A DNA stretch of 64,000 nucleotides from Candidatus Aenigmatarchaeota archaeon (lineage in GTDB: Archaea; Aenigmatarchaeota; Aenigmatarchaeia; CG10238-14; SCSR01), in assembly GCA_016177025.1 (NCBI GenBank), contig JACOWB010000008.1, positions 14,076-78,075 on the forward strand, given 5' to 3'. The translations under genes were made by a program, and so were the position numbers. The first letter of the stretch is position 1. Each line of letters opens with the position of its first letter. The notes under the pieces were generated by a model, which ran no database searches, was not told the DNA's origin, and was given only the letters and a program-made list of their open reading frames with translations. Shown here piece by piece: positions 1 through 64,000 of this stretch.

Positions 1-2479
1 CGAAAGAAAGACTCAAATTGAATTTCCTCCGGATATAATGATAACGACATTGGAACAACTGCAACCGATGCTGACAGGCAAAAACATAAGAGAACTTTTA
101 AGAAATGTCAAGCACATTGTCCTTGATGAAGTACATGAAGTCATTGATTCAAAGCGTGGCGTTCAGCTGGCTGTTGCGCTTGAGAGAATAAAGGAATTGT
201 GCGGCGATTTCCAACTTATAATGTTGTCCGCTACCGTATCCGACCCTGAGCGCGTTGCAGAATTTTTCTCTGGAGGAAAGATTACAAAAGTAGTGAATGC
301 TGATACCGATAAAAAATTTGAAATAACTGTAATTAATCCGAAGCCTGTTCCAGCAGATGACAAGATTGTTGGGAAGATATTCTCCTCAAAGGATACTGCA
401 GCGAGACTAAGGACGATAATGGACTTGATTAAGAATTCCAGGGCAACTCTGACATTTACGAACACAAGAGACTTTGCAGAAATACTGGCGTCAAGAATAA
501 GAGTTGTGGATAGCAAATTTCCTGTTGCCATACATCATGGCTCGCTGAGCAAGGACGTTAGGATAAAGGCTGAGAAAGAGTTTAAGGAGGAAAAAATCAA
601 GTCGCTGATTTCCACAAGCAGCCTGCAATTAGGCATCGACATAGGCAGCGTTGACCAGACCATACAATACATGTCGCCACGCCAGGTAAGCCAGTTGGTT
701 CAAAGAGTGGGAAGAAGCGGGCACGAGCTGTCGAAAGTCAGCAAAGGTATTGTAATCACCACGGGTGATGATGACATGTTCGAATCGACTGTAATCGCAA
801 GGAAAGCTTTGGCTGGAGAAATAGAGCAGATGACGCCGCACAGGAATTCTTATGATGTGCTAGCCCACCAGTTGATAGGTCTCACATTTGATTTCGGCAA
901 GGTAGAACTGGAAAAGGCCTACAGCATTATAAAACGGGCATATCCGTACCGAGATTTGACTTATCAGGAATTTCTTGATGTATGCAAGCAATTGGAAAGA
1001 CTGGGATTGATATTCATGGATGGCTATATCAAAAAGCGCATCAGGGGATTCCAGTATTATTTCGAAAATCTCAGCACGATTCCCAACATAAAACAATTCA
1101 GGGTGTTCAACATGTTCGACAATTCTTTTGTTGGCGTTCTGGATGAAGAATTTATTGCAGTTCATGGTGAGCCTAATACTACATTCATAGTTAAAGGCCA
1201 GCCGTGGAGGATTGTCACAGTCGAAGATGACAAAGTGATGGTGGAGCCTGTGGAGGATATAGAGGCTGCTGTTCCTGGATGGGAGGGGGAATTGATACCT
1301 GTTTTACATGATGTCACGCAAGAAGTTGGGTTGTTGAGAAGAACGATTGCCGAAAAATTGAAAACAGTGTCGCAGAGTGAAATCATAGGCGATTTGCAAA
1401 AGACATATCCGATTGACGAGAATTGCGCCAAAGAAATGATTGGTACAATCAAGAAGCAGGCTAAATTTGGTGTGGTTCCTGATGATAGGACTGTTCTTGT
1501 AGAAGATTATGAGAATTTGGTTGTCATTCATACATGCTATGGAAACAACGTTAACGAAACTTTGGGAAGATTTATTGTTGCTTTATTGACAAGCAGAGTT
1601 GGTTCTGTTGGATTGAAGACGGATCCCTACAGGATAATGATACAGTTCCAGAAGAAGAATGTGGACTTGATTAAGGAAATATTGTTCAACACAAAACCTG
1701 AGCATCTGCAGAGTTACCTTGAGATGTCGCTGGCTAATAGCGAGCTGTTTGCGTGGAAGTTTGTGCACGTGGCCAAAAGATTTGGCGCGATAACGAGAGA
1801 TGCCGAATTTGGCCAAGTTAGAATGAAAAAAATTATTGAAGATTATGTCGGGACGCCGATATACAAGGAGACATTAAAAGAACTGGAAACAGAAAAGTTC
1901 GACATATCGAAAGCTACAGAGATATTGCAGAAAATACAGAATAAAGAAATTAAAGTTGTTTTCAAGAATGGTCTGTCGTATCTGGGAAAAATTGGTGTAG
2001 AGCACAAGTATGCGGAAGTTGTCGGTCCTGAGAAGCCCGAGATGGAAATTTTTGAGTTGTTCAAGCAGAGGCTGCTGAACACGCAAATGAGACTGGTGTG
2101 TGTTAATTGTGGTGATTGGGATCAACTGTATTTTGTCAAAGAAGTGAATGACAGGGTTAAATGCAACAAATGCGATTCGAAATTGTTGGCGCCATTGAAG
2201 AAACAATGGATTGGTGGAGGTAAGGTTGTCAAGAAGGCTCTAAGAAAGATCGGAATGGACGAACTTGAAAGGAAGCGGTATGAAAATATGAAGAATAGGG
2301 CTGAACTTTTCATGTATTTTAGGGGCAAATCCGTCAAAGCTTTAGCCGGTAAAGGCGTAGGACCTACTACAGCTAAAAGGATTCTAGGAAAGTATCATAA
2401 GGATGACAACAACCTATTTAGGGATATATTAGAAGCGGAAAAGACTTTCGCGAAAACGAAGCGATATTGGAAGATTTAA
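1..2479 (+). CDS. SF2 ATP-dependent helicase (Lhr/Hel308-like), 3' portion; 5' end lies outside the window
   Basis: Reading frame is open to the window edge. DEVH box (VLDEVHEV), motif III (MLSAT), HHGSLS and QRVGRSGH helicase motifs; C-terminal CxxC...CxxC zinc ribbon. Confidence 0.75.
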   Translation, partial: ERKTQIEFPPDIMITTLEQLQPMLTGKNIRELLRNVKHIVLDEVHEVIDSKRGVQLAVALERIKELCGDFQLIMLSATVSDPERVAEFFSGGKITKVVNADTDKKFEITVINPKPVPADDKIVGKIFSSKDTAARLRTIMDLIKNSRATLTFTNTRDFAEILASRIRVVDSKFPVAIHHGSLSKDVRIKAEKEFKEEKIKSLISTSSLQLGIDIGSVDQTIQYMSPRQVSQLVQRVGRSGHELSKVSKGIVITTGDDDMFESTVIARKALAGEIEQMTPHRNSYDVLAHQLIGLTFDFGKVELEKAYSIIKRAYPYRDLTYQEFLDVCKQLERLGLIFMDGYIKKRIRGFQYYFENLSTIPNIKQFRVFNMFDNSFVGVLDEEFIAVHGEPNTTFIVKGQPWRIVTVEDDKVMVEPVEDIEAAVPGWEGELIPVLHDVTQEVGLLRRTIAEKLKTVSQSEIIGDLQKTYPIDENCAKEMIGTIKKQAKFGVVPDDRTVLVEDYENLVVIHTCYGNNVNETLGRFIVALLTSRVGSVGLKTDPYRIMIQFQKKNVDLIKEILFNTKPEHLQSYLEMSLANSELFAWKFVHVAKRFGAITRDAEFGQVRMKKIIEDYVGTPIYKETLKELETEKFDISKATEILQKIQNKEIKVVFKNGLSYLGKIGVEHKYAEVVGPEKPEMEIFELFKQRLLNTQMRLVCVNCGDWDQLYFVKEVNDRVKCNKCDSKLLAPLKKQWIGGGKVVKKALRKIGMDELERKRYENMKNRAELFMYFRGKSVKALAGKGVGPTTAKRILGKYHKDDNNLFRDILEAEKTFAKTKRYWKI

Positions 2480-2501
2480 AAGTAGCTTTCAATAGACAAT
2501 T

Positions 2502-3143
2502 ATGCCAGCGCTTGTAGTAAGTATAGATGGGCCAGACTTCTCGGGCAAGTCCACAATAGCGAATCTTTTAATGGAAATACTGCGAAAGAGTAACAATGAC
2601 ATCATATTCAAGCGAACGGAAGTCCCTAGCACTTTAAGCACAGGGTTTTTCACAAAGATTCTTCGGAACTCTGCGGACGAAATTTCGTCTAACGTGTTTG
2701 CCTTGGCATATGCCACCGATCATCTGCACCACTATGAGACTGTGATCGAACCATTGAACGGATCGGGGAAAAATTATGTGGTTATCCAAGAACGCTCACT
2801 TCTGTCCACATATATTTATCAAAGCTTGATAGGTAAGACAGATTTGAAATGGTTGAAAGAAATAAACAAATTTGACAAAAATATACCTAACTTGACAATT
2901 CTACTGAAGGTTCCTGCGAATGAAATCATAAAAAGGAGCCAATTGGAAAAAAGAGATCACGACAAGTTTGAGACACCAGAACACCTTGAGGAAGAATTAA
3001 AAGTTTACTACAATTTACCTGAAGAGCTGGCAAATGAGTTTAATGTCGAATATATAGATGCTGGAGACAACCCAGAAAACGTAGCTGAAAGATGCGCGAA
3101 AAGAATTCAGAAAGAAATTGATGAAAGATTAAAGTGGCACTAG
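2502..3143 (+). CDS. tmk: thymidylate kinase
   Basis: P-loop DGPDFSGKST at N-terminus; ~210 aa; typical dTMP-kinase length and lid region. Confidence 0.75.
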   Translation: MPALVVSIDGPDFSGKSTIANLLMEILRKSNNDIIFKRTEVPSTLSTGFFTKILRNSADEISSNVFALAYATDHLHHYETVIEPLNGSGKNYVVIQERSLLSTYIYQSLIGKTDLKWLKEINKFDKNIPNLTILLKVPANEIIKRSQLEKRDHDKFETPEHLEEELKVYYNLPEELANEFNVEYIDAGDNPENVAERCAKRIQKEIDERLKWH

Positions 3144-3144
3144 A

Positions 3145-3597
3145 TTATTTTGTCGACCAGTAAGTTCCCTTCTTCTTTTTCCACATGACGTAATCCTTCA
3201 GGATTTTTGTGTGGTCAAACCCTAGCTTCTTAGATTTGACTTTATCGATATCGCACCAAATGGGTTCGCCTTCAAAACTTCCTCTTAATCTTCCTCCGAT
3301 GGGTTCCATAATAAAAGCAACTGACACAGAAAGAAATCTAGGATCTCTAGACTTTCCAGAATAAACGCCGAGTATCTCTTTTATCCTGACTTTAAGCCCT
3401 GTTTCCTCTCGGGATTCCCTAACAACAGCGTGCTCGATAGTTTCACCATATTCAACCATCCCACCTGGAAGCTGCAACATTCCTTTGAACGGAGTTATCG
3501 TTCGCTTTGACAAAACTATTTTGTTCTTCTTCACAATCAGAGGGTCTACCGCAATCTTTGGTGATTTAGACGGTTCTTTCCAACTACTGACCTTCAT
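3145..3597 (-). CDS. NUDIX hydrolase
   Basis: Nudix box GGMVEYGETIEHAVVRESREETGL (Gx5Ex7REUxEExGU). Confidence 0.8.
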   Translation of the reverse strand: MKVSSWKEPSKSPKIAVDPLIVKKNKIVLSKRTITPFKGMLQLPGGMVEYGETIEHAVVRESREETGLKVRIKEILGVYSGKSRDPRFLSVSVAFIMEPIGGRLRGSFEGEPIWCDIDKVKSKKLGFDHTKILKDYVMWKKKKGTYWSTK

Positions 3598-3600
3598 ATA

Positions 3601-3750
3601 TTAACTAACGTATCCCTTTACTAATAATCGTCCCAACTCCGTCAATCGAACCTTTATCCTCCCTCGTTTTTCTTCAGTTTCAACCAGTCCCATCGTTTTC
3701 AATCCTTCCGACTTCATGTTTCCAACCGGAGCTATCATTGTGTATTTCAT
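3601..3750 (-). pseudogene. remnant (49 codons) of a paralog of the CARF-like/wHTH regulator at 18332-18982; N-terminal 10 aa fused to C-terminal ~37 aa
   Basis: Translation MKYTMIAPVGNMKSEGLKTMGLVETEEKRGRIKVRLTELGRLLVKGYVS matches the first 10 and last ~40 residues of the 216-aa protein. The adjacent 5' region is also conserved. Confidence 0.5.
3667..3707. repeat. 41-nt exact repeat shared with 18416-18456 (3' end of regulator gene copies)
   Basis: TTTTTCTTCAGTTTCAACCAGTCCCATCGTTTTCAATCCTT is identical at both loci; flanks are ~70-85% identical. Confidence 0.7.
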
Positions 3751-3835
3751 GATAAATTAAATGTTTCCTTATCTTTTAAATCTAATGTTTAATTGTTAAA
3801 TGCCACTTATATAGTGGCAAATTGTCTTCTTAATA
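3751..3835 (-). promoter_or_regulatory. conserved 5' region (TATA-like TTAAAAG plus AAGGA SD-like) shared with the promoter of the 18332-18982 gene
   Basis: About 85% identity over ~50 nt with 18983-19035. Contains TTAAAAGATAAGGA on the coding strand about 12-25 nt upstream of the ATG. Confidence 0.35.
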
Positions 3836-3839
3836 AAAG

Positions 3840-4574
3840 GTGAAAACGATTAAAGTAAGTTTCGATGTCTCCAAATCAACGGTTGCTTTGCTTGTGTTCG
3901 CACTAGGCATAGGATACTTATTAGGAAATGTATTCGGAGTGTCCAGTTTTACAGGAAAGACTACTGAAATTACAGCTATAACTCAGACACAGCCTACGCA
4001 ACAGCAACAACCGTCAAAAGTTCAAGTATCGATTGATGATGATCCTTCAATGGGCGAAAAGGATGCCAAAGTTATAGTTATAGAATTTTCTGATTTCCAA
4101 TGTCCGTTCTGTAGAAGATCCTACACAGATACAATATCTCAACTGAAGAAGGATTATATTGATACAGGGAAGGTGCTTTTTGTATACAGAGATTTCCCAT
4201 TAAGCTCCATACATCCTAGCGCATCATCTGCTGCCATGGCTGCCAACTGTGCGAATGAACAAGGCAAGTTCTGGGAAATGCACAACAAAATATTTGATGA
4301 ACAAAACAAGCAAGGGCAGGGAACAGTACAATTTTCTAGTGATGACTTGAAGAAATGGGCCGATGAGATTGGTTTAGACACTGATAAATTCAATTCTTGC
4401 TTAGACTCACAAAAATACAAAGATGAAGTTGATAAAGACTTTCAAGACGGTGTAACAGCTGGCGTCACAGGGACTCCGACATTCTATATAGGGAATCCAA
4501 AAGACGGATATACAGAAATCGTAGGTGCTCAACCGTATTCTGTTATCAGGCAAGTGATAGATTCAATGCTTTAA
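3840..4574 (+). CDS. DsbA-like thiol:disulfide oxidoreductase (thioredoxin fold), N-terminal signal anchor
   Basis: FQCPFCRR CxxC active site in DsbA-like context; hydrophobic N-terminal segment; GTG start. Confidence 0.7.
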   Translation: MKTIKVSFDVSKSTVALLVFALGIGYLLGNVFGVSSFTGKTTEITAITQTQPTQQQQPSKVQVSIDDDPSMGEKDAKVIVIEFSDFQCPFCRRSYTDTISQLKKDYIDTGKVLFVYRDFPLSSIHPSASSAAMAANCANEQGKFWEMHNKIFDEQNKQGQGTVQFSSDDLKKWADEIGLDTDKFNSCLDSQKYKDEVDKDFQDGVTAGVTGTPTFYIGNPKDGYTEIVGAQPYSVIRQVIDSML

Positions 4575-5143
4575 TGAACATTATGGGAAAAAGGAATGTA
4601 TTTGTACATAACTTGAAAGAAATAAAAGAGTCTGTAGTGCTCGTCTTTAGCAAACAGGTTTATATATTTTCCGCGATTTCAATTTCAGCTTTTCTTTTTT
4701 TCTTATTTATTTTCCTTACAAACATGCCACTCTTTCTCCAAGCATGGTCGGTGGGCGGATTTGCACTTTTTCCTAAAGTTTCGTTGAATATTATCAATAC
4801 TATCTTGTCTGTTTCGGGTAACTTGGCTTTAAGCCTGATGGTTGCTGTAGCTCTAGCCGGGGGAATTAACATTTCCATGATTGCTTTCAAGTTTCTGGCA
4901 ACAAGAAACAGAGAAATTAATTTGTTCAGCATAGGCGGCTTAATCGGGAGTGCATTCGGTGCAGGCTGTCCTGCCTGTTCAACCTCCTTACTTTCGATAT
5001 TAGGTGTTACGGGCGGTTTGTCAATTCTTCCCTTCAAAGGTATTGAGTTCACATTCAGCGGTTTGATAATTCTTCTTATTTCTTTATATTTTATAGCCAA
5101 GTCAATAAGTAATTGCGAAGAGTGCAAGATTAGAGCTAATTAG
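4574..5143 (+). CDS. polytopic membrane protein with intramembrane GAGCPAC motif and C-terminal CEEC; candidate redox partner of DsbA or metal permease
   Basis: About 5 predicted TM helices. GSAFGAGCPACSTSLLSILG lies in a hydrophobic segment; NCEECK is at the C-terminus. N-terminal domain of the 7581-9002 protein shares the same motif arrangement. Confidence 0.45.
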   Translation: MNIMGKRNVFVHNLKEIKESVVLVFSKQVYIFSAISISAFLFFLFIFLTNMPLFLQAWSVGGFALFPKVSLNIINTILSVSGNLALSLMVAVALAGGINISMIAFKFLATRNREINLFSIGGLIGSAFGAGCPACSTSLLSILGVTGGLSILPFKGIEFTFSGLIILLISLYFIAKSISNCEECKIRAN

Positions 5144-5196
5144 TTTGATTTAACTTAATCAAAAGATTTAAATAGTATATATGCCATAGATATCAT

Positions 5197-5508
5197 ATGA
5201 TAAAAACACCATATAAATTATTCTTCGGTACATTAAGCAATGAGATAAGATTAAAAATATTGCATGCATTAGCGGAAAAACCTAAAAACGTCACACAACT
5301 TACTAATGAACTCGGGTTTGACCAAACAACTGTGTCAAAGAACTTAAAGCGTTTGGCTACATGCCAATTTATTACAAACAAGAAAATAGGAAAACACAGC
5401 ATCTACTCTTTAAATAAGAAGACCATCTTGCCTTTGCTCAAGCTTATAGATAGACATGTTGATAAGTATTGTAAAAACTGCGAGTTGCTCCTGAATGAAA
5501 GAATATGA
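5197..5508 (+). CDS. ArsR/SmtB-family HTH transcriptional regulator (archaeal MerR-like position)
   Basis: ArsR HTH signature LKILHALAEKPKNVTQLTNELGFDQTTVSKNLKRL. Immediately upstream of and overlapping the merA-like gene. Confidence 0.75.
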   Translation: MIKTPYKLFFGTLSNEIRLKILHALAEKPKNVTQLTNELGFDQTTVSKNLKRLATCQFITNKKIGKHSIYSLNKKTILPLLKLIDRHVDKYCKNCELLLNERI

Positions 5509-6782
5509 TTTAATAATCTTGGGTCAAGGGTCAGCCGCATTTGCTGCAGCAATAAAAGCAAATGATTTAGGAATAAAAACAGCTATGGTTGGTGGCAATG
5601 CCACTTCCGGTGCGTTAATAGGTGGTACTTGTGTTAATGTTGGTTGCATGCCAAGCAAGAATCTAATCACAGTGGGGACCCTCTATTACCATGCGGTGAA
5701 TAATTCTTTCGAAGGGATTAAATATGGAAAAGGAAGACTCAATTTCAAGAAAGTTATCGAACAAAAGGATAGGCTTGTAAAGAAGTTTAGAAAAGAAAAA
5801 TATGCTGATGTTGTGAAAGGTTTGGAGAACGTGACTTATTTTGAAGGCAAAGGTAAGTTCATTTCTAAGGATGAAGTCGAAGTTGAAGGTAAAACACTAA
5901 AAGGAAAAAAGTTCTTGGTTGCTGTCGGTGCAATATCTAACATAATTCCTGTTCAAGGAATAGAAAAAATAGAGTACCTAACAAATGAAGAAGCTCTGAG
6001 TTTGAAGGAATTACCTAAATCAATGTGTGTCATTGGTGGCAGGGCTTTAGGACTGGAATTTGCACAAATGTATGCACACTTTGGAACTAAGGTAACAGTT
6101 TTGCAAAGAAGCGATAGAATTCTTCCAGAGGGGGAACCTGAAATTTCTGAAGCATTGAGAAAATACTTGGAAGAAGAAGGTATAATTATTTACACAGGGA
6201 CAGAGATTAACAGTGTAGATAAGAAAGGGAAAAATAAAACTGTTAATTTCACTGTTGGCAATGAAACAAAAGAAGCTGAATTTGAGCAAATTCTATTTGC
6301 AACTGGCAGAAAACCAAATACAGAAAATCTGGGATTAGAGAAAGTAGACGTGAAAACTGATGAAAAGGGTTTCATTATAGTGAATGATGAAATGCAAACA
6401 TCTGCACCAAGTATTTGGGCTGCCGGAGACGTCATTGGGGAACCTATGCTGGAAACTATTGCAGCGAAAGAAGGTGCTGTAGCAGTGGATAATGCTTTTA
6501 CGGAAAGCAAAAGGAAGATTAATTTTAATGAAGTTCCTTCTGCTGTATTTACCTATCCTGATAGTTGCAGACAATGATACAAAACAGATTGTGGGCGTTC
6601 ATATAGTAGCACCCCACGCAGCCGATCTTATACATGAAGGAACGCTAGCCGTTAAATTCAAGATGAAAATAGATGACATAATTGACACAGTCCATGTTTT
6701 TCCAACATTATCTGAAGCGATTAAATTAGCTGCACAGTCATTCTATAAGGATGTTAGCAGGCTGAGCTGTTGTACCGAGTGA
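5495..6782 (+). pseudogene. merA: mercuric reductase (MerA)-like pyridine nucleotide-disulfide oxidoreductase, disrupted by an internal deletion and a frameshift
   Basis: N-terminal FAD motif and redox-active GGTCVNVGCMPSK (CxxxxC). The dimerisation domain ([15 protein letters not shown]...[15 protein letters not shown]) continues in a second frame from ~6580. The C-terminus [11 protein letters not shown] carries the MerA-type vicinal Cys pair. About 45 aa of the interface domain is missing between TYPD and KQIVGV. Confidence 0.6.
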
Positions 6783-6894
6783 CATTTTTGGTTATAGTAG
6801 GTGATTATCTGTTTTTATCGTCGGTATTCGTAGAAGAATTTGCATCTTTACTCTTTTCCCAATAATTTAAATCTTAATTAACAATAGGATTGTT

Positions 6895-7566
6895 ATGGAA
6901 AAAGTTTCTTGTGATGTCTGCGGTAGAAAGTTCAAGACTAGTGAAGCCTTGACCCAACATAAAAATGATGCGCATAAACAGACTAGTGACGAAAAACAAC
7001 AAAGAAAAAAGAAGATATCAACAGGTAAGATACTTGCTTTTTTGATACCATCCTTGATTGTTTTAGGCATTGGATACGGGATTTATTGGGCTTTGTCAAC
7101 AGAAGGTGTGGGAACTATTGGGTCAACGCATATCCACGCTGACTTTGCTGTTTTTCTGGATAGTGAAGAAATTACCCCGCTTCCAGAGCAGTATTTTGTA
7201 GCTAGTCCGTATGTGCATGTCGAGACTGGAGCTGGAGCTGGTACTGTAATTCATATACATGCCACTGACGTACCTCTGAAGATGTTTTTCAACAGTCTCG
7301 GTATGAAGTTTAACTCAGAGTGTTTCGAAGCTGGTCAGGACAACAAATACTGTAATTACGGTGATACTACTCTGAAAATGTTTGTAAAGCATGCTAATAG
7401 TACATGGGAACAGAATTTCGAATATGAAAAATACATCTCCCAAGATTTGGATAAAATATTGATTACATACGGGAGCGACACGGACGAGGAGATTCAGCTA
7501 CAACAGAATAATGTAACAGATTTCTCAAAAGACAACTCTGGCAGAAGCATGGCTCTAAGAAGATAA
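6895..7566 (+). CDS. membrane protein: N-terminal C2H2/zinc-ribbon-like Cys2His2 element, one TM helix, extracytoplasmic His-rich domain (paralog family A)
   Basis: CDVCGRKFKTSEALTQHKNDAH; TM ILAFLIPSLIVLGIGYGIYWAL; then HIHADF...IHIHATD...KMFFNSLG...C...C, homologous to 10042-10551 and 14344-15015. Confidence 0.55.
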   Translation: MEKVSCDVCGRKFKTSEALTQHKNDAHKQTSDEKQQRKKKISTGKILAFLIPSLIVLGIGYGIYWALSTEGVGTIGSTHIHADFAVFLDSEEITPLPEQYFVASPYVHVETGAGAGTVIHIHATDVPLKMFFNSLGMKFNSECFEAGQDNKYCNYGDTTLKMFVKHANSTWEQNFEYEKYISQDLDKILITYGSDTDEEIQLQQNNVTDFSKDNSGRSMALRR

Positions 7567-7580
7567 ATTTAATAGCTCTA

Positions 7581-9002
7581 ATGGAGAAAGAATATATAAT
7601 GAAACGGAAATCCGGCATTCGAGAAATGGTATCGAACACATTTACCGTTGTAGCACGCAAAAATCTTGCGTTCTTTCTGATTTCATTAATAGCATTCACC
7701 CTTCTATATCTGTTCTTTTACGGTGTTTTCACAATCCCTGTCCTTGAGATAGGATTCTTCAAGGATGTCAAGCCTGGTGCATTTGATTACTTCTACATTT
7801 TCTCTTCGTCTTTATTGTCGGCATTGATAGTGACGTTGACAAAATATTCAATCACGAACAAAGTTCTTACCAGAGGAACATCCATTTTTGGCATATCTGC
7901 AGGTGTATTCGGTGCAATATGCCCTGTATGCTTGGGTGTGAATTTCCTAGTATTTGGTAGTTTTGTAACGCTTCCTCTGGTTTCATTGATTCCTTATTTA
8001 TTCTGGATACAGCTTGCTGGTCTCACGTTATTGACATTGGGCTTAGGGGCGACTATAAAAAATTCTTATGATAATATTTGCCTGGCATGCACAACTGAGA
8101 TTAAAGAAAAGAAAATCAAGACAAGTCTATTGGGTAGTACACTAAATCCTTTCCAAAGTTTTGTATTTTTTGCGTTATTGCTGTTGGCTATTTTTGCCTT
8201 GGGGTATCAGATTCTACCGCTGGTGTTGGGAGACGTATTTACTAGCACGGGTGCAGCAGTCGCTACAAATGGTCATGATAGTGATTTAGATTTAGAAACA
8301 GTAGTTTCGCAGGTTCTTCCTGAAGAAGGATTTACAATAGATGCTATATGGGAGGACTCTGTAAGCAAGATGGTGAAAGCTGGTACATTAGATATTGATA
8401 AATTGAACGACATATTGACAAAGCGGTATGGTCAACCATTGACAGAAGAACAGAAGAAACTATTGACATCGGATTATTCTAATGAAAAACTTACAATAAA
8501 CTCAAAGAATGCGGTTTTCATGATGTATGTTCTTTGGGCTCTAGCGAAAGACAATGACAACCAGATTCTGCATGACAGTCCGTTTGCACAGTATTTTGAA
8601 GATTATGATATAGGAGTTGGTAAGGCTGGTTATGGTGATACTAAATTAATTGACTTGACTCCCGAGCAGCAGGAGATTGCAAAATACGCTGCACTTAATT
8701 CCTACAGACCATGCTGCGGCAATCCTACAGGTCATCCCGATTGTTCGCACGGATTTTCTGCATTGGGGTTGATTGAATTGATGGCAGAACAAGGATATAC
8801 CAAAGAACAGATATTCGATGCTTTCGTGAAATTCAACTCATACTGGTTCCCGTCCACGTATATCCAAGATGCGCTATACTTTAAATTGGCAGAAAACAAA
8901 GATTGGAGTGATGTTGACAGAGAACTTGTTGCTGGAAAGCAGTATTCGTCCTTATCTGGCTCTTATGCGGTTAAGCAATACTTGCAAAATCTAGGAGTAT
9001 AG
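7581..9002 (+). CDS. large membrane protein: N-terminal domain with intramembrane GAICPVCLG and loop CLAC motifs; C-terminal soluble Cys-containing domain of unknown function
   Basis: About 6 TM helices in the first ~200 aa, paralogous to the 4574-5143 protein. C-terminal domain contains PCCGNPTGHPDCSHG. Confidence 0.5.
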   Translation: MEKEYIMKRKSGIREMVSNTFTVVARKNLAFFLISLIAFTLLYLFFYGVFTIPVLEIGFFKDVKPGAFDYFYIFSSSLLSALIVTLTKYSITNKVLTRGTSIFGISAGVFGAICPVCLGVNFLVFGSFVTLPLVSLIPYLFWIQLAGLTLLTLGLGATIKNSYDNICLACTTEIKEKKIKTSLLGSTLNPFQSFVFFALLLLAIFALGYQILPLVLGDVFTSTGAAVATNGHDSDLDLETVVSQVLPEEGFTIDAIWEDSVSKMVKAGTLDIDKLNDILTKRYGQPLTEEQKKLLTSDYSNEKLTINSKNAVFMMYVLWALAKDNDNQILHDSPFAQYFEDYDIGVGKAGYGDTKLIDLTPEQQEIAKYAALNSYRPCCGNPTGHPDCSHGFSALGLIELMAEQGYTKEQIFDAFVKFNSYWFPSTYIQDALYFKLAENKDWSDVDRELVAGKQYSSLSGSYAVKQYLQNLGV

Positions 9003-9012
9003 GAGGTTAAAA

Positions 9013-9204
9013 ATGAATACAAATGTCGTGTTGCTTGCGCTGATAGGCATACTGGTGTTGATGGCTGGAATACAGGCTTTCCAATTGACTACACTGTCAC
9101 AGGCTATCTCCGGCGGTACATTAATGTCCTCATCAGTGTCAGGTGCGGGATCTGGCGTACTATCGCAACTGTCGCAAGCTTCACAAGTCGGCGGATGCGG
9201 ATAG
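9013..9204 (+). CDS. small secreted/membrane-anchored Ser/Gly-rich peptide ending in GGCG
   Basis: 63 aa; hydrophobic N-terminus then S/G-rich tail with C-terminal ...VGGCG; AGGAGG RBS 8 nt upstream. Confidence 0.4.
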   Translation: MNTNVVLLALIGILVLMAGIQAFQLTTLSQAISGGTLMSSSVSGAGSGVLSQLSQASQVGGCG

Positions 9205-9232
9205 GTTTTCTTCTTTAATTGGAGATGAATAA

Positions 9233-10039
9233 TTGAGAAAACAAAAAAGGTCAGATAACAGATTATTCTGGAATATGTTTTTCGGACTTGTGGTAGTTCT
9301 GATAGTTCTGTACGGAGTGAACATTTTTATAACTGGCAATATAATCGGTCCTTTAAAAGATTCTGCTGAAAAGGAAAGACCGGCGAACTTGCATCTGGCT
9401 TTAATCACGAATGATTGTGACAACTGTTACGACATGAACAATGCTGCATCATTCATAAAAAGACAGACTACTGTGAAAGTAATTACGGAAAAAAATCTTA
9501 CATATGCCGATAAAGCGGCGCAAGAACTTGTATCTGCGAACAACATCAAAACGCTACCGGCTTTGGTGATTACAGGCGAGACTCTTCAAGATAATGTAAT
9601 GCCATTGTGGAATAGCATGGGTGCAGAATTTGTGGGCAATGTTGTCATTGTAAACGGCATACCACCTTATTACAGTTTAGACGCACAAAAAATCGTGGGA
9701 CTTGTACAAGTAACCAAATTGACAGATAACTCCTGTGCAGAATGCTACGATGTTGAAAACCATATGGCGATATTGCCGAGATTTGGCATCTACATAGACA
9801 AGTCAATACCTTATGATGTGTCCTCAGCCAACGGCAAGACTTTGGTACAGAAGTACAACATAACTAAAGTCCCTACGATAGTCCTTTCATCGGACGCTTC
9901 TGCATACACTTCGCTAAATAATGTATGGGGAGATGTGGGTACTGTTGAAAGCGACGGGCAGTATGTTTTCAGAGCTGTAGAACAGATGGGAACCTATAAA
10001 GATCTTGCTCGGAATAATGTAATCAATGCGACCAGATAA
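9233..10039 (+). CDS. membrane-anchored protein with two thioredoxin-like CxxC repeats
   Basis: N-terminal TM, then two ~110-aa repeats, each with a CxxC (NDCDNCYD and NSCAECYD) followed by a cis-Pro-like VPT/LPAL pattern typical of the Trx fold. Confidence 0.5.
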   Translation: MRKQKRSDNRLFWNMFFGLVVVLIVLYGVNIFITGNIIGPLKDSAEKERPANLHLALITNDCDNCYDMNNAASFIKRQTTVKVITEKNLTYADKAAQELVSANNIKTLPALVITGETLQDNVMPLWNSMGAEFVGNVVIVNGIPPYYSLDAQKIVGLVQVTKLTDNSCAECYDVENHMAILPRFGIYIDKSIPYDVSSANGKTLVQKYNITKVPTIVLSSDASAYTSLNNVWGDVGTVESDGQYVFRAVEQMGTYKDLARNNVINATR

Positions 10040-10041
10040 AA

Positions 10042-10551
10042 ATGAAAAAGTCAAAAAAAAATCAAAATCTAATTTTAGTTTTTATTATAGTCATTGCTAC
10101 TATCGGTTTGGGACTAGGTTTGTATTCTTTGCTTGCTGTTTCGAAAACTACCGGTTATGTCAGTTTACCTAATAAGCCGATACATTGGCATCCTCACCTT
10201 GAAATAATTATAAAGGGTGAAAAAGTTGTCATACCTACCAACATAGGAATTGGTACAAGTTATTCGGGTAGCCCATTCTACGATTCGATGATGGACATGA
10301 CTAACATGCATACTCATGATGACAGCGGCACATTACACTGGGAAGTTATGATGCATGCACCAACACGTGAAGACATGTACCTCGGTAATTTCTTCCAAGT
10401 CTGGGGAAAGACTTTTAATGAGAATTGCATTTTTGAATTTTGCAACGGTCCTGAAGGAAGTATGAAAGTGTCTGTAAATGGAAAAGAAAATAATGATTTT
10501 GAGAGTTATATTATCAGAGATGGAGATGAAATAGTAATAGAATTTAAGTGA
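10042..10551 (+). CDS. membrane-anchored extracytoplasmic His-rich domain protein (paralog family A)
   Basis: N-terminal TM; IHWHPHLEI...HTHDDSGTLHWE...LGNFFQVWG...C...C...SVNG; homologous to 6895-7566 and 14344-15015. Confidence 0.55.
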   Translation: MKKSKKNQNLILVFIIVIATIGLGLGLYSLLAVSKTTGYVSLPNKPIHWHPHLEIIIKGEKVVIPTNIGIGTSYSGSPFYDSMMDMTNMHTHDDSGTLHWEVMMHAPTREDMYLGNFFQVWGKTFNENCIFEFCNGPEGSMKVSVNGKENNDFESYIIRDGDEIVIEFK

Positions 10552-10556
10552 AGATA

Positions 10557-10694
10557 ATGGTAATAGACCCTGTTTGCAAGATGGAAATCCCCGAAGGAAA
10601 CATCAAAGCCCAAAATAAAGGAAAGACATACTATTTCTGCAGCAGCAACTGCCAAGCTGAATTCATGATATATCCGAATAAGTTTGTAAAATAA
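10557..10694 (+). CDS. YHS/TRASH-domain small metallochaperone (CopM-like), 45 aa; not in ORF track
   Basis: MVIDPVCKMEI...KTYYFCSSNCQAEF is a YHS/TRASH Cys pattern. It is closely similar to the N-terminal domain of the CopA immediately downstream, in the CopM-CopA arrangement known from Sulfolobus. Confidence 0.6.
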   Translation: MVIDPVCKMEIPEGNIKAQNKGKTYYFCSSNCQAEFMIYPNKFVK

Positions 10695-10703
10695 TATAAT
10701 TAT

Positions 10704-12776
10704 ATGACTGTAGATCCTGTCTGCGGAATGTATGTCGATGAAAAGAAAGCTATCTTCAAGAAGGATATCGACAGTAAGACTATTTATTTCTGTAGTGAAA
10801 ATTGCCTGAAAACTTATGAGTCCCGTGAAAAGGAATTCAAAAAATTAAGATTACTTGTTATCCTAAGCGGATTGATAGCTGTTCCTGTGGTTGCTTTGTC
10901 ATTCTTTTACAAACTCCCGTACAATAATTGGATTCTGCTTTTGCTCGCTACGCCAGTGCAGTTTGTTGCGGGCTGGAGGTTTTACAAAGGCATGTGGGAC
11001 GGGCTGAAAGCTAGAAGCGCGAATATGGACACGCTAATCGCAACCGGAACTTCTGCCGCATGGTTTTATAGTGTGTCGGTGGTTTTCTTCCCAGCAATCT
11101 TTACAGGAGAAACTTATTTTGACGCTTCTGTAATCATCATCGCACTTGTATTATTCGGAAAGCTTTTGGAAGAAATTGCCAAAGGGAAGGCATCCGAATC
11201 CATCAAAAAATTGATGGGATTGCAACCGAAAACTGCACGGATAATTAAAAACGGAAAGGAGGTTGAGATTCCTATCGAAAATGTTCAAATTAATGACATA
11301 ATTGTTGTCAGACCAGGAGAAAAGTTCCCTGTTGATGGCATTGTCGTTGAAGGGGAGTCCTCTGTTGATGAAAGCATGATTACTGGTGAATCGATGCCGG
11401 TGACAAAAAGGAAAGGTGATGAAGTCATTGGTGCGACTATAAATAAATCCGGATTGCTGAGATTCAAAGCCACTAAGGTCGGCAAGGATACTGTCCTGCA
11501 GCAGATAATTAAAGTTGTTCAGGAAGCGCAAACTGGCAAAGCACCTATACAGAGACTGGCTGACAAAGTTGCGTCTATCTTCACCCCGAGTGTTATCGCT
11601 GTTGCCATCTTATCGGGAATATTATGGTTCTTTCTGGGGCAGAATTTCATTTTTGCATTGACGATATTCATTACGGTTCTGATAATAGCATGCCCGTGTG
11701 CATTGGGAATAGCCACGCCAACCGCAATTCTGGTAGGTACAGGATTGGGAGCTCAGAATGGAATTTTAATCAAGGGTGGCGAAGCATTGGAAATCGCCAA
11801 GAAAATAAACACAATAATTTTTGACAAGACTGGAACACTGACGAAAGGCGAACCTTCTGTTACTGATGTTGTAAGACTAGGAAATGTGAAAGAGAACGAA
11901 GTTTTGAGATTGGCTGCCATTGCCGAAGTAGGCTCTGAACATCCTATCGGGGAAGCTATCGTTAAGAAAGCCATGGAAAGTAATCTGACACTGCCGAATG
12001 TAAAATCTTACCAGACTGTTTCTGGTAAAGGAATTAAAGTCACATATCTGAATAAAAGGATTCTGGTGGGCAACAGGACTTTCATGAAAGAGAATGGAAT
12101 TGTTATCACAGAGCTTGAAGGTGAGATACAAAAACTGGAAGATGAGGGGAAAACGACTGTGATTGTTGCTTATGGTGATAAAGTTATCGGATTGATTGGA
12201 GTTGCAGATACTCTTAAAGAGTTTTCGAAGGATGCTGTTCAACAGCTGAAGAAAATGGGGATTGGTGTCTGGATGATTACAGGGGATAATGAGAGAACTG
12301 CAAATTCTATTGCAAGTGACGTTGGCATTGATTATGTTATGGCGGGCGTCTTGCCTGAGGATAAAGCGAAGAAGGTGAAAGAACTGCAGGATAAAGGAAT
12401 GATAGTCTCCGCTGTTGGTGACGGAATTAATGATGCTCCCATGCTGGCACAGGCTGATTTGGGAATTGCGATAGGTTCTGGAACAGATGTTGCACTTGAG
12501 ACAGGTAAGATAGTTCTGATTAAGAATGATTTGAGAGATGTTGTTACTTCGATTGACTTGAGCAAGTATACTGTCAACAAGATAAAACAGAATCTTTTTT
12601 GGGCATTCTTTTACAATACTGTCGGGATACCGTTAGCTGCAGGAATATTATATCCATTCTTCGGATTGTTGCTTTCGCCGATAATTGCTGGTGCAGCCAT
12701 GGCATTTAGCTCATTTTCTGTAGTTGGAAATTCACTTTTAATGAGAATGTACAGACCAAGAATACAAACGAAATAA
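10704..12776 (+). CDS. copA: copper-translocating P1B-type ATPase with N-terminal YHS/TRASH metal-binding domain
   Basis: DPVCGMYVD...YFCSENC N-domain, TGES, CPC ([11 protein letters not shown]), [15 protein letters not shown] motifs; 8 TM topology. Confidence 0.9.
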
Positions 12777-12799
12777 CATTTAAAAGCAATAGTGATTGT

Positions 12800-13306
12800 A
12801 TGAAAACTCTATGGATAGCACTAGCAAGCATCCTTGCTTTAGTCACTTCTGCATATGCCCATATGGAAACATCTTCTGTCGAAGACATGATGGGTTCTAT
12901 GATGGCTGAGCAAAATGCTAGCGAGTTGGGACAATTAGATTGTAGCAAAATACCTGACAGTGAATTCGAAGAACTTGGCGACGCTACGATGGAAAGAATG
13001 GTAGGTGGTAGTGAATTACACGAGCAGATGGATACTATGATGGGTGGGGAAGGTTCTGCGAGTTTGACGCAAATGCATATTATAATGGGAAAGAACTGGT
13101 TGAGTTGCACGAGTCTCCAAGGCATGATGGGAAGCAATATGATGCCTATGATGATGAGAATGATGGGAAATTACTATCCATCTTATTACACAGGTTATAA
13201 TGCAGCTTTAATTTTTGCTATACTTGGTTGGGGATTGGCTGCTGTATTGATTGTGATTTTGGTTTTAATTCTCACGGGCAACATTAAAATTAAAAAAAGA
13301 AAATAA
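12800..13306 (+). CDS. secreted Met-rich protein with C-terminal membrane anchor; putative Cu(I)-binding
   Basis: Signal peptide ...SAYA/HM; multiple MMGSMM / MxxM / MMPMMMRMMG Mets motifs; C-terminal TM plus KKRK; adjacent to copA. Confidence 0.5.
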   Translation: MKTLWIALASILALVTSAYAHMETSSVEDMMGSMMAEQNASELGQLDCSKIPDSEFEELGDATMERMVGGSELHEQMDTMMGGEGSASLTQMHIIMGKNWLSCTSLQGMMGSNMMPMMMRMMGNYYPSYYTGYNAALIFAILGWGLAAVLIVILVLILTGNIKIKKRK

Positions 13307-13357
13307 CGGAAGGTAGGATATTAACTATCTTAATTCCGCTAGTTCACTTGAAAAACT

Positions 13358-13636
13358 CTAAGAAATATCACGATAAGTATCGTACATGAAAGTGCATTCT
13401 TTATTATGTTTCGCCAACAGCTTTTTCACACGATTAAAAATCGCATCAGATTTTATCTCCTTTCTACCCTTCGCCAACAGTTGTATATTCTCCATGATGT
13501 CTCTGGAAATTTTCTTTGCTATTTTTTCTTCCATCTCAGCACTTAAGCAGGCATTATAAACAGACTTGTACAGCTTCGCTCCACTGAATTTCTCCTTTTT
13601 ATTACTTCTTTTTACGACGTACATAACTTCACCCAA
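13358..13636 (-). CDS. stand-alone ATP-cone domain protein
   Basis: YVVKRSNKKEKFSGAKLYKSVYNAC...IAKKI matches the ATP-cone (VIKRDG..E.F...KI..AI) pattern; 92 aa. Confidence 0.45.
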   Translation of the reverse strand: MGEVMYVVKRSNKKEKFSGAKLYKSVYNACLSAEMEEKIAKKISRDIMENIQLLAKGRKEIKSDAIFNRVKKLLAKHNKECTFMYDTYRDIS

Positions 13637-14351
13637 AGTTTATCGTACCGTTCGCTATTAATATTAATAGCCAACTCAAACCGATTAAAAGCAATCCTGT
13701 AAACAATCGCATGTGTGCACGATATTTTTGTTTCCATATTTTTATGCTAGTTATTCTTGCACCAATTAAAAATATAATCAGAATTACAATTAAAGGTAAA
13801 ACAAAAATCAAATTATACAAAACTAATAAACTGAATGCGGTAAAGTCGAAATGTTGTGATAGAAGTAGAATGATGGCAAGATAAGGTCCGCCAGTGCATG
13901 GTAACTCGATAGCAGCTACGAAAGCACCGAGGAATAGTAAACTTGGAAATGTTATTTTTGTTGAATACTCGCTTATTTTCTTCGCCATACTAGGTGCGAT
14001 ACTTAAACTGAATCCTTTTCCATACCATAAGAAATCTTTTATTTCCACTAGTCCGGCTAATGTCAATACCGATGCAACAGCAACGCTAATATATGCGGCT
14101 ACGACAAGTGGAATTTGGCTAAGAAATGTCATCAGTCCCAAACCCGCTAAAAGATAAGTTGTAAAAACAGCGCCAATATAAGCCAGACCAAATATAAACA
14201 TCTTCCTCTTTGTCTGACGCATTATTAAAAATGTCGACAAAAGTAGAAGCAACACCCCGATAGCACAAGGATTGATAGAATCTACTAATGCAGTCGCCAT
14301 TACAATACCCAATGCAGGCAACCCGGCCTCTACAACCATATTATCACTCAA
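13629..14351 (-). CDS. ccdA: CcdA/DsbD-family transmembrane thiol-disulfide electron transporter
   Basis: Two conserved Cys in TM helices 1 and 4 (SINPCAIGVL and ELPCTGGPYL); ~6 TM; 240 aa. Confidence 0.7.
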   Translation of the reverse strand: MSDNMVVEAGLPALGIVMATALVDSINPCAIGVLLLLLSTFLIMRQTKRKMFIFGLAYIGAVFTTYLLAGLGLMTFLSQIPLVVAAYISVAVASVLTLAGLVEIKDFLWYGKGFSLSIAPSMAKKISEYSTKITFPSLLFLGAFVAAIELPCTGGPYLAIILLLSQHFDFTAFSLLVLYNLIFVLPLIVILIIFLIGARITSIKIWKQKYRAHMRLFTGLLLIGLSWLLILIANGTINFG

Positions 14352-15015
14352 AAACTATTTTTATGAAATCACCTGGTGGAACCTGTGAATAAGGTGAGAT
14401 GATGTAATCACGATAATTTCCCGTGTAAAGTTTATCATTTACAGACATTTCCACGCTTCCTTTCTTCCCATCAGGACAATAATCACCGTTTCCAACGTTT
14501 AGAATTTTCTCATTTGAGAAAGGAACATCGATTGCATCGAAAAAGTTACCGAGAGTGGCATCTTCTCTTTCTTTCATGACACCCTCCAAATGAATTCTAT
14601 AATCACCGTGATGATGAATTTCTTCTGTTCCAATTCTGTTTGCCAACCCTGTCGGTTCAGGTAAAACAACTTTTTGACCACATATCCAAATTTCAAAATC
14701 AGCATGCCAGTGTACCAATCCCTTACTCCAAGATGTTAATGACATGTACACAGTATTTCCAACAAGATACCCGGTAGATACAACAGCTGACACAACTATT
14801 ATCCCAAAAATAATTCTTTTTTGACTCTCCTTCAAACTATCTTTATAAGTTAACAACATTGTTGTTGATGCGAGTATAACAACAACTGTTAGAGCTAGTA
14901 CAGTTGTTGAACTAAATTGGTGAGTTAGACTTTCTGAAGCAGTTTCGTGTAGTTCTCCTGTATGAGCAAACGTAGCAGGCATCAGAAAGATAAACAATAC
15001 CAAGCTGGCAAGTCT
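14344..15015 (-). CDS. secreted/membrane-anchored His-rich domain protein (paralog family A); likely start at MRLASLVLF
   Basis: Signal peptide MRLASLVLFIFLMPATFAH; HWHADFEI...HHHGDYRIH...LGNFFDA...C...SVN...IKIVFE, homologous to 10042-10551. The track ORF extends to 15120 but overlaps the upstream small gene. Confidence 0.55.
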   Translation of the reverse strand, partial: RLASLVLFIFLMPATFAHTGELHETASESLTHQFSSTTVLALTVVVILASTTMLLTYKDSLKESQKRIIFGIIVVSAVVSTGYLVGNTVYMSLTSWSKGLVHWHADFEIWICGQKVVLPEPTGLANRIGTEEIHHHGDYRIHLEGVMKEREDATLGNFFDAIDVPFSNEKILNVGNGDYCPDGKKGSVEMSVNDKLYTGNYRDYIISPYSQVPPGDFIKIVFE

Positions 15016-15022
15016 CATGAAA

Positions 15023-15208
15023 TCAACAAACCTCACATATGTTAGCTTTCTTTTTCTTTCCCTTATGTTTTTCGTAATGTTGAACGCATTTTCCGCAACA
15101 AAATAATCGTTTATGAACATGGACTTTCTTTCTTAGATGAAGAGTCTTGCCACATTCATAACATTTCTCCAAGTTTGTTGCTTTCCACGAGAGAATTTTT
15201 TTAATCAT
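15023..15208 (-). CDS. small TRASH-like zinc-ribbon protein (Cys4/His-rich, Lys-rich tail)
   Basis: CYECGKTLHLRKKVHVHKRLFCCGKC has C-x2-C-x17-C-x3-C spacing, like TRASH/YHS metal-binding modules; 61 aa. Confidence 0.45.
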   Translation of the reverse strand: MIKKILSWKATNLEKCYECGKTLHLRKKVHVHKRLFCCGKCVQHYEKHKGKKKKANICEVC

Positions 15209-15218
15209 TTAATATTTA

Positions 15219-15548
15219 TTGGGTTTAATAGTAAATAAATTTGAAAATAGAAGAATTAACATGGCATTGGATAAAAGAACTGTCTTGAAAGAACTTGAGA
15301 AGGTGATGGATCCCGAATTAGGTGTGCCAATAACGGAAATGGAACTAGTGGACAAGATAGAAATAAAAGACGGGGAAGTTACTGTGGACTTTCACTTGAC
15401 AGCCCCCTATTGTCCTCCTATGCTTGCGATGAAGATGGCTTATGACATAAAGGAAATTGTCTCTCATATTCCTGAAGTGAAGTCTGTAAAGCTGAACATG
15501 AGCGGACATTATCTTTCTGCCGAGTTGAATAAGGAAGTTAATAAATAA
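15219..15548 (+). CDS. DUF59/MIP18-family Fe-S cluster assembly protein (SufT-like)
   Basis: VLKELEKVMDPELGVPITEMELV...VDFHLTAPYCP matches DUF59; the real start may be the internal MALDK at 15261. Confidence 0.65.
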   Translation: MGLIVNKFENRRINMALDKRTVLKELEKVMDPELGVPITEMELVDKIEIKDGEVTVDFHLTAPYCPPMLAMKMAYDIKEIVSHIPEVKSVKLNMSGHYLSAELNKEVNK

Positions 15549-15890
15549 TTTAAATAAGTTGTGTTGCATTAGATTGTTATGCCGAAAGGTACGATATATT
15601 TTTACGCAGATGGGAGAAACAGGTCGGGATTGTATGGGTATAATGTCCTAGGAACCATAGGAACCATCATAGCGTCTGATAGCGGATTAACTGGAAATGA
15701 ACTTTTAAGTGGCGAAAAGGTACGATAGTAATAATTATTCATGTAACTTCACAGGTATTCCCCACGGCTTACAGGAAGATCTCAAGAGACGGCTAAGGCG
15801 CTAATTAAACTATTTCTCTTCTCCTGTAGCAAACATTTCATACAAGTTAATTAAATAGTTGTCTGGCTATATTTTTTAAAGGTTTATTTA

Positions 15891-16466
15891 ATGGATTTAA
15901 GACAGATCGCAGTTGCAGCCGCAGTAGCCATCCTGTCAGCCGTGTTTGTCATTCTCCTGATTGATCTTTTGTATGAGGAACCGCAGTGGAATGATTACTG
16001 CAAAAATGACTACGGACCACGTGCCAAGCCTGTTCCTGCAGGCGTCGAACTCAAATGTGATTATGAATACGGCGAGGAAGAGCAGAAATGCATGGAAGAC
16101 GGGGGATTAATAAGAACCAAGTTGAATGAATCTGGATGCCCTGTATTTGATTATTGCGATCCTTGTAGCAAAGATTATGACGCGACTAGAAAGATATACA
16201 CTAGAAATGTTTTCATTATTGCTGGAGTGATTGGTGTAATTGCTATATTCGCCGGTACTTTATGGAAGATTGAATTCCTTGCAAGCGGATTGATGTTCGG
16301 CGGGTTGATTTTATTGTTCTATGCAACCGTCAGGTTTTTCGGAGATGCGGACAAGCTGTTGAGGGTAATAATTATTTTCGTCGAGCTTCTACTTGTCCTG
16401 TGGATAGGATATAAAAAGCTGTACAAAAGTGAAGGTAAGAAAGAAAAACGAAAGAAAAAATCTTAA
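15891..16466 (+). CDS. membrane protein with Cys-rich ectodomain, unknown function
   Basis: N-terminal TM, ~90-aa segment with 7 Cys (CKNDYG...CDYEYG...CMEDGG...CPVFDYCDPC), then 2-3 TM helices and a Lys-rich tail. Confidence 0.45.
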   Translation: MDLRQIAVAAAVAILSAVFVILLIDLLYEEPQWNDYCKNDYGPRAKPVPAGVELKCDYEYGEEEQKCMEDGGLIRTKLNESGCPVFDYCDPCSKDYDATRKIYTRNVFIIAGVIGVIAIFAGTLWKIEFLASGLMFGGLILLFYATVRFFGDADKLLRVIIIFVELLLVLWIGYKKLYKSEGKKEKRKKKS

Positions 16467-16822
16467 GATTTCCTTGCTAGCTGGTAGACAGCCTTGACTG
16501 CCACGATTACTGCAGCGGGTGCCACGAACGTTGAGATGTTAACCAAGATAGCACCTAAATAGTCGCCTACTCCCGGCAATATTCCATAGCCAGCTGAACC
16601 TGCTACAAGCAGAGCTACAGCTGCCAACAGGAATCCGTGCGACTCTTTTGAAGTAACGTTAACCAATCCTACAATAATTCCAAGAACTACGAGGACTGCC
16701 GTTACTGTCGTGGCTGCTAGTGCCTGTGGGAACAACCCAAGGACTATAGCTAGCAAAAGTCCGACTAGAAAAGCCCATTCTCCAACTCTGGGAGCTGAAG
16801 CGGCTTTACGTCTTGTTGCCAT
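16463..16822 (-). CDS. small Ala/Gly/Val-rich polytopic membrane protein
   Basis: 119 aa, 3-4 hydrophobic helices; coding statistics distinct from the antisense frame. Confidence 0.4.
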   Translation of the reverse strand: MATRRKAASAPRVGEWAFLVGLLLAIVLGLFPQALAATTVTAVLVVLGIIVGLVNVTSKESHGFLLAAVALLVAGSAGYGILPGVGDYLGAILVNISTFVAPAAVIVAVKAVYQLARKS

Positions 16823-16861
16823 ATAATATTATTTAAAGAACCTGTCTTTTAAAGGTATCTT

Positions 16862-17230
16862 TTGATTGGAGATAATATCTTTATAAATATGCGTTATCTT
16901 ATTTTAAATATGCCTACGTATAGTAAAAACGTTGGTGTAGCAAATCATGCCGTCACACGATATAGACAACGTGTGAATGATGGTAAAAAAGGTCTCACCC
17001 ACAAACAAATAGAGAGAAAAATTAAAGATGCCCTCAGCGATGTTAACCCATCCAGTTTACCTGAACTAAATGGTGGAGGTTATGCGGCTCCAGTTAGATT
17101 TAATACAAATAGGGGACATACTAGAAACTACTATTGTATCCTAAAACCTAGCTACAATAAAGATGAATGGTCTGTGGTGAGTTTGCTGACTGAAGATATG
17201 CTAGATGGCGATATACGAAATCTTATTTGA
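16862..17230 (+). CDS. hypothetical protein (weak resemblance to DUF4258/RelE-like fold: ANHAVTRYRQR)
   Basis: ORF only; start uncertain (several in-frame Met). Confidence 0.3.
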   Translation: MIGDNIFINMRYLILNMPTYSKNVGVANHAVTRYRQRVNDGKKGLTHKQIERKIKDALSDVNPSSLPELNGGGYAAPVRFNTNRGHTRNYYCILKPSYNKDEWSVVSLLTEDMLDGDIRNLI

Positions 17231-17495
17231 AAATATGGAACTCGTCGAATTCTTTTATAGGTTCCTCTTCTCTTACTTCAACCTTATCGACAATAGCCAA
17301 CAGAGGACCTTTCTTGCATTTTTCTACGAGTTCTGATATAGAATTCTCCTCTCCTTCGAAGAGAGCCTCTACAGTGCCGTCAAAATTGTTCTTCACCCAG
17401 CCTGTAATCCCCAGTTTATCTGCATTTTTCCTGACGAAATTCCTGAATCCCACATGCTGGACAATACCATGTATCCTGGCGTTTATTCTTTTCAT
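17223..17495 (-). CDS. acyP: acylphosphatase
   Basis: IHGIVQHVGFRNFV matches acylphosphatase signature 1 (VxGxVQGVxFR); 90 aa. Confidence 0.8.
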   Translation of the reverse strand: MKRINARIHGIVQHVGFRNFVRKNADKLGITGWVKNNFDGTVEALFEGEENSISELVEKCKKGPLLAIVDKVEVREEEPIKEFDEFHIFK

Positions 17496-17514
17496 ACTCC
17501 CACAGTTAATTGGT

Positions 17515-18348
17515 TTATTTTGACGGTAATTGCAAAAAATAACCCAAAATTATAAGAATGATACCAGCAACTGTCAAATAGCTTTCCTTTCTGAAATTAC
17601 TTCGTACCATTTCATTTAGATATTCATCTTTTAAAAACATGTGATCTGCGCCTTCAATGATTTTTAAATCCTTAGGTTCATTCGCATTCTCAAATAAAGC
17701 TTGTGCATTCTTTACTGGAACTATGTCATCATTGTCACCTTGGATTATTCTGACGGGTCGTTTAACATTCTTTATTATCTTGGTACCGTCGTATTCTTGA
17801 AGGTCTTCTATGAAAGAGTGATGTAATTTTATGTGCCCTCTTTTGTAGCTTTGATAATCTAGCGAACCTTCTTGTAGCCACTTCGTGATTGTATTTTCAT
17901 CAAACAAGTTCTGCCATTCTCTTTTAGCTGGTGCTGATATAGGGACTATTGCTTTAATTCTTTTGTCAGTTGTCGATGCAACTACAGCAGTAAGCCCACC
18001 AAGTGAATGGCCGGTTAATCCGATTTTATTTCTATCAACAAATTTCAAATCTTCTACAAAGTTCATAGCAGATATCGTATCGTTGACTTGATGGCTCAAC
18101 ATCATATCTTCGCATTTCCCTTCACTCTCACCGATGCAGTCAGAAAAATCAAATCTTAGAGCAACAAATCCATTTTCTACAAATGTCTTACCCAATTCAT
18201 GTAAAGGTTTGAACTCTTTGAATCCTGTGAACCCGTGACAAATCACAACCGCGGGTAGTTTACCGTCTGTATCAGGCTTATCTAAAATACCAGCAAGATT
18301 CAACCCTCTACTATTTTGAAAGGATACTTTTTCACTTGTCATCGGCAT
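17515..18348 (-). CDS. alpha/beta-fold hydrolase (dienelactone hydrolase/esterase-like)
   Basis: Nucleophile elbow GHSLGG; catalytic Asp/His candidates downstream (DNDDIV, GADHMF). Confidence 0.7.
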   Translation of the reverse strand: MPMTSEKVSFQNSRGLNLAGILDKPDTDGKLPAVVICHGFTGFKEFKPLHELGKTFVENGFVALRFDFSDCIGESEGKCEDMMLSHQVNDTISAMNFVEDLKFVDRNKIGLTGHSLGGLTAVVASTTDKRIKAIVPISAPAKREWQNLFDENTITKWLQEGSLDYQSYKRGHIKLHHSFIEDLQEYDGTKIIKNVKRPVRIIQGDNDDIVPVKNAQALFENANEPKDLKIIEGADHMFLKDEYLNEMVRSNFRKESYLTVAGIILIILGYFLQLPSK

Positions 18349-18982
18349 CGCTGGTCACATAACCTTTCACGAGCAACCTTCCCAATTCAGTCAACCTTAC
18401 TTTTATTCTTCCTCTTTTTTCTTCAGTTTCAACCAGTCCCATCGTTTTCAATCCTTCTGATTTTACATTTCCGTTTATGTGGTAAACTAACAGAGGCAGG
18501 CTCATCTTGACTCTCTTGCTCAGGTCTTCTAAAGAAGAACAGCAGTCGATCTCTTTTGATAAAGTTTTAAGTACCGACATCTTCTTATCTGACAAGAGTT
18601 TGTAATATGAAAATTTTAGGATGGGAAACATCATCACTTTATCATCCATTACATCTATAGCCTTCAATCCATTGACAAATGCTGCGCTAGTTGCCGCACA
18701 CATCATGTTCCTATCAGCAGCTGCTACATTTACTATAACTTTTTCTTTGTTAATTGCAGCAATATTAGAAATCACCTTGAAAGTTTCCTCCCACAGGTTT
18801 CCTTCTATTGTTACCGTGTCAACATCTATTCGAAATTTTGAGAAATCTTTTTTTATTTTTTCTACTTGATTTGATTTATCTTCCGTTGTTATGGCAACAA
18901 GCCTTTCTATTGGAAATTCATTAATTGAAGCGTATAGTGCATCTGGATTGTCGCCTATCGGAGCTATCATTGTGTATTTCAT
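18332..18982 (-). CDS. putative transcription regulator: N-terminal Rossmann-like (CARF-like) domain plus C-terminal winged helix (Csa3-like architecture)
   Basis: N-terminus MKYTMIAPIGDNPD then alternating beta/alpha pattern; C-terminus LKTMGLVETEEKRGRIKVRLTELGRLL is wHTH-like. A remnant paralog is at 3601-3750. Confidence 0.4.
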   Translation of the reverse strand: MKYTMIAPIGDNPDALYASINEFPIERLVAITTEDKSNQVEKIKKDFSKFRIDVDTVTIEGNLWEETFKVISNIAAINKEKVIVNVAAADRNMMCAATSAAFVNGLKAIDVMDDKVMMFPILKFSYYKLLSDKKMSVLKTLSKEIDCCSSLEDLSKRVKMSLPLLVYHINGNVKSEGLKTMGLVETEEKRGRIKVRLTELGRLLVKGYVTSDADDK

Positions 18983-19040
18983 GATAAACTAAACGTCTCC
19001 TTATCTTTTAAGGTTTATGTTTAACTGGTAAATGATAGTT
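18983..19040 (-). promoter_or_regulatory. promoter region of 18332-18982 gene (TATA-like TTAAAAG plus AAGGAG SD), conserved with 3751-3835
   Basis: Coding-strand TTAAAAGATAAGGAGACG lies 12-25 nt upstream of the ATG; paralogous copy upstream of the remnant. Confidence 0.35.
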
Positions 19041-19152
19041 TATTTTGATTGTTCCACTGAATTTCTTCACATGTTGAATAAGTAAAATCCAGTTTAAGCT
19101 TTAAACAGCATCATTATCCAATTCGTTCGATAAGATTATAGTGGGTGAGAAA

Positions 19153-19236
19153 ATGACTAAGTTTGTTTGTTCATCTTGTGGAAACACGTCGAGTAAGCAG
19201 GCGAGCTGTTGTGGAACTTCCATGAAAAGGCAGTGA
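19153..19236 (+). CDS. Cys-rich micro-ORF (27 aa)
   Basis: MTKFVCSSCGNTSSKQASCCGTSMKRQ; not in ORF track; see findings. Confidence 0.25.
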   Translation: MTKFVCSSCGNTSSKQASCCGTSMKRQ

Positions 19237-19296
19237 ATTTTGCGATGAGCCTGCTCTTCCCACGCTTTTTTATTCTTTTAAATCCAATTACTGAAC

Positions 19297-19368
19297 ATGA
19301 AATCTAAAATGAAAACGACTAAGCAGAAGGAATCCTCTTGCATGTGTGGGGCTAATTGCTGTAGCTAA
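19297..19368 (+). CDS. Cys-rich micro-ORF (23 aa)
   Basis: MKSKMKTTKQKESSCMCGANCCS; tandem with the 19153 micro-ORF. Confidence 0.2.
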   Translation: MKSKMKTTKQKESSCMCGANCCS

Positions 19369-19369
19369 C

Positions 19370-20848
19370 CTAGTCTATATCTATTTGCGCGCGTTGAAGC
19401 TTCCCAGAATAATCAACAAAAACTGTTTTTTCATCAGAATAGAAATCCAACGCTGACCAACCCATTTCTTTCCAACCCGAACCAGATACTTTAGTTCCAC
19501 CGAAAGGCAGATGAACTTCCGCTCCTATTGTCGATGTGTTGATATAAGTAATGCCGTATTCGAGATTCTTAATCGCTAACATCATTCTTCTGATGTCGTT
19601 TGTATATATCGATGAACTTAAGCCGTATTCAACCGCATTGGCCAAGTCAATAGCATGGTCTAAGCTATTAGCTTCTGATATTGCTGTTACAGGACCGAAT
19701 ATTTCATCTTGGAAGATTTTCATGTCTTTTGATGTGTCAGTGAATACCGTGGGTTGAACGAACCAACCTTTTAATTTTGGTATTTTGCCACCACAACAGA
19801 GTTTTGCTCCTTCCTGTTTTCCTATCTCCAGGTATTTAGCAACCTTATCTTGCGCTGCTTTATTCACCAGAGGGCCGATGTCAGTCTTCAAATCTAGTCC
19901 GCTACCCAATCTCAATTTATTTGTCCTTTCTACCAGCATCCTCTCGAATTTTTGTTTTATTTTCTTGTGAACAATAACTCTGCTTGCTGCTGTACATCTC
20001 TGACCGCTAGTGCCGAAGGCTCCCCAGATAACTCCGTCCAATGCCAACTTCAAATCAGCATCATCCATTACAATTATCGGGTTCTTACTCCCCATTTCCA
20101 TTCCCAATTTCTTGCCCACTCCAACATTTTTCATAATCACATCGCCTGTATCCTTGTGCCCAGTAAAAGACACCGCTCTCACTTTTTTGTGTTTAACAAG
20201 CCTAGTACCGACACTTCCACCAGAACCAGTAACAAGATTGACAACGCCTTTCGGTACTCCAGCTTTTTCCAATATTTCTATCAATTTGACTGCACATATG
20301 GGTGTGTCGCTTGACGGCTTTAGGACAACTGTATTTCCGCAAATTAGTGCCATAGATAATTTCCAAGAAGGAATTGCAATTGGAAAGTTCCATGGTGTAA
20401 TGCAAGAAACAACTCCTAACGGCAACCTAACAGTCATGGCAAATTTGTCCCGCAATTCGCTTGTGGTCGTTCTACCGAATAATCTCCTGCCTTCACCTGC
20501 TGCTAATATCCACGCATCTATCGCCTCTTGAACATCACCTCTAGCTTCTGTAAGAACTTTACCCATTTCTCGGGTCATTATTCGTGCTAATTCTTCTTTA
20601 TTTTCTTTCAGTAATTGTGCTACTCGGAAAAGAATTTCTCCTCTTTTCGGCGGGGGAACATCCCTCCATTTCTCAAAAGCGATTTCAGCTGCATCCACAG
20701 CCTTGTCGACATCTTTCTCATTTCCTTGCTGAAATCTACCAAGAGGCTCATTGTAATTGGCAGGATTAACACGGGAATAAGTTTCTCTAGACTCACTCGA
20801 AATCCATCTACCATCTATATACAATTTATATATTGCACTCTTAGGCAT
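19370..20848 (-). CDS. NAD(P)-dependent aldehyde dehydrogenase
   Basis: ALDH Glu active site (MEMGSKNP) and Cys active site (GQRCTAASR); 492 aa. Confidence 0.85.
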   Translation of the reverse strand: MPKSAIYKLYIDGRWISSESRETYSRVNPANYNEPLGRFQQGNEKDVDKAVDAAEIAFEKWRDVPPPKRGEILFRVAQLLKENKEELARIMTREMGKVLTEARGDVQEAIDAWILAAGEGRRLFGRTTTSELRDKFAMTVRLPLGVVSCITPWNFPIAIPSWKLSMALICGNTVVLKPSSDTPICAVKLIEILEKAGVPKGVVNLVTGSGGSVGTRLVKHKKVRAVSFTGHKDTGDVIMKNVGVGKKLGMEMGSKNPIIVMDDADLKLALDGVIWGAFGTSGQRCTAASRVIVHKKIKQKFERMLVERTNKLRLGSGLDLKTDIGPLVNKAAQDKVAKYLEIGKQEGAKLCCGGKIPKLKGWFVQPTVFTDTSKDMKIFQDEIFGPVTAISEANSLDHAIDLANAVEYGLSSSIYTNDIRRMMLAIKNLEYGITYINTSTIGAEVHLPFGGTKVSGSGWKEMGWSALDFYSDEKTVFVDYSGKLQRAQIDID

Positions 20849-20866
20849 TAATTGTAATTAGATTCC

Positions 20867-21262
20867 TTATAAGAAAAGTTTTGTAAATCCTAATTCGAGT
20901 AACGATTCTGGTATAAATCTGTAACAAAAGCCTTGATGCGAACTAGGCGTCCTTTCAACAATTCCTCTTTCAAATAGGCAAGCCACTCTTCCATAAGGAG
21001 TCCAAGATGTTCTGCTAGAATAAAACTCTGGATTCGTCTCTTCTTCCTTTTTTCTCTTCTCAATTAAAAGTTCTTCTGCATCTTTTGCTTTAAACGGTCT
21101 GCTGCCAAAACGATCAACAAGAATTCCTATAAACTCTGGCAGATCTGGAGAGTATTTGGAACGCCTAGGATCAGGTAATCCTATATACCCCATTCGATAC
21201 CATTGTGTAAGTCCGTCTATTTCTTGTTCATAACTCCCTACAACTGCATTGCCTTCTGTCAT
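20867..21262 (-). CDS. hypothetical protein
   Basis: ORF only, 131 aa. Confidence 0.4.
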   Translation of the reverse strand: MTEGNAVVGSYEQEIDGLTQWYRMGYIGLPDPRRSKYSPDLPEFIGILVDRFGSRPFKAKDAEELLIEKRKKEEETNPEFYSSRTSWTPYGRVACLFERGIVERTPSSHQGFCYRFIPESLLELGFTKLFL

Positions 21263-21312
21263 GCTATAGAATATATACTACGATTATTTAAGATTACTGT
21301 CTGTGGAAGATG

Positions 21313-21570
21313 CTATCTTTTCTTCAAATACTTCTTCTTGACGTATGCTGCAAAGCTTGCCGCAGCTCTTTTATTTTTCCTTCTTAAAGTTGTTATTACA
21401 AGTTTTGAAAGCCTCTCTGCTCTTACTGTCCCTTCTCCTACTTTCTTTGCGACTTCTTCTGCAACCATCATCGCTGACTTGGCGCTAGCACCTGCCTTTT
21501 TGCATGCTTTCACTATTTTGTTTTTGTTAAAAGTTTGTAGTGTCCCGTTCCTTTTTCTTACTTTTGCCAT
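21313..21570 (-). CDS. stand-alone ATP-cone domain protein (basic C-terminal tail)
   Basis: MAKVRKRNGTLQTFNKNKIVKACKKAG...AEEVAKKV fits the ATP-cone pattern; 85 aa. Confidence 0.5.
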   Translation of the reverse strand: MAKVRKRNGTLQTFNKNKIVKACKKAGASAKSAMMVAEEVAKKVGEGTVRAERLSKLVITTLRRKNKRAAASFAAYVKKKYLKKR

Positions 21571-21584
21571 AAAACTAATTGGTT

Positions 21585-22451
21585 TTACTTAATTAAAAGT
21601 TTGAGAATTGCCTTCTCTGTGTGGAGCCTATTCTCGGCTTGGTTCCAGACTACTGAGTGCTTACCGTCTATAACATTATCTGTGATCTCTACATTGCGGT
21701 GGGCAGGGAGCGGGTGAAGAACAATAGCATCCTTCTTGGCTAACTTAACCAAATCCGAATTTAATTGATACTTTCGCAAATCTCTCAATCTTTTAGCCTG
21801 CTCTGCTTCTTCGCCCATGCTAACGAATGTGTCTGTGTATAGGACATCAGCATCTTTAACAGCTTTCTTCGGATCTTCAATAATTCTATATTTCCCCTTT
21901 ATTTTCGGTCTGTATTTTTTGGGGCATGAAGCAATAGTTCTTACTCCAAAAATTTGACACAGCATTATAAGAGAATGGAACGTGTTATTTGCACCGTCAC
22001 CTAGAAAAACTATTTTCAAACCTTTCAACCTTTTCTTTTTCTGTTTGATCGTATACAAATCAGCTATAGCTTGGCATGGATGCTCCAAATCTGACAGGGC
22101 ATTGATAACTGGCTCTTTGGACACTTTAGCTATTCTTACTAAATCATTTTGAGAAAATACACGCGCGATAATGGCATCCCCGTAACCTTCCAGTACTCTG
22201 GCAGTATCTTCGATCGTCTCCCCTCTTCCTAGCTGGAGTTCATTCCAATTCAGAACTATCGCATTTCCCCCCATCTGATTGATGGCAACCGTAAAGGAGA
22301 CCCTCGTCCGAGTTGAAGCTTTTTGGAAAATTAAAACGATGTTTTTCCCTTTCAAATAGCTTGTCTGTTTGTTTTTCAACTTGTCAGTTAGCTTGAATAT
22401 TTTTTCGACATCCGACTTCGATAAATCGTTAACTGAAAGTAAATCTCTCAT
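21585..22451 (-). CDS. ornithine-carbamoyltransferase-family transcarbamylase (atypical HPLP instead of HCLP)
   Basis: STRTRVSF carbamoyl-phosphate motif; DTFVSMGEE (OTC-type DxxxSMG); HPLPAHRNVEITDNV. Confidence 0.7.
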   Translation of the reverse strand: MRDLLSVNDLSKSDVEKIFKLTDKLKNKQTSYLKGKNIVLIFQKASTRTRVSFTVAINQMGGNAIVLNWNELQLGRGETIEDTARVLEGYGDAIIARVFSQNDLVRIAKVSKEPVINALSDLEHPCQAIADLYTIKQKKKRLKGLKIVFLGDGANNTFHSLIMLCQIFGVRTIASCPKKYRPKIKGKYRIIEDPKKAVKDADVLYTDTFVSMGEEAEQAKRLRDLRKYQLNSDLVKLAKKDAIVLHPLPAHRNVEITDNVIDGKHSVVWNQAENRLHTEKAILKLLIK

Positions 22452-23335
22452 TCAATCACAGTTCCTGTTTTTCCCTTTAAAGCTAAATTCAATTTTTCTG
22501 GTGAAGTAATCAAAACTCGCTTACCGCCTCTCTTTAGGAATTCCACGCTAGCTTCAATTTTGGGTTTCATAGAACCTTCACCAAACTGATTCTCTTTAAG
22601 ATAATTTATCGCTTCTTTTACAGTTAATCTTCTAAGCGGTTTTTTATTTGGTTTTCCATAATTACAGTACACATAATCTACATCTGTCAAGAAAATGACA
22701 GTTTCTGCTTTCAATTGCGATGCCAGTTTCTGCGTGGCATAATCTTTATCAATAACAGCTTCCACCCCAACGAATCGATTGTTTTTTTCAATTACCGGTA
22801 CCCCGCCGCCACCGCAAGCTATAACAACAAAATTTCTTCTAACCAAGCTTTCAATTTCTTTTATATCAATTATTTTCACTGGCTTTGGTGAAGGCACCAC
22901 TCTTCTCCAGCCTTCAGGCTCTTTAATCATGCCCTTAAAAGTTTTTCTTTTATAATACGGACCGATTGGTTTTGTAGGATGGCTGAATGCACTGTCGCTC
23001 TTCTTGACCAAAACTCTGGTTACTACTGTGACTGCATTCTTTTTTAGAATGTTTTCTACAGATTGCTGTATCCAATAGCCTAGTTCGCCTTGTGTCATCG
23101 CATCTAAAGTGTCCAATGACATTTGTGGTAGAATCCTTTTGGTTTTTTCTTGTTGAATTAACAGGGCGCCTGCCTGAGGTGCGTTTCCGTGGGTTAAAAC
23201 CAATGAAAATTTTCTTATTAAAGGTTTGAGATATGAAACGGTCTTATCTATTCTTACAATCTGACTTTTTGCTGTACCTCTTTCTTTCGGACGAATTAGA
23301 GAATTACCACCCAAAGCAACAGCAGCTAGTCTCAT
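22448..23335 (-). CDS. arcC: carbamate kinase
   Basis: Amino-acid kinase fold: AVALGGNSL N-terminus, VIACGGGGVPV glycine-rich motif; ~295 aa. Confidence 0.8.
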   Translation of the reverse strand: MRLAAVALGGNSLIRPKERGTAKSQIVRIDKTVSYLKPLIRKFSLVLTHGNAPQAGALLIQQEKTKRILPQMSLDTLDAMTQGELGYWIQQSVENILKKNAVTVVTRVLVKKSDSAFSHPTKPIGPYYKRKTFKGMIKEPEGWRRVVPSPKPVKIIDIKEIESLVRRNFVVIACGGGGVPVIEKNNRFVGVEAVIDKDYATQKLASQLKAETVIFLTDVDYVYCNYGKPNKKPLRRLTVKEAINYLKENQFGEGSMKPKIEASVEFLKRGGKRVLITSPEKLNLALKGKTGTVIE

Positions 23336-24636
23336 AATTTAATAACCTTCTCTAAATTCAATTTTCCAACTTCTTCCAATTCGTAACCAACTTGAACTAT
23401 TGGTTTGTTTATTTTCATGATTCTAGGCAACGTGACTGGAGTCGCGTCAATAACGGCATCACATTTTGCAGAATTAATTGTACGTTCCAATTCCTTGGTT
23501 TGCTTTTTACTATAACCCATAGCAGGCAATTCTTTTGTGAGATGTGAATACTTTTTGTAAATTTCCTTTATGGAACCTACAGCATATTTTCGCGCATCAA
23601 CAATCTTGGATCTATATTTAGCTGCAACTACAGTTCCAGCACCATAAGGCATTCCACCATGCGTCAAAGTAGGACCGTCTTCAACTACCAGAACTTTCTT
23701 TCCTTTGATTAATTCTGGTTTATCGACTGTCACTATAGATTTAGCTAGAATTATTTTCGCCTTTGTGTTAACAGATTTTGTATTTCTTATGACTTGTTGT
23801 ATGTCAGATTTTTTAGCAGAATCAATCTTATTCACGATAACAACATCCGCCATTCGAAGATTCGTTTCACCAGGATGATAAGTCAGTTCGTGACCTGCAC
23901 GGTGTGGGTCAACAACTACGATATACAAATCAGACTTTAGAAAACTTATGTCATTATTTCCACCGTCCCACAGTATGATATCAGCTTCTTTCTCCGCTCT
24001 TCTCAAAATTTTTTCATAATCAACACCTGCATACACAACAATTCCATTATTGATATGAGGTTCGTACTCCTCTCTTTCCTCGATTGTCACATTATACCAG
24101 TCCAAATCTTCGTAAGTAGCAAATCTCTGAACGATTTGTTTTTTCAAGTCACCATAAGGCATTGGATGTCGAATGACAACAACTTTTTTACCCTGTTCCT
24201 TAAGAATTTTTGCTATTTTTCTCGTTACTTGGCTTTTCCCAGAGCCCGTTCTTACAGCTGTCACGGAAATCACTGGTTTAGAAGATTTTAACATTGTCGA
24301 ATTAGGACCAAGTAAAACAAAATCAGCACCATTTGCCAGAGAAACAGAAGCTTTGTGCATTACATATTCATGAGGTGCATCTGAATAGGCAAAAACAACT
24401 TGGTCAACTTTGAATTTCTTAATCAACTCGGGTAATTGTTTTTCAGTATATATAGAAATGCCTTTAGGATATAAACTCCCAGCTAATTCTTTCGGATACA
24501 ATCTTCCGGATATACCAGGTATTTGTGTGGCTGTAAATGCAACAACTTCGTAATTGGGCTTATCGCGGTATACTGTATTGAAATTATGAAAATCTCTTCC
24601 CGCCGCTCCCATTATAAGAATTCTTTTCGGTTTCAT
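23332..24636 (-). CDS. P-loop NTPase-domain protein (DUF1611 / cyclic-2,3-diphosphoglycerate-synthetase-like), unknown function
   Basis: N-terminal Rossmann-like ILIMGAAGRDF; central Walker A TAVRTGSGKSQVT; translationally coupled to carbamate kinase and the transcarbamylase. Confidence 0.45.
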   Translation of the reverse strand: MKPKRILIMGAAGRDFHNFNTVYRDKPNYEVVAFTATQIPGISGRLYPKELAGSLYPKGISIYTEKQLPELIKKFKVDQVVFAYSDAPHEYVMHKASVSLANGADFVLLGPNSTMLKSSKPVISVTAVRTGSGKSQVTRKIAKILKEQGKKVVVIRHPMPYGDLKKQIVQRFATYEDLDWYNVTIEEREEYEPHINNGIVVYAGVDYEKILRRAEKEADIILWDGGNNDISFLKSDLYIVVVDPHRAGHELTYHPGETNLRMADVVIVNKIDSAKKSDIQQVIRNTKSVNTKAKIILAKSIVTVDKPELIKGKKVLVVEDGPTLTHGGMPYGAGTVVAAKYRSKIVDARKYAVGSIKEIYKKYSHLTKELPAMGYSKKQTKELERTINSAKCDAVIDATPVTLPRIMKINKPIVQVGYELEEVGKLNLEKVIKL

Positions 24637-24670
24637 CTACATTTAATTGGTAGTTTAGACAAAATTATAT

Positions 24671-25255
24671 ATGGTATTGGACGTATCCGCTATCATACAG
24701 TCTGCACTTCTTCTTTTCATCGTGATGGACCCTTTGGGCAATGTCCCAATTTTCTACAGCGTAACAAAAGATATCAAGGAAAATAAAAAATCTAAGACAA
24801 TTCAGAATGCTGTCATAACAGCTTTTATAGTATTGACAGTTTTTGCCCTTGCTGGAATTAAAATTCTAGATTATTTCAAAGTTTCATTCGAGAGTTTCCT
24901 GATTGCAGGTGGTGCTCTATTGTTTTTCATTGGATTTCAAATGGTTGTTGGAAAGATAAAAACTCAGTTTGACAAATCGGGAAACTTTGGTGTTGTGCCT
25001 TTAGGAGTTCCTTTGATTGCTGGACCAGGTGCCATAACTATGATAATAATCATTTCCCAGACGCAGGGTATGCTGGCAGCATTTATCGCTATTCTGATAT
25101 CGATGATATTAATGGAGCTTGTGTTGGCTTACTGCAACAAGATAGTGAAAACTATCGGGACAAAAAGTTCTGAAACATTGACTAGAATAATGGGAATCAT
25201 CTTGGCTGTAATCGCAGTTCAATTAATTCTGGATGGTTTGCAGATTTTATTCTAG
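24671..25255 (+). CDS. MarC-family (UPF0056) integral membrane protein
   Basis: LLFIVMDPLGNVPIFYSV N-terminal MarC signature; 6 TM. Confidence 0.75.
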   Translation: MVLDVSAIIQSALLLFIVMDPLGNVPIFYSVTKDIKENKKSKTIQNAVITAFIVLTVFALAGIKILDYFKVSFESFLIAGGALLFFIGFQMVVGKIKTQFDKSGNFGVVPLGVPLIAGPGAITMIIIISQTQGMLAAFIAILISMILMELVLAYCNKIVKTIGTKSSETLTRIMGIILAVIAVQLILDGLQILF

Positions 25256-26268
25256 ACTAGACAAACCAAAGGCGGCTTCTTCAGCAAGATTTCTAATATC
25301 TTTATTGTATTCCTAATGTCGTTCGTATTTGCTACGCCAACAGCAGTATGAATGTTTCTTACTGGCACAGAGACTGTAGTAGCCGGTATTCCGCCACGAG
25401 AAAGTGAGATTGTTAAAGCGTCGGTTGCTCCGTATTCGCTGACGTCGTATTGGACAGGAATGTCGTGCTTTTTCCCTATGTCTTTCAGCCAACCGTTTAT
25501 GCACTTGTTTCCAATCATAAGAGCGTCTTTTATAGTCAGGCACGGCCCTCCGCCTAAGGAACGCGTGGGGGTTGAATAGACGTCGTCGGTTGTGGTTGTG
25601 TCGACTGCAATTGCCCATGCCGGATCAATGGTGTATGCCGATGTCCTTGCGCCCGATAAACCGATTTCCTCTTGGACAGTGAAAACATAGAATAGTTCAT
25701 TCTTGTTGTCCTTCAGGGATTTTGCCAATTCTATTAGGATGTAACATCCCAGCCGATTGTCTAGGGCCTTTCCACAAATAAAATCTCCGTCTCCTACGAA
25801 ACAGCAATTTGAATCATAGAAATGGACGTAACTTCCCGTCTCAACACCCAGTTTTGTCAGTTCCTCTTTCTTCAGCCCTGTGTCTATAAACAAATCTGTT
25901 ACTTTCGGTAGTTCTTTTATAGTATCTCCAGAAGACATTTGGTCTGCGGTTATTACACCTATTATCGGATTCTTAGTCTGTATAGCGACCTTCTGTCCTA
26001 TTAGTGCGGAGACTTCGATGCCGCCTATAGTTGAAAAAATTATTTTCCCTTTAGGATTTATTCTTTTCACCATCAGGCCTATCTCATCCATGTGAGCTGC
26101 TAACATCACTCTCGGAACTTTTCCTTTTTTATGACCAATCAAGTTCCCGAATTTATCGGTGTATACTTCATCGACATATTTTTTAATTTCATTCTCAATA
26201 AGGTCCCTTATTTCCCCCTCATCGCCGCTGACACCGTAGGAATTAATCAGTTTTTGAAGAAGCTCCAT
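25252..26268 (-). CDS. M42-family aminopeptidase (TET/FrvX-like)
   Basis: MELLQKLINSYGVSGDEGEIRD N-terminus; HMDEIG, EEIG metal ligand motifs. Confidence 0.75.
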   Translation of the reverse strand: MELLQKLINSYGVSGDEGEIRDLIENEIKKYVDEVYTDKFGNLIGHKKGKVPRVMLAAHMDEIGLMVKRINPKGKIIFSTIGGIEVSALIGQKVAIQTKNPIIGVITADQMSSGDTIKELPKVTDLFIDTGLKKEELTKLGVETGSYVHFYDSNCCFVGDGDFICGKALDNRLGCYILIELAKSLKDNKNELFYVFTVQEEIGLSGARTSAYTIDPAWAIAVDTTTTDDVYSTPTRSLGGGPCLTIKDALMIGNKCINGWLKDIGKKHDIPVQYDVSEYGATDALTISLSRGGIPATTVSVPVRNIHTAVGVANTNDIRNTIKILEILLKKPPLVCLV

Positions 26269-26312
26269 ATGCTCACTAGTAATTATTTGTTAACTGGTAA
26301 TTAAATTATATT

Positions 26313-27623
26313 ATGGGACCAAAGTTCATTTGCAGAAAGCCAGGCCCTAAATCTGTTGAGATTCTTGAGAGGGACAGGAAAGTCATTTCGCCTTCCCTGA
26401 CTAGGGAGTATTCGTTTGTTTTCAAGAAGGCTAAAGGTTGTCATGTCTGGGATGTTGACGGGAGGAAATACCTAGATTTCTCTGCGGGTGTGGCGGTAAT
26501 GAATATAGGCCACACAAATCCAGTGATTGAAAAGGCTATCCATCAGCAGGCAAAGAATGCTATTCATGCTGGGTTTTCTGATTTTTATGCCGAACTGCCT
26601 GTGAAATTTGTCGAATATCTTTTGACATTTTTGCCTAAACATTTGAACAAAGCATTCCTCTCAAATTCAGGAACAGAATCTGTAGAAGCTGCATACAAAC
26701 TTGCTAGATGGCATACGAATAAAAAATGGGTTATTGCTTTCAAACCATCATTTCATGGAAGAACCATGGCGAGTTTGTCTTTAACAAACGCGAAACCTGT
26801 ACAAAAAGAGAGATTTTATCCTTTTCTGCCTGTTAAGCACGCTTTGTATCCTTATTGTTACCGTTGCCCTTTCAAAAACAAAGAACATGATGCTTGCACG
26901 AATTTGTATCTAGATGTCCTGGAGCAAAAAATATCTGAATGCGATAAGGATTTGGCTGCTATATTTTTAGAACCGATAGCTGGCGAAGGTGGATATATTG
27001 TCCCGCCGAAAGATTTTGTTCAAGGTGTGAAAGAATTATGCGACAAGTATGATATATTATTATGTGATGATGAAGTACAGTCTGGATGTTATAGAACAGG
27101 GGAATTTCTTGCGATAGAAAATTTTGACGTAAAGCCTGACATTGTCTCACTCAGCAAAGCTATAGGCGGCGGTATTCCTTTGGGCGCTACTGTCGCTAAT
27201 GAGAAGATAATGGATTGGTTGCCTGGAAGCCATGCAAACACATTTGGCGGAAATCTTTTGGCTTGTTCTGCAGGAATATCCACATTGAAATTTATGCGGG
27301 AGAAGAAGCTGGGACAAAACGCGACAAAGATTGGAAATTACATGATGAGGAGATTGTATGAAATGAAAGAGCGATATGAGCTTATCGGTGATGTTAGAGG
27401 AATAGGATTAATGATTGGTGTTGAGATTGTGAAGGATAAAAAAACGAAAGAATATGGAGTGAAAGAAAGGACAGATATTTTGTGCAAAGCTAGTGAGAAA
27501 GGATTGCTGCTGTTACCTGCTGGTATAAGCTCGATAAGAATCTGCCCGCCGTTAATTCTAACTAAAAAACAAGCCGATTTGGGTCTGGATATATTTGAGG
27601 ATTCTGTAAAGGAAATTTGTTAA
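26313..27623 (+). CDS. class III PLP-dependent aminotransferase (GabT/ArgD-like)
   Basis: GTESVEAAYKLA, DEVQSG and PLP-Lys motif SLSKAIGGG. Confidence 0.8.
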   Translation: MGPKFICRKPGPKSVEILERDRKVISPSLTREYSFVFKKAKGCHVWDVDGRKYLDFSAGVAVMNIGHTNPVIEKAIHQQAKNAIHAGFSDFYAELPVKFVEYLLTFLPKHLNKAFLSNSGTESVEAAYKLARWHTNKKWVIAFKPSFHGRTMASLSLTNAKPVQKERFYPFLPVKHALYPYCYRCPFKNKEHDACTNLYLDVLEQKISECDKDLAAIFLEPIAGEGGYIVPPKDFVQGVKELCDKYDILLCDDEVQSGCYRTGEFLAIENFDVKPDIVSLSKAIGGGIPLGATVANEKIMDWLPGSHANTFGGNLLACSAGISTLKFMREKKLGQNATKIGNYMMRRLYEMKERYELIGDVRGIGLMIGVEIVKDKKTKEYGVKERTDILCKASEKGLLLLPAGISSIRICPPLILTKKQADLGLDIFEDSVKEIC

Positions 27624-28621
27624 TTATGGCAAAAGGAATTTCAACTGTTATCGCATCTATCTTAATGTTAATGATTGTTGTTGCTTTAGGAGGGACATCT
27701 TATCTCTATATATCAGGAACATTTGCAAGCAAGACTTCCACCGCATTTTCTACACTTGATTCAATTGGTAGTAAGGTTACGATTAGAAATGATGGTACTG
27801 GACAGATAAATGAAATTACAGCTACATTAGACGGACAATCTGTAAATTTGAAAATTATACCAAGTGTTGTTCAAGGAGGACAAGTTGCAGAAGTTATACC
27901 GTTGACATCCCAGACATTATCTGCAGGCACACATATTTTGCGATTGTGCGCATCAAACATGTGCAATACAGCATATCTGACTATTCTAAGTGCTGGAACT
28001 GGCAAAAGTTGTCTCGAGATTTTGAACAATGGGGGTTCTGTAGGTGATGGTTTATACACTATAAATCCTGACGGCTCTTCTAACATTCAGGCTTATTGTG
28101 ACATGTCTACCGATGAGGGAGGATGGACTTTGGTTGTAAGGGCTTTGGCAGGAAGCCAAGTCCATAATACTGGGGGCGGTCTCGGCACTTTGTCAAGCCC
28201 TACACAAGGCACAGTTGCTAAATTGAGCAATGCTATGATAATCAATATTGGAAAATCTGTTAATCCTGTTTATGAAACTAGAGTTTTATTTGATTCATTT
28301 GCTGATAGATATTATCATCAATGGAACAACGGCTATGCTGCTGATTTCAACAACTTTAAACCTGTTCTTGGGGATCCAGCCGAACAGACACGAAAGAATA
28401 GCTATGTCGGGTCATGGATCAACGAAGCGGTGGCTTATTCAAGTGGCTGCAGTGGTGGGTATGCGCCGTTTTCAGCAAACGGACAGTGCAGTACTATTTG
28501 GGCATATATCGGATGCTCCCCTGGATTCGGCCACTCGGGATTCGGAATATCTGCGAGCTGTGCAGTGTCATACCCCCCAGAGAGTTTATACCATAGATTC
28601 GGAACTATGTGGGTGAGGTAG
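27617..28621 (+). CDS. archaeal type IV pilin-like protein (class III signal peptide) with C-terminal fibrinogen-related (FReD-like) domain
   Basis: MAKGISTVIASILMLMIVVALGG prepilin-like N-terminus. GDGLYTINPDGSSNIQAYCDMSTDEGGWTLVVR closely resembles the fibrinogen C-domain core (VYCDM.TDGGGWTV). Confidence 0.55.
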   Translation: MLIMAKGISTVIASILMLMIVVALGGTSYLYISGTFASKTSTAFSTLDSIGSKVTIRNDGTGQINEITATLDGQSVNLKIIPSVVQGGQVAEVIPLTSQTLSAGTHILRLCASNMCNTAYLTILSAGTGKSCLEILNNGGSVGDGLYTINPDGSSNIQAYCDMSTDEGGWTLVVRALAGSQVHNTGGGLGTLSSPTQGTVAKLSNAMIINIGKSVNPVYETRVLFDSFADRYYHQWNNGYAADFNNFKPVLGDPAEQTRKNSYVGSWINEAVAYSSGCSGGYAPFSANGQCSTIWAYIGCSPGFGHSGFGISASCAVSYPPESLYHRFGTMWVR

Positions 28622-28640
28622 ATTATTGTTAACGTTCTCT

Positions 28641-29057
28641 CTACTTTTCCATTCCCTTTTCAAACCATTTGAACGGAACAAGAATTATCAAGATTAGAAT
28701 CGTCGCTATTATTGCTGTCATAAAGTCGCCCAGACCTACAAGAATGCCGACAGCTGACAAGCTCCAAATTTCAGCCGCTGTTGTCAATCCCTTCACTCTG
28801 TCCCTGGCTTGGAATATAATTCCTGCACCGAGGAAACCGATGCCGGTTATAACCCCCTGAAGGACTCGTGAAAGGGCATCGCCGTTTTCGCCAACTAAAA
28901 TTGACCCCATTATCGTGAATAAGCATGCACCCAAAGCGACCAGTGAATGCGTTCTTAGGCCTGCAGGTTTCTTGTGCAGCTGACGTTCTGCCCCGATTAT
29001 AGCCCCCAATCCGGCAGATAACACAAGCTTAACTAGAATTTCTGTTTCTATGACCAT
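28641..29057 (-). CDS. MgtC/SapB-family membrane protein
   Basis: About 4 TM; LSAGLGAIIGAERQ MgtC signature. Confidence 0.7.
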   Translation of the reverse strand: MVIETEILVKLVLSAGLGAIIGAERQLHKKPAGLRTHSLVALGACLFTIMGSILVGENGDALSRVLQGVITGIGFLGAGIIFQARDRVKGLTTAAEIWSLSAVGILVGLGDFMTAIIATILILIILVPFKWFEKGMEK

Positions 29058-29136
29058 TTATTCTAATATAGAATTTGTTTTATAAATTGTTTTAGAGTCA
29101 ATCATAATATTAAGTTGGGATAAGAAATGGTATTGT

Positions 29137-29301
29137 ATGGTAAAGGTATTGAAAATTAAAAATAAGAAAGTTTTTGCGTGCGAAATCTGCGGGTTTGGCT
29201 ACAAGGATAAAGCTACAGCACAATCATGCCAAAACTGGTGCAGTGAAAGTCCGAGCTGCAATCTGCAGATAACAAAGAAAGCAGTTTATTTCCCAAAATG
29301 A
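29137..29301 (+). CDS. small zinc-ribbon-like protein (54 aa); not in ORF track
   Basis: FACEICGFGYKDKATAQSCQNWCSESPSC has C-x2-C...C-x3-C spacing. Confidence 0.3.
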   Translation: MVKVLKIKNKKVFACEICGFGYKDKATAQSCQNWCSESPSCNLQITKKAVYFPK

Positions 29302-29374
29302 GTTAAAATACTTTTAAGAGCTTAAACACAAGTTATATCTTACTTAATAATTATAAGATGTAAGAGGTTAGAAA

Positions 29375-29620
29375 ATGGTTAAAGTTCAGTTGGTCTACAC
29401 CAAACAGTGCGTTTATTGCCCCAGCACGAAAGCAATGTTCAAGGACTTGAAAAAACAGTACAAGTTCGATTACGAGGAAATAGATGCCATGTCTCCTGAA
29501 GGACAGAAGATGGTAGCTAAATATTCGATAATGTCTGTACCGACAATAATTGTTGATAACCGAGTCCAGTGGGTTGGCGTGCCTCAAAAAGATAAAGTCA
29601 TTGCTGTTGTAGGTAAGTAA
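29375..29620 (+). CDS. small thioredoxin/glutaredoxin-like protein
   Basis: CVYCP CxxC motif near N-terminus; VPTII cis-Pro region; 81 aa. Confidence 0.7.
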   Translation: MVKVQLVYTKQCVYCPSTKAMFKDLKKQYKFDYEEIDAMSPEGQKMVAKYSIMSVPTIIVDNRVQWVGVPQKDKVIAVVGK

Positions 29621-29621
29621 C

Positions 29622-29759
29622 ATGCTTAATGAAGACGAAGAAAGTCTTGCTGGGAAATATACAGAATTAATCTTTGCGTGTGCCGTTTGCAAGAAAGTTT
29701 ACAAGAAGCCCGGTATATGCAGGACATGTGATGAAATGCTAAAACCGAAAGGTGGTTAA
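29622..29759 (+). CDS. small C4 zinc-ribbon protein (45 aa); not in ORF track
   Basis: CAVCKK...CRTCDE; begins 2 nt after the trx stop; overlaps the extended trxB start. Confidence 0.3.
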   Translation: MLNEDEESLAGKYTELIFACAVCKKVYKKPGICRTCDEMLKPKGG

Positions 29760-29772
29760 TTTTCCTGAAGAG

Positions 29773-30762
29773 ATGTATGATACAATTGTCATCGGTGGAG
29801 CGGCTGCCTCGTTAACTGCTGCAATCTATGCTGCTAGAAGGGCGATGAAAACTTTGGTTATAGCCAAGAGCATTGGCGGACAGGCTGCGATGACAGATGT
29901 CATAGAAAATTATCCTGGATTCTTGTCTATTGGTGGGATCCCTTTGATGAACAAAATGCTGAAGCAGGCGATGAAAGCTGGTGCTGAAGTTATTTACGAA
30001 GAAGTGAACGCTATAGAGGAAATTCCTAATGGCAATAACGGAAAACCATTGTTTAATGTTAAGACAGTTTCCGATAATAACTACAAGACAAAAACTGTTA
30101 TGTTAACTTATGGTAAGACGCCGAGAACCTTAGACGTTCCAGGTGAAGGCGAATTCGGAGCGAAGGGTGTATCTTACTGCGTTACATGTGACGGACCATT
30201 ATTCAAAGGTAAGAAAGTTGTTGTAGTTGGCGGAGGCAATTCTGCATTGGAAGGTGCTGAATATCTTAGCAAGATTTGCCCTAAAGTTTACCTGATTCAT
30301 CGCAGGGATCAGTTTCGTGGATTTGAGTATTTGGTTGAAGAAGTGAAAAGCAGAAAGAATGTCGAAATTTTGTACAATTCTGTTGTAAAAGAAATTAAAG
30401 GTGAACACATAGTCCATTCTGTTGTTGTGCAGAATGTTGTTAATAATGAAACGAAAGAAATACCTGTTTCTGGTGTGTTTGTTGAGATTGGTTCTGTGAC
30501 CAAGACTGATTTCATCAAGCATCTTGTTAAGCTGGATCAATTAGGACAAGTTCTTACTACTAACAATGCTGAGACGTATTATCCTGATAATGAGAAGATC
30601 AGACCTGGGATTTTTGCAGCTGGAGATATAACACAGACGCCGTTCAAACAGATTGTCGTTTCTGCAGGTGAGGGATGTAAAGCTGCACTACAGGCGTATA
30701 ATTATCTTGCCGGGCAGCATCCTACTTTTGTCGCTGATTGGGTTGCGAAGAAGAAACATTAA
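29773..30762 (+). CDS. trxB: thioredoxin-disulfide reductase
   Basis: FAD motif IVIGGAAAS, redox-active CVTCDG, NADPH motif VVVGGGNSA. Start placed at MYDTIVIGG; the track ORF begins at GTG 29752. Confidence 0.85.
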   Translation: MYDTIVIGGAAASLTAAIYAARRAMKTLVIAKSIGGQAAMTDVIENYPGFLSIGGIPLMNKMLKQAMKAGAEVIYEEVNAIEEIPNGNNGKPLFNVKTVSDNNYKTKTVMLTYGKTPRTLDVPGEGEFGAKGVSYCVTCDGPLFKGKKVVVVGGGNSALEGAEYLSKICPKVYLIHRRDQFRGFEYLVEEVKSRKNVEILYNSVVKEIKGEHIVHSVVVQNVVNNETKEIPVSGVFVEIGSVTKTDFIKHLVKLDQLGQVLTTNNAETYYPDNEKIRPGIFAAGDITQTPFKQIVVSAGEGCKAALQAYNYLAGQHPTFVADWVAKKKH

Positions 30763-31469
30763 ATTTCAATGTATTTTTCAATTCTAAGTTTTTTTGCCAT
30801 ATCTTTCGTGACAATCGCATAATATTTGGTCGGTCTTTCAATCACACCCCACTGTTTCTTATAAGATTCATCACCAACCTCAAGATCATAGTATTTAATT
30901 TTTCTATTTATCGCCTGTTCGATATCCTTCTTCAACAGGAAAGTCGGCACGGACCTGTTTTTGTATTTCCTATTCCACCAACATCCAAAGTAATAGATTG
31001 TATTTCTTTCTTGCATCGCGATGTGGACTGCAATCAATTCTTTTCTAAAATATGCACTAAGCGTGTAGCATTTCTGCTTCCATAACTCCAATCTCCTTTT
31101 AAAATCCTTTTTATTTTCTTTCCAAAGTTCAAGAAACCATTTCTTGCTTTTATCCAAAGCGTCCTTCTCATTCCAGACAAGCTTTAAATCGGCATTCTTT
31201 TTCTCTACTCGTCTCAAATCTTTTTTCAGATCTTTATCTATCGTTAGTTCGTCGAAACTTTTTGGGACTTGTATTATGTTTGTGTAATTTGATTTGTCAT
31301 TCGAAACGAAACCTATAGGGCAATCTGGATGTATTTCGCTAACATAGAAAGGCCTGGGTAGAGTTTTCAAATCCTTTTTGTCTAGCCATGCATATGGAAC
31401 AAACCAAACGTCTCTTAATGTCCAATAAAATAACTTTGTTCCCTGTATATACTCTTTAACAAACTCCAT
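30759..31469 (-). CDS. hypothetical protein
   Basis: ORF only; Lys/Trp-rich 236 aa. Confidence 0.4.
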   Translation of the reverse strand: MEFVKEYIQGTKLFYWTLRDVWFVPYAWLDKKDLKTLPRPFYVSEIHPDCPIGFVSNDKSNYTNIIQVPKSFDELTIDKDLKKDLRRVEKKNADLKLVWNEKDALDKSKKWFLELWKENKKDFKRRLELWKQKCYTLSAYFRKELIAVHIAMQERNTIYYFGCWWNRKYKNRSVPTFLLKKDIEQAINRKIKYYDLEVGDESYKKQWGVIERPTKYYAIVTKDMAKKLRIEKYIEI

Positions 31470-31895
31470 TTAATGTTCTCCTTGCTTATGCCAGTCCCAA
31501 AAAACTTCAAGTTCGTGAGCTCTCCAATTGCCACCTATGCTTTTGAGATATTCCTTTTCCTTCTGCGTTGCAACAACATGCGCCTCTTCATCGAGTTTCA
31601 AACCAAACTTCTCGACCAAAAACTTCTCAATCACCTCATGCACGCACAATGCTTTAAACGATTTTTCCCTGTCTGCTTCGCTGAAAGTCTTATCGATGAA
31701 GACTTCTTTCATCTTCCTGCTCCATTCTGCAACATGATCTTCCTTTTTGATTGTGAATTTGTCGGCTATTCGACGGCCAAAAAAATCAAGTGAGATCTTC
31801 CTGCCTGAAAATTTCACACCGCTAACAGGGGACTTTAGAAGAACCCTCATAAAAGTTTGACGCAGTGTTTCAAGCCGCTTATTAGCCTTTTTCAT
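31470..31895 (-). CDS. hypothetical protein
   Basis: ORF only; 141 aa; translationally coupled to 30759-31469. Confidence 0.4.
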   Translation of the reverse strand: MKKANKRLETLRQTFMRVLLKSPVSGVKFSGRKISLDFFGRRIADKFTIKKEDHVAEWSRKMKEVFIDKTFSEADREKSFKALCVHEVIEKFLVEKFGLKLDEEAHVVATQKEKEYLKSIGGNWRAHELEVFWDWHKQGEH

Positions 31896-31919
31896 AATTA
31901 AATCTAGTTTTTTATCTAT

Positions 31920-33122
31920 TCATTTCTTCGGTTTTCTTTTCCATTCTTCAGCCATTTTGATTCTTTTGATTGTCGAAGGGTGTGAAAGCAGCCAGAATTC
32001 TGTCAACGGGTGCACTTTTAACTCGGCTAAATGAAGATCAGCGAGCCTTTTTTCAAGCGAGACTTGTGCTACAGGTTTTCTGACATGCTTTAATGCAAAT
32101 TCATCTGCCTGTGATTCTCTCCACCGAGAATGCGCATTTACTAGTGGCATTAATAAGAATGCCAGTGCGCCGTTAATCATCCCTATCAAAGGCAATGATG
32201 CCAAATCGCCTATGCCTTGTATACTTAACATCGGCGCGAATACACCAACTAGATAATCTATAATAAAAAATGCTGGAAAGACTATGATTGCTTCTAGAAT
32301 CAATCCTCGTATTATGTCTTTGTTTATATAATGCCCCAATTCATGGCCGACCACCGCCTCTACCTCGTCTTTGGTGAAATCGTTCAACAAATTATCAAAC
32401 AGCGCTATTTTCTGTTGGTTACCGATCCCGTAAAAGAATGCATTGGGCCTTACAGTCTTTTCACTTTCCTTGATTACGAAAACATTCCTTATTTTTGCCA
32501 CCCCCAGCTTTCTGCAGAGGTTGAGAATTTTTTGTTTCATTGCCTTGTCCGTATACGGCTCTGTTTTCCACATGAAAGGAACTATAATCAACGGGTAGAC
32601 GTAGTTCATGATTAGTGAGAAGATGATGTAAAATATCCCGGCGAATATCCACCATAACGAAAATGTTCTTATCGAGAAATAAAGAAACCATATCATGATT
32701 AGCGAAAGTATGTAAGAGATCAGATTCCCTTTCAGATAGTCCTTGAACCAGCCTGAAAGTTTGTATCGTGCGAGCTTGAACTTGTGGTCGTAGACGAAAG
32801 TGGAATAAAGTGCAACTGGAAATCCTGTGATGGTGAATATTGACAATATCAAGAAACCGTAAAACAGAGTTGGAAGAGGGTATTGAAGAACAAATTCTCT
32901 AATTGTGATGTTTAATCCGCTGAATAGAACGGTCAGGCCTGTTACCAACGAGATCAACAAGCTGAGAAAATAAAACAGTAACTTGCCCCTGCGATAGCTC
33001 TTGGCAATCCTTCTCTTCTTCGGGTCAAATTCGTACGGGTATTTTATCCTTGGCATACAACCACTAAAAGTTCTTTTAAAAATTAAATAGGAAGCTTTTA
33101 CGTAAATAATAATAGTAATCAT
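31920..33122 (-). CDS. M48-family membrane zinc metalloprotease (HtpX/Ste24-like)
   Basis: Multiple TM helices; HEXXH motif VVGHELGHY; real start possibly internal (MPRIKY). Confidence 0.75.
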   Translation of the reverse strand: MITIIIYVKASYLIFKRTFSGCMPRIKYPYEFDPKKRRIAKSYRRGKLLFYFLSLLISLVTGLTVLFSGLNITIREFVLQYPLPTLFYGFLILSIFTITGFPVALYSTFVYDHKFKLARYKLSGWFKDYLKGNLISYILSLIMIWFLYFSIRTFSLWWIFAGIFYIIFSLIMNYVYPLIIVPFMWKTEPYTDKAMKQKILNLCRKLGVAKIRNVFVIKESEKTVRPNAFFYGIGNQQKIALFDNLLNDFTKDEVEAVVGHELGHYINKDIIRGLILEAIIVFPAFFIIDYLVGVFAPMLSIQGIGDLASLPLIGMINGALAFLLMPLVNAHSRWRESQADEFALKHVRKPVAQVSLEKRLADLHLAELKVHPLTEFWLLSHPSTIKRIKMAEEWKRKPKK

Positions 33123-33123
33123 T

Positions 33124-34257
33124 ATGGAACTTGAAAACTTTGTCGATGAGTTTGGACCTGAGTATGTGATTGAAGTTCATGATAAGAAGATTGGACTGAA
33201 AGGTGTTTTGATAATAGATTCGACGGCTTTAGGACCGGGAAAAGGCGGTATCCGGATGACACCCACTGTTGACGTAACAGAAGTTTTTAGACTGGCAAGA
33301 ACAATGACATGGAAGAATGCTCTTGCCGAACTACCGTTTGGGGGGGCTAAAGCGGGAATTAAAGCGTCGTCCGAGAATATCAAAAATAAAGAACGTAAGA
33401 AAGCCCTGATACAAGCTTTTTCGAAAGCATTGAAACCTGTTGTGCCAAAGCTGTATGTAGCAGGCCCTGATGTCAACACCGGAGAGGAGGAAATGAAATG
33501 GTTTTTCGAGGCTAATGGTGACTGGAGAGCATGCACTGGGAAGCCTGCGAATGTTTGCATGAAACTTTTCGGTAAAGGTAGTAAAAAATGTGGTATTCCA
33601 CATGAATATGGTTCCACGGGATTCGGTGTCGCGCATGCTACTGCTGTTGCGACGAGACATATCGGATTGGAAATTAAAGATGCTACGATTGCGATAGAAG
33701 GATTCGGTAATGTGGGCACTTTTGCTTTCCAACACCTGTCAGATTTTGGTGCGAAGATTGTTGCTGTTAGTGACAGTAAAGGTGTGATTTACAATGAAAA
33801 TGGCTTGGATGTCAAAAAATTGTATGGTGTCAAACAGAAAACTGGAAGTGTGGTTAATTACAAATCTGGGAAAGTCCTTCCTAATAAGGAGATTTTTGAA
33901 TTGCCTGTTGATGTTGTGATTCCTGGCGCTTTGCCTGATGTGATAACAAAAGACAATGTAGACAAAATTAAGGCGAAGATTGTTGTGGAAGCAGCAAATA
34001 TCCCAACCACACCTGAGATGGAGGGTATATTACATAGGAAAGGGATTTTGGTAGTTCCTGATTTTGTCGCTAATGCAGGTGGTGTGATTTCTTCGTATGC
34101 AGAATATCGGGGGCACAATCCTAAGAAGATGTTCGAACTTGTGGAGAAGAAGATTAAGAGGAATGTGAAGATTGTTTTGGAGAGAGCTGAGAAAGAGAAT
34201 GTGAAGCCGAGAGATGCGGCATTAAAGATTGCACAGGAAAGAGTAAGAAAAGGTTAA
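33124..34257 (+). CDS. Glu/Leu/Phe/Val-family amino acid dehydrogenase (short GDH/LeuDH-like)
   Basis: Catalytic Lys motif LPFGGAKAGI; Rossmann GFGNVG; 377 aa. Confidence 0.8.
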   Translation: MELENFVDEFGPEYVIEVHDKKIGLKGVLIIDSTALGPGKGGIRMTPTVDVTEVFRLARTMTWKNALAELPFGGAKAGIKASSENIKNKERKKALIQAFSKALKPVVPKLYVAGPDVNTGEEEMKWFFEANGDWRACTGKPANVCMKLFGKGSKKCGIPHEYGSTGFGVAHATAVATRHIGLEIKDATIAIEGFGNVGTFAFQHLSDFGAKIVAVSDSKGVIYNENGLDVKKLYGVKQKTGSVVNYKSGKVLPNKEIFELPVDVVIPGALPDVITKDNVDKIKAKIVVEAANIPTTPEMEGILHRKGILVVPDFVANAGGVISSYAEYRGHNPKKMFELVEKKIKRNVKIVLERAEKENVKPRDAALKIAQERVRKG

Positions 34258-34877
34258 TTCGTCGCAATTCGTGCATCGACTATTTTAATTTCCTTTCCAT
34301 TTGTCATTAACGGATTGATGTCCAATTCTTCTATTTTTTTATATTTTTGTGGTAGTTTTGAGACTTTGACAAGAATTTGTTTTAATAGCTTGGTATTAAC
34401 TGGCTTCTGCCCCCTAGTTCCTGTGATTAACCATTGATTTTTCAAGTCAGACAACATACCTTTTGCGTCATTTTCGTCTATAGGACAAATTCTGAATGTC
34501 ACATCTTTTAGTGACTCTACAAAAATACCTCCTGCACCGAACATTATCACATGATCAAATGTAGGATCTTTTTTGATTCCTATTATAAACTCTCTTCCTT
34601 TAACATATTCTTGGATCAAAATTCCTGTTAGCTTCATTTTTTTTGTTTTGGTTGATTTCATAAAGTTGTTGAAAGAATCTTGAGCTTCTTTAGAACTATT
34701 GGCTGTCTTTATACCATCGATGTCTGTTTTGTGTACAGCTTGCGGAGAGATTATTTTCATTACTACAGGGTACTTTTTAATTTTTAACAATTCTTTGGCA
34801 TCTTTTATCAAAAAACTCTTGGCAAGTGGGAGTCCCTTAAGGAATTTTTCGGCGTCTTTGCCTAGGAAAACTTTCAT
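34254..34877 (-). CDS. acetyl-CoA synthetase (ADP-forming) beta subunit, ATP-grasp domain
   Basis: ATP-grasp N-terminal pattern LIKDAKELLKIKKYPVVMKIISPQAVHKTDIDGI; the alpha subunit is encoded at 36340. Confidence 0.65.
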   Translation of the reverse strand: MKVFLGKDAEKFLKGLPLAKSFLIKDAKELLKIKKYPVVMKIISPQAVHKTDIDGIKTANSSKEAQDSFNNFMKSTKTKKMKLTGILIQEYVKGREFIIGIKKDPTFDHVIMFGAGGIFVESLKDVTFRICPIDENDAKGMLSDLKNQWLITGTRGQKPVNTKLLKQILVKVSKLPQKYKKIEELDINPLMTNGKEIKIVDARIATN

Positions 34878-34899
34878 ATTCTTATTTTATTTTCAATTA

Positions 34900-36249
34900 T
34901 TAAATTGCAATTCTATACTGCATATGGTCGATACCTAGTGTTTTAAGCAATTTGCTATAATGGTATTCACTAATACCTAAATCTGAGGATGACCTTCGTA
35001 TGAAACCTCTATTAGCTCTTAAATTTGCTTTTATAATGTCTGTTAGTTCCTCATCGGAAATCAAACCGTATCTTTTCATATACAATAACAATTCACCATC
35101 TGTCAAGCACAGCACTTCGGCCGTTTTTCTTCTATCTCCATCAAATCTAATTAAGTTGTCGGTAACAGCCTGCTCTCTTTGCTCTCTATATTCGATATCT
35201 TTGAGTCTCCCCTCAAAAACTTGAGGTTCAACATACTCCCTCTTTTCAGCCTCGCTTATTACTGCTTTTAAAAGCCGAGGACGCAATGACCTGTGCCTTT
35301 TTAGGCGATCCATATATCTAGTTAAAATAGAGGGCGTGAATCTGAATAAGTCACGATGTCTTTCCAATAAATCAATTATGGTGTCGCGGTATAACCACAC
35401 TCTGGCTGATGATAATCTTGAAGATTGTGTATTACTAGGATAAATCCTGAGATCTCTGTCAGAGTCTATGTCAACATCCGGTAGTGCATGTTGTAACAAT
35501 TCAATAGTTTGTTTTCCCTCACTTTCTGCATGTGTTCTATCATTCTTTTTTGGTAAGTCTATATACCATTGATACCCTCTTTCTCTGTTAATAATAAGCT
35601 TTGTGGCGAAAAGTATGGTAGTGAAATCAAACAAAAGTTTTCTTGCAGTCTGTTTATCTCCACCATGTAAAACACCAGAATTTTGCCAGTTTATAAGGTT
35701 TTGAATGTAGGGTGGGAGTTTCAACTCAGCATCAATATCCATCTGTCGGTTGTTCACCTCAAGAAGATTAAGGACTCTTCCGAAAAGAGCACCTATACCG
35801 TTCCCTTTTAAAGAGACTCCGTATAGTCTAGTATCATATTCCCCCATAATACCAAGCGGTGCAAGTTCTTCCATGAAAAACTCCAACTCCAGTGGTCCCC
35901 CATATAAAACAGGTCTGAATTTTTGAATATCGCAACGACCACTATAAGTGACCCATGCAGCCAGCATGTTTATCGGGGGAAATCTGTTATTGACATAACT
36001 TAAAGGAAATAATTCTAATCTATTAGCAATATTCGTCGCTTTGATAGAATCAGGAATTTTTTCTCCTTTTCTCCAATACCTAACAATGCTGGAACTTGTA
36101 TTATGTCGATCTGCAATAGCAGTACTTTTAGCATCTGTCGACACTGCCTCGACGTAGGCATTGTAGTAACTAGAACCAAATCTGTAGGTATTCAGAAATT
36201 CTTCTAAGCTCACTAACGTCTCCTGTTCAAGACTAACTCTTGGTTTCAT
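34900..36249 (-). CDS. hypothetical 449-aa protein with N- and C-terminal HTH-like segments
   Basis: ORF only; sigma-region-4-like HTH near the C-terminus (ISEYHYSKLLKTLGI). Confidence 0.4.
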   Translation of the reverse strand: MKPRVSLEQETLVSLEEFLNTYRFGSSYYNAYVEAVSTDAKSTAIADRHNTSSSIVRYWRKGEKIPDSIKATNIANRLELFPLSYVNNRFPPINMLAAWVTYSGRCDIQKFRPVLYGGPLELEFFMEELAPLGIMGEYDTRLYGVSLKGNGIGALFGRVLNLLEVNNRQMDIDAELKLPPYIQNLINWQNSGVLHGGDKQTARKLLFDFTTILFATKLIINRERGYQWYIDLPKKNDRTHAESEGKQTIELLQHALPDVDIDSDRDLRIYPSNTQSSRLSSARVWLYRDTIIDLLERHRDLFRFTPSILTRYMDRLKRHRSLRPRLLKAVISEAEKREYVEPQVFEGRLKDIEYREQREQAVTDNLIRFDGDRRKTAEVLCLTDGELLLYMKRYGLISDEELTDIIKANLRANRGFIRRSSSDLGISEYHYSKLLKTLGIDHMQYRIAI

Positions 36250-36339
36250 AACTATCGATAAAACCGTATAGATTTAAAACTAATGTTTTTAGCTTTGCTT
36301 TTTGGAAAAACTTAAGCCCAGAAAGACAAAATAACTATT

Positions 36340-37704
36340 ATGGACCTGGATAGTTTTTTCAATGCTCAGAGTATAGCTATCATCGGCGTTTCAAGAGATT
36401 CGAACAAGGTCGGGCATGTGATTTTCAGGAACTTTGTCGACGGCGGCTATCAGGGGAAGATATTTGCTGTGAATCCCAATGCCGAGAGTATCTTGAATTA
36501 CCGTTCGTATGCTTCTGTTTCGGATATACAGGAGAATGTCAATCTGGCAATTGTGGCTGTCCCTGCAGAGGCGGTTCCTAAGGTCTTGGAGGAATGTGGT
36601 AGAAAGAAGATTCAGAACGTGATAATCGACAGTGCCGGATTTAAGGAAGTTGGCAACTACAAGCTGGAAAAGAAACTAGAAGATACGATTAAAAGATACA
36701 AGCTCAGAGTTATCGGACCCAATGCTCTTGGTGTATACGATGCTTACAGTAAAATCGACTCATTGTTCTTGCCGAGATTCAGGATGAGCAGACCGAAGGA
36801 GGGTGTGATATCTTTCGTGTGCCAATCGGGTGCTATCGGCTCATCAGTTGTTGATTTAGCTACTGCTGAAGGATATGGATTCGCCAAATTCATAAGTTAT
36901 GGCAACGCTGTTGATGTTGATGAATCGGATTTGATTGAATATCTTGGCAATGACGAGAAGACCAAAGTTATCTGCCTGTATATCGAAGCTGTGAAGGATG
37001 GAAGGAGATTTTTGGAGGTATGCAAGAAAGTTTCAAAGAAAAAACCTATTATCGCGATTAAAGGCGGTGTGACGGAAGCCGGTGCCAAGGCGACATTATC
37101 TCATACAGGCTCTCTTGCTGGAAGTGCTGAGATCTATTTTGGAGCTTTCAAACAAGCCGGAATAATTCATGCGGAGAATTTGGAGGACATGTTTGATTTT
37201 GCGAAGATTTTAGAGAAATGCATTCCGCCGAAAGGCGGAAACGTTCAGATAATAACCAATGGCGGTGGATATGGTATACTGGCTGTAGATGCGATGGTTA
37301 AAAATGGCATGGCACTTTCTGACCTCTCAAAAGAGACCAAAAAAGAATTAAGGAAACAACTACCGCCGATAATCAACATAGAGAATCCGTTGGACTTGGT
37401 TGGCGACGCTACTTCTGCAAGATACAAGCTCTGCATAGACGCGTGCATGAAGGATAGGAATGTAGATGTTCTGTTGATAATAGTTTTGGTCCAGACACCG
37501 CTGATAGCAACAGATATAGTGGATGTCTTGGTGGAGGCGAACGATTCGAAGAAGAAACCCATTATAGTCGTGTCAGCTGGCGGGGAGTATACAGAAGTTA
37601 TGCGGAAGAACCTTGAACAGAATGGAATACCGACTTATACTTACCCAGAGGATGCTGTGAGGTCTGTGCAGCAGTTGGTAAAGTATTATAAAAATAATCT
37701 GTGA
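36340..37704 (+). CDS. acetyl-CoA synthetase (ADP-forming) alpha subunit
   Basis: CoA-binding N-terminus IAIIGVSRDSNKVGHVI; SCS-like VCQSGAIGS; phospho-His region. Confidence 0.8.
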   Translation: MDLDSFFNAQSIAIIGVSRDSNKVGHVIFRNFVDGGYQGKIFAVNPNAESILNYRSYASVSDIQENVNLAIVAVPAEAVPKVLEECGRKKIQNVIIDSAGFKEVGNYKLEKKLEDTIKRYKLRVIGPNALGVYDAYSKIDSLFLPRFRMSRPKEGVISFVCQSGAIGSSVVDLATAEGYGFAKFISYGNAVDVDESDLIEYLGNDEKTKVICLYIEAVKDGRRFLEVCKKVSKKKPIIAIKGGVTEAGAKATLSHTGSLAGSAEIYFGAFKQAGIIHAENLEDMFDFAKILEKCIPPKGGNVQIITNGGGYGILAVDAMVKNGMALSDLSKETKKELRKQLPPIINIENPLDLVGDATSARYKLCIDACMKDRNVDVLLIIVLVQTPLIATDIVDVLVEANDSKKKPIIVVSAGGEYTEVMRKNLEQNGIPTYTYPEDAVRSVQQLVKYYKNNL

Positions 37705-37708
37705 TTCT

Positions 37709-38089
37709 ATGCTAGATAGAGATGTGATTAAAGAAGAATATGGAATCGATGGGGATAGAATTGATCGTGTGAAAGTTGCAATTCTGCACGGAATAGAAAA
37801 TTTCCTTTATAATGCCGGACATTTCTCAATATTTGGAGTGGACAGGTTTGGCGTAAAATATAGGGATGTGGAAAGATTTGTTGATAAGGGCATGGGTACT
37901 AAAAGGATTGATGGGTATATGGTTGATTTTGAAGTCAATGGTTCTGTTGTATACAGTACAGATGCGTTAGACCTTGTTTTTGCTATAGAAGAGCTTAGTG
38001 ATGAAAGATTAATCGAACCGTGCAGAGGTAGAAAAATGAACATGATTGGATTAACTGCAAGCGGCTATTTTTATTTAAGAAGAAATTAA
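37709..38089 (+). CDS. hypothetical protein
   Basis: ORF only, 126 aa. Confidence 0.35.
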   Translation: MLDRDVIKEEYGIDGDRIDRVKVAILHGIENFLYNAGHFSIFGVDRFGVKYRDVERFVDKGMGTKRIDGYMVDFEVNGSVVYSTDALDLVFAIEELSDERLIEPCRGRKMNMIGLTASGYFYLRRN

Positions 38090-38142
38090 ACTGTTAAACA
38101 GAAAATTTAAATTAAAAAGATGCTATATAGATTAAGATTGTT

Positions 38143-38409
38143 ATGGCTGACGACCTTTTGAAATTTGAAGGTACTGAATGCGTTCATTGCCACAGAATGG
38201 ATCCATTGGACGAGAAATTGGAGAAGGAGTTCAAGGTTAAGATAAAAAGGATTGAGGTGTGGCACAATGCAAAGAATGCTGCACTACTGGAGCAATATGA
38301 TAAGGGGTTCTGCGGTGGAGTGCCGTTTTACTTTAATACTAAAACAGGAAAATGGATTTGCGGGGAAGTCGATTACGAAACCTTGAAGAAGTGGGCATTG
38401 GGAAAGTAA
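38143..38409 (+). CDS. glutaredoxin/thioredoxin-fold small protein
   Basis: CVHC CxxC motif, GGVPFYFN cis-Pro region. Confidence 0.45.
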   Translation: MADDLLKFEGTECVHCHRMDPLDEKLEKEFKVKIKRIEVWHNAKNAALLEQYDKGFCGGVPFYFNTKTGKWICGEVDYETLKKWALGK

Positions 38410-38437
38410 TTTAAACTAGCCATGCCATCTGATAAAA

Positions 38438-39367
38438 ATGCCTGATAGATTGTTTGATTACGAACATTGGGGTACTGGAGTCCTCTCTGCTGACACCAAT
38501 ATGGCCCTTGAAGAATATCTATTGAAAAGGGTTGCGGAACAGAAGTCCTTTGCCGCAATGAGATTTTATTCATTTGCAAGAGACACAATAGTTCTTGGAT
38601 ATGCTCAAGCCAATGATGCGGTAAAACGTTTAGATGCCGGTGTTGAACTTACGCGACGTATTACTGGCGGTTCGCATGTTCAGACTGGAAAGAATATAGT
38701 TGCATATTCCTTTGTGGTACCAAGAGACGGAAGTTTTAGACATTTTGAAGATATGCGCGCGTATTATGCAGAACGTGTTGCGAACTCCCTTGGCAATATA
38801 GGAATAGAATCCGTCACAGTTGACAATAAAGCTTCAACTATAAATGTCGGTGGTAGGATAATCGCAAGCCACGCAATATTCTGGGGAGTTAACAGTGCTT
38901 TGCTTCATGGATTGATACATCTGACTCCTTATGATGTTGACAGAATAGCTGAACGTGTTATGTTGCAACAACGCCAAATAGGAAGTCATACTTATTCAGA
39001 ATATGCCGCGTTAAAGAACTTGCCGACTGTAGCAACAGAGCTTAACGGCAGAATATCTGGTAATCGCATAAAAGATCACGTGTTAAGGCAACTTGTTAGT
39101 GATGCCATATCACAGGAAGTTACTGGAGGCCATTTTGAAAAGAAACAAATCGATGATAATGTGATGGCTAGGTCTTCTGAATTGTTCCAAAAGAGATATG
39201 GAACGCCACTATGGGTGAACGAACATAGGCCGACGTTTACGCCTGTTGAAGTCGAAGCCATCCCTGGGGAAGAATTGGACGGTCCACTAAGGAAAAACCT
39301 TGGATACTGCTTATTCATACAAGTGCCTGACAGTGACTTCAAAGAAATGTCTGAACCTGTAGAATAA
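38438..39367 (+). CDS. lplA: lipoate-protein ligase (LplA/BPL family)
   Basis: BPL/LplA catalytic core RRITGGSHV...; genomic context with lipoyl-dependent E2. Confidence 0.6.
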   Translation: MPDRLFDYEHWGTGVLSADTNMALEEYLLKRVAEQKSFAAMRFYSFARDTIVLGYAQANDAVKRLDAGVELTRRITGGSHVQTGKNIVAYSFVVPRDGSFRHFEDMRAYYAERVANSLGNIGIESVTVDNKASTINVGGRIIASHAIFWGVNSALLHGLIHLTPYDVDRIAERVMLQQRQIGSHTYSEYAALKNLPTVATELNGRISGNRIKDHVLRQLVSDAISQEVTGGHFEKKQIDDNVMARSSELFQKRYGTPLWVNEHRPTFTPVEVEAIPGEELDGPLRKNLGYCLFIQVPDSDFKEMSEPVE

Positions 39368-39396
39368 TTTATTTATTAAAACATAAGAGAGTTTAT

Positions 39397-40455
39397 ATGC
39401 CGAAAGATGATATTAAAATTGATTTGGATATTTTCCAGATTCTGAATGAAGACGGCAAGATTGTAAATACAAAGGAAATGCCGCAGCTGAAGAATGATGA
39501 TATCAAAAGAATGTACGAACTGATGGTTCTTGCACGCGTGTTCGATGATACTGCACTGAAACTACAGAGAGAGGGCAGAATGCTAACATATGCTTCACTT
39601 CAGGGGCAGGAAGCTGCACAAATCGGATCCGCACTTGCATTCCAGAAGAATGACTGGTTTGTTCCTTCTTATCGCGAGAATGGCGTTTTCATTACAGTTA
39701 ATTATCCGCTGGACATGCTTTACCAGTATTGGGCTGGTGATGAAAGGGGGATGAAGATTCCCGATGACATCAATGCATTGCCTGTCGCGATTCCTGTTGG
39801 AAGCCAGATACCGCATGCAGTTGGCATAGCATGGGCTAACAAATTGATGGGAAGAGATTCTGTTGCGGTTGTATATTTCGGTGATGGCGCCACGAGCAAG
39901 GGGGATTTCCATGAAGGAGCTAATTTTGCCGGGGTTTTTCAGGTTCCTTGCGTTTTCATTTGCCAGAATAACCAGTGGGCCATATCTGTTCCGTTCAAGA
40001 AACAGACACATGCCGAGACGGTAGCACAGAAGGCGATCGCATACGGAATTGAGGGCGTTCGCGTGGATGGCAATGATGTTTTTGCTGTTTTCAAAATTGT
40101 GAAAGATGCTGTTGCCAAGGCTCGTGCAGGAAAGGGGCCGACGCTAATCGAATGCGTGACTTACAGATTGCAGCACCACACTACCGCAGACGACTGGACA
40201 AAATACAGAACACCTGAAGAAGTTGATATGTGGAAACGGAAGGATCCTATTGCACGATTGAAGAAATACATGGAAGATGAGGGGATATGGAATGAAGCTT
40301 ATGAGATGCAAGTTTTGAATGATGCCAAGGCCAAAGTAAGTGAGGCTACGAAGAAATTCGAATCGGCAGAGCCACCAAAACCAATAGACATGTTCACGAA
40401 TGTTTACGAGGAATTGCCTCCTGAAATAGAGGAACAGAGGAAGGATTTTGAGTGA
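39397..40455 (+). CDS. 2-oxoacid dehydrogenase E1 component alpha subunit (TPP-dependent)
   Basis: TPP motif GDGATSKGDFHEGANFA...N; YRENG. Confidence 0.85.
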   Translation: MPKDDIKIDLDIFQILNEDGKIVNTKEMPQLKNDDIKRMYELMVLARVFDDTALKLQREGRMLTYASLQGQEAAQIGSALAFQKNDWFVPSYRENGVFITVNYPLDMLYQYWAGDERGMKIPDDINALPVAIPVGSQIPHAVGIAWANKLMGRDSVAVVYFGDGATSKGDFHEGANFAGVFQVPCVFICQNNQWAISVPFKKQTHAETVAQKAIAYGIEGVRVDGNDVFAVFKIVKDAVAKARAGKGPTLIECVTYRLQHHTTADDWTKYRTPEEVDMWKRKDPIARLKKYMEDEGIWNEAYEMQVLNDAKAKVSEATKKFESAEPPKPIDMFTNVYEELPPEIEEQRKDFE

Positions 40456-41431
40456 TGTTATGAAAATGAATCTGGTTCAAGCAATCGGTCTTGCGTTGAC
40501 GCAGGAAATGGAAAATGATCCGAGTGTAATTCTTTTGGGTGAGGACATTGGAGAAGACGGTGGTGTGTTCAGAGTTACAGAAGGTTTGTGGCAACAATTC
40601 GGTGACAATCGTGTTATTGACACTCCTCTGGCTGAAGTCGGGATAATTGCTACTTCCATTGGCTTGGCTATTGCAGGGATGAAACCGATACCGGAAGTTC
40701 AATTCGATGGATTTTCATTACCTATGCTCGATCAAATTTACAATCATGCGGGGAGAATGAGAAAAAGATCGCAGGGAAAATATCATGTGCCACTTGTATT
40801 CAGAGTTCCGCATGGCGGCGGCATCAGGGCATTGGAGCATCACTCGGAATCATTGGAAGCTTTCTTCACGCACATACCAGGGATTAAAGTTGTCACACCA
40901 TCCGGACCTTATAATGCGAAAGGATTGTTGGTTAGTTCTATTCGTGATCCTGACCCTGTTGTGTTTCTTGAGCCTAAGAGAATCTATCGCGCGATTAAAG
41001 AGGAGGTCCCTGAGGAGGAGTATACGATTCCTTTGAACAAGGCTGAAATCAGGCAGGAAGGAAGTGATGTTACTGTCATTGCATGGGGCGCGATGCAGAA
41101 GATTGTAAAGGAAGCTGTCGAGAAATTAGCTGGAAAGTATTCTGTTGAAATTCTAGATTTGTTGACGCTATATCCTGTTGATAGGAATACTATAATTGAT
41201 TCTGTTAAAAAGACTGGAAGATGTGTTGTTGTGCAGGAAGCACCTAGGACATGCGGATATGGTGCTGAGTTGATTGCGACGATTAATGATAAGGCCTTGT
41301 TGAGTTTGGAAGCGCCTGTTCAGAGGGTGACTGGATACGACATTCCTGTGCCGTTGCCAAAGCTGGAGAATTATTACATTCCCGATGTTACTAGGATTAA
41401 TAAGGCAATCGAAGCCGCGATGAGTTTCTAA
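40448..41431 (+). CDS. 2-oxoacid dehydrogenase E1 component beta subunit
   Basis: Transketolase-like pyrimidine-binding and C-terminal domains; overlaps E1 alpha stop. Confidence 0.85.
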   Translation: MSDVMKMNLVQAIGLALTQEMENDPSVILLGEDIGEDGGVFRVTEGLWQQFGDNRVIDTPLAEVGIIATSIGLAIAGMKPIPEVQFDGFSLPMLDQIYNHAGRMRKRSQGKYHVPLVFRVPHGGGIRALEHHSESLEAFFTHIPGIKVVTPSGPYNAKGLLVSSIRDPDPVVFLEPKRIYRAIKEEVPEEEYTIPLNKAEIRQEGSDVTVIAWGAMQKIVKEAVEKLAGKYSVEILDLLTLYPVDRNTIIDSVKKTGRCVVVQEAPRTCGYGAELIATINDKALLSLEAPVQRVTGYDIPVPLPKLENYYIPDVTRINKAIEAAMSF

Positions 41432-41610
41432 AACCCGCATTATCTCAACTTGAGGCTATCATGGGTTTTAATTATTTTATTCCAAATTAATGGGACTTTA
41501 TAAATGAAAATTAAGGTAATTACAATAGATGGAAGGGAAATGGGAGAAATGCTCAGCCCAATCGGTACCAATATTTCTGATTGACTAAAAATGAGAATTC
41601 AGAGTGTTTC

Positions 41611-42201
41611 TTAAGAAGTCATACCGTCTATGCTTTCAATGACATACCGAATATTTCCCTTTGGCGCATTGACATCTACTTCGTCACCAACCCGTTTACC
41701 AAGTAAAGAACTGCCTACGGGAGAGGTTTTAGATATTTTGCCTTGTTCCAGATTTGCTTGCCCATTCACAATAGTATACATATGTTCGCCTCCTGAACCA
41801 ACCTCTCGAATATGCACAGTCATACCCACTCTCACGACATTTTCATAAGTGGGGAAAGCTTCTGGCATATCGCCGGGGTCACCGTATACATTAAAGGCGC
41901 TTCCAGTCGTTCTTCTTGCCGGTACGTTTCTCCTAGGCACTTTTCGCTGAACTCGATAAGTCAAATGCCCAGGATCTATTTGTGCAACTCGAGCCAGTCC
42001 ATACGAAGTAAGATCATATGGGCCGTCTGCCGGGCCCCATTCGATTAATCCTCCTTTTCTCAAGCGTGTTATTGTATTTTTAACTTGCTTCTGGTTACCT
42101 TCAACAAGCTCTAATAAAAGGCTTATATCAGGGTGCCTGTAATAAATGTTTTCTAATACAACATTCTCTTTTTCACCCGGGGTTAGTTTGCTATACGACA
42201 T
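41611..42201 (-). CDS. wHTH plus GreA/GreB C-terminal (FKBP-like) domain protein
   Basis: C-terminal MYTIVNGQANLEQGKISKTSPVGSSLLGKRVGDEVDVNAPKGNIRYVIESI matches the GreA C-domain consensus (ISxxSPxGxALxGxxxGDxV). Confidence 0.5.
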   Translation of the reverse strand: MSYSKLTPGEKENVVLENIYYRHPDISLLLELVEGNQKQVKNTITRLRKGGLIEWGPADGPYDLTSYGLARVAQIDPGHLTYRVQRKVPRRNVPARRTTGSAFNVYGDPGDMPEAFPTYENVVRVGMTVHIREVGSGGEHMYTIVNGQANLEQGKISKTSPVGSSLLGKRVGDEVDVNAPKGNIRYVIESIDGMTS

Positions 42202-42294
42202 ATATAGCTAATTTATTGAAATCTTAGGTTTAAGCATTTTTCTAATTTCAGAGTTAAAAGAACGAACTTTTGAATGCGTCTGATGCGTTCTTAG

Positions 42295-42504
42295 TTAAAA
42301 AACTAATTTCTCCTCCAAGATACTCGCACTACCGCCGGATTTCTTGATGAAAGTTGCTATTTCTATTAAGGAACGCAAATCTCGTGATTTCCAAAGAGAC
42401 TGTTGAAATTTTTTGGAATCAATTTTAATTAAATCTCTGTGAACTTTCTTTCTAACTCTAGTCAGCTCCCTTGGCATATCGAAAGTTAAAATAAACTCTT
42501 TCAT
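42295..42504 (-). CDS. hypothetical small protein
   Basis: ORF only, 69 aa, basic. Confidence 0.3.
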   Translation of the reverse strand: MKEFILTFDMPRELTRVRKKVHRDLIKIDSKKFQQSLWKSRDLRSLIEIATFIKKSGGSASILEEKLVF

Positions 42505-42566
42505 GATATTGATGTCACACGTGTGACATTTAAACTTTTCTATACTTCAAAAACAAAAGAAAGATA

Positions 42567-43823
42567 ATGCCAAAAGAGTTCAAGTTCCCTGACATCGGCG
42601 AAGGAATAGAAGAAGGAGAGATAGTCAAGTGGCACGTCAAGGAAGGCGACAAGGTAGAAGAGCATCAAGTAGTCGGCGAAGTGGAGACTGACAAGGCTGT
42701 TGCTGAAATTCCGTCCCCATATTCTGGTATCGTGCTGAAGATTAATTTCAAGGAAGGCGAGACTGTAAAAGTTGGCCAAGTGTTATTTGTTATAGGAGAG
42801 GAAGGAGAAACTGTTTCTGAAACTAAGCCCGAGGTTAAAGCTCCTGTATTTAAAGCGGCTGGTGCGGTTGGTTATCTTGAAGAGGCCCCTGAAGAGGAGG
42901 ATGTTCAACCTAGACATGTGGTTGCAAAGCCCGTCACTGTCGAATCTGCTGTATTGGCTACCCCTATAGTAAGAAATCTTGCGAGACAGTTAGGTGTTGA
43001 TATAACAAAAGTTGTCGGAACTGGTCCTGAGGGAAGAATAACCGAAGACGATGTGAAAAAGTCTATTGAAACAACAGAAGAAAAATCTCCTGAAATAAAG
43101 AAAGTGAGAAAATACGATATGTGGGGTTATGTCGACCATGTCCCATTGAAGGGAATAAGGAAATCTATCGCTAGACACATGGTAGAATCCGTGAAGCACA
43201 TACCGCATGTAGCGACAATGGACGAGGCTGATGTAACTGAATTGGCAAAACTGCGGGAGCGAGAAAAAATTAAAGCGCAAGAGAAGGGAATCAAATTAAC
43301 ATATCTACCATTCATAATGAAAGCCTGCGTTGCCGCACTGAAAGAATTCCCGTTATTGAACGCCACACTCGACGAGGAGAATGAAGACATTATTGTTAGG
43401 AAATACTACAGCATTGGGTTTGCTGTTGATGTCGACGGCGAGGGGTTGGTCGTACCTGTGATAAAGTATGCAGAAAATAAAAGCATATTGGATATAGCCA
43501 AAGAATTGCAGGATCTTGCTGAAAAGGCCAGAATTAAAAAACTGGATTTGAACGACATGCGTGGCGGGTCCTTTTCAATCACCAATTACGGAAGCATTGG
43601 CGGGATATTCGCCACACCGATAATCAACTATCCTGAATCTGCGATACTCGGCATGGGAAGGATATACGAAAAACCTCTAATTGTCGAAGGCAAGATAGAA
43701 GTGAGGAAGGTCTTACCCTTGTCGCTAGTGTTTGACCATCGAGTTGCCGACGGCGCTTATGCTGCAAGATTTTTGAATGCTCTTATTCTGAATTTAAAAA
43801 ATCCAGAGAAGCTACTTGAATAA
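42567..43823 (+). CDS. dihydrolipoamide acyltransferase (E2) of 2-oxoacid dehydrogenase complex
   Basis: Lipoyl domain ETDKAVAEIPSP; catalytic DHRVADGA. Confidence 0.85.
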   Translation: MPKEFKFPDIGEGIEEGEIVKWHVKEGDKVEEHQVVGEVETDKAVAEIPSPYSGIVLKINFKEGETVKVGQVLFVIGEEGETVSETKPEVKAPVFKAAGAVGYLEEAPEEEDVQPRHVVAKPVTVESAVLATPIVRNLARQLGVDITKVVGTGPEGRITEDDVKKSIETTEEKSPEIKKVRKYDMWGYVDHVPLKGIRKSIARHMVESVKHIPHVATMDEADVTELAKLREREKIKAQEKGIKLTYLPFIMKACVAALKEFPLLNATLDEENEDIIVRKYYSIGFAVDVDGEGLVVPVIKYAENKSILDIAKELQDLAEKARIKKLDLNDMRGGSFSITNYGSIGGIFATPIINYPESAILGMGRIYEKPLIVEGKIEVRKVLPLSLVFDHRVADGAYAARFLNALILNLKNPEKLLE

Positions 43824-43882
43824 GGTATTTATAATCTTCTGATTAAACCTATTTATCAGGTGGAATAACGCCGTTCGAAACA

Positions 43883-44179
43883 TTGCTGTTCTCGTGGGGA
43901 ATTGTTGATGTAATTGCTGGGTCTTTATTGGCTTTAAATTTTGTATCTTTCTTCCACACCTTGCTTTTCTATTTCGGTGTGATAATTCTCGTAAAGGGTA
44001 TGTGGACACTTGTTATGAGATGGCGCAATAAGATTTATTTTGATGTGACAAACTGGGTAGATGTGTTATCGGGCGCTATCATGCTTTTAATTTACTTTGG
44101 CGTATCAACGCCTTTCTCATGGATTCTAGGATTAGCGATCATAATCAAAGGCCTGTGGTCAATGATTACAGCGATGTAG
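43883..44179 (+). CDS. small membrane protein with internal repeat (KGxW motif)
   Basis: Two ~45-aa repeats, each ending in I(L/I)VKGMW / IIIKGLW. Confidence 0.35.
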   Translation: MLFSWGIVDVIAGSLLALNFVSFFHTLLFYFGVIILVKGMWTLVMRWRNKIYFDVTNWVDVLSGAIMLLIYFGVSTPFSWILGLAIIIKGLWSMITAM

Positions 44180-44225
44180 ATTTTACCATAACAAAGTTTA
44201 TATTTCTGCAAACAGATTCCCCGTT

Positions 44226-44444
44226 ATGGTTATTGTATATCTTCTGACAATTCTAGATGCGGTGACGGCATTCGTGCTGGCTACTCATGTTGCACTAGGA
44301 TGGTTTTCTGCAGAGGTTGTGGCATACCATGCCGCAGCATTTGACATCCTTTCTTTTAATATGGCCACTGTCACTTCTGTTGTCTGGCTTTTGCAAAAAG
44401 GTATCTTTTTATTTATAACACCTATTCTTAAGATATTTTTCTAG
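44226..44444 (+). CDS. small membrane protein, paralogous to the 43883 repeat unit
   Basis: Hydrophobic 72 aa, LLQKGIFLF. Confidence 0.3.
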   Translation: MVIVYLLTILDAVTAFVLATHVALGWFSAEVVAYHAAAFDILSFNMATVTSVVWLLQKGIFLFITPILKIFF

Positions 44445-44451
44445 TGGTCGA

Positions 44452-44652
44452 ATGAATCTGGAATTTTTCGAATTTAGCCTGCGCAAACTGGTGATAGCCA
44501 AGACTTTCGGCATACCCCTCCTGATAGCAGACTATGCATTCGATGTTTTCTCGTACATACAGCTTGGCACAGCACTAAAAATCATTCTGCTTATAATCGG
44601 AAGCTATCTGCTAGGGTGCACGGTCGACTATCTCATTTACAAGTCTAGATAA
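44452..44652 (+). CDS. small membrane protein
   Basis: ORF only, 66 aa, 2 TM. Confidence 0.3.
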   Translation: MNLEFFEFSLRKLVIAKTFGIPLLIADYAFDVFSYIQLGTALKIILLIIGSYLLGCTVDYLIYKSR

Positions 44653-45364
44653 AGTAGTGAACAGCGCCCCCGATAAAATATGCGACAGAAGCCGCAAACA
44701 CTCCTATAACAAGCATCTCCAGACCGCTCCTGAGCCATCCTATCTGCGTGAACATACTCTTCAGACTGCCGAGGATGAATATGCTTGCAAAGGAACTTGT
44801 CAATGCTATAATAAGCGCCGTGTTGACATCGTTAAAAAAATAAGGCACCAGCGGTATGCCACCTCCTATGAGAAAGGCGATGAAAATTATAATTCCCACT
44901 TTCAAGGGGTTTGGGTAACTGCTCTCCACCAATCCAAGCTCCTCCTTCATCATAACGTCCAGCCATCTCTCCTTTTTTGACGTTATCGTTTTCACAATCT
45001 TCTCCAGAGTTTTTCCCCTGAAACCCTTCTGCATGTATATATGCATTATTTCCTCCCTCTCTGCATCCGGCGATTTTTCGATCTCCTTTCTTTCCCTCCC
45101 CTTTATCTTTTTATAGACTTCCACCTGAGACTTGGATGATATGTATCCGCCCAGAGACATGGAAATACCGTCTGCCAAAATGTTCGCCATGCCCGCAAAA
45201 ATTATTATAAGATTGGAAATGCCTGTAGCGGTAAGCGCGGCAACAATGGCCAGAGTAGTTATTATTCCGTCATTGAACCCGAAAATAAAATCCCTTATAT
45301 GCTGACCGTAATTAACTTTTGATTGTTCATAAATCCTGTGGGACTCGAACTCGGAAGGATTCAT
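44645..45364 (-). CDS. VIT1/CCC1-family Fe/Mn transporter
   Basis: FGFNDGIITTLAIVAAL plus GMANILADGISMSLGGYIS signature. Confidence 0.75.
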   Translation of the reverse strand: MNPSEFESHRIYEQSKVNYGQHIRDFIFGFNDGIITTLAIVAALTATGISNLIIIFAGMANILADGISMSLGGYISSKSQVEVYKKIKGRERKEIEKSPDAEREEIMHIYMQKGFRGKTLEKIVKTITSKKERWLDVMMKEELGLVESSYPNPLKVGIIIFIAFLIGGGIPLVPYFFNDVNTALIIALTSSFASIFILGSLKSMFTQIGWLRSGLEMLVIGVFAASVAYFIGGAVHYFI

Positions 45365-45387
45365 TAAAAATAATTAACAGAAGAAGT

Positions 45388-48300
45388 TTAAGAGCATCCG
45401 CTAGTCGCACCGCATGAGGTGCAGACATAACAACTCCCGCTCCTAACCATCATCCCGCCGCATTCATGGCATGTGGGAGCATCTCCGGCCAAGTCATACT
45501 TGAACCCCTCTTTCTCTCTGGTGAATTGCGATAACTTGGCTATCTCCCGGCTCTGACTTTCGACGTCTTCTGCCTCCTTTTCAATGACAATCTTCTCCCC
45601 GTTCAGCAATCCCAGTTCCTTCAAATCCTCCTTCGGCAGGAACTTGATTGCAAGCCATCTGAAAATGTAATCCATGATTGATTTGGCAACAGGTATATCC
45701 GGATTATCGGTCCACCCCATAGGTTCGAATCTGTTGTTGATGTGCTTGCTGACCCATACTTTCAGCGGCACGCCATATTGCAGTCCTATAGATACAGCCT
45801 GCGCGAATGAATCCAACAATCCTCTTAAAGTGCTGCCCTGCTTCGCAACTGTGATGAATATCTCTCCTGGTGTATTCTCATCGAACAGTCCAACATGCAG
45901 ATAACCTTCCTGATTACCGACCCTGAACTTGTGCGCAATGGCTTGCCTTTCATCGGGCAGTCTTCTTCTTTCCAGTCTCATTTCTTCCTTCTTTTCCTTA
46001 AAAACATTAAGCGGCTGGATGACCTTGCTTCCATCGCGGTAAAGCGCAAGCGACTTCAATCCCAATTTCCACGATTCAAAATAAACCTTCTTAATCTCTT
46101 CAACAGTGGCATGATTGGGCATATTGATTGTCTTGCTTATGCTTCCTGATAGGAAAGGCTGTACAGCAGCCATCATGTACACATGCGCCATGTAATCGAT
46201 ATATCTCTCTCCCTTCTTTCCGCATCTGTTTGCGCAATCAAAAATCGGATAGTGCTCTGTCTTCAGATGCGGCGCGCCTTCTATAGTCTGTGTCCCGCAG
46301 ATGAATTCATTCGCAGCCTCAATTTCGTCATCCCTGAATCCAAGAGCTTTCAACAAATTGAAACCAGGTTCTGTGTACTGCGACTCCCTGATTCCCAATC
46401 TCTCCATGCAGTCCTTGCCAAGGGTGTTGATATTGAAAACGAATGACAACTCCAACGAGCCCGGCAACAACTTTTCCATCTTGGCTATATCATCATCGGT
46501 TATCCCCTTTCTCTTTAGCGTGAATGTATTAATGTAAGGCACGCCTTCAAACCTGTTGCTTCCAACCATGTACCTTAGGACATCTTTAATCTGGTCTTCT
46601 GTATATCCGAGATTTTTCAGTGCATGCGGGACGCTTTGATTGACAATCTTGAAATATCCCCCGCCAACCAATTTCTTGAACTTGACCAAAGCGAAATCCG
46701 GCTCCACCCCGGTTGTATCAGCGTCCATTACAAAACTGATGGTCCCTGTCGGAGCAATCAAAGTGGCTTGTGCATTCCTGTATCCATATTGCTCGCCCAA
46801 CATCAGCGCCCTGTCCCAGGATTCTATCGCTGTTTTCAAAAGATATTCGGGACACTGTGTATGATCAATGCCGGGAGGCACTATACTTAATTTTTCGTAT
46901 TCTTCTTTAGGTGCATTGTAAACTGCTCTTCTGTGATTTTTAATTACTCTCAGCATGTATTCTTTGTTCTTTTCAAATTCCTCAAAAGGACCCAATACAC
47001 TAGCAAGTTCCGCAGATGTGGCATAACTTTCGCCGCCCATTATTGCGCTTATTGCAGCTGCGATTGTTCTTGCTTTATCAGAATCGTAAGGGATTCCCAT
47101 CAGCATCAGAATAGAGCCGAGATTAGTGTACCCTAAACCAAGACTTCTTGTCTTGTAAGTTACGTCAGCGATTTCCTTTGAAGGGAATTGGGCCATTAAA
47201 ATCGAAATTTCAAGGACAATCGTCCATAAACGGACAGCATGCTTGAATGTTTCTGCATTGAATGTTCCTCCGTTTTCTAAGAATTTCCCGACATTTAATG
47301 ATGCCAAGTTGCATGCCGAATTATCAAGGTATGCGAACTCACTGCACGGGTTAGTTGCATTTATTCTACCGGATGCAGGTGATGTATGCCAATCATTGTA
47401 TGTTGTATCGAATTGCAATCCCGGATCGGCACATTCCCATGCTGCCTGCGCAATCGCATCCCACAAGTGACGAGCCTTGATTGTTTTCGCAATTCTGCCA
47501 TCGGTTCTCCATGTCAAGTTCCAATCCTTGTCATCGATAACGGCCTTCATGAATTCATCTGTCACACGAACTGAATTATTAGAATTCTGGCCGAAGACAT
47601 GTTCGCCTGCAGATTCGATATTATAACCATCGACTAATCCCGCGCCAACTAATGTTGCGAATTTTTTCTCTTCGTTCGCCTTCCATCTTATGAATGACTC
47701 TATCTCAGGATGGTCGATGTTCAACAGAACCATCTTTGCTGCTCTGCGAGTTGTGCCTCCAGATTTAATCGAGCCTGCGACAGTATCGTAAATCTTCAAG
47801 AAAGACATCACTCCGCTTGATGTTCCCCCACCTGACAAATGTTCGCCTTTGGCTCTCAAGTTTGAGAAATTCGTCCCTGTCCCACTTCCATATTTGAAAA
47901 TTCTTGCTTCCCTAACAGCTAAATCTAAAATACCGCCTTCATTAACCAAATCGTCTCTTACGGGCTGGATGAAGCATGCGTGACATTGCGAGTGGGAATA
48001 AGCATCTTTCGATTGTGTCAATTCCTTTGTGTCGGGATCCACATACCAATGCCCCTGTGCTGATCCAGTGATTCCATAAGCCCACTGCAATCCTGTGTTG
48101 AACCATTGAGGTGAATTTGGTGCCGCGAATTGTTGTAACAGTGTGTATGAGATTTCATCATAAAATGCCTGTGCGTCACCTTCTGTTGCAAAATAATTGT
48201 ATTTCTTTCCCCACCATGTCCAGCATCCTGCAAGCCTGTGAATAACTTGCTTCAATGACGTCTCGCTACCGAGAATTTGCTGACCGTTCGCATCTAGAAC

Positions 48301-48570
48301 CGGATTTCCATTTGCATCATATTGTGGAACTCCTCGCTTTCTGAAATATTTCTGCGCGAGAATATCCAGTGCAGTCTGCGACCAGAATTTCGGAATTTCA
48401 ACATTGTCCATCTGGAATACAACGGTACCATCAGGGTTTTTTATTAGTGACGTCCTCTTTTCCCATTCAACTGTATCAAAAACATTTTGATCTTCCTTTG
48501 TAAACATCCTTGGTATTTTCAAGCCTTTCTGCTCACCAACAAGCTGAACTCTTTGATCAAGGCCGTCCAT
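45388..48570 (-). CDS. nrdJ: class II (B12-dependent) ribonucleotide reductase
   Basis: NPCSEFAYLDNSACNLASLN thiyl-radical motif; 1060 aa; C-terminal Cys zinc-ribbon tail. Confidence 0.9.
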   Translation of the reverse strand: MDGLDQRVQLVGEQKGLKIPRMFTKEDQNVFDTVEWEKRTSLIKNPDGTVVFQMDNVEIPKFWSQTALDILAQKYFRKRGVPQYDANGNPVLDANGQQILGSETSLKQVIHRLAGCWTWWGKKYNYFATEGDAQAFYDEISYTLLQQFAAPNSPQWFNTGLQWAYGITGSAQGHWYVDPDTKELTQSKDAYSHSQCHACFIQPVRDDLVNEGGILDLAVREARIFKYGSGTGTNFSNLRAKGEHLSGGGTSSGVMSFLKIYDTVAGSIKSGGTTRRAAKMVLLNIDHPEIESFIRWKANEEKKFATLVGAGLVDGYNIESAGEHVFGQNSNNSVRVTDEFMKAVIDDKDWNLTWRTDGRIAKTIKARHLWDAIAQAAWECADPGLQFDTTYNDWHTSPASGRINATNPCSEFAYLDNSACNLASLNVGKFLENGGTFNAETFKHAVRLWTIVLEISILMAQFPSKEIADVTYKTRSLGLGYTNLGSILMLMGIPYDSDKARTIAAAISAIMGGESYATSAELASVLGPFEEFEKNKEYMLRVIKNHRRAVYNAPKEEYEKLSIVPPGIDHTQCPEYLLKTAIESWDRALMLGEQYGYRNAQATLIAPTGTISFVMDADTTGVEPDFALVKFKKLVGGGYFKIVNQSVPHALKNLGYTEDQIKDVLRYMVGSNRFEGVPYINTFTLKRKGITDDDIAKMEKLLPGSLELSFVFNINTLGKDCMERLGIRESQYTEPGFNLLKALGFRDDEIEAANEFICGTQTIEGAPHLKTEHYPIFDCANRCGKKGERYIDYMAHVYMMAAVQPFLSGSISKTINMPNHATVEEIKKVYFESWKLGLKSLALYRDGSKVIQPLNVFKEKKEEMRLERRRLPDERQAIAHKFRVGNQEGYLHVGLFDENTPGEIFITVAKQGSTLRGLLDSFAQAVSIGLQYGVPLKVWVSKHINNRFEPMGWTDNPDIPVAKSIMDYIFRWLAIKFLPKEDLKELGLLNGEKIVIEKEAEDVESQSREIAKLSQFTREKEGFKYDLAGDAPTCHECGGMMVRSGSCYVCTSCGATSGCS

Positions 48571-48576
48571 AAAAAT

Positions 48577-49026
48577 CTATCCTCGTTTAAGTTCTTTAAG
48601 TTCTTTTTCAAAGGATTCTATGTCTTTAAACTTTTTATAGACAGAAGCAAATCTGATGTAAGCAACCTCGTCCAATGTTTTTAATCTCTCACTCACCATG
48701 TCACCAATAATTTTTGATTTTATTTCGGTTGAATCCATGTTCCTTAGTTCGTTCTCGATTTCGTCCACAACTTTTTCTATCTTTTCCTGGTTTATCGGTC
48801 TCTTTTCGCAGGCTTTCATTATCCCTATTCTTATCTTGTTTCTGTCGAAATCTTCCCTGCGACCGTCGCGCTTGATTATTGTCAACGGCACAATCTCTAT
48901 CCGCTCATATGTCGTGAATCTCTTGTGGCATTTATCGCATTCCCTGCGTCTTCTGAACGTTTTGTCGTCGCTGGGACGCTTGTCTATAACTTTTGTATCC
49001 TCGCTGCTGCAGTATGGACAGTTCAT
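48577..49026 (-). CDS. nrdR: transcriptional repressor NrdR (zinc ribbon plus ATP-cone)
   Basis: MNCPYCSS...[12 protein letters not shown] zinc ribbon then ATP-cone [16 protein letters not shown]; start at internal Met (track ORF extends to 49065). Confidence 0.85.
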
Positions 49027-49171
49027 ATGTATAATTGTGTTCCTGGAATTATTTAAACACAACATCTTGTGTTTTTAGGCTCTTAGAAGACTTTATGTTC
49101 GACTTAAATACCATTTTCTGTAGAGTAACAATTGTGATTAAGAATCTAAGTTAGAAATTACTTGAATGTAG

Positions 49172-49774
49172 TTAACTTGCTTCAGGCGTTCCTTCGAAAT
49201 CCTTTATTTCGTATTTAAAGTCTTTATCCGATTCTATCTGTCCTCTTTCTTTTAGAATTTCTCGCGCTAACAGCCAGAAAATTGTTGCGAGTGACTTTTT
49301 GCCTTTATTGTTCGCGGGTACAATCAAATCGATGTCCTTCACTTCGTTAAACGTGTCGCACAGAGCCACTATCGGAACGCGTGCCTTGACGGCCTCCTGC
49401 AAAGCCTGTATATCACTTAGCGGATCCACAATCACTATTGCCTGAGCTTCAAAAAAATTTTTGTAAGAAGGGTTTGTGAGTGTGCCTGGCATGAATCTGC
49501 CTGCTACAACATGCGCGTTCACAACCTCTGCAAACTTTTTAATTGCGTCGAATGCAATGGTCTTCCTGGTTACAACCAGTATATTCTCACGTTTGGTCAG
49601 AAATTTTGATGCGGTTTTTATTCTTTCGTCAATCTTACTCAAGTTCAATACAGCAAGCCCGTCTTCCCTAATTTTGTAAATAAAATCCTTCATCTGGTCT
49701 GTCTTTTGCTTCATGCCGATATGTACACCAGATGCTAGGTATTCTTCTTTTGGCATCAAAAGCTTCGTGGGCAT
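49172..49774 (-). CDS. rps2: 30S ribosomal protein S2 (uS2)
   Basis: LASGVHIGMKQKT..M; typical archaeal uS2 length, 200 aa. Confidence 0.85.
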   Translation of the reverse strand: MPTKLLMPKEEYLASGVHIGMKQKTDQMKDFIYKIREDGLAVLNLSKIDERIKTASKFLTKRENILVVTRKTIAFDAIKKFAEVVNAHVVAGRFMPGTLTNPSYKNFFEAQAIVIVDPLSDIQALQEAVKARVPIVALCDTFNEVKDIDLIVPANNKGKKSLATIFWLLAREILKERGQIESDKDFKYEIKDFEGTPEAS

Positions 49775-49808
49775 GAATATCTTATTGTTGGGGAATGTTT
49801 TTAAAGAT

Positions 49809-50752
49809 TCACTGAATTGCCAGAATAGCCGTATTGCACATGCTGGATGTGCACAACCTTAGGGTGTGTGTTCCTCTTGATAATTGGTTGTATATCTTCA
49901 TTGTTGCTATTTCGCCGGGATTTATTTGCGAGCCTATGTCGTATTCAGCTTTTATTTCTTGTGCTGACAAGGCACGATTATAAATTTTAACTTCATCTAT
50001 CATACCGCTGAAGAATGGTGCTTGCCGATTGCCGCCTATATTAAGTGGGCGTGCTTCATTGGCTATATCACCGGAGGAAAACCAACTTGCTGAGGCCTTT
50101 TGTACGCCACCGACGTAAACCTTGAAGTAGTTGCCTAACTTGGAACCTGTGCAAACGACATGATACCATTGGCCTGTGTTATACTGTGTAGGATCTGTGA
50201 CATATACATAGATTCCTGGAGAGGAGCTTGCAAACTCTCCCATGTATCACTATTTGTTTTTATCCATGTCTCAATGGTGATTTCCTGTGTTATGCCCAAA
50301 GAAGCAGAATGCGGTACTTGTATGTATCCTCCGTTTGATGTGAATCCTGCACCATTTCCGAAATAGCCTGAAGCTGGACTGCCATAGTCAGCTCCGCCTG
50401 TACATGATTTTCCGTTATTATTTTTATCGGAAGAATCTTTTATCGAGTTTGTTGTGCAATCGTTTGTCCAAGAGCTTTCGTCCATCTTCCAATAACCTAC
50501 AAGCGAGGAATCCTGCTTGGATACACGATAAACAGCGTCGTTACCATCTATTTTAACAGACGAAAAGGCATCTATCGGTTCCGTCCCATCATTTCTTATA
50601 ATTACAGTATCGTTTACAGAGTCTACTAATGAAAATGTTGTTGATGTCTTGCCGGTGAATAACCCAGAGACATATAAGTAAGCCGTCCCTGCCAAAGCAA
50701 TCGTGATCGTCAGCATCAGAATAGACGCTATAATAGTAGAAATCGCCTTCAT
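49809..50752 (-). CDS. archaeal pilin-like protein with LamG/concanavalin-A-like lectin domain; two overlapping frames (apparent frameshift near 50225)
   Basis: N-terminus MKAISTIIASILMLTITIALAG; ...ITIETWIKTNSDTW then +1 frame continues ...QWYHVVCTGSKLGNYFKVYVGG...IDEVKIYNRALSAQEI (LamG). C-terminus shares GTHTLRLCTSSMCNTA with 27617-28621. Confidence 0.5.
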
Positions 50753-50761
50753 ATAATACGT

Positions 50762-51565
50762 TTACCCTATGTAGCTTAACTCTTCTTTCCCTTCCTTCCC
50801 TGTTGGCGGCACTTGCTGCTGCATCATCTGACCTATAGCTTTCCTCTGCATTTCTTCTATCTTCTTGATAAATTCCTCCATTTCCTTTACCTTTTCGTCG
50901 AGTTTGCCCATGTTTAGTTTGATGTTCAGCATTTTCATCAAAACTTTCAATACAGCTTCGGCGGCGCGTGGATCTGGCAGAATAGGATAGCCGGATGTCT
51001 CACCAAGCAGACATATCCCTTTCATTCCATAAACTTTACCCAAACCGAGTAGCAGACCGGATGCACCAATTATCGTTCCCACTTTATTTCCGGCATCAAA
51101 AGTAATGCCATAATTCTTGTATTTCTTGTCCAGTCCCTCATCGCTCACAGCACCTATGACCTTAGGCTTTTCCTTGACTTCGCCTATCCCAAGACCGCCG
51201 AGTGTTATCATTTCCTTTACACCAAATTTCTTGATGTAATCAAGAATTTCATGAGAAATCTCGTAATGCCCTTCAGGATCGATGCTCTGCGAATCGCCGA
51301 CAAGTATAATCAAATCTCTCTGCCCTCTGCCCTTGCCTTTCGCATAATAAAACTCGTTCTTGAGCACATGAACAGAGGACGACTGCTGCAAAAGAACATA
51401 ATGCATGAAATGGGATGATAACAATTCTGCAAATTTTTTCGCTTTCAACTCGTCGACAATAAACTGGGCCGTTATTCTGCCGACATGGCCTATTCCCGGC
51501 AGACCTTCGATAAAGAGAGGATCTTTCAATTTGGGTTTTTCAGATTCGAATATTCTTGTTGCCAT
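50762..51565 (-). CDS. PAC2-family proteasome assembly chaperone
   Basis: KLKDPLFIEGLPGIGHVG N-terminal PAC2 signature. Confidence 0.7.
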   Translation of the reverse strand: MATRIFESEKPKLKDPLFIEGLPGIGHVGRITAQFIVDELKAKKFAELLSSHFMHYVLLQQSSSVHVLKNEFYYAKGKGRGQRDLIILVGDSQSIDPEGHYEISHEILDYIKKFGVKEMITLGGLGIGEVKEKPKVIGAVSDEGLDKKYKNYGITFDAGNKVGTIIGASGLLLGLGKVYGMKGICLLGETSGYPILPDPRAAEAVLKVLMKMLNIKLNMGKLDEKVKEMEEFIKKIEEMQRKAIGQMMQQQVPPTGKEGKEELSYIG

Positions 51566-51587
51566 ATCACTTATTTGTCTTCATATC

Positions 51588-51740
51588 TTATTTAAATTGT
51601 TTACCCAGGCGTCTGTATTTGCCGTATACATCTTCAGGTGAATACTTCGGAGGGTTCGGATTTTTTGCATTATTTCCGCATTTGGGGCAGAGCTGCTTGA
51701 AAGTGTACACGTTGCAATTGGTACATTTGTTGAGCTTCAT
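51588..51740 (-). CDS. nop10: H/ACA RNP protein Nop10 (50 aa); not in ORF track
   Basis: MKLNKCTNCNVYTFKQLCPKCG...PPKYSPEDVYGKYRR matches the Nop10 zinc ribbon and C-terminal helix. Confidence 0.75.
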   Translation of the reverse strand: MKLNKCTNCNVYTFKQLCPKCGNNAKNPNPPKYSPEDVYGKYRRLGKQFK

Positions 51741-52528
51741 TACATCATACTATAAGTTGCATTTACATTGGATCTGTCAGCCTCTGATATGATCTTTTGG
51801 ATGTCCTGTTCGAACTTCCTTGTATCAGATTTAGGATTTTTTGTTTTGAGGCCAAGTCTGTATTTCGGGGCCGATATGTAAGAGACTGATACGCCACTTT
51901 TCTCAAGACTTTGCAACAGTTTCTTGATTCTTTCCACACCATCACCTTCATAACTCACCATCTGAAGCTCGGCTTTTATCTCGAACTCTTTTTCCACGAA
52001 AGCTTTTTCGAGAATTTTCTTTATAGCATCATGCCATTTCTGTGGTATCCCAAGTTCTGACAATACGGATGGTGATTTGTTAATCTCCTCGAAACCTGAA
52101 TAAATGTCGCCGAATTCTTCCTGCAATTTGAATCCTATCTGCTCTCGAGCATCATCAATTGATATGCCCAACTCCTTTGACATAACTTTTAGGATACCGA
52201 AGCCACGTTGTTCTTTCTTGAATTCATTCCATTTATTTCTCTCCTCGCTTCTCGATACTCGCTTCAAGCTTAGGTTGAGCACGTTTGCTTGCGGATCCAC
52301 TTTAACAACTTTTGCAACATACTGCTTGTTCGGCTTGATGAACTTCTTGATGTCGTGCACCCACTTGCCAGCAGCCTCGGAAATGTGAATCATGCCTTCG
52401 AGGTTCTGGTATTCGTCAAGAGAGCACCATGCAGCAAACTGGCTGATTCTTCTGGCTGTGCAAAAAACCAATTCCCCGAATTTTGGATATCCCTGTTTTG
52501 TCGTCATTGTCTCATCTTTACTATTCAA
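51740..52528 (-). CDS. translation initiation factor 2 alpha subunit (aIF2-alpha)
   Basis: S1 domain (PKFGELVFCTARRISQFAAWCSLDEYQNLEGMIHISE) plus helical and alpha/beta domains; 262 aa. Confidence 0.85.
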   Translation of the reverse strand: MNSKDETMTTKQGYPKFGELVFCTARRISQFAAWCSLDEYQNLEGMIHISEAAGKWVHDIKKFIKPNKQYVAKVVKVDPQANVLNLSLKRVSRSEERNKWNEFKKEQRGFGILKVMSKELGISIDDAREQIGFKLQEEFGDIYSGFEEINKSPSVLSELGIPQKWHDAIKKILEKAFVEKEFEIKAELQMVSYEGDGVERIKKLLQSLEKSGVSVSYISAPKYRLGLKTKNPKSDTRKFEQDIQKIISEADRSNVNATYSMM

Positions 52529-52560
52529 CAGATATTATTTTAAACGTTTAATCTATTTGT

Positions 52561-53313
52561 ATGGTACTGCTTGCTATCTTAGGAATAGTCTTTGCGATAA
52601 GCATAGCTGCTTTAATCGGCGGGATTCTCCTTCTTTACAAAAAGTCTTGGGCGATGTTCCTTTCAAAATACTTAATAAGCTTCGCCATAGGATCTCTGCT
52701 TGGTGTAGCGTTTTTAGATCTCTTGCCGGAAGCTGTCGAACTACAGTCTGCGGGAAATGTTCTTGTCTATTCTCTTCTCGGCATAATCGTATTCTATCTA
52801 GGTGAAAGAACTCTTCTCTGGTACCACCACCACTCGCTTGAACACATTACCGAACATGGAAAATCGCACCCTGAAGAAGAAAAGGCGCATCCTGTCGGAT
52901 ATCTCATTACAATTGGCGATGCCTTTCATAATTTCTTGGATGGTGTGATTATCGCCGCTAGCTTTTTGGTAGACATGAAATTAGGACTTTTAACCTCGAT
53001 GGCTGTTTTGTTCCACGAACTACCGCAAGAGATAGGGGATTTTGCAATAATGCTCCATGCAAAATTGAGCAGATTTAGGGTGTTCGCTTATAACCTTTTG
53101 GCGCAACTTACAGCTGTATTGGGGGCTCTGCTTGGTTTCTATTATTTGCCTGTATTTGGAAATTTCGAAGCTGGAATGCTGGCATTTGCTGCAGGCGGGT
53201 TCATCTACATAGCTGCTACAGATCTTTTGCCTGAAACCCATAGAGAAAGAAGACTTGGAAAGTCATTATTGCAATTTGCGATCTGGTATATGGGGCAGAT
53301 ATTTCCTGAGTGA
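52561..53313 (+). CDS. ZIP-family zinc/iron permease (ZupT-like)
   Basis: HNFLDGV and HELPQEIGDF motifs; 8 TM. Confidence 0.8.
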   Translation: MVLLAILGIVFAISIAALIGGILLLYKKSWAMFLSKYLISFAIGSLLGVAFLDLLPEAVELQSAGNVLVYSLLGIIVFYLGERTLLWYHHHSLEHITEHGKSHPEEEKAHPVGYLITIGDAFHNFLDGVIIAASFLVDMKLGLLTSMAVLFHELPQEIGDFAIMLHAKLSRFRVFAYNLLAQLTAVLGALLGFYYLPVFGNFEAGMLAFAAGGFIYIAATDLLPETHRERRLGKSLLQFAIWYMGQIFPE

Positions 53314-54917
53314 ACTTTATAAGCATGAGCTGTAAATCAGTATCTGATGACATGTCTATAGTGCCGAACAAAGAGAACAAGAATATTGAATTCAAGGAGA
53401 AGCTGAGTAGTGCAACTCATCTGAAACAGGATAAAAAACAGCACCTTGCTTCCCAAATGAAATACCTGTTGGAAATTGGCAGGGGTACTGCTGTATACGT
53501 GATTGGCGTTGACGACGACGGCAAGACAAAGGGGTTAACCGAATTGGAATTTGAAGAGACGTTGAATGTTCTGAAAGTTGTGGCATCAGAAAATAATGCT
53601 AATGTTGCCAAAATTGAGAAATTCGCTGATAATGGAAATCTCCTTGGAAAGATTGTGATTAACAAAGCTTATACAAACGGGTTCAAATCGCACATAGTCA
53701 TTGCAAGCAGCGGCCATGTAAACCACGGCAAATCTACATTAATAGGAACTTTGATGACTGGAAAGCAGGACACCGAGTTGAAGAATTGGTTGTTTCTTGA
53801 CACTTTACCGCATGAAATTGAAAGAAACCTGTCTGCTGATTTGCATTACGCACTGTTGGGATTCAAGGACAACAAACCTCTGCATTTGAAAAATCCTTTG
53901 GACAAAAAAGAAAGAAGCAGAGTTGTCGAGCAATCCGACAAGATGATCAGTTTTGTCGATGCGCCTGGACATGAAGGATTCCTCAGGACAGCAATTCGTG
54001 GAGTAGTCGGACAAGATATTGATTACGGGATGTTAGTAGTAGCCGCTGACGATGGTGTGATGAATATGACCAAGGAACACCTTGGGCTGTTGCTAGCGGT
54101 AAATCTGCCTGTAATAGTTTGCATTACAAAAGTTGACAAAATCGGTAAAAGAAAAATTGAAGAAACAGAATTACAAATGGAGGAATTATTAAAACATGTC
54201 GGTAGGGTTCCTTACTTGGTAAAGGACGAGAATGACTTGAACGTTGTTATTGACAAGCTTGACACAATCGTTCCGATAATAAGAACTTCCGCAGTAACCT
54301 TGGAAGGGTATGATATTTTGAATAAGACTTTGTTAGCATTGCCAGAAAGGAGAAGAAATCTTGACAAACCTTTCCTGATGTTCATCGACAAGATATACAA
54401 TGTATCTGGTGTTGGGACTGTAATCTCTGGGACCATCAAGCAGGGAAGGCTGCAGGCTGGAAGTGAATTGTTGTTAGGACCAGATGCGACAGGAAAGATG
54501 AAGAAAGTCAAAGCTCCTAGTATTGAAATGCATTACCATAGGCTGGCAGAGGCTGACACAGGATTTGTAGTTGGAGTTGCATTGAGAGGAGTGAATTATG
54601 ATGACGTTAAGAGAGGAATGATACTTTGCTCGCCGGAATTAAGCCCGAGCCCTGCGAAGAATTTCGAGGCCGAAGTTCTGATTCTTACGCATCCGACAAG
54701 GATAACAAATGGATACGAGCCGGTAATTCACTTGTTTACAGTAGGTGAATCTGCTAAGGTCGAATTAATTGACAAGGAATATTTGAAATCTGGGGAAAAT
54801 GGGAAAATTAGATTTGCTTTCAAGTATTCGCCACATTATCTGGAAGAAGGGGACAGATTCATTTTCAGGGAAGGCAAGACTAAAGGAATCGGGACTATAA
54901 CCAAGATTTTAAATTAA
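53310..54917 (+). CDS. EF-Tu/EF-1A-family translational GTPase paralog with N-terminal extension (GTPBP1-like)
   Basis: G1 GHVNHGKST, G3 DAPGHEGF, G4 TKVD; beta-barrel domains II/III; ~130-aa N-terminal extension. Confidence 0.6.
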   Translation: MNFISMSCKSVSDDMSIVPNKENKNIEFKEKLSSATHLKQDKKQHLASQMKYLLEIGRGTAVYVIGVDDDGKTKGLTELEFEETLNVLKVVASENNANVAKIEKFADNGNLLGKIVINKAYTNGFKSHIVIASSGHVNHGKSTLIGTLMTGKQDTELKNWLFLDTLPHEIERNLSADLHYALLGFKDNKPLHLKNPLDKKERSRVVEQSDKMISFVDAPGHEGFLRTAIRGVVGQDIDYGMLVVAADDGVMNMTKEHLGLLLAVNLPVIVCITKVDKIGKRKIEETELQMEELLKHVGRVPYLVKDENDLNVVIDKLDTIVPIIRTSAVTLEGYDILNKTLLALPERRRNLDKPFLMFIDKIYNVSGVGTVISGTIKQGRLQAGSELLLGPDATGKMKKVKAPSIEMHYHRLAEADTGFVVGVALRGVNYDDVKRGMILCSPELSPSPAKNFEAEVLILTHPTRITNGYEPVIHLFTVGESAKVELIDKEYLKSGENGKIRFAFKYSPHYLEEGDRFIFREGKTKGIGTITKILN

Positions 54918-55330
54918 ATGCAAAAAACGACTCCCGATGCAGATGATCCCCCAGCGGAGACTATAATGTTATTGTTACCGTCAGATCCTGTTACTGTATT
55001 GTCACATGTTGCTCTGCCGCCGGCAGCTAAGGTTCCTGTAGCCGAACATGAAACAGACGGGATAACGCCTCCTGTGGAGTTCGCCCCTGTTATTATGACT
55101 GATGACAATGGCAACGATGATGTCCCTGAATTTCTAACTCCAATTGTTATCACATCGGTAGTTGCATCACATTGGGTGATACTTGCGTCTACCTCCAGTA
55201 TAACTGCTATCCTTTGTGTAGTTGTTCCTGAAATAAAAGTGTATGCCAGTCCTCCCAGTGCCAGAACAATGACGAGAATCATCAAAGTGGCTATTATGGT
55301 AGATACACCTTTCATAAAATAATATTGCAT
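54914..55330 (-). CDS. archaeal type IV pilin-like protein (class III signal peptide)
   Basis: MKGVSTIIATLMILVIVLALGG N-terminus; Ser/Thr/Gly-rich body with 4 Cys. Confidence 0.55.
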   Translation of the reverse strand: MQYYFMKGVSTIIATLMILVIVLALGGLAYTFISGTTTQRIAVILEVDASITQCDATTDVITIGVRNSGTSSLPLSSVIITGANSTGGVIPSVSCSATGTLAAGGRATCDNTVTGSDGNNNIIVSAGGSSASGVVFCI

Positions 55331-55381
55331 AATATTGTATATAAGCTCTTCTGCTTTATGGGTTAGGCTTAAAAAGATTTA

Positions 55382-56692
55382 CTAACCCACAACCGCAGTC
55401 CCACCCGCATGGTGGCTGACTCTTGGACGTATATTGACCGTGAATATCTTTTCCAAGTTATCATCGAGAATTACGGCTGACCCTGGCGTGCGTGGCAATC
55501 TGTTTAGATACTTCTCCAATTCCTCTTGGACATAAGTCTGCATCACTGCGTGAAGAGATTCCAAGTCATCCCGGCTTGTCAATCTAAAAGATATCACAGT
55601 GTCTGTTTGGGATATCACATCCTGGTGGACTTTAGCAGGCATCTGGGTTATGCAAATCAGTCCTACCCCAGGTTCTCTTCCCTCCTTCGCTATTCGTTTG
55701 ATATCTGCGCTTGAACTGACATCCTTGTCATTTGGGATGAAATTGTGGCTCTCCTCAAAAACCAACCACGTCATTGGAAATTTTATATTCTGCCTCTCGC
55801 CCGTGATTTTCGCTACTTCCTCTTCTTTCCTCGACAGAATTCTTTGGTGTAGAATTTCCCTTGTGATTAATCCTGCAACTAATGTCCTTACTTCTTGAGA
55901 CTTCAGTCGCGAAAAATCAAAAACTATCACCTCACCAGGCTTAATTAATTCGCTAACTCTAGTCCCCTCTCTTTTAATTATGCCCCATTGAGACAGCACA
56001 TCCAACAAACTTGTTAGCGCATCTTTAGTTTCCTTTTTTGCTTTTGCATCGCTTGTGATTGAATCGATTAAATCGTCTAAACCGAATGTTTTATCAGCTT
56101 CCAACAGAGAATTGAAATTCTTTTCCAGAGTAACAGCGAATTCACTTGTTCTTTCCAAATTAAATGCGAGGATTAAATCTTCAGCTGTCAAGTCGCTCAA
56201 GGATATACTAATTGTACCGTCAACTGGTATCTCAGCTTTCTCATATTCTTCTAGCTGTTTTTCAGGAACGTAAATCTTTATTTTATCGAATCCTTTCGGT
56301 TCAAGTTCCCAGTTGTTTAATAATTGAATTTGAGTCTCGTTTGGAAATTTCATGCTCCAATAAATACCCACAGGGTCGAAAACGACAAATGCCATCTTCT
56401 GACGGAATCCTTCTGGCAGTGAGAGAAATTCTTCTAAAATCACTGATGCGGAATAAGACTTGCCCGACCCACGTTTACCGGCAACTAGAATTACATGCGG
56501 TTTTAACAAATCGATATATACTTTTGTTGTCAGATGCGCATCTTCACCAGTACCAACTATATGCTTGCCGATATATCCTGTAGCTTTATTGCCGAATTTT
56601 TCATAGTCTTCCTTTGTTCTGCCTACAATGGTTTCAGTGACTATTGAGAATGGTTTCTCTTCTGAAGGCATATATAAAGAATTTAACTTCAA
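55382..56692 (-). CDS. DUF87/HerA-FtsK-like P-loop ATPase
   Basis: Walker A ILVAGKRGSGKS; Walker B VFDF...E; Arg finger region; 436 aa. Confidence 0.6.
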   Translation of the reverse strand: MKLNSLYMPSEEKPFSIVTETIVGRTKEDYEKFGNKATGYIGKHIVGTGEDAHLTTKVYIDLLKPHVILVAGKRGSGKSYSASVILEEFLSLPEGFRQKMAFVVFDPVGIYWSMKFPNETQIQLLNNWELEPKGFDKIKIYVPEKQLEEYEKAEIPVDGTISISLSDLTAEDLILAFNLERTSEFAVTLEKNFNSLLEADKTFGLDDLIDSITSDAKAKKETKDALTSLLDVLSQWGIIKREGTRVSELIKPGEVIVFDFSRLKSQEVRTLVAGLITREILHQRILSRKEEEVAKITGERQNIKFPMTWLVFEESHNFIPNDKDVSSSADIKRIAKEGREPGVGLICITQMPAKVHQDVISQTDTVISFRLTSRDDLESLHAVMQTYVQEELEKYLNRLPRTPGSAVILDDNLEKIFTVNIRPRVSHHAGGTAVVG

Positions 56693-56711
56693 ATCAAATA
56701 TTGTTCTTGTT

Positions 56712-56797
56712 GGGGACTTGGTATAACTTGGTTAGAATTCGACCTTGGGGTTAAGGACAGATTGGTCGCGATCCGAGTTCAAATCTCGGGGTCCCCA
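56712..56797 (+). tRNA. tRNA-Pro (anticodon GGG) with ~12-nt intron at canonical 37/38 position
   Basis: Acceptor GGGGACT/GGTCCCC, T-arm CCGAG-TTCAAAT-CTCGG, anticodon stem CGACC/GGTCG with loop TTGGGG+T; D-arm irregular. Confidence 0.55.
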
Positions 56798-56832
56798 TTA
56801 ATTTTAAAAGCCAAACTGTGTATCATTCTTAG

Positions 56833-56920
56833 GGGGTTGTGGTCTAACTTGGTATGACACCAGCCTTGGGAAGTTACTCAAGAACGCTGGAGGTTCAGGG
56901 TTCAAATCCCTGCGACCCCA
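56833..56920 (+). tRNA. tRNA-Pro (anticodon UGG) with ~14-nt intron after position 37
   Basis: Acceptor GGGGTTG/CGACCCC, T-arm CAGGG-TTCAAAT-CCCTG, anticodon stem CCAGC/GCTGG, loop CTTGGG+intron. Confidence 0.6.
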
Positions 56921-56930
56921 TTTAATAATT

Positions 56931-57413
56931 ATGGATAAGATTACATCAAGTGGGTACAAAGCCGTCAACAACGAAGCGAATTTCGGCAAGCCGATTGAAA
57001 ATGAGATTGTAGGAGGCACTCATCTAGCTCCGGAAATAATAACATGGGACGGTGAAAAGTTTTATGCCGTTCATTGGTTCGATGGACTACCCAGACATGA
57101 CAAACTAAATGCTATAAGATTTCCACATGGTTTGATAATCTGGGGAGAGACTATATTTGATTGTGCGAAAAGGCTTGTGGAAGAACAGCTTCGTATGAAC
57201 GTAAAATCTGCTAAAGTACTGACAATAGAATCGTATGTCGATAAGGAAAATCATTGGCATATCGAACCGGAAATCCTGGCAAAAGTTTCGGGAAACCCCC
57301 GGAAACCTGTAAAGAATTCTGAGATTATCATATTTGAACTAGAGAACACTCCTGAAATGGCATATTGGAAAAGCAAGAAATTCAAAAAATTTATCAGTAA
57401 CCATTTACTGTAA
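56931..57413 (+). CDS. hypothetical protein
   Basis: ORF only, 160 aa. Confidence 0.35.
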   Translation: MDKITSSGYKAVNNEANFGKPIENEIVGGTHLAPEIITWDGEKFYAVHWFDGLPRHDKLNAIRFPHGLIIWGETIFDCAKRLVEEQLRMNVKSAKVLTIESYVDKENHWHIEPEILAKVSGNPRKPVKNSEIIIFELENTPEMAYWKSKKFKKFISNHLL

Positions 57414-57449
57414 TGATATCCTTTAATTTTCTAAAGCATAACTAAACTT

Positions 57450-57764
57450 ATGAGAAGATCGCAAAAGCCGGAATGGCAGACAAAAATTGCAGAAGAAAGG
57501 ATAGAAATTCTATTCTCGCTTGCAGAGAAAGAATTTAGAAAACATCCTGAAAGAAGCAGGCGATATGTAGAATTAGCACGAAAGATAGGTTTACGTTATA
57601 ATGTCAGATTATCAAAAGATGAAAAGAAAAAATTCTGCAAAAAATGCAACACGCTATTAAAACCTGGAATAACCAGCCAAGTAAGACTGGACAAGTCAAC
57701 AAAAACAATCAGAATATTGTGCCTGAACTGTAAGAAGGTTTATAGATATCCGTATAAAATATAG
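57450..57764 (+). CDS. RNase P protein component Rpp21 (Rpr2)
   Basis: ERIEILFSLAEKEF...RRYVELARKIG helices plus zinc ribbon CKKCNTLL...CLNCKK. Confidence 0.75.
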   Translation: MRRSQKPEWQTKIAEERIEILFSLAEKEFRKHPERSRRYVELARKIGLRYNVRLSKDEKKKFCKKCNTLLKPGITSQVRLDKSTKTIRILCLNCKKVYRYPYKI

Positions 57765-57766
57765 AT

Positions 57767-58879
57767 ATGCAACTAACTCAAGACTTGTTAAAAGTTTTAT
57801 TAAATTTTAGAAATTTCAACGAAGAGATTATCGAAATTCTACATAGAGCAATGCATAATGAATTAGAATTGGTTGGAAGAGCCGACTTGTTTCTACAATC
57901 AAATGCTTTTTTGAAAACTTTGATAATGTCAACTGCTATAAAATTAGGTATATTTGAGTATCTCTCTAATAAAAGTGCAACTTTGCAACAGATAGCTAAA
58001 GATTTGAAACTAAACAAAAAAGCTTTAGGAAGATTACTGTACGGATTGGAAGCACATACTTTCATCGAAAGAGAATATAAAAATAGAACACATTTTTATA
58101 GAAATTCTAAGCTTGTAGAAGCATTCTTGATTAAATCAAGTGAATATTATTTAGGTAATTATTTAGAATTAATTAATAAGACCTGGAATTATTGGTATCA
58201 GTTACCAGATGTGGTAAGATCGGGTAAACCAAATACTTCTATGGAACTTTTCCATGGTGAAAAGAATATAATATATCTATATTACGAAGTCGCAAACTCG
58301 ATAATGATACATTTAAGTAAACAACTTGTAGGCCAATTGAATTTATCAAATGTTAATCGTGTTATAACAGGAGAAGTAGGAATTACCTTTGTAAATGAGC
58401 TTCTGAATAAAAAGCCAGAAATAAGCTATGTAATAGCTGGTCTTGAAGATCATTTACCATTCATAGAAAAATTATTTGAGAGATTTACCTGCCAAAAAGG
58501 TCCAGAGGAGGTCATTACATCAAAAAAGGGAGAAGCATCCAAAGATAAATGGGGTAAGAAAGAAAAGTATGATTTAGTTTTCTTATATAGAAAATTAGCA
58601 TTCAAAAACTATGGATTAAATTACTTGAAAAAAGCTTATGAAGTACTCGATAAAGATGGATTTGTCATAGTTATAGAACCAACAACAGACTCTTTACAGC
58701 CTTCTATGTGGAACATTGCAGATATACAACTAATGGATTTAATGGTTGGTGGTGAGGAGGCGCCTCAAATATACTCCTCAGATAAAATACAGGAAATGCT
58801 AGAAGGTGTTGGGTTCAGAGATTGTAAGAAAGTTGAATGTATGGGTGGTATGGCAATTTTTGTTATTGGGTATAAATAA
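57767..58879 (+). CDS. O-methyltransferase-family (Methyltransf_2-like) protein with degenerate SAM motif
   Basis: N-terminal dimerisation/wHTH region typical of OMTs; C-terminal VIVIEP; weak G-rich motif (ITGEVGI). Confidence 0.4.
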   Translation: MQLTQDLLKVLLNFRNFNEEIIEILHRAMHNELELVGRADLFLQSNAFLKTLIMSTAIKLGIFEYLSNKSATLQQIAKDLKLNKKALGRLLYGLEAHTFIEREYKNRTHFYRNSKLVEAFLIKSSEYYLGNYLELINKTWNYWYQLPDVVRSGKPNTSMELFHGEKNIIYLYYEVANSIMIHLSKQLVGQLNLSNVNRVITGEVGITFVNELLNKKPEISYVIAGLEDHLPFIEKLFERFTCQKGPEEVITSKKGEASKDKWGKKEKYDLVFLYRKLAFKNYGLNYLKKAYEVLDKDGFVIVIEPTTDSLQPSMWNIADIQLMDLMVGGEEAPQIYSSDKIQEMLEGVGFRDCKKVECMGGMAIFVIGYK

Positions 58880-58921
58880 AACGAAAAAGTATTAAAATCT
58901 TGTGATTCCAAAGGATATAGT

Positions 58922-59344
58922 ATGATTTCGCCAAGAGAAGTTGACGCACAGAAATTCAACAGCATGCTAAAGGAAGAGCTGAAGAAGGTCAAGGAAATCT
59001 CTCCTCCTGCATGGAGCCAGTTTGTCAAGTCGGGTGCGCATAGGGAGAGAATACCCCAGCAAGACGATTTCTGGCATGTCAGAAGTGCTACCATTTTAAG
59101 AAGGTTGTATGTCGACGGGGATGTCGGTGTTGGGAGATTGAGGAGCTATTTTGGTGGTAAGAAAAGACGTGGACACAAACCAGCCCATTTTAGGAAGTCT
59201 TCCGGAAGCATAGTAAGAAAAATTATGCAACAATTAGAAACCGCTGGGTTTGTCGAAAAGAATACGAATAAAATCGGAAGAAAATTATCACCTGCTGGAA
59301 GGAAGCTTCTGGATAAAGTAGCGCATGAAGTGAGCAAACAATGA
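58922..59344 (+). CDS. rps19e: 30S ribosomal protein S19e (eS19)
   Basis: PAWSQFVKSGAHRERIPQQDDFWHVRSATILRRLY matches eS19. Confidence 0.85.
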   Translation: MISPREVDAQKFNSMLKEELKKVKEISPPAWSQFVKSGAHRERIPQQDDFWHVRSATILRRLYVDGDVGVGRLRSYFGGKKRRGHKPAHFRKSSGSIVRKIMQQLETAGFVEKNTNKIGRKLSPAGRKLLDKVAHEVSKQ

Positions 59345-59595
59345 ATGAAGAAGCCGAGCAGTTGCAACAAATGGAAATAATGAAGAAGGCTGTTTTGAAG
59401 AAAGTTCTAACAAAGGAAGCCACCGAAAGATTGGGAAGAATCAGGCTTGTAAAGCCTGAGATAGCGAACCAATTGGAATTATATCTCATGCAACTCTACC
59501 AATCTGGTAAAATAGGCGCAATGATTACAGACGAGCAATTAAAAACGATACTAGAACAGATAGCTACAAAACAGAAGTTCAGGATATTGAAGTGA
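59341..59595 (+). CDS. PDCD5/TFAR19-like dsDNA-binding protein (archaeal DUF296 family in the S19e operon)
   Basis: Conserved position after rps19e; helical 84-aa protein [26 protein letters not shown]. Confidence 0.65.
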
Positions 59596-59599
59596 TTTT

Positions 59600-59827
59600 A
59601 TGGCGACAAAGAAAGTTGGTTCTGCCGGGAGATTTGGTCCGAGATACGGGAAGAAAGCACGTGATTTAGTCAGGGATATAGAGAAAATAGAGAAACAAAG
59701 GCATGTGTGCCCTAGATGCAGTTTGCCTTATGCAAAAAGATTATCCAAAGGAATCTTTAAGTGTGAAAAATGTGGTAATAAGTTCACTGGACAAGCATAT
59801 TTTCCAAGGGGTAGTGTGAGTGTATAA
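59600..59827 (+). CDS. rpl37ae: 50S ribosomal protein L37Ae (eL43)
   Basis: GRFGPRYG...CPRCS...CEKCG zinc ribbon. Confidence 0.85.
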
Positions 59828-59948
59828 GTGTATATCATGCAAGAAGACTGTAGCCAAACTTGAAGATAGGATAAGGTGTCCTTACTGTGGGCACAGGGTG
59901 TTTGTACTTGAAAGACCTGAAGTTGTGAAAAGAGTTCTGGCCAGATAA
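59820..59948 (+). CDS. rpoP: DNA-directed RNA polymerase subunit P (RpoP/Rpo12), 42 aa, GTG start overlapping rpl37ae stop; not in ORF track
   Basis: (M)YKCISCKK...[15 protein letters not shown] zinc ribbon, typical RpoP; conserved position after L37Ae. Confidence 0.6.
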
Positions 59949-59980
59949 CTAATTTAAACTTTGTTCTGGAACAATAGTTC

Positions 59981-60205
59981 ATGCACGAGGCAACTTTAAT
60001 TCTAAAATGCTCAAGACCAGAATTAGTTAAGCAAAGCCTGGAGCCAGACATCAAGAATGACGAAACAGTAGAAACCGTCCTGAATGTCAAAAACGACGTT
60101 CTCGAAATAGTTATAAAAAGCAAGAAGTTGAACTATTTGAAAGCCGTCATTAATTCTTACATCTCGACGGTGAACATGCTGGAAGAGGTTGATAAAATTG
60201 GATGA
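59981..60205 (+). CDS. KEOPS subunit Pcc1-like protein
   Basis: 74-aa protein ATLILKCSRPELVKQSLEPD...VLEIVIKSKKLNYLKAVINSY with Pcc1-like beta-alpha pattern, located next to prefoldin beta. Confidence 0.45.
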   Translation: MHEATLILKCSRPELVKQSLEPDIKNDETVETVLNVKNDVLEIVIKSKKLNYLKAVINSYISTVNMLEEVDKIG

Positions 60206-60527
60206 CGAGCAGACAAGGGAAATGGTGGGGCAGTTCCAGACATACCAGCAGCAGCTACAGTCTGTATTGATACAGAAGGAAACCATGCAGCTGCAACTTA
60301 TGGAGATAAGCAAGGCGCTGGAAGAGCTTGATTCTACCAAGAATGAAAAAGCTTATAAAATCACCGGACAGATAATGGTAAGCAAGCCGGTTGAAGAACT
60401 GAAAAAGGACCTTGGGGAAACCAAAGAAGCAATTGAGGTAAGGATTAATTCCTTGGGAAAGACTGAAGAAAAGATAACGGCAAAACTAAAGGAAATGGAA
60501 GCAGAATTGAGAAAATTGGTGAAATAG
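60189..60527 (+). CDS. pfdB: prefoldin beta subunit
   Basis: Coiled-coil/beta-hairpin/coiled-coil, 112 aa, QQLQSVLIQKETMQLQL... Confidence 0.75.
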   Translation: MIKLDDEQTREMVGQFQTYQQQLQSVLIQKETMQLQLMEISKALEELDSTKNEKAYKITGQIMVSKPVEELKKDLGETKEAIEVRINSLGKTEEKITAKLKEMEAELRKLVK

Positions 60528-60800
60528 GTGTTGGATATGGAATTAGCAGAATTTGAACCTGTGATGAGAATATTGGATGAGATTATCAACGATAGGACTG
60601 TGCCGAAGAACATCCGGGCTGCGGCTGAAGAATCCAAGACGAATCTGAATAACAATGGCGACACGTGGGAACTGAGGATAAGCACTGCCATACATATCCT
60701 TGACGAGATAACTAACGACCCTAATATGCCTCTTTATGCTAGGACGAAGATTTGGAGTGTTGTCTCTGCTCTAGAACAGAAAAGAAGAGAATTGAGTTGA
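60528..60800 (+). CDS. UPF0147-like small helical protein
   Basis: 90 aa; ILDEIINDRTVPKNIRAAA...ILDEITNDPNMPLYARTKIWSV internal repeat typical of UPF0147. Confidence 0.4.
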   Translation: MLDMELAEFEPVMRILDEIINDRTVPKNIRAAAEESKTNLNNNGDTWELRISTAIHILDEITNDPNMPLYARTKIWSVVSALEQKRRELS

Positions 60801-60861
60801 ACCATATTTTTTTGACTAATCAGTTATTTAAATTTATAAACCGAATCTATATCAGATAACA

Positions 60862-61188
60862 ATGGCGCTTTTTGGCAAACCACCAGAACAGAATCCTGAA
60901 GATAGAATAGAACTCGATGAGAATGCTTTCAGAGAGGAAAGAAATTTTCAGGTGGCTGTCGAAAATCTGAAGGCTTATTCTGACGCCGAAAAGATACAGG
61001 AGATGGTAAGGGAAGGCAAGCTTGTCTTCCTGAGGATAAAGGAACTTAGAGAGGCTGACATCAACGAATTGAAGCGCGCGGTGGAAAGGCTGAAGAAGAC
61101 TATAAATGCGAGCGATGGGGACATCGTCGGTGTAGACGAGGATGTGCTGATTTGCTGCCCGCCCAATGCGAGAGTTTTCAGAGGTTAG
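60862..61188 (+). CDS. SepF-like (DUF552) protein
   Basis: VFLRIKELREADINELKRAVERLKKTINASDGDIVGVDEDVLICCPPNARV matches the SepF core pattern. Confidence 0.45.
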   Translation: MALFGKPPEQNPEDRIELDENAFREERNFQVAVENLKAYSDAEKIQEMVREGKLVFLRIKELREADINELKRAVERLKKTINASDGDIVGVDEDVLICCPPNARVFRG

Positions 61189-62632
61189 TTAATTTCCTTA
61201 TTTCTTCAATTAATTTATCTGTTTTGACTTTGATCTGCTTGGTAGTATCGCGATTTCTTAAAGTTACTGTGTCCTTTCTTAAAGTGTCCTCGTCCACAGT
61301 GACCGCCAGAAATGTACCGATTTCATCTTGTCTGTAATATCTTTTGCCTATGCTTCCCGTATCGTCATAGACTGTATCGAAACATTGTTTTAGTTCACTA
61401 TAAATTTTCTGCGCTTTCTCTGGAAGTTTGTCCTTGTTCACCAGAGGAAATACTGCGACTGTAAATGGTGATAAACCCGCAGGCAATTTAAGGATTATCC
61501 TGTCTTTGTCTTCCGCGTAATTCAATTCCAAAAGAGCATAAAAGATTCTATCTACACCAAATGATAGTTCTAATATATGCGGGATAAATCTTTTACCATC
61601 ATAAAATATTTCTTGCGATTGGTTTGAAATCTTCTGATGACCAGATAAATCATGGTCTGTTCTGTAGTGCACACCGCCGCATTCCTTGAAACCTATTCCT
61701 TCCAGTTCAATCTCGACATCAAAATGAATTTTGTTGTAGAATGCCTTTTCCTCGTCTGAAAGCTGGCGGAATCTGAATTTTGATTTTGGTATTTTCAGTG
61801 TATCCAAGAAGAATTGCTGAACTTTTGCAAGATGATAGACATAAAATTTCGGTAGTTTGAATTTTTTGGCAATATTTTCGCAACTAACTTCCGTTATTTT
61901 TTTCCCAGATAGAACCATGAGCTTGTATTTGGATATGCCCTTCCAGTCCTCATGTTCGTCTGTTTTTTTAGGGTCGAAAAATATTTGCAGTTCAGCCTGT
62001 GTGAATTCCCTTTGTCGCAGAAGCAATTGACGCGGTGATATCTCATTTCTGAATGCCTTGCCGACTATAGCCAATCCTAGAGGTAATCTCATTCGAAGTA
62101 TGTTAAAATGTCTTAGAAAATTCACATAAGCTCCCTGTGCTGTTTCTGGCCGTAAATATCCGCGTGATTCTTTGCCTGCTCCCATGTCGACAGGAAACAT
62201 CATGTTTAAGACAGAAACCTCTCCAAATTCTCCCTTGCATCTCGGACATTTCACATTATGTTTTTTGATTAATGCAGTCAACTCTTGTGCAGTTTTACCT
62301 TCGAAGTTTTCATGCAAAAATTCTTCCATTATTTGGTCGGCACGGTGGAAAGTACCGCATTTCATGCATTTTGCAACAGGATCTACAAAGTTAGTTATGT
62401 GTCCAGATGCTTCAAAAACTCTCTCCGGCATTATGTTTGCTGTTTCTATCTCGAAAAAATTCTCATTTAATCTCAAGAAATATCTTCTCCACGTATTCTC
62501 TAATTTTCTTTTAAGCATAGTCCCGATTGCACCGTAGTCATACAGCCCGGCTACGCCACCGTATATCTCGCTGCTTACAAAAAAGAATCCTCTCCTTTTC
62601 GCAAGTTCTACAACCTTTTCAGAAACTGTCAT
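61178..62632 (-). CDS. glyS: glycyl-tRNA synthetase (archaeal/eukaryotic-type class II)
   Basis: N-terminus RRGFFFVSSEIYGGVAGLYDYG; class II motifs; C-terminal anticodon-binding domain. Confidence 0.9.
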   Translation of the reverse strand: MTVSEKVVELAKRRGFFFVSSEIYGGVAGLYDYGAIGTMLKRKLENTWRRYFLRLNENFFEIETANIMPERVFEASGHITNFVDPVAKCMKCGTFHRADQIMEEFLHENFEGKTAQELTALIKKHNVKCPRCKGEFGEVSVLNMMFPVDMGAGKESRGYLRPETAQGAYVNFLRHFNILRMRLPLGLAIVGKAFRNEISPRQLLLRQREFTQAELQIFFDPKKTDEHEDWKGISKYKLMVLSGKKITEVSCENIAKKFKLPKFYVYHLAKVQQFFLDTLKIPKSKFRFRQLSDEEKAFYNKIHFDVEIELEGIGFKECGGVHYRTDHDLSGHQKISNQSQEIFYDGKRFIPHILELSFGVDRIFYALLELNYAEDKDRIILKLPAGLSPFTVAVFPLVNKDKLPEKAQKIYSELKQCFDTVYDDTGSIGKRYYRQDEIGTFLAVTVDEDTLRKDTVTLRNRDTTKQIKVKTDKLIEEIRKLTNL

Positions 62633-62656
62633 GATAAATCATTTGTTTTTCTAAAT

Positions 62657-63679
62657 TTATTTAACCCATCCGCTTAGGCTAGATTGCTTTGTTTTGCCAT
62701 AGCTTTCCTGGAGTTTATCAATAATTTTTTCCATCCTTTCCTGCGAGAAATCATGTTCGTCGACCATGAACTTGAGCAGTTTTTCTTTATCTGTCTCGTT
62801 TGGTTTCAGATTATAGTTATCCGTATAGGGCGGGTTCAAGAAAAAATTGAAAACTCTTTCTATGTCAATTTCGCCGGGAAATTCAACCGAAGTCAGCAAT
62901 TTGTCCAAAGTTTTGTGCTCCTTCACAAGTTTCAATGCAGTCTTCGGTCCAACGCCTTTCACGCCTTCATTATAATCAGTTCCTATCAGCAATCCGATCA
63001 TTATCAGCTGTTCTCTTGTCAGATTTAACGTTTTCAGAATGTTGTTTAGCTCGATTAACTGTGGTTTGACTTCTATGTATACTTCCTTGCCCGGCATTTT
63101 TTTCCTTCCGCTTATAGACAGATTTCTTACAAGTCGTGGCGAACCGAATAACAAACTATCTGCATCCTGCGAGCCTGTGGCAAACACCTCACCTTTTTTG
63201 CATACATAAGAACATTGAGCCTCACCCTCGGATGGTGCTTGTATCCAAGGAATGCCCATTAATTCCAAGATATTCTTTGAACTCTCCAGAATATCTTCAT
63301 CCATTTGCGAAGCGGCCTGCGCATACCTGATCGCCTTTTCGCCCTTCCTGACAGCATCCTCCCATTTTTTCCTTGCCTCCTCCCGCACTTTCTGCCTCTC
63401 TTCGATGGTTTTTTTCTTGAATTCCGGGTATTGCCCGTCAAAGACGAAAACTGGAGATATGCCTGCCTCTATTAAATTTGCAGTTCTGTAAAGCAAGCCT
63501 GAAAGATGGCTAGTAACATTGCCTGAATGGTCTTTCAAAGGCTCTCCTGTCATCCTGTCTCTGATGATTGAAAGGAATTGAAAAATCGTGTTGAACGCAT
63601 CTATAGCAATCTTCTTTCCAGACAAGTCTCTTAATTCAATTTCCTTGGAGAGAATGATGCTAGAAATCTGCACGCCCAT
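62657..63679 (-). CDS. fen: flap endonuclease FEN-1
   Basis: MGVQISSII...GKKIAIDAFNTIFQFLS...GxPxxDxxG...TSHL; start at MGVQ (track ORF extended to 63751). Confidence 0.85.
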   Translation of the reverse strand: MGVQISSIILSKEIELRDLSGKKIAIDAFNTIFQFLSIIRDRMTGEPLKDHSGNVTSHLSGLLYRTANLIEAGISPVFVFDGQYPEFKKKTIEERQKVREEARKKWEDAVRKGEKAIRYAQAASQMDEDILESSKNILELMGIPWIQAPSEGEAQCSYVCKKGEVFATGSQDADSLLFGSPRLVRNLSISGRKKMPGKEVYIEVKPQLIELNNILKTLNLTREQLIMIGLLIGTDYNEGVKGVGPKTALKLVKEHKTLDKLLTSVEFPGEIDIERVFNFFLNPPYTDNYNLKPNETDKEKLLKFMVDEHDFSQERMEKIIDKLQESYGKTKQSSLSGWVK

Positions 63680-63692
63680 AAATAATGTATGT

Positions 63693-63956
63693 CTACTCTT
63701 TCTTTTCTTCTTTAGCAAGCTCTTTTTGTATTTTGAAATTATCCCATTCAAGCCATACTACTAAGAGTCCGATAAGAACAATAAATGGTGGTAGTCCTCC
63801 ATTGACCAGTGTAATCAGGTCTGCAAGTGCCGGCCTGCTTGTAACAAAGCCCGCATCCTTCACAGGCTGGATATAGCCAGAACCTTGAACGATCCACCAA
63901 ACACCTACAACAATTAAAACCGCACCAACTATGATCTTAACTAATGAACCTGACAT
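63693..63956 (-). CDS. small membrane protein
   Basis: 87 aa, two hydrophobic helices, Lys/Glu-rich tail. Confidence 0.35.
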   Translation of the reverse strand: MSGSLVKIIVGAVLIVVGVWWIVQGSGYIQPVKDAGFVTSRPALADLITLVNGGLPPFIVLIGLLVVWLEWDNFKIQKELAKEEKKE

Positions 63957-64000
63957 TTTATCTAAGATATTTAATGGGTGGAAAGAAATATAAACCTTAT

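Follow-up and report, generated by a model that had tools for sequence, protein, structure and literature searches.

The question raised by this locus is what three related His-rich membrane proteins do, and with which partners, in what would be a Cu/Hg island. The window, which is the whole stretch of 64,000 nucleotides analysed, comes from Candidatus Aenigmatarchaeota archaeon. An earlier note proposed that it encodes three copies of one His-rich extracytoplasmic domain, each paired with a small cytoplasmic Cys element. The features of the region are as follows.

4574-5143, plus strand: "mem189", a small polytopic membrane protein with GAGCPAC inside a predicted membrane span and CEEC at the C-terminus
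5197-5508, plus strand: ArsR-family regulator
5495-6782, plus strand: MerA-like pyridine-nucleotide disulfide oxidoreductase with Pyr_redox_2 and dimerisation domains and a ...SCCTE end
6895-7566, plus strand: paralog A, 223 aa, with a cytoplasmic C2H2 finger at aa 6-27, a single TM helix, the ectodomain and a conserved C-terminal tail
7581-9002, plus strand: "mem473", with an N-terminal polytopic domain, CPVC in a predicted membrane span and CxxC after the last such span
9013-9204, plus strand: peptide of 63 aa, membrane-anchored or secreted, with GGCG at its end, kept in Aenigmarchaeota relatives
9233-10039, plus strand: membrane-anchored double thioredoxin-like protein with CDNC and CAEC motifs (Thioredoxin_3 and Thioredoxin_2 below threshold)
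10042-10551, plus strand: paralog B, 169 aa, with a TM anchor and the canonical His-rich beta-grasp ectodomain (predicted fold; H48, H50, H90, H92, H99, E101, C129/C134)
10548-10694, plus strand: YHS micro-protein (Pfam YHS, PF04945, 41.7 bits, cutoff 30.3)
10704-12776, plus strand: CopA-type P1B ATPase with an N-terminal YHS domain
12800-13306, plus strand: Met-rich membrane-anchored protein, directly after copA here and in the relative's locus L008
13629-14351, minus strand: CcdA/DsbD-like membrane protein (Pfam SfLAP, PF11139, 38.3 bits, cutoff 35)
14344-15018, minus strand: paralog C, with a signal-peptide-like segment, TFA|HTGELHE (His and acidic residue), two TM helices, the His-rich ectodomain and its own invariant Cys pair
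15023-15208, minus strand: TRASH-like cytoplasmic protein of 61 aa, rich in Cys, encoded upstream of paralog C (PF24273, E 0.03)

The three ORFs carry one common domain of approximately 120 aa, as the earlier note had claimed. Pairwise BLASTP gave E values of 1e-13 (B and C), 6e-6 (A and C) and 4e-6 (A and B), and the family HMM found exactly three matches in the window, namely A, B and C (E values of 3e-70, 7e-31 and 1e-28); the three proteins are paralogs. The gene of paralog C likely begins at 15018 and not at the 15015 given earlier. Its longest ORF spans 14344-15120 on the minus strand, the true start is likely Met35, and with this start the overlap with the TRASH-like gene, which ends at 15023, disappears.

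The family profile matched at least 3,778 clusters (50% identity), most of them in CPR bacteria or DPANN archaea. No match to the ectodomain was found in Pfam, NCBIfam or the PDB sequences, and the libraries searched lack a model, a structure and a name for it. H48, H50, H90, H92, H99 and E101 (HHHHHE; numbering of paralog B) occurred together in approximately 220 of 236 homologs, and the replacements at these six positions were D, E, H, N or Q only. The six His/Glu positions are conserved. In regards to paralog A, the signature takes the variant form HIH ... HVE ... HIH, in which H92 is replaced with Glu and E101 with His; this swap, which leaves five His and one Glu, is kept by the paralog A orthologs at the relatives' loci L001, L008, L009 and L011.

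Of the shared motifs described earlier, the HxH near the domain start and the C-terminal hydrophobic strand were found in all three paralogs, and the others held in part. B and C have LGNFF, where A has LKMFF. The central HxHxD/G block is present in B (HTHDD) and C (HHHGD) and absent from A, which has HVETG and in which the later H-x-E has turned into H-x-H. The two conserved Cys (C129/C134) occur in A and B, and paralog C has only the second, plus another Cys in WICG. Both Cys of paralog C are invariant among 74 C-type relatives, and the C129/C134-type pair is kept or lost jointly, with both residues in 199 members and neither in approximately 30.

Structure comparison of the predicted model assigns the ectodomain to the beta-grasp fold of the soluble-ligand-binding kind. 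The six putative ligand residues occupy alternating positions on predicted strands 47-49, 89-91 and 97-102 (model pLDDT 92), and from these strand positions alone we infer that they lie close together in space. The ligand of the nearest folds is cobalamin and not a metal ion, which counts against a metal-binding reading. The earlier note had named a confident non-metal assignment or variable His/Cys positions as evidence against its proposal; the His positions are conserved, and the comparisons gave a beta-grasp of the soluble-ligand-binding kind and no confident non-metal family. Basic residues ahead of the TM anchor, the joint keeping or loss of the Cys pair and a lipobox-like N-terminus in two relatives suggest that the ectodomain is membrane-tethered and faces the outside. 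Among the C-type proteins, a signal-peptide-like segment followed by [AGSC]-His-acidic was found in 53 of 61 unique full-length N-termini (and in 3 more by eye).

The ectodomain genes are linked to those of constant partners, namely polytopic proteins that carry a Cys pair within the membrane, plus Trx, DsbA or VKOR proteins. The CcdA-like gene shares the last 8 nt of paralog C, and its counterpart was found downstream of the C-type gene at 73 of 80 loci. All 60 sequences aligned share its C29 (NPC) and C152 (LPCTG.PY), both of which sit in Pro-Cys motifs within the membrane. The protein matched SfLAP only and neither DsbD_TM nor DsbD_2 among the Pfam models; SfLAP belongs to the same Pfam clan as these two. 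The conserved neighbour of A/B-type genes is mem473, whose C-terminal domain of approximately 270 aa contains an invariant RPCC...PDC.HG; a gene of this family adjoins B-like genes in most CPR loci that have enough flank. The smaller mem189 is a relative of the mem473 N-terminal domain, and its CPR homologs share operons with B-like genes. No matches to the MerC and MerT profiles were obtained with mem189 or the mem473 N-terminus at E up to 1 (7 members), and the likeness is presumably only the G-C-x-x-C motif in a membrane span. Genes for DsbA, VKOR or Trx occur in the same gene runs as family members, and the position of the thioredoxin-like gene at 9233-10039 is conserved among relatives.

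In regards to the surrounding island, the ArsR-MerA pair is intact at L001 and L009, and the merA frame of the window is broken by an internal deletion of approximately 42 aa and a frameshift relative to L009 and does not encode an intact MerA. The gene for the Met-rich protein lies a few kb downstream of copA in other relatives. CopA is encoded within 3 kb of the gene at 12 of 80 C-type loci, as well as at Aenigmarchaeota loci and one Doudnabacteria locus; none was found within the flanks examined in most CPR loci. SCO1 occurs in the same gene run as a family member, and ArsR-CDF-CDF genes adjoin that run. The domain is also fused to others. In 6 proteins the C-terminus carries a cupredoxin domain, which the Cys/His/Met motifs suggest to be type-1-like or CuA-like, and one protein has an HMBD at its N-terminus; a long C-terminal extension was found in 7 of 216 members.

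The proposed pairing of each paralog with its own small cytoplasmic Cys element held only in part: of the three elements, only the C2H2 fusion recurs widely. The finger of paralog A has the exact C-x2-C-x12-H-x4-H spacing (C6, C9, H22 and H27, residues 6-27), and a fusion of this kind is present in 53 of 216 sampled members. The profile score of paralog A was 21 bits (cutoff 25.2), and relatives reached E 3e-8 on zf-C2H2_6; spacing and profile match place this N-terminus in the C2H2 family (PF00096 and relatives). The YHS micro-ORF exists as described and scores above the Pfam cutoff. It is 38% identical to the N-terminal YHS domain of CopA (E 4e-9, a paralog) and always lies directly 5' of copA, and in relatives ArsR-MerA stands between it and the B gene. 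Because of this paralogy and constant place, the micro-protein is probably the cytoplasmic partner of CopA, not of paralog B. The 61-aa protein is a Cys-rich ORF, as noted earlier, but its TRASH identity remains below the Pfam threshold (PF24273, E 0.03, 14.9 bits, cutoff 27); the spacing C16-x2-C19 ... C37-x3-C41 fits TRASH by eye. Its homologs lie upstream of the C-type gene at 8 of 80 loci, and one is also present at L008; a small ORF of any kind with four or more Cys was found there at 9 of 56 evaluable loci. The adjacency of the TRASH-like gene and paralog C is confined to close relatives.

The best explanation, to which we give about an even chance, is that the family is an unannotated membrane-tethered extracytoplasmic beta-grasp domain for a metal, likely Cu, and the outward partner of a Cys-pair membrane protein. 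The earlier suggestion of an uncharacterised extracytoplasmic metal-handling domain is thus supported by the negative library searches, the near-invariant His/Glu residues, the cupredoxin and HMBD fusions and the CopA, SCO1 and ArsR-CDF neighbours. HxH, HxH and HxE on three predicted beta-strands would form the metal site, and copper would be the most likely metal, as the cupredoxin/HMBD fusions and the CopA and SCO1 neighbours suggest. Each copy would face outward beside a dedicated polytopic protein with a membrane-embedded Cys pair, which may be the CcdA/DsbD-like protein (13629-14351) for paralog C and the CPxC proteins (7581-9002 and 4574-5143) for paralogs A and B, with thioredoxin-fold proteins accompanying these partners. 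The three copies would thus sit in a Cu/Hg island of ArsR, MerA, YHS-CopA and the Met-rich protein. The ectodomain would likely capture copper or hand it over at the cell surface, and the partner may give reducing equivalents or a thiolate path through the membrane; the bound metal, the direction of transfer and the mechanism are putative. A metal-centred, quinone-independent way to make or break disulfides in the envelope, or a relay that passes copper from His to thiolate through the membrane, is an unlikely elaboration. Against copper, a His/Glu-only site suits Zn, Ni, Co and Cu(II) equally and would be atypical of Cu(I) and Hg(II) binding. The CDF neighbours suggest Zn, Co or Cd over Cu, and many of the hosts are anaerobes, in which few cuproproteins are known.

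The domain resembles CopC, PCuAC, Sco1 and CusF in being small, extracytoplasmic and often membrane-tethered or a lipoprotein, and its genes, like those of copper chaperones, lie beside copper ATPases, SCO1 and thiol-disulfide oxidoreductases. The predicted mature N-terminal His, in C-type proteins only, recalls CopC, and the pairing with a membrane partner is analogous to CopC-CopD. Unlike these chaperones, the domain is a predicted beta-grasp, not cupredoxin-like, Ig-like or thioredoxin, and has five His and one Glu with no Met/Cys motif; neither the alignment nor Pfam gave the CopC Ig-like His brace, the PCuAC H(M)X10MX21HXM or the Sco1 CxxxC. As in CcdA/DsbD with ResA, TlpA or ScsB-ScsC, a two-Cys PC-motif membrane protein lies beside, and is probably co-transcribed with, its outward partner, but this partner is a His-rich beta-grasp and not a thioredoxin fold, with its own Cys pair in the C-type. 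Scs and TlpA-Sco systems link copper and thiol redox chemistry, as does the setting here. MerP, MerT/MerC and MerA likewise combine an outside binder, a membrane-span Cys protein and cytoplasmic Cys elements, and the island has MerA and an ArsR-type regulator. The outside domain here uses His/Glu and not Cys, however, no MerC/MerT profile matched, MerA is disrupted, and the module is widespread without MerA.

Four other readings were weighed. The pairing of a His-rich ectodomain with a C2H2, TRASH or YHS element as a Cu/Hg relay across the membrane would account for the recurrent C2H2 fusions, the single HMBD fusion and the TRASH-like adjacency in close relatives. It is very unlikely: YHS goes with CopA, TRASH-like ORFs are found at few C-type loci, most of the 216 sampled members have no cytoplasmic element, and His/Glu are poor Hg ligands. 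The C2H2-TM segment also looks like a generic anchor, because L001 uses the same anchor for a Trx-like ectodomain. An SLBB-type domain for a soluble ligand of the cobalamin kind is highly improbable. The beta-grasp core and extracytoplasmic location are common to it and the transcobalamin-like clade (transcobalamin/intrinsic factor beta-domain; DUF4430, PDB 3u7z), and CPR and DPANN organisms are generally auxotrophic. SLBB proteins are typically secreted, and in this clade a beta-hairpin insert after the helix contacts the ligand (PMC1796856). Our model has helix 114-121 and then short strands 129-130 and 133-134 by DSSP, so that a short hairpin with the Cys pair (~129-134), read from the strand assignments alone, would lie at the place of that insert. 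In contrast to the clade, extra N-terminal strands bear the first HxH, the six His/Glu are invariant and not among the SLBB features in PMC1796856, whose text never uses the word histidine, and sequence kinship is not detectable. PF14478 (DUF4430) was not among the listed matches of A, B and C (E up to 0.1) or among the best 25 of 50 families for 33 members (E up to 1). The neighbours examined gave no B12 gene context, with no alpha/alpha-toroid partner and no CbiO/CbiQ-type transporter genes.

The remaining two readings keep a metal site and are each quite improbable. The His5Glu set may hold one or two Cu (or Fe) as a catalytic centre, acting as an oxidase or reductase and not as a chaperone, and either drive envelope thiol-disulfide chemistry with DsbA/VKOR/Trx and the Cys-pair proteins or oxidise Cu(I) exported by CopA. 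To our knowledge, the hosts generally lack quinone biosynthesis. The fused cupredoxin electron-transfer domains, the operons with DsbA, VKOR, Trx-like and CcdA-like genes, the richness of these proteins in CC/CxxC and the invariant Cys pair of C-type domains favour such a centre, and beta-strand HxH motifs resemble the Cu sites of multicopper oxidases and the Zn site of carbonic anhydrase. The ectodomain, however, resembles no known oxidase fold, cupredoxin fusions are a small minority, and many hosts come from anoxic groundwater. Alternatively, the domain may be a receptor for uptake of Zn, Ni or Co by a LysE/DsbD-superfamily or CPxC-type permease, or a tethered sensor signalling via cytoplasmic C2H2/HMBD. 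The all-His/Glu ligands, the ArsR-CDF-CDF neighbourhoods and the resemblance of a zinc finger, one TM helix and an ectodomain to single-pass sensors fit this, and the Pfam clan of SfLAP includes the metal permeases NicO, CadD, MntP and HupE. Against it, the cupredoxin, SCO1 and CopA links indicate copper, the two invariant PC-motif Cys of the partner are a CcdA/DsbD redox hallmark and not a hard-metal site, and the cytoplasmic domain is absent from most members.

If the domain is a metal site that works with thiol proteins embedded in the membrane, its sequence clusters, at least 3,778 in number, would make up a new family of metallochaperones or redox proteins of the envelope. The three co-resident paralogs, one of them ligand-swapped, would serve as a natural experiment on site tuning, and the family would give a handle on copper and envelope cysteine management in organisms without much of the classical machinery.

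We searched the family hidden Markov model against all ORFs of the window and obtained matches only to paralogs A, B, and C, in agreement with the earlier note that three proteins have a common His-rich domain of about 120 aa. Pairwise BLASTP gave E-values of 1e-13 (B–C), 6e-6 (A–C), and 4e-6 (A–B). A protein annotated from a Candidatus Aenigmarchaeota MAG is 100% identical to mem473 (473 aa), which places the window in a DPANN archaeon. The genes discussed below are as follows.

Paralogs and neighboring genes (window positions)
4574–5143, +, mem189, small polytopic membrane protein with a Cys motif in a predicted membrane span
6895–7566, +, paralog A, 223 aa
7581–9002, +, mem473, polytopic membrane protein related to mem189
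9013–9204, +, p63, 63-aa protein
9233–10039, +, Trx268, thioredoxin-like protein
10042–10551, +, paralog B, 169 aa
10548–10694, +, YHS micro-ORF
10704–12776, +, CopA
13629–14351, −, CcdA-like membrane protein
14344–15120, −, paralog C, longest ORF
15023–15208, −, TRASH-like 61-aa ORF

The likely start of paralog C is Met35, so that the gene spans 14344–15018 and no longer overlaps its upstream neighbor, which ends at 15023. Paralog C carries a signal-peptide-like segment followed by two TM helices and the domain, and paralog B has a TM anchor alone ahead of the domain. In paralog A, an exact C-x2-C-x12-H-x4-H finger (residues 6–27) is followed by a basic stretch, a single TM helix, and the domain. 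A protein of a homologous locus (L001:18499–18996) has the same C2H2 finger and TM anchor as paralog A, with a thioredoxin-like ectodomain (FQCSHC) in place of the His-rich domain. This combination suggests that the finger and TM helix together form an anchor used with more than one ectodomain.

No Pfam or NCBIfam match to paralog A, B, or C covered the domain, PDB sequence searches with paralog B and the family profile gave no match, and the relatives were all named "hypothetical protein" or had no name. The family profile gave 3,778 matches at E ≤ 1e-3 and 1,816 at E ≤ 1e-10 among 1.84 billion cluster representatives, and the hosts of the named matches were Aenigmarchaeota, Micrarchaeota, Woesearchaeota, and many CPR/Patescibacteria lineages. 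A homolog search with the lipoprotein-type member P0153 gave only 14 matches, all metagenomic. Nothing on this family came up in literature searches on DPANN, copper, and disulfide, on DUF3105, or on cupredoxins in CPR/DPANN.

We counted the conserved residues in a 236-sequence alignment using the numbering of paralog B.

Conservation of the six signature residues
H48, 230/231
H50, 227/233
H90, 236/236
H92, 233/236
H99, 235/236
E101, 232/236

The complete HHHHHE pattern was found in about 220 of the 236 sequences, and the replacements at these positions were D, E, H, N, or Q without exception. In paralog A, HTH is changed to HVE and HWE to HIH, a swap kept exactly by the orthologs in four other Aenigmarchaeota genomes. 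Because five His and one Glu are retained overall, we take the swap to indicate that positions 92 and 101 would share one site. In regards to the Cys residues, C129 and C134 were both present in 199 sequences and both missing in about 30; this joint retention or loss fits a dispensable disulfide of an outward-facing domain. The C-type proteins lack C129 and have another Cys pair ("W.C" and "gd.C"), which was invariant in 74/74 unique sequences.

The AlphaFold2 model of paralog B had a mean pLDDT of 92 and, with weak agreement from Foldseek, the modeled domain is a β-grasp of the type that PMC1796856 describes as soluble-ligand-binding (SLBB); a sequence relationship between the domain and SLBB was not detectable. 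DSSP analysis of the model placed HTH and HWE on a hairpin (strands 89–91 and 97–102) ahead of helix 114–121, and HWH on an extra N-terminal strand (47–49). The six signature residues are expected to form one patch in this model, because alternate residues of adjacent strands face the same side.

The earlier note had paired each paralog with a small cytoplasmic Cys element, and this pairing failed for two of the three (YHS with B, and TRASH-like with C). The YHS micro-ORF was 38% identical to the N-terminal YHS domain of CopA (E 4e-9) and was always directly 5′ of copA, and ArsR-MerA intervenes between YHS and B in the relatives. The gene order of window region 5197–6782 is rearranged compared with the homologous loci L001, L008, and L009: in the relatives, paralog B and YHS-CopA are separated by ArsR-MerA, which in the window is found upstream of paralog A, so that B adjoins the YHS ORF. 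In the 80 C-type loci (L031–L110) obtained by a metagenome scan with paralog C, a TRASH-like homolog was upstream in only 8, and 9 of the 56 evaluable loci had a small upstream ORF of any kind with four or more Cys. The relay through small Cys elements proposed earlier is quite improbable. The MerA-like gene of the window (5495–6782) is broken compared with an intact 472-aa ortholog (L009:10837–12255): about 42 aa are absent (EVASVGLTDKEAIRNGIKCNCGVLPLELVPKAHVIGDTRGLVK), and a frameshift leads to a stop at 6577. The Cys pair characteristic of MerA is still present at its C-terminus (...SCCTE). Either the gene is a pseudogene or the break comes from an error in the assembly.

The CcdA-like and mem473 partners are far more constant than the small Cys elements. 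A CcdA-like gene followed the C-type gene in 73/80 loci, and its two Cys (NPC and LPCTG.PY) were invariant in 60/60 aligned sequences. A stand-alone 92-aa ATP-cone protein (13358–13636, −) is encoded by the next gene 3′ of the CcdA-like gene, in the same orientation, and this order occurred in 46/80 C-type loci. It is an unexpected nucleotide-sensing domain for a membrane/envelope operon.

The constant neighbor of the A/B-type genes was the mem473 family. Its members combine a polytopic N-terminal domain, in which a predicted membrane span carries CPxC, with a C-terminal domain marked by an invariant RPCC...PDC.HG. The genome-collection scan used a narrow alignment (A3), which biased its loci toward the B subfamily with the "MM.MT" insert; among its 14 CPR loci, a clear mem473-type gene adjoined the B-like gene in 8 and was cut by the contig end in a ninth. 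Locus L028 also has a mem473-type gene, upstream of a cupredoxin fusion. The order A-mem473-p63-Trx268-B is conserved in Aenigmarchaeota, and mem189 often accompanies the mem473-family gene; a MerC-like assignment of mem189 and mem473 had no Pfam support at E up to 1 and was rejected. The further companions were DsbA (4 loci), VKOR (L028), a Cys-rich family of about 195 aa (5 loci), and DUF3105 (3 loci).

The longer mem473 homologs of CPR (L004:8535–9980 and others) end in ...GG(A/S)xCG(V/T/I), a tail that Aenigmarchaeota mem473 lacks, and p63 ends in a similar ...VGGCG; p63 may be a detached form of the tail. The Cys-rich family, for which no Pfam match was found, is membrane-anchored, has Cys clusters (...GSCCSPM... 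and ...GPCCCKCWRW...), and is encoded directly upstream of the B-like gene (L015:9334–9927, L018:1787–2407, L022:5718–6332, L023:9268–9849, and L025:9217–9804). The DUF3105 proteins (L020:5267–5836, L021:2149–2724, and L024:10390–10896) have an HxxEHG motif and are encoded beside or near the B-like gene; the one paper found to mention DUF3105 gives no functional information on it.

A cupredoxin is fused to the C-terminus of six family members and reads, from its Cys/His/Met motifs, as type-1-like in some and CuA-like in others; one member has an N-terminal heavy-metal-binding domain (HMBD). A C2H2 finger was present in 53 of 216 sampled members, a sample biased because the finger was part of the search profile. 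Outside DPANN and CPR, we inspected the neighborhoods of two relatives with lipobox-like N-termini: one lies in a gene run SCO1-89aa-68aa-domain beside ArsR-CDF-CDF-MerR, and the other follows ArsR-CDF-CDF. In the window and its relatives, the domain copies are set among ArsR, MerA, YHS-CopA, and a Met-rich protein. The latter (12800–13306), a membrane-anchored protein of 168 aa with MMxxMM runs, probably binds Cu(I) in the envelope. Its gene immediately follows copA in the window and in L008, and is found a few kb farther 3′ in other relatives from Aenigmarchaeota.

Of 61 unique full-length C-type sequences, 53 had an N-terminal part (about 40 aa) in which a hydrophobic segment was followed by (A/G/S/C)-His and acidic residues, and the His-acidic pattern could be seen by eye in 3 others (examples: VFA/HEGEE, YA/HEEE, and FA/HEGEE; window copy, TFA/HTGELHE). 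The mature protein is predicted to begin with His if the signal peptide is cleaved. In CopC, the Cu(II) His-brace is built on such an N-terminal His, and the C-type proteins resemble CopC in this predicted feature, possibly a His-brace-type second metal site.

The best-supported reading is that the His-rich domain is a membrane-tethered extracytoplasmic metal-binding domain, and the metal is most likely copper. An SLBB binder of a non-metal ligand is very unlikely. A receptor or sensor for Zn or Ni, favored by the ArsR-CDF neighborhoods and opposed by the cupredoxin, SCO1, and CopA links, is improbable. It is also unlikely that the domain is a catalytic copper centre linked to disulfide chemistry, a reading to be viewed together with the DsbA and VKOR companions found at a few loci.

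The family libraries and papers searched contained neither the signature of six residues nor the paralog with swapped ligands, nor the tight link to Cys-pair membrane proteins. The domain is probably an envelope metal-binding module, and modules of that kind are known. For this copper-binding reading, a dedicated thiol-bearing membrane protein would work with the His-rich domain, giving electrons or a thiolate path. The arrangement resembles CopC-CopD, Sco/TlpA/CcdA, and Scs in that an envelope copper chaperone is paired with a thiol-redox partner, and the His-rich family belongs to none of these systems. It appears to be unannotated, yet it is widespread in CPR and DPANN lineages.

Follow-up and report, generated by a model that had tools for sequence, protein, structure and literature searches.

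The gene described here probably encodes a modular archaeal type IV pilin, in which a complete small pilin carries an adhesive, prokaryote-type fibrinogen-like module grafted onto its C-terminus. It lies in a stretch of 64,000 nucleotides from a Candidatus Aenigmarchaeota MAG, referred to below as the window (Table 1). The product has the layout of a modular pilin, with a pilin module at residues 1-120, the linker LSAGT, and a cysteine-rich domain of ~205 aa at residues 126-331 that is similar to the fibrinogen-related domain (FReD). The best-known proteins of this design are PilB (vWA) and PilC (ConA-like lectin) of S. sanguinis, which act as adhesins and have been modelled at the pilus tip (PMC8179133, PMC9934059). 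Like them, the present protein combines a class III signal, a small pilin module and a short linker with a bulky grafted module for display. It differs in that its pilin module is archaeal (K-G↓I-S-T-V, TIGR02537) and lacks G↓FxxxE, whereas theirs are of the IPR012902 type, and in that its grafted module is FReD-like; moreover, adhesion has been demonstrated for PilB and PilC and is predicted for our protein. An earlier note on this DNA had proposed that the product is an adhesin or lectin displayed at the surface by a pilus-like scaffold. This is still the best reading, and the class III signal, the pilin-like module and the significant FReD match are borne out.

Table 1. Features of the gene and of related open reading frames in the window
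Feature	Residues	Position	Strand	Basis or remarks
Whole CDS of the modular pilin-like protein	1-331	27626..28621	+	331 aa plus stop; alternative TTG start 27617
Charged leader MAKG	1-4	27626..27637	+	K-G then hydrophobic stretch; TIGR02537 over residues 2-33; class III regex
Hydrophobic N-terminal alpha-helix	5-33	27638..27724	+	AF2 helix 5-33; TIGR02537
Pilin beta-sandwich	40-120	27743..27985	+	AF2 strands 41-120; Cys pair C108/C113 (LRLCxSxMCNTA)
Gly/Ser-rich linker LSAGT	121-125	27986..28000	+	Sequence; AF2 without regular secondary structure
FReD A subdomain and first beta-strand	126-178	28001..28159	+	PF00147, NF040941, hhalign
Divergent C-terminal part	179-331	28160..28618	+	VAKLS...YYHQWNNGYAADFNN...GCSGGY...QC...GC...HSGFGI..C...GTMWVR; four further Cys
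LamG paralogue of the pilin scaffold		49809..50752	-	LamG/ConA-like domain inserted in beta-sandwich; LamG identified via P0012
Stand-alone class III signal / pilin-like ORF, 133 aa (MKGVSTIIATLMILVIVLALGG...)		54914..55315	-	Regex scan, translation

Reading frame and pilin module

The plus-strand open reading frame runs from a TTG codon at 27617 to 28621, and the ATG at 27626 is the more likely start of the 331-aa product (MAKG↓ISTVIAS...); leaders alike in kind and length are found in relatives (MENKGISTVI, MTKAISTVI, MKGITPVI). The public record for the gene (P0001, HYS62_01455) is just 220 aa long and begins at an internal Met (MCNTAYL...), so that the pilin part is absent from the deposited annotation. 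If that model were correct, the gene would encode a signal-less fibrinogen-like protein with its pilin-like N-terminus left untranslated, as the NCBI record implies and as the similar annotation of the relative P0005 (224 aa) might also be taken to imply. We regard this as hardly credible and rejected the 220-aa model, as the frame upstream of the internal Met is open, conserved and scores as a pilin N-terminus. Its 111 codons are in frame with the domain and share 53-65% identity with the N-terminal region of relatives that carry LamG, the region is kept in frame in the full-length relatives P0004, P0007, P0009 and P0010, and it yields a TIGR02537 match and a confident AF2 fold. In addition, the internal Met sits within a conserved beta-hairpin (LRLCxSxMCNTA), and a cytoplasmic location would be unlikely for a domain with six cysteines. 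Since the truncated annotation hides the pilin part, database-driven surveys will miss the fusion.

The earlier note's claim of a class III, pilin-type N-terminus is borne out. The archaellin/type IV pilin N-terminal model TIGR02537 matches with E=3.4e-7 (29.7 bits against a cut-off of 20), and both this model and a regex scan pick out the class III signal MAKG↓ISTVIASILMLMIVVALGG, a short charged leader followed by a hydrophobic stretch, in which prepilin-peptidase cleavage would fall after Gly4. AF2 returns a pilin "lollipop" made of a helix at residues 5-33 and a beta-sandwich at residues 41-120 (pLDDT ~90), with a distinct globular domain after it; pLDDT falls to 79 across residues 121-130. 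The helix is predicted to serve as the pilin's filament-core or membrane-anchor segment, and together with the small beta-sandwich it would make up a complete archaeal pilin module. The UpsA pilin profile shows a weak similarity over the whole module (2-131 of 136, E=5.5e-5), far under its cut-off. For Pfam Pilin_N (PF07790), the query has no reported match, and the relatives P0007 and P0012, with N-termini near-identical to that of the query, reach 22.9 and 21.8 bits against a cut-off of 25.2. The bacterial N-methylation motif IPR012902 (G↓F/M-x-x-x-E) does not describe this N-terminus, in which Gly4 is followed by ISTVI, without Glu5.

The fibrinogen-like domain

The peptide GDGLYTINPDGSSNIQAYCDMSTDEGGWTLVVR, residues 140-172 of the 27617-28621 ORF product, had led the earlier note to propose a close likeness to the FReD core of animal proteins. 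This held for the A subdomain and the first beta-strand and did not extend further. Pfam Fibrinogen_C (PF00147) matches above its cut-off (E=7.6e-8, 32.9 bits against 22), with residues 126-178 covering profile positions 2-54 of 221, so that the similarity reaches little beyond the segment from which it was noticed and comes near to what the note itself had named as refuting its proposal. The NCBIfam model NF040941 ("GGGWT_bact") matches residues 128-170 over its entire length (1-46 of 46; E=9.4e-18, 64 bits against 30). Chance motif similarity was considered and rejected, as TIGR02537, NF040941 and PF00147 all score above their cut-offs, and on these scores neither the pilin-type nor the fibrinogen-like match is due to chance. 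The A subdomain has the sequence SC...GDGLYTI...YCDMSTDEGGWTLV with a conserved Cys pair, C129/C158, both aligned to cysteines of fibrinogen beta, and C158, D159, M160, G165, G166, W167 and T168 are invariant across 55 sequences. Thus the protein shares with the FReDs of PF00147 (fibrinogen beta/gamma, ficolins, tenascins, angiopoietins, tachylectin-5A) the A subdomain, its two cysteines and YCDM..GGGWT. It is also a clear member of NF040941, a model that covers just 46 residues and is silent on function and on pilin fusion; most members of that family differ from it in carrying ordinary bacterial signal peptides, not pilin N-termini.

Past this stretch the domain is divergent. Neither Pfam nor profile-profile comparison found canonical FReD similarity in residues 179-331, and when the domain was compared with one canonical archaeal and four canonical prokaryotic FReDs, 47-55 columns aligned and none beyond column 59. 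In a PDB sequence search, chains of fibrinogen beta, angiopoietin, tenascin and intelectin likewise aligned with the A-subdomain stretch only. A regex search for the P-subdomain motif that provides the Ca2+/ligand site, DxDxD...C...WWY..C, found it in neither the query nor any close relative. It is present in the prokaryotic FReDs L046, L065, L069 and L075, which match PF00147 over positions ~2-200, and other DPANN pilin-FReD fusions retain it. Compared with the PF00147 FReDs, then, the query lacks both the DxDxD Ca2+ site and C...WWY..C, and has instead four additional cysteines in another pattern; its C-terminal strand (...GTMWVR) nevertheless sits where the final strand of the canonical prokaryotic domains does (...GAIWIR, ...GWIWVR, L075/L046). 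The window also contains a gene for a DsbA-like thioredoxin (3840-4574), which fits extracytoplasmic disulfide formation.

Structure prediction gave a confident domain-only AF2 model (pLDDT 90.8, pTM 0.90), while the remaining four models scored far lower in confidence (pLDDT 66-78). The top 50 PDB structural matches of the predicted model are all FReDs (fibrinogen, FGL1, angiopoietin-1, tenascin-R/C; E~1e-7), with TM 0.45-0.52 and rmsd 7-9 Å. Past ~55 residues, the model resembles FReDs at the level of the fold only (TM ~0.5). Structure prediction had been suggested in the earlier note as a check on the cysteines and the sugar pocket; the Cys pair C129/C158 is conserved and the top 50 fold matches are all FReDs, but the pocket motif is missing. 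A ficolin-type sugar pocket cannot be claimed, because the canonical P-subdomain Ca2+/ligand motif is absent, and no ligand-binding residues could be mapped in the domain by profile-profile comparison or motif. The intelectins offer a parallel, as they too share with FReDs only the N-terminal ~45-50 residues at the sequence level; XEEL (E=3.8e-6) and human intelectin-1 (1.7e-4) match residues 123-173 only. The query differs from them in having no sequence similarity in the intelectin Ca2+/diol-binding region, and the top 50 structural matches of the domain model include no intelectin.

Relatives and origin of the domain

The fusion of a pilin with a FReD-like domain is also seen in P0004, P0006, P0007, P0008, P0009 and P0010. 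A further Aenigmatarchaeota protein, L075, joins a pilin N-terminus to a full canonical FReD (PF00147 positions 2-194 of 221, E=9e-14), and a pilin-FReD fusion occurs in Pacearchaeota as well (L079). Bacterial type IV pilins with a G↓FTLVE-type signal carry the same kind of domain in P0041, P0061 and P0160, the motif reading GFTLVE or GFTIVE in P0041 and P0061. Judging from these sequences, the pilin-FReD fusion recurs independently. P0007 is 48% identical to the query and already named an NF040941-type fibrinogen-like protein in NCBI. In three MAGs its gene has a cluster at a distance of ~2.8 kb that comprises pilin-like ORFs, one T2SSE ATPase gene (790 aa) and two T2SSF platform genes.

The same pilin scaffold, with an inserted LamG lectin domain, is found in many Aenigmarchaeota proteins. 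Their scaffolds are 53-58% identical to that of the query in pairwise BLASTP comparisons, and in P0012 the LamG domain is recognized by PF13385 with E=1e-26. A multiple alignment that included the LamG proteins misplaced a shared C-terminal hairpin, and pairwise BLASTP settled the placement: LamG is inserted between scaffold residues ~80 and ~81, in contrast to the FReD-like domain of the query, which is appended after the scaffold. A +1 frameshift immediately upstream of 50243 splits the LamG paralogue in the window, leaving two ORFs that overlap. LamG proteins are expanded in DPANN archaea and in some cases associated with type IV pili loci (PMC5498576). Those described from Mia14/ARMAN (PMC5498576) belong to the same organism group as our protein and have the same presumed role in host-cell interaction.

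The domain family comprises at least 532 prokaryotic loci in species-representative genomes, mostly from predatory bacteria, CPR bacteria and DPANN archaea, and is common in Myxococcota, Bdellovibrio, Bradymonadia, Auribacterota, Gracilibacteria and DPANN archaea. FReD-like folds are found in cyanophage proteins too, one of which is annotated as tail-fibre-like. A search with the region after GGGWT returned 201 representative clusters at E≤1e-3, a small dedicated family, and by inspection most of the 150 listed relatives have bacterial-looking Sec-type N-termini. A signal-peptide regex applied to the family representatives proved too permissive, picking up ordinary bacterial Sec signals; after inspection, P0004 and P0008 were the only representatives retained as archaeal pilin-type. 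A literature search for prokaryotic or archaeal FReDs, for a Bdellovibrio FReD and for PF00147 in archaea gave nothing relevant.

FReDs are usually regarded as a metazoan domain of innate immunity and clotting, and the earlier note had raised the possibility of horizontal acquisition. A recent gain of a canonical animal-type FReD lectin, complete with a ficolin-like sugar pocket, would accord with vertebrate fibrinogen beta chains being the best PDB sequence matches (E=6e-8), and perhaps with a GC content somewhat higher in the domain part (0.45) than in the pilin part (0.36) or the window (0.40). We judged this difference too weak as evidence of transfer, being modest and perhaps merely a reflection of Gly/Ala-rich composition. 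The sequence similarity to animal proteins spans only ~50 residues; over the full domain its nearest relatives are archaeal, and of the bacterial sequences in the domain alignment the closest appears to come from Gracilibacteria. Only 201 representatives were returned by the post-GGGWT search, and many more would be expected from a profile able to detect canonical FReDs. Given the short similarity and a large prokaryotic family for which NCBIfam keeps a dedicated model (NF040941), we rejected recent acquisition from animals, which is now exceedingly improbable.

Proposed role at the cell surface

Under our favored reading, that of a modular pilin, the preprotein would be inserted into the membrane and its MAKG leader removed by a prepilin peptidase of the PibD/FlaK/EppA type. 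The helix would then permit incorporation of the subunit by a type IV filament machinery (an ATPase and a split platform protein), most likely as a minor subunit at the filament tip, given how bulky it is. The fibrinogen-like head, ~120 residues out, could engage a ligand on the surface of a substrate or of a partner or host cell; a glycan or an acetylated group is the probable target, and such binding may contribute to host attachment. Different lectin-type modules on one scaffold, FReD-like and appended here, LamG and inserted in the paralogue, might diversify binding specificity. Aenigmarchaeota belong to the DPANN archaea and probably live as episymbionts.

A class III signal is no proof of filament incorporation, because such signals also occur on non-filament archaeal surface proteins. 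The protein might thus be a lectin or binding protein of the cell surface whose class III signal and helix serve just for export and for membrane or pseudopilus anchoring, in the manner of the bindosome, and would not be a subunit of an extended pilus. Such signals are established for archaeal substrate-binding proteins that are not pilins (Szabo 2007, cited in PMC9934059), the sugar-binding proteins of the Sulfolobus bindosome being a case in point (PMC4858521 and a 2026 TFF preprint). In line with this, a Pfam scan of the 40 larger ORFs of the window did not find a filament ATPase, a platform protein or an A24 prepilin peptidase, and the gene stands alone amid housekeeping genes, its immediate neighbours encoding a class III aminotransferase and MgtC. 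On the other hand, archaea commonly have pilin genes that stand apart from the machinery (PMC4858521), and the close relative P0007 does lie near a T2SSE/T2SSF/pilin cluster. The N-terminal 120 residues are moreover modelled as a complete pilin-sized helix and beta-sandwich, with the weak end-to-end similarity to the UpsA profile noted above. On balance, we consider a bindosome-like protein unlikely, although of the alternatives it deserves to be taken seriously. The 133-aa ORF at 54914-55315 is a candidate for an ordinary pilin of the same organism; it has no Pfam match at E≤0.01, and its assignment therefore comes from the N-terminal motif only.

The protein could also be a pilus component that is not primarily adhesive, such as a bulky cap or initiator subunit for assembly, or a module for protein binding or self-aggregation. 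Animal FReDs (fibrinogen, angiopoietin, tenascin) bind peptides and proteins too, in bacteria the complexes at the tip present effectors as well as priming assembly (PMC9934059), and sugar-binding residues are not identifiable in the domain by profile-profile comparison. Yet the scaffold is common to paralogues with LamG/ConA-like lectin domains, which argues for interchangeable ligand-recognition heads over a fixed role in assembly, and we think a non-adhesive component improbable. A modular pilin with an adhesive head is, accordingly, the reading that we retain. Lectin-type grafts (PF13385/LamG) are among the commonest modular-pilin architectures (PMC9934059, PMC8179133). The published survey of modular pilins searched for the bacterial-type IPR012902 motif alone, with archaea unmentioned in its text (PMC9934059, PMC8179133), and because only this N-methylation motif was searched, it could not have found archaeal fusions. 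The present fusion would extend to archaea a concept that has been experimentally established only in bacteria.

The FReDs described here fall within a sizeable, unstudied prokaryotic and phage family that is enriched in organisms attaching to other cells, as predatory bacteria, CPR bacteria, DPANN archaea and cyanophages all do. We may speculate, though we hold it to be doubtful, that FReD-like domains are an ancient, horizontally mobile cell-recognition head common to DPANN archaea, CPR/Gracilibacteria, predatory Myxococcota/Bdellovibrio and cyanophages, which DPANN and CPR lineages grafted independently onto archaeal and bacterial type IV pilins; head swaps among FReD-like, canonical FReD and LamG modules would then set host range, and the metazoan FReD might have descended from the prokaryotic pool. 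To our knowledge, almost nothing is known of how DPANN archaea recognize and hold their hosts. For these archaea, which have not yet been grown alone, the fusion points to recurrent candidate host-recognition adhesins, in which one pilin scaffold may carry interchangeable lectin-type heads: the FReD-like domain of the query, the LamG domain of its paralogues and the canonical FReD encoded by a related Aenigmatarchaeota MAG.

The pilin module and the deposited annotation

The protein considered here (331 aa) joins a prepilin signal, a pilin module and a linker to a fibrinogen-like domain. The earlier note's observation of a frame coupling a pilin-type start to a fibrinogen-like peptide is borne out; the peptide that it quoted corresponds to residues 140–172 of the TTG-initiated product. 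The ATG start, two bases past the aminotransferase stop codon, is more plausible than the TTG, and relatives begin alike (MENKGISTVI, MTKAISTVI, MKGITPVI); from it the protein reads MAKG/ISTVIASILMLMIVVALGG.... The top database match to the query, a Candidatus Aenigmarchaeota MAG protein, is 100% identical. In the deposited record of this match (P0001, HYS62_01455; 220 aa) the gene was begun at an internal Met, so that the N-terminal third is missing, and with it the pilin module and its class III signal are concealed. A similar truncation may affect P0005 (224 aa), which comes from a different Aenigmarchaeota MAG.

The missing third makes up a whole pilin module. The archaellin/type IV pilin N-terminal domain (TIGR02537) matches residues 2–33 above cut-off (E=3.4e-7), and residues 3–120 show weak similarity, end to end, to the 136-residue UpsA pilin profile, at a score so far under the cut-off that we reject UpsA orthology. 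AlphaFold2, with a 55-sequence alignment as input, predicts a long helix (5–33) followed by a beta-sandwich (41–120) at a pLDDT of about 90, and the last hairpin carries a conserved Cys pair (C108/C113, in LRLCxSxMCNTA). Two further ORFs in the window share this kind of N-terminus, one of them a stand-alone pilin-like ORF starting MKGVSTIIATLMILVIVLALGG....

Features of the window around the pilin-fibrinogen fusion
Feature	Coordinates	Strand	Remarks
DsbA-like thioredoxin-fold protein	3840-4574	+	PF13462 E=8.5e-35, PF01323
Class III aminotransferase			Directly upstream of query gene
Query ORF from TTG	27617-28621	+	
Query gene from ATG	27626-28621	+	331 aa
CobW-like GTPase, MarC, M42 peptidase			Neighbours of query gene
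MgtC, thioredoxin, thioredoxin reductase			Neighbours of query gene
LamG-carrying paralogue, frameshift-split	49809-50752	-	Query-type N-terminus; overlapping ORFs 50752-50135 and 50243-49809
Stand-alone pilin-like ORF	54914-55315	-	133 aa; query-type N-terminus
HerA/DUF87-type ATPase	55382-56692	-	PF01935 E=1.5e-19; directly upstream of pilin-like ORF
tRNA-like gene (ARAGORN)	56711-56798	+	88 nt; anticodon undetermined
tRNA-like gene (ARAGORN)	56833-56920	+	88 nt; anticodon undetermined; alone confirmed by Rfam (57 bits)

The fibrinogen-like domain and its family

With the Pfam profile of the fibrinogen-related domain (FReD; Fibrinogen_C), residues 126–178 pass the gathering threshold, although the match spans no more than positions 2–54 of the 221 in the profile, and the NCBIfam model NF040941 ('GGGWT_bact') matches residues 128–170 (E=9.4e-18). 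A PDB sequence search recovers fibrinogen beta and gamma chains, angiopoietins, FGL1, tenascins, ficolins and intelectins, nearly all through the A-subdomain stretch alone (approximately residues 126–178). When the domain family was compared profile to profile with one canonical archaeal and four canonical prokaryotic FReDs, 47–55 columns aligned and no more, so that sequence homology is demonstrable only for the A subdomain and the first B-subdomain strand. The AlphaFold2 model of the domain alone is confident (pLDDT 90.8, pTM 0.90; the other four models scored 66–78). Its best 50 structural matches in the PDB are all FReDs (E about 1e-7), but at a TM of only 0.45–0.52 and an rmsd of 7–9 Å. 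We read the domain as belonging to the FReD fold superfamily, in a divergent form of prokaryote type, and not as a canonical FReD. In canonical FReDs the Ca2+ and ligand site is built from a P-subdomain motif, DxDxD...C...WWY..C. Neither the query nor its close relatives have this motif, and a ficolin-like sugar pocket cannot be inferred.

When prokaryotic genomes were scanned, one for each species, at least 532 loci proved to encode relatives of the domain. They belong mainly to Myxococcota, Bdellovibrio/Pseudobdellovibrio and Bradymonadia; to Auribacterota; to Gracilibacteria and other CPR bacteria; and to DPANN archaea (Woese-, Nano-, Pace-, Iain- and Aenigmatarchaeota). With a profile of the post-GGGWT region alone, 201 representative clusters among 1.84 billion were matched (94 at E<=1e-10); CDM..GGW lies upstream of the match in at least 114 of the 150 clusters listed, and the signal peptides of the listed relatives are, on inspection, mostly ordinary bacterial-type. 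The best viral structural matches (BFVD) are predicted structures of proteins from the T4-like cyanophages S-ShM2, P-SSM4, P-HM2 and S-CAM8, some of which bear the annotation 'fibrinogen C-terminal domain-containing', and one weaker cyanophage match is annotated tail-fibre-like; these models hint at a receptor-binding use of the FReD-like fold in phages. Such a distribution, mainly in bacteria and DPANN archaea with matches in cyanophages, makes transfer from animals unlikely, and transfer among prokaryotes, also between domains of life, is plausible. Of the interpretation in the earlier note, the pilin-type signal and a probable role as surface adhesin stand, whereas a close likeness to the FReD core of animals, the sugar-binding pocket and the hint of a foreign origin do not.

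In the domain alignment, P0016 stands closer to the archaeal clade than any other bacterial protein (41% identity across the domain). Both P0016 and P0041, another bacterial relative, have Trp where Gly is conserved (e.g. CDMETDWGGW; VWLLASP vs VGTLSSP). This suggests that the two proteins come from Gracilibacteria-type genomes, in which UGA is read as Gly (code 25), and that an incorrect table was used to translate them.

Recurrence of the fusion and exchange of heads

Archaeal pilin N-termini recur in full-length relatives, among them P0004, P0006, P0007, P0008, P0009 and P0010. In L075, a locus of another Aenigmatarchaeota MAG, the pilin N-terminus is joined to a full canonical FReD (Pfam positions 2–194 of 221, including TTYDADHDVNSGNCATYYGNTAWWYGSC), an architecture shared by a Pacearchaeota protein (L079). 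Two relatives whose domain is 70% identical to that of the query (P0002, P0003) have another N-terminus (..KKSQAALEFLTTY..; ..KKSQAALEFLTTYxWAF..), after which comes a domain containing Cys. On inspection the N-terminus, which had no Pfam match, resembles an archaeal class III signal of the other, QxxxEF type, and would indicate that the FReD-like head moves between pilin scaffolds. Bacterial type IV pilins also bear the domain (P0041, P0061, P0160; G/FTLVE or G/FTIVE). In a Candidatus Iainarchaeum and a Woesearchaeota locus (L074 and L043; open frames of 1,940 and 1,119 aa), a FReD-like segment lies within giant multidomain surface proteins with LamG-like repeats, so the domain is also used on non-pilin, adhesin-like proteins.

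The scaffold, in turn, carries other heads. Many Aenigmarchaeota LamG proteins are 55–69% identical to the query across about a quarter of its length. In one of them, P0014, pairwise alignment places the first 80 residues against query residues 1–80 (58% identity) and the last 40 against residues 81–121 (56%), with about 200 residues of LamG (PF13385) in between; the reconstructed LamG paralogue of the window is arranged alike. LamG thus interrupts the pilin sandwich, whereas the FReD-like domain of the query follows it. A +1 frameshift just upstream of 50243, around ...gatacatgggagag..., splits the paralogue, which may be a pseudogene or a MAG assembly error, or conceivably reflect phase variation.

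Genomic context and proposed role

The immediate neighbours of the query gene are housekeeping genes, and a Pfam scan of 40 of the larger ORFs in the window found no T2SSE ATPase, T2SSF platform protein or A24 peptidase. The gene of P0007 (48% identical to the query; three MAGs) lies about 2.8 kb from a filament gene cluster of pilin-like ORFs (e.g. MNSKAVSTVIAAALIV...), two T2SSF genes and the gene of a T2SSE ATPase (790 aa); the interval contains nothing but a thermosome gene and a single small ORF that lacks a pilin-type N-terminus. The 'system 1' filament machinery, reported for methanogens and DPANN, is distinguished by a split platform protein (bioRxiv 10.64898/2026.04.22.720090). The main rival, that the query is a bindosome-like surface protein never forming part of an extended pilus, seems to us less likely than incorporation into a filament. 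Elsewhere in the window, the DsbA-like protein fits extracytoplasmic disulfide formation, which the Cys-rich pilin and FReD-like modules would require. Both tRNA-like genes may be intron-containing archaeal tRNAs, the first perhaps a degenerate copy.

None of the ingredients is in itself new, whether the class III signal proteins of archaea, the modular pilins of bacteria, the LamG proteins of DPANN or the prokaryotic 'GGGWT' domain of NCBIfam, one relative being already auto-named 'fibrinogen-like YCDxxxxGGGW domain-containing protein'. Our literature search found no paper on FReD-type domains borne by archaeal pilins; a published survey of modular pilins had searched with the bacterial-type motif alone. 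The mechanism that we propose mirrors the Streptococcus sanguinis modular pilins PilB (vWA module) and PilC (ConA-like lectin module), which are experimentally characterised (PMC8179133, PMC9934059). It also agrees with a report that LamG proteins are expanded in DPANN close to type IV pili loci (PMC5498576). For the query, the analysis establishes the domain architecture and its significance, how it recurs, the spread of the family and the setting in relatives, whereas peptidase processing, entry into the filament, a place at the tip, the class of ligand and the biological role are inferred. The preprotein would be exported, prepilin peptidase would remove MAKG, and the hydrophobic helix would bring the protein into a type IV filament, most likely as a minor tip subunit given its bulk, where the FReD-like head would be presented for binding to the surface of a partner cell.
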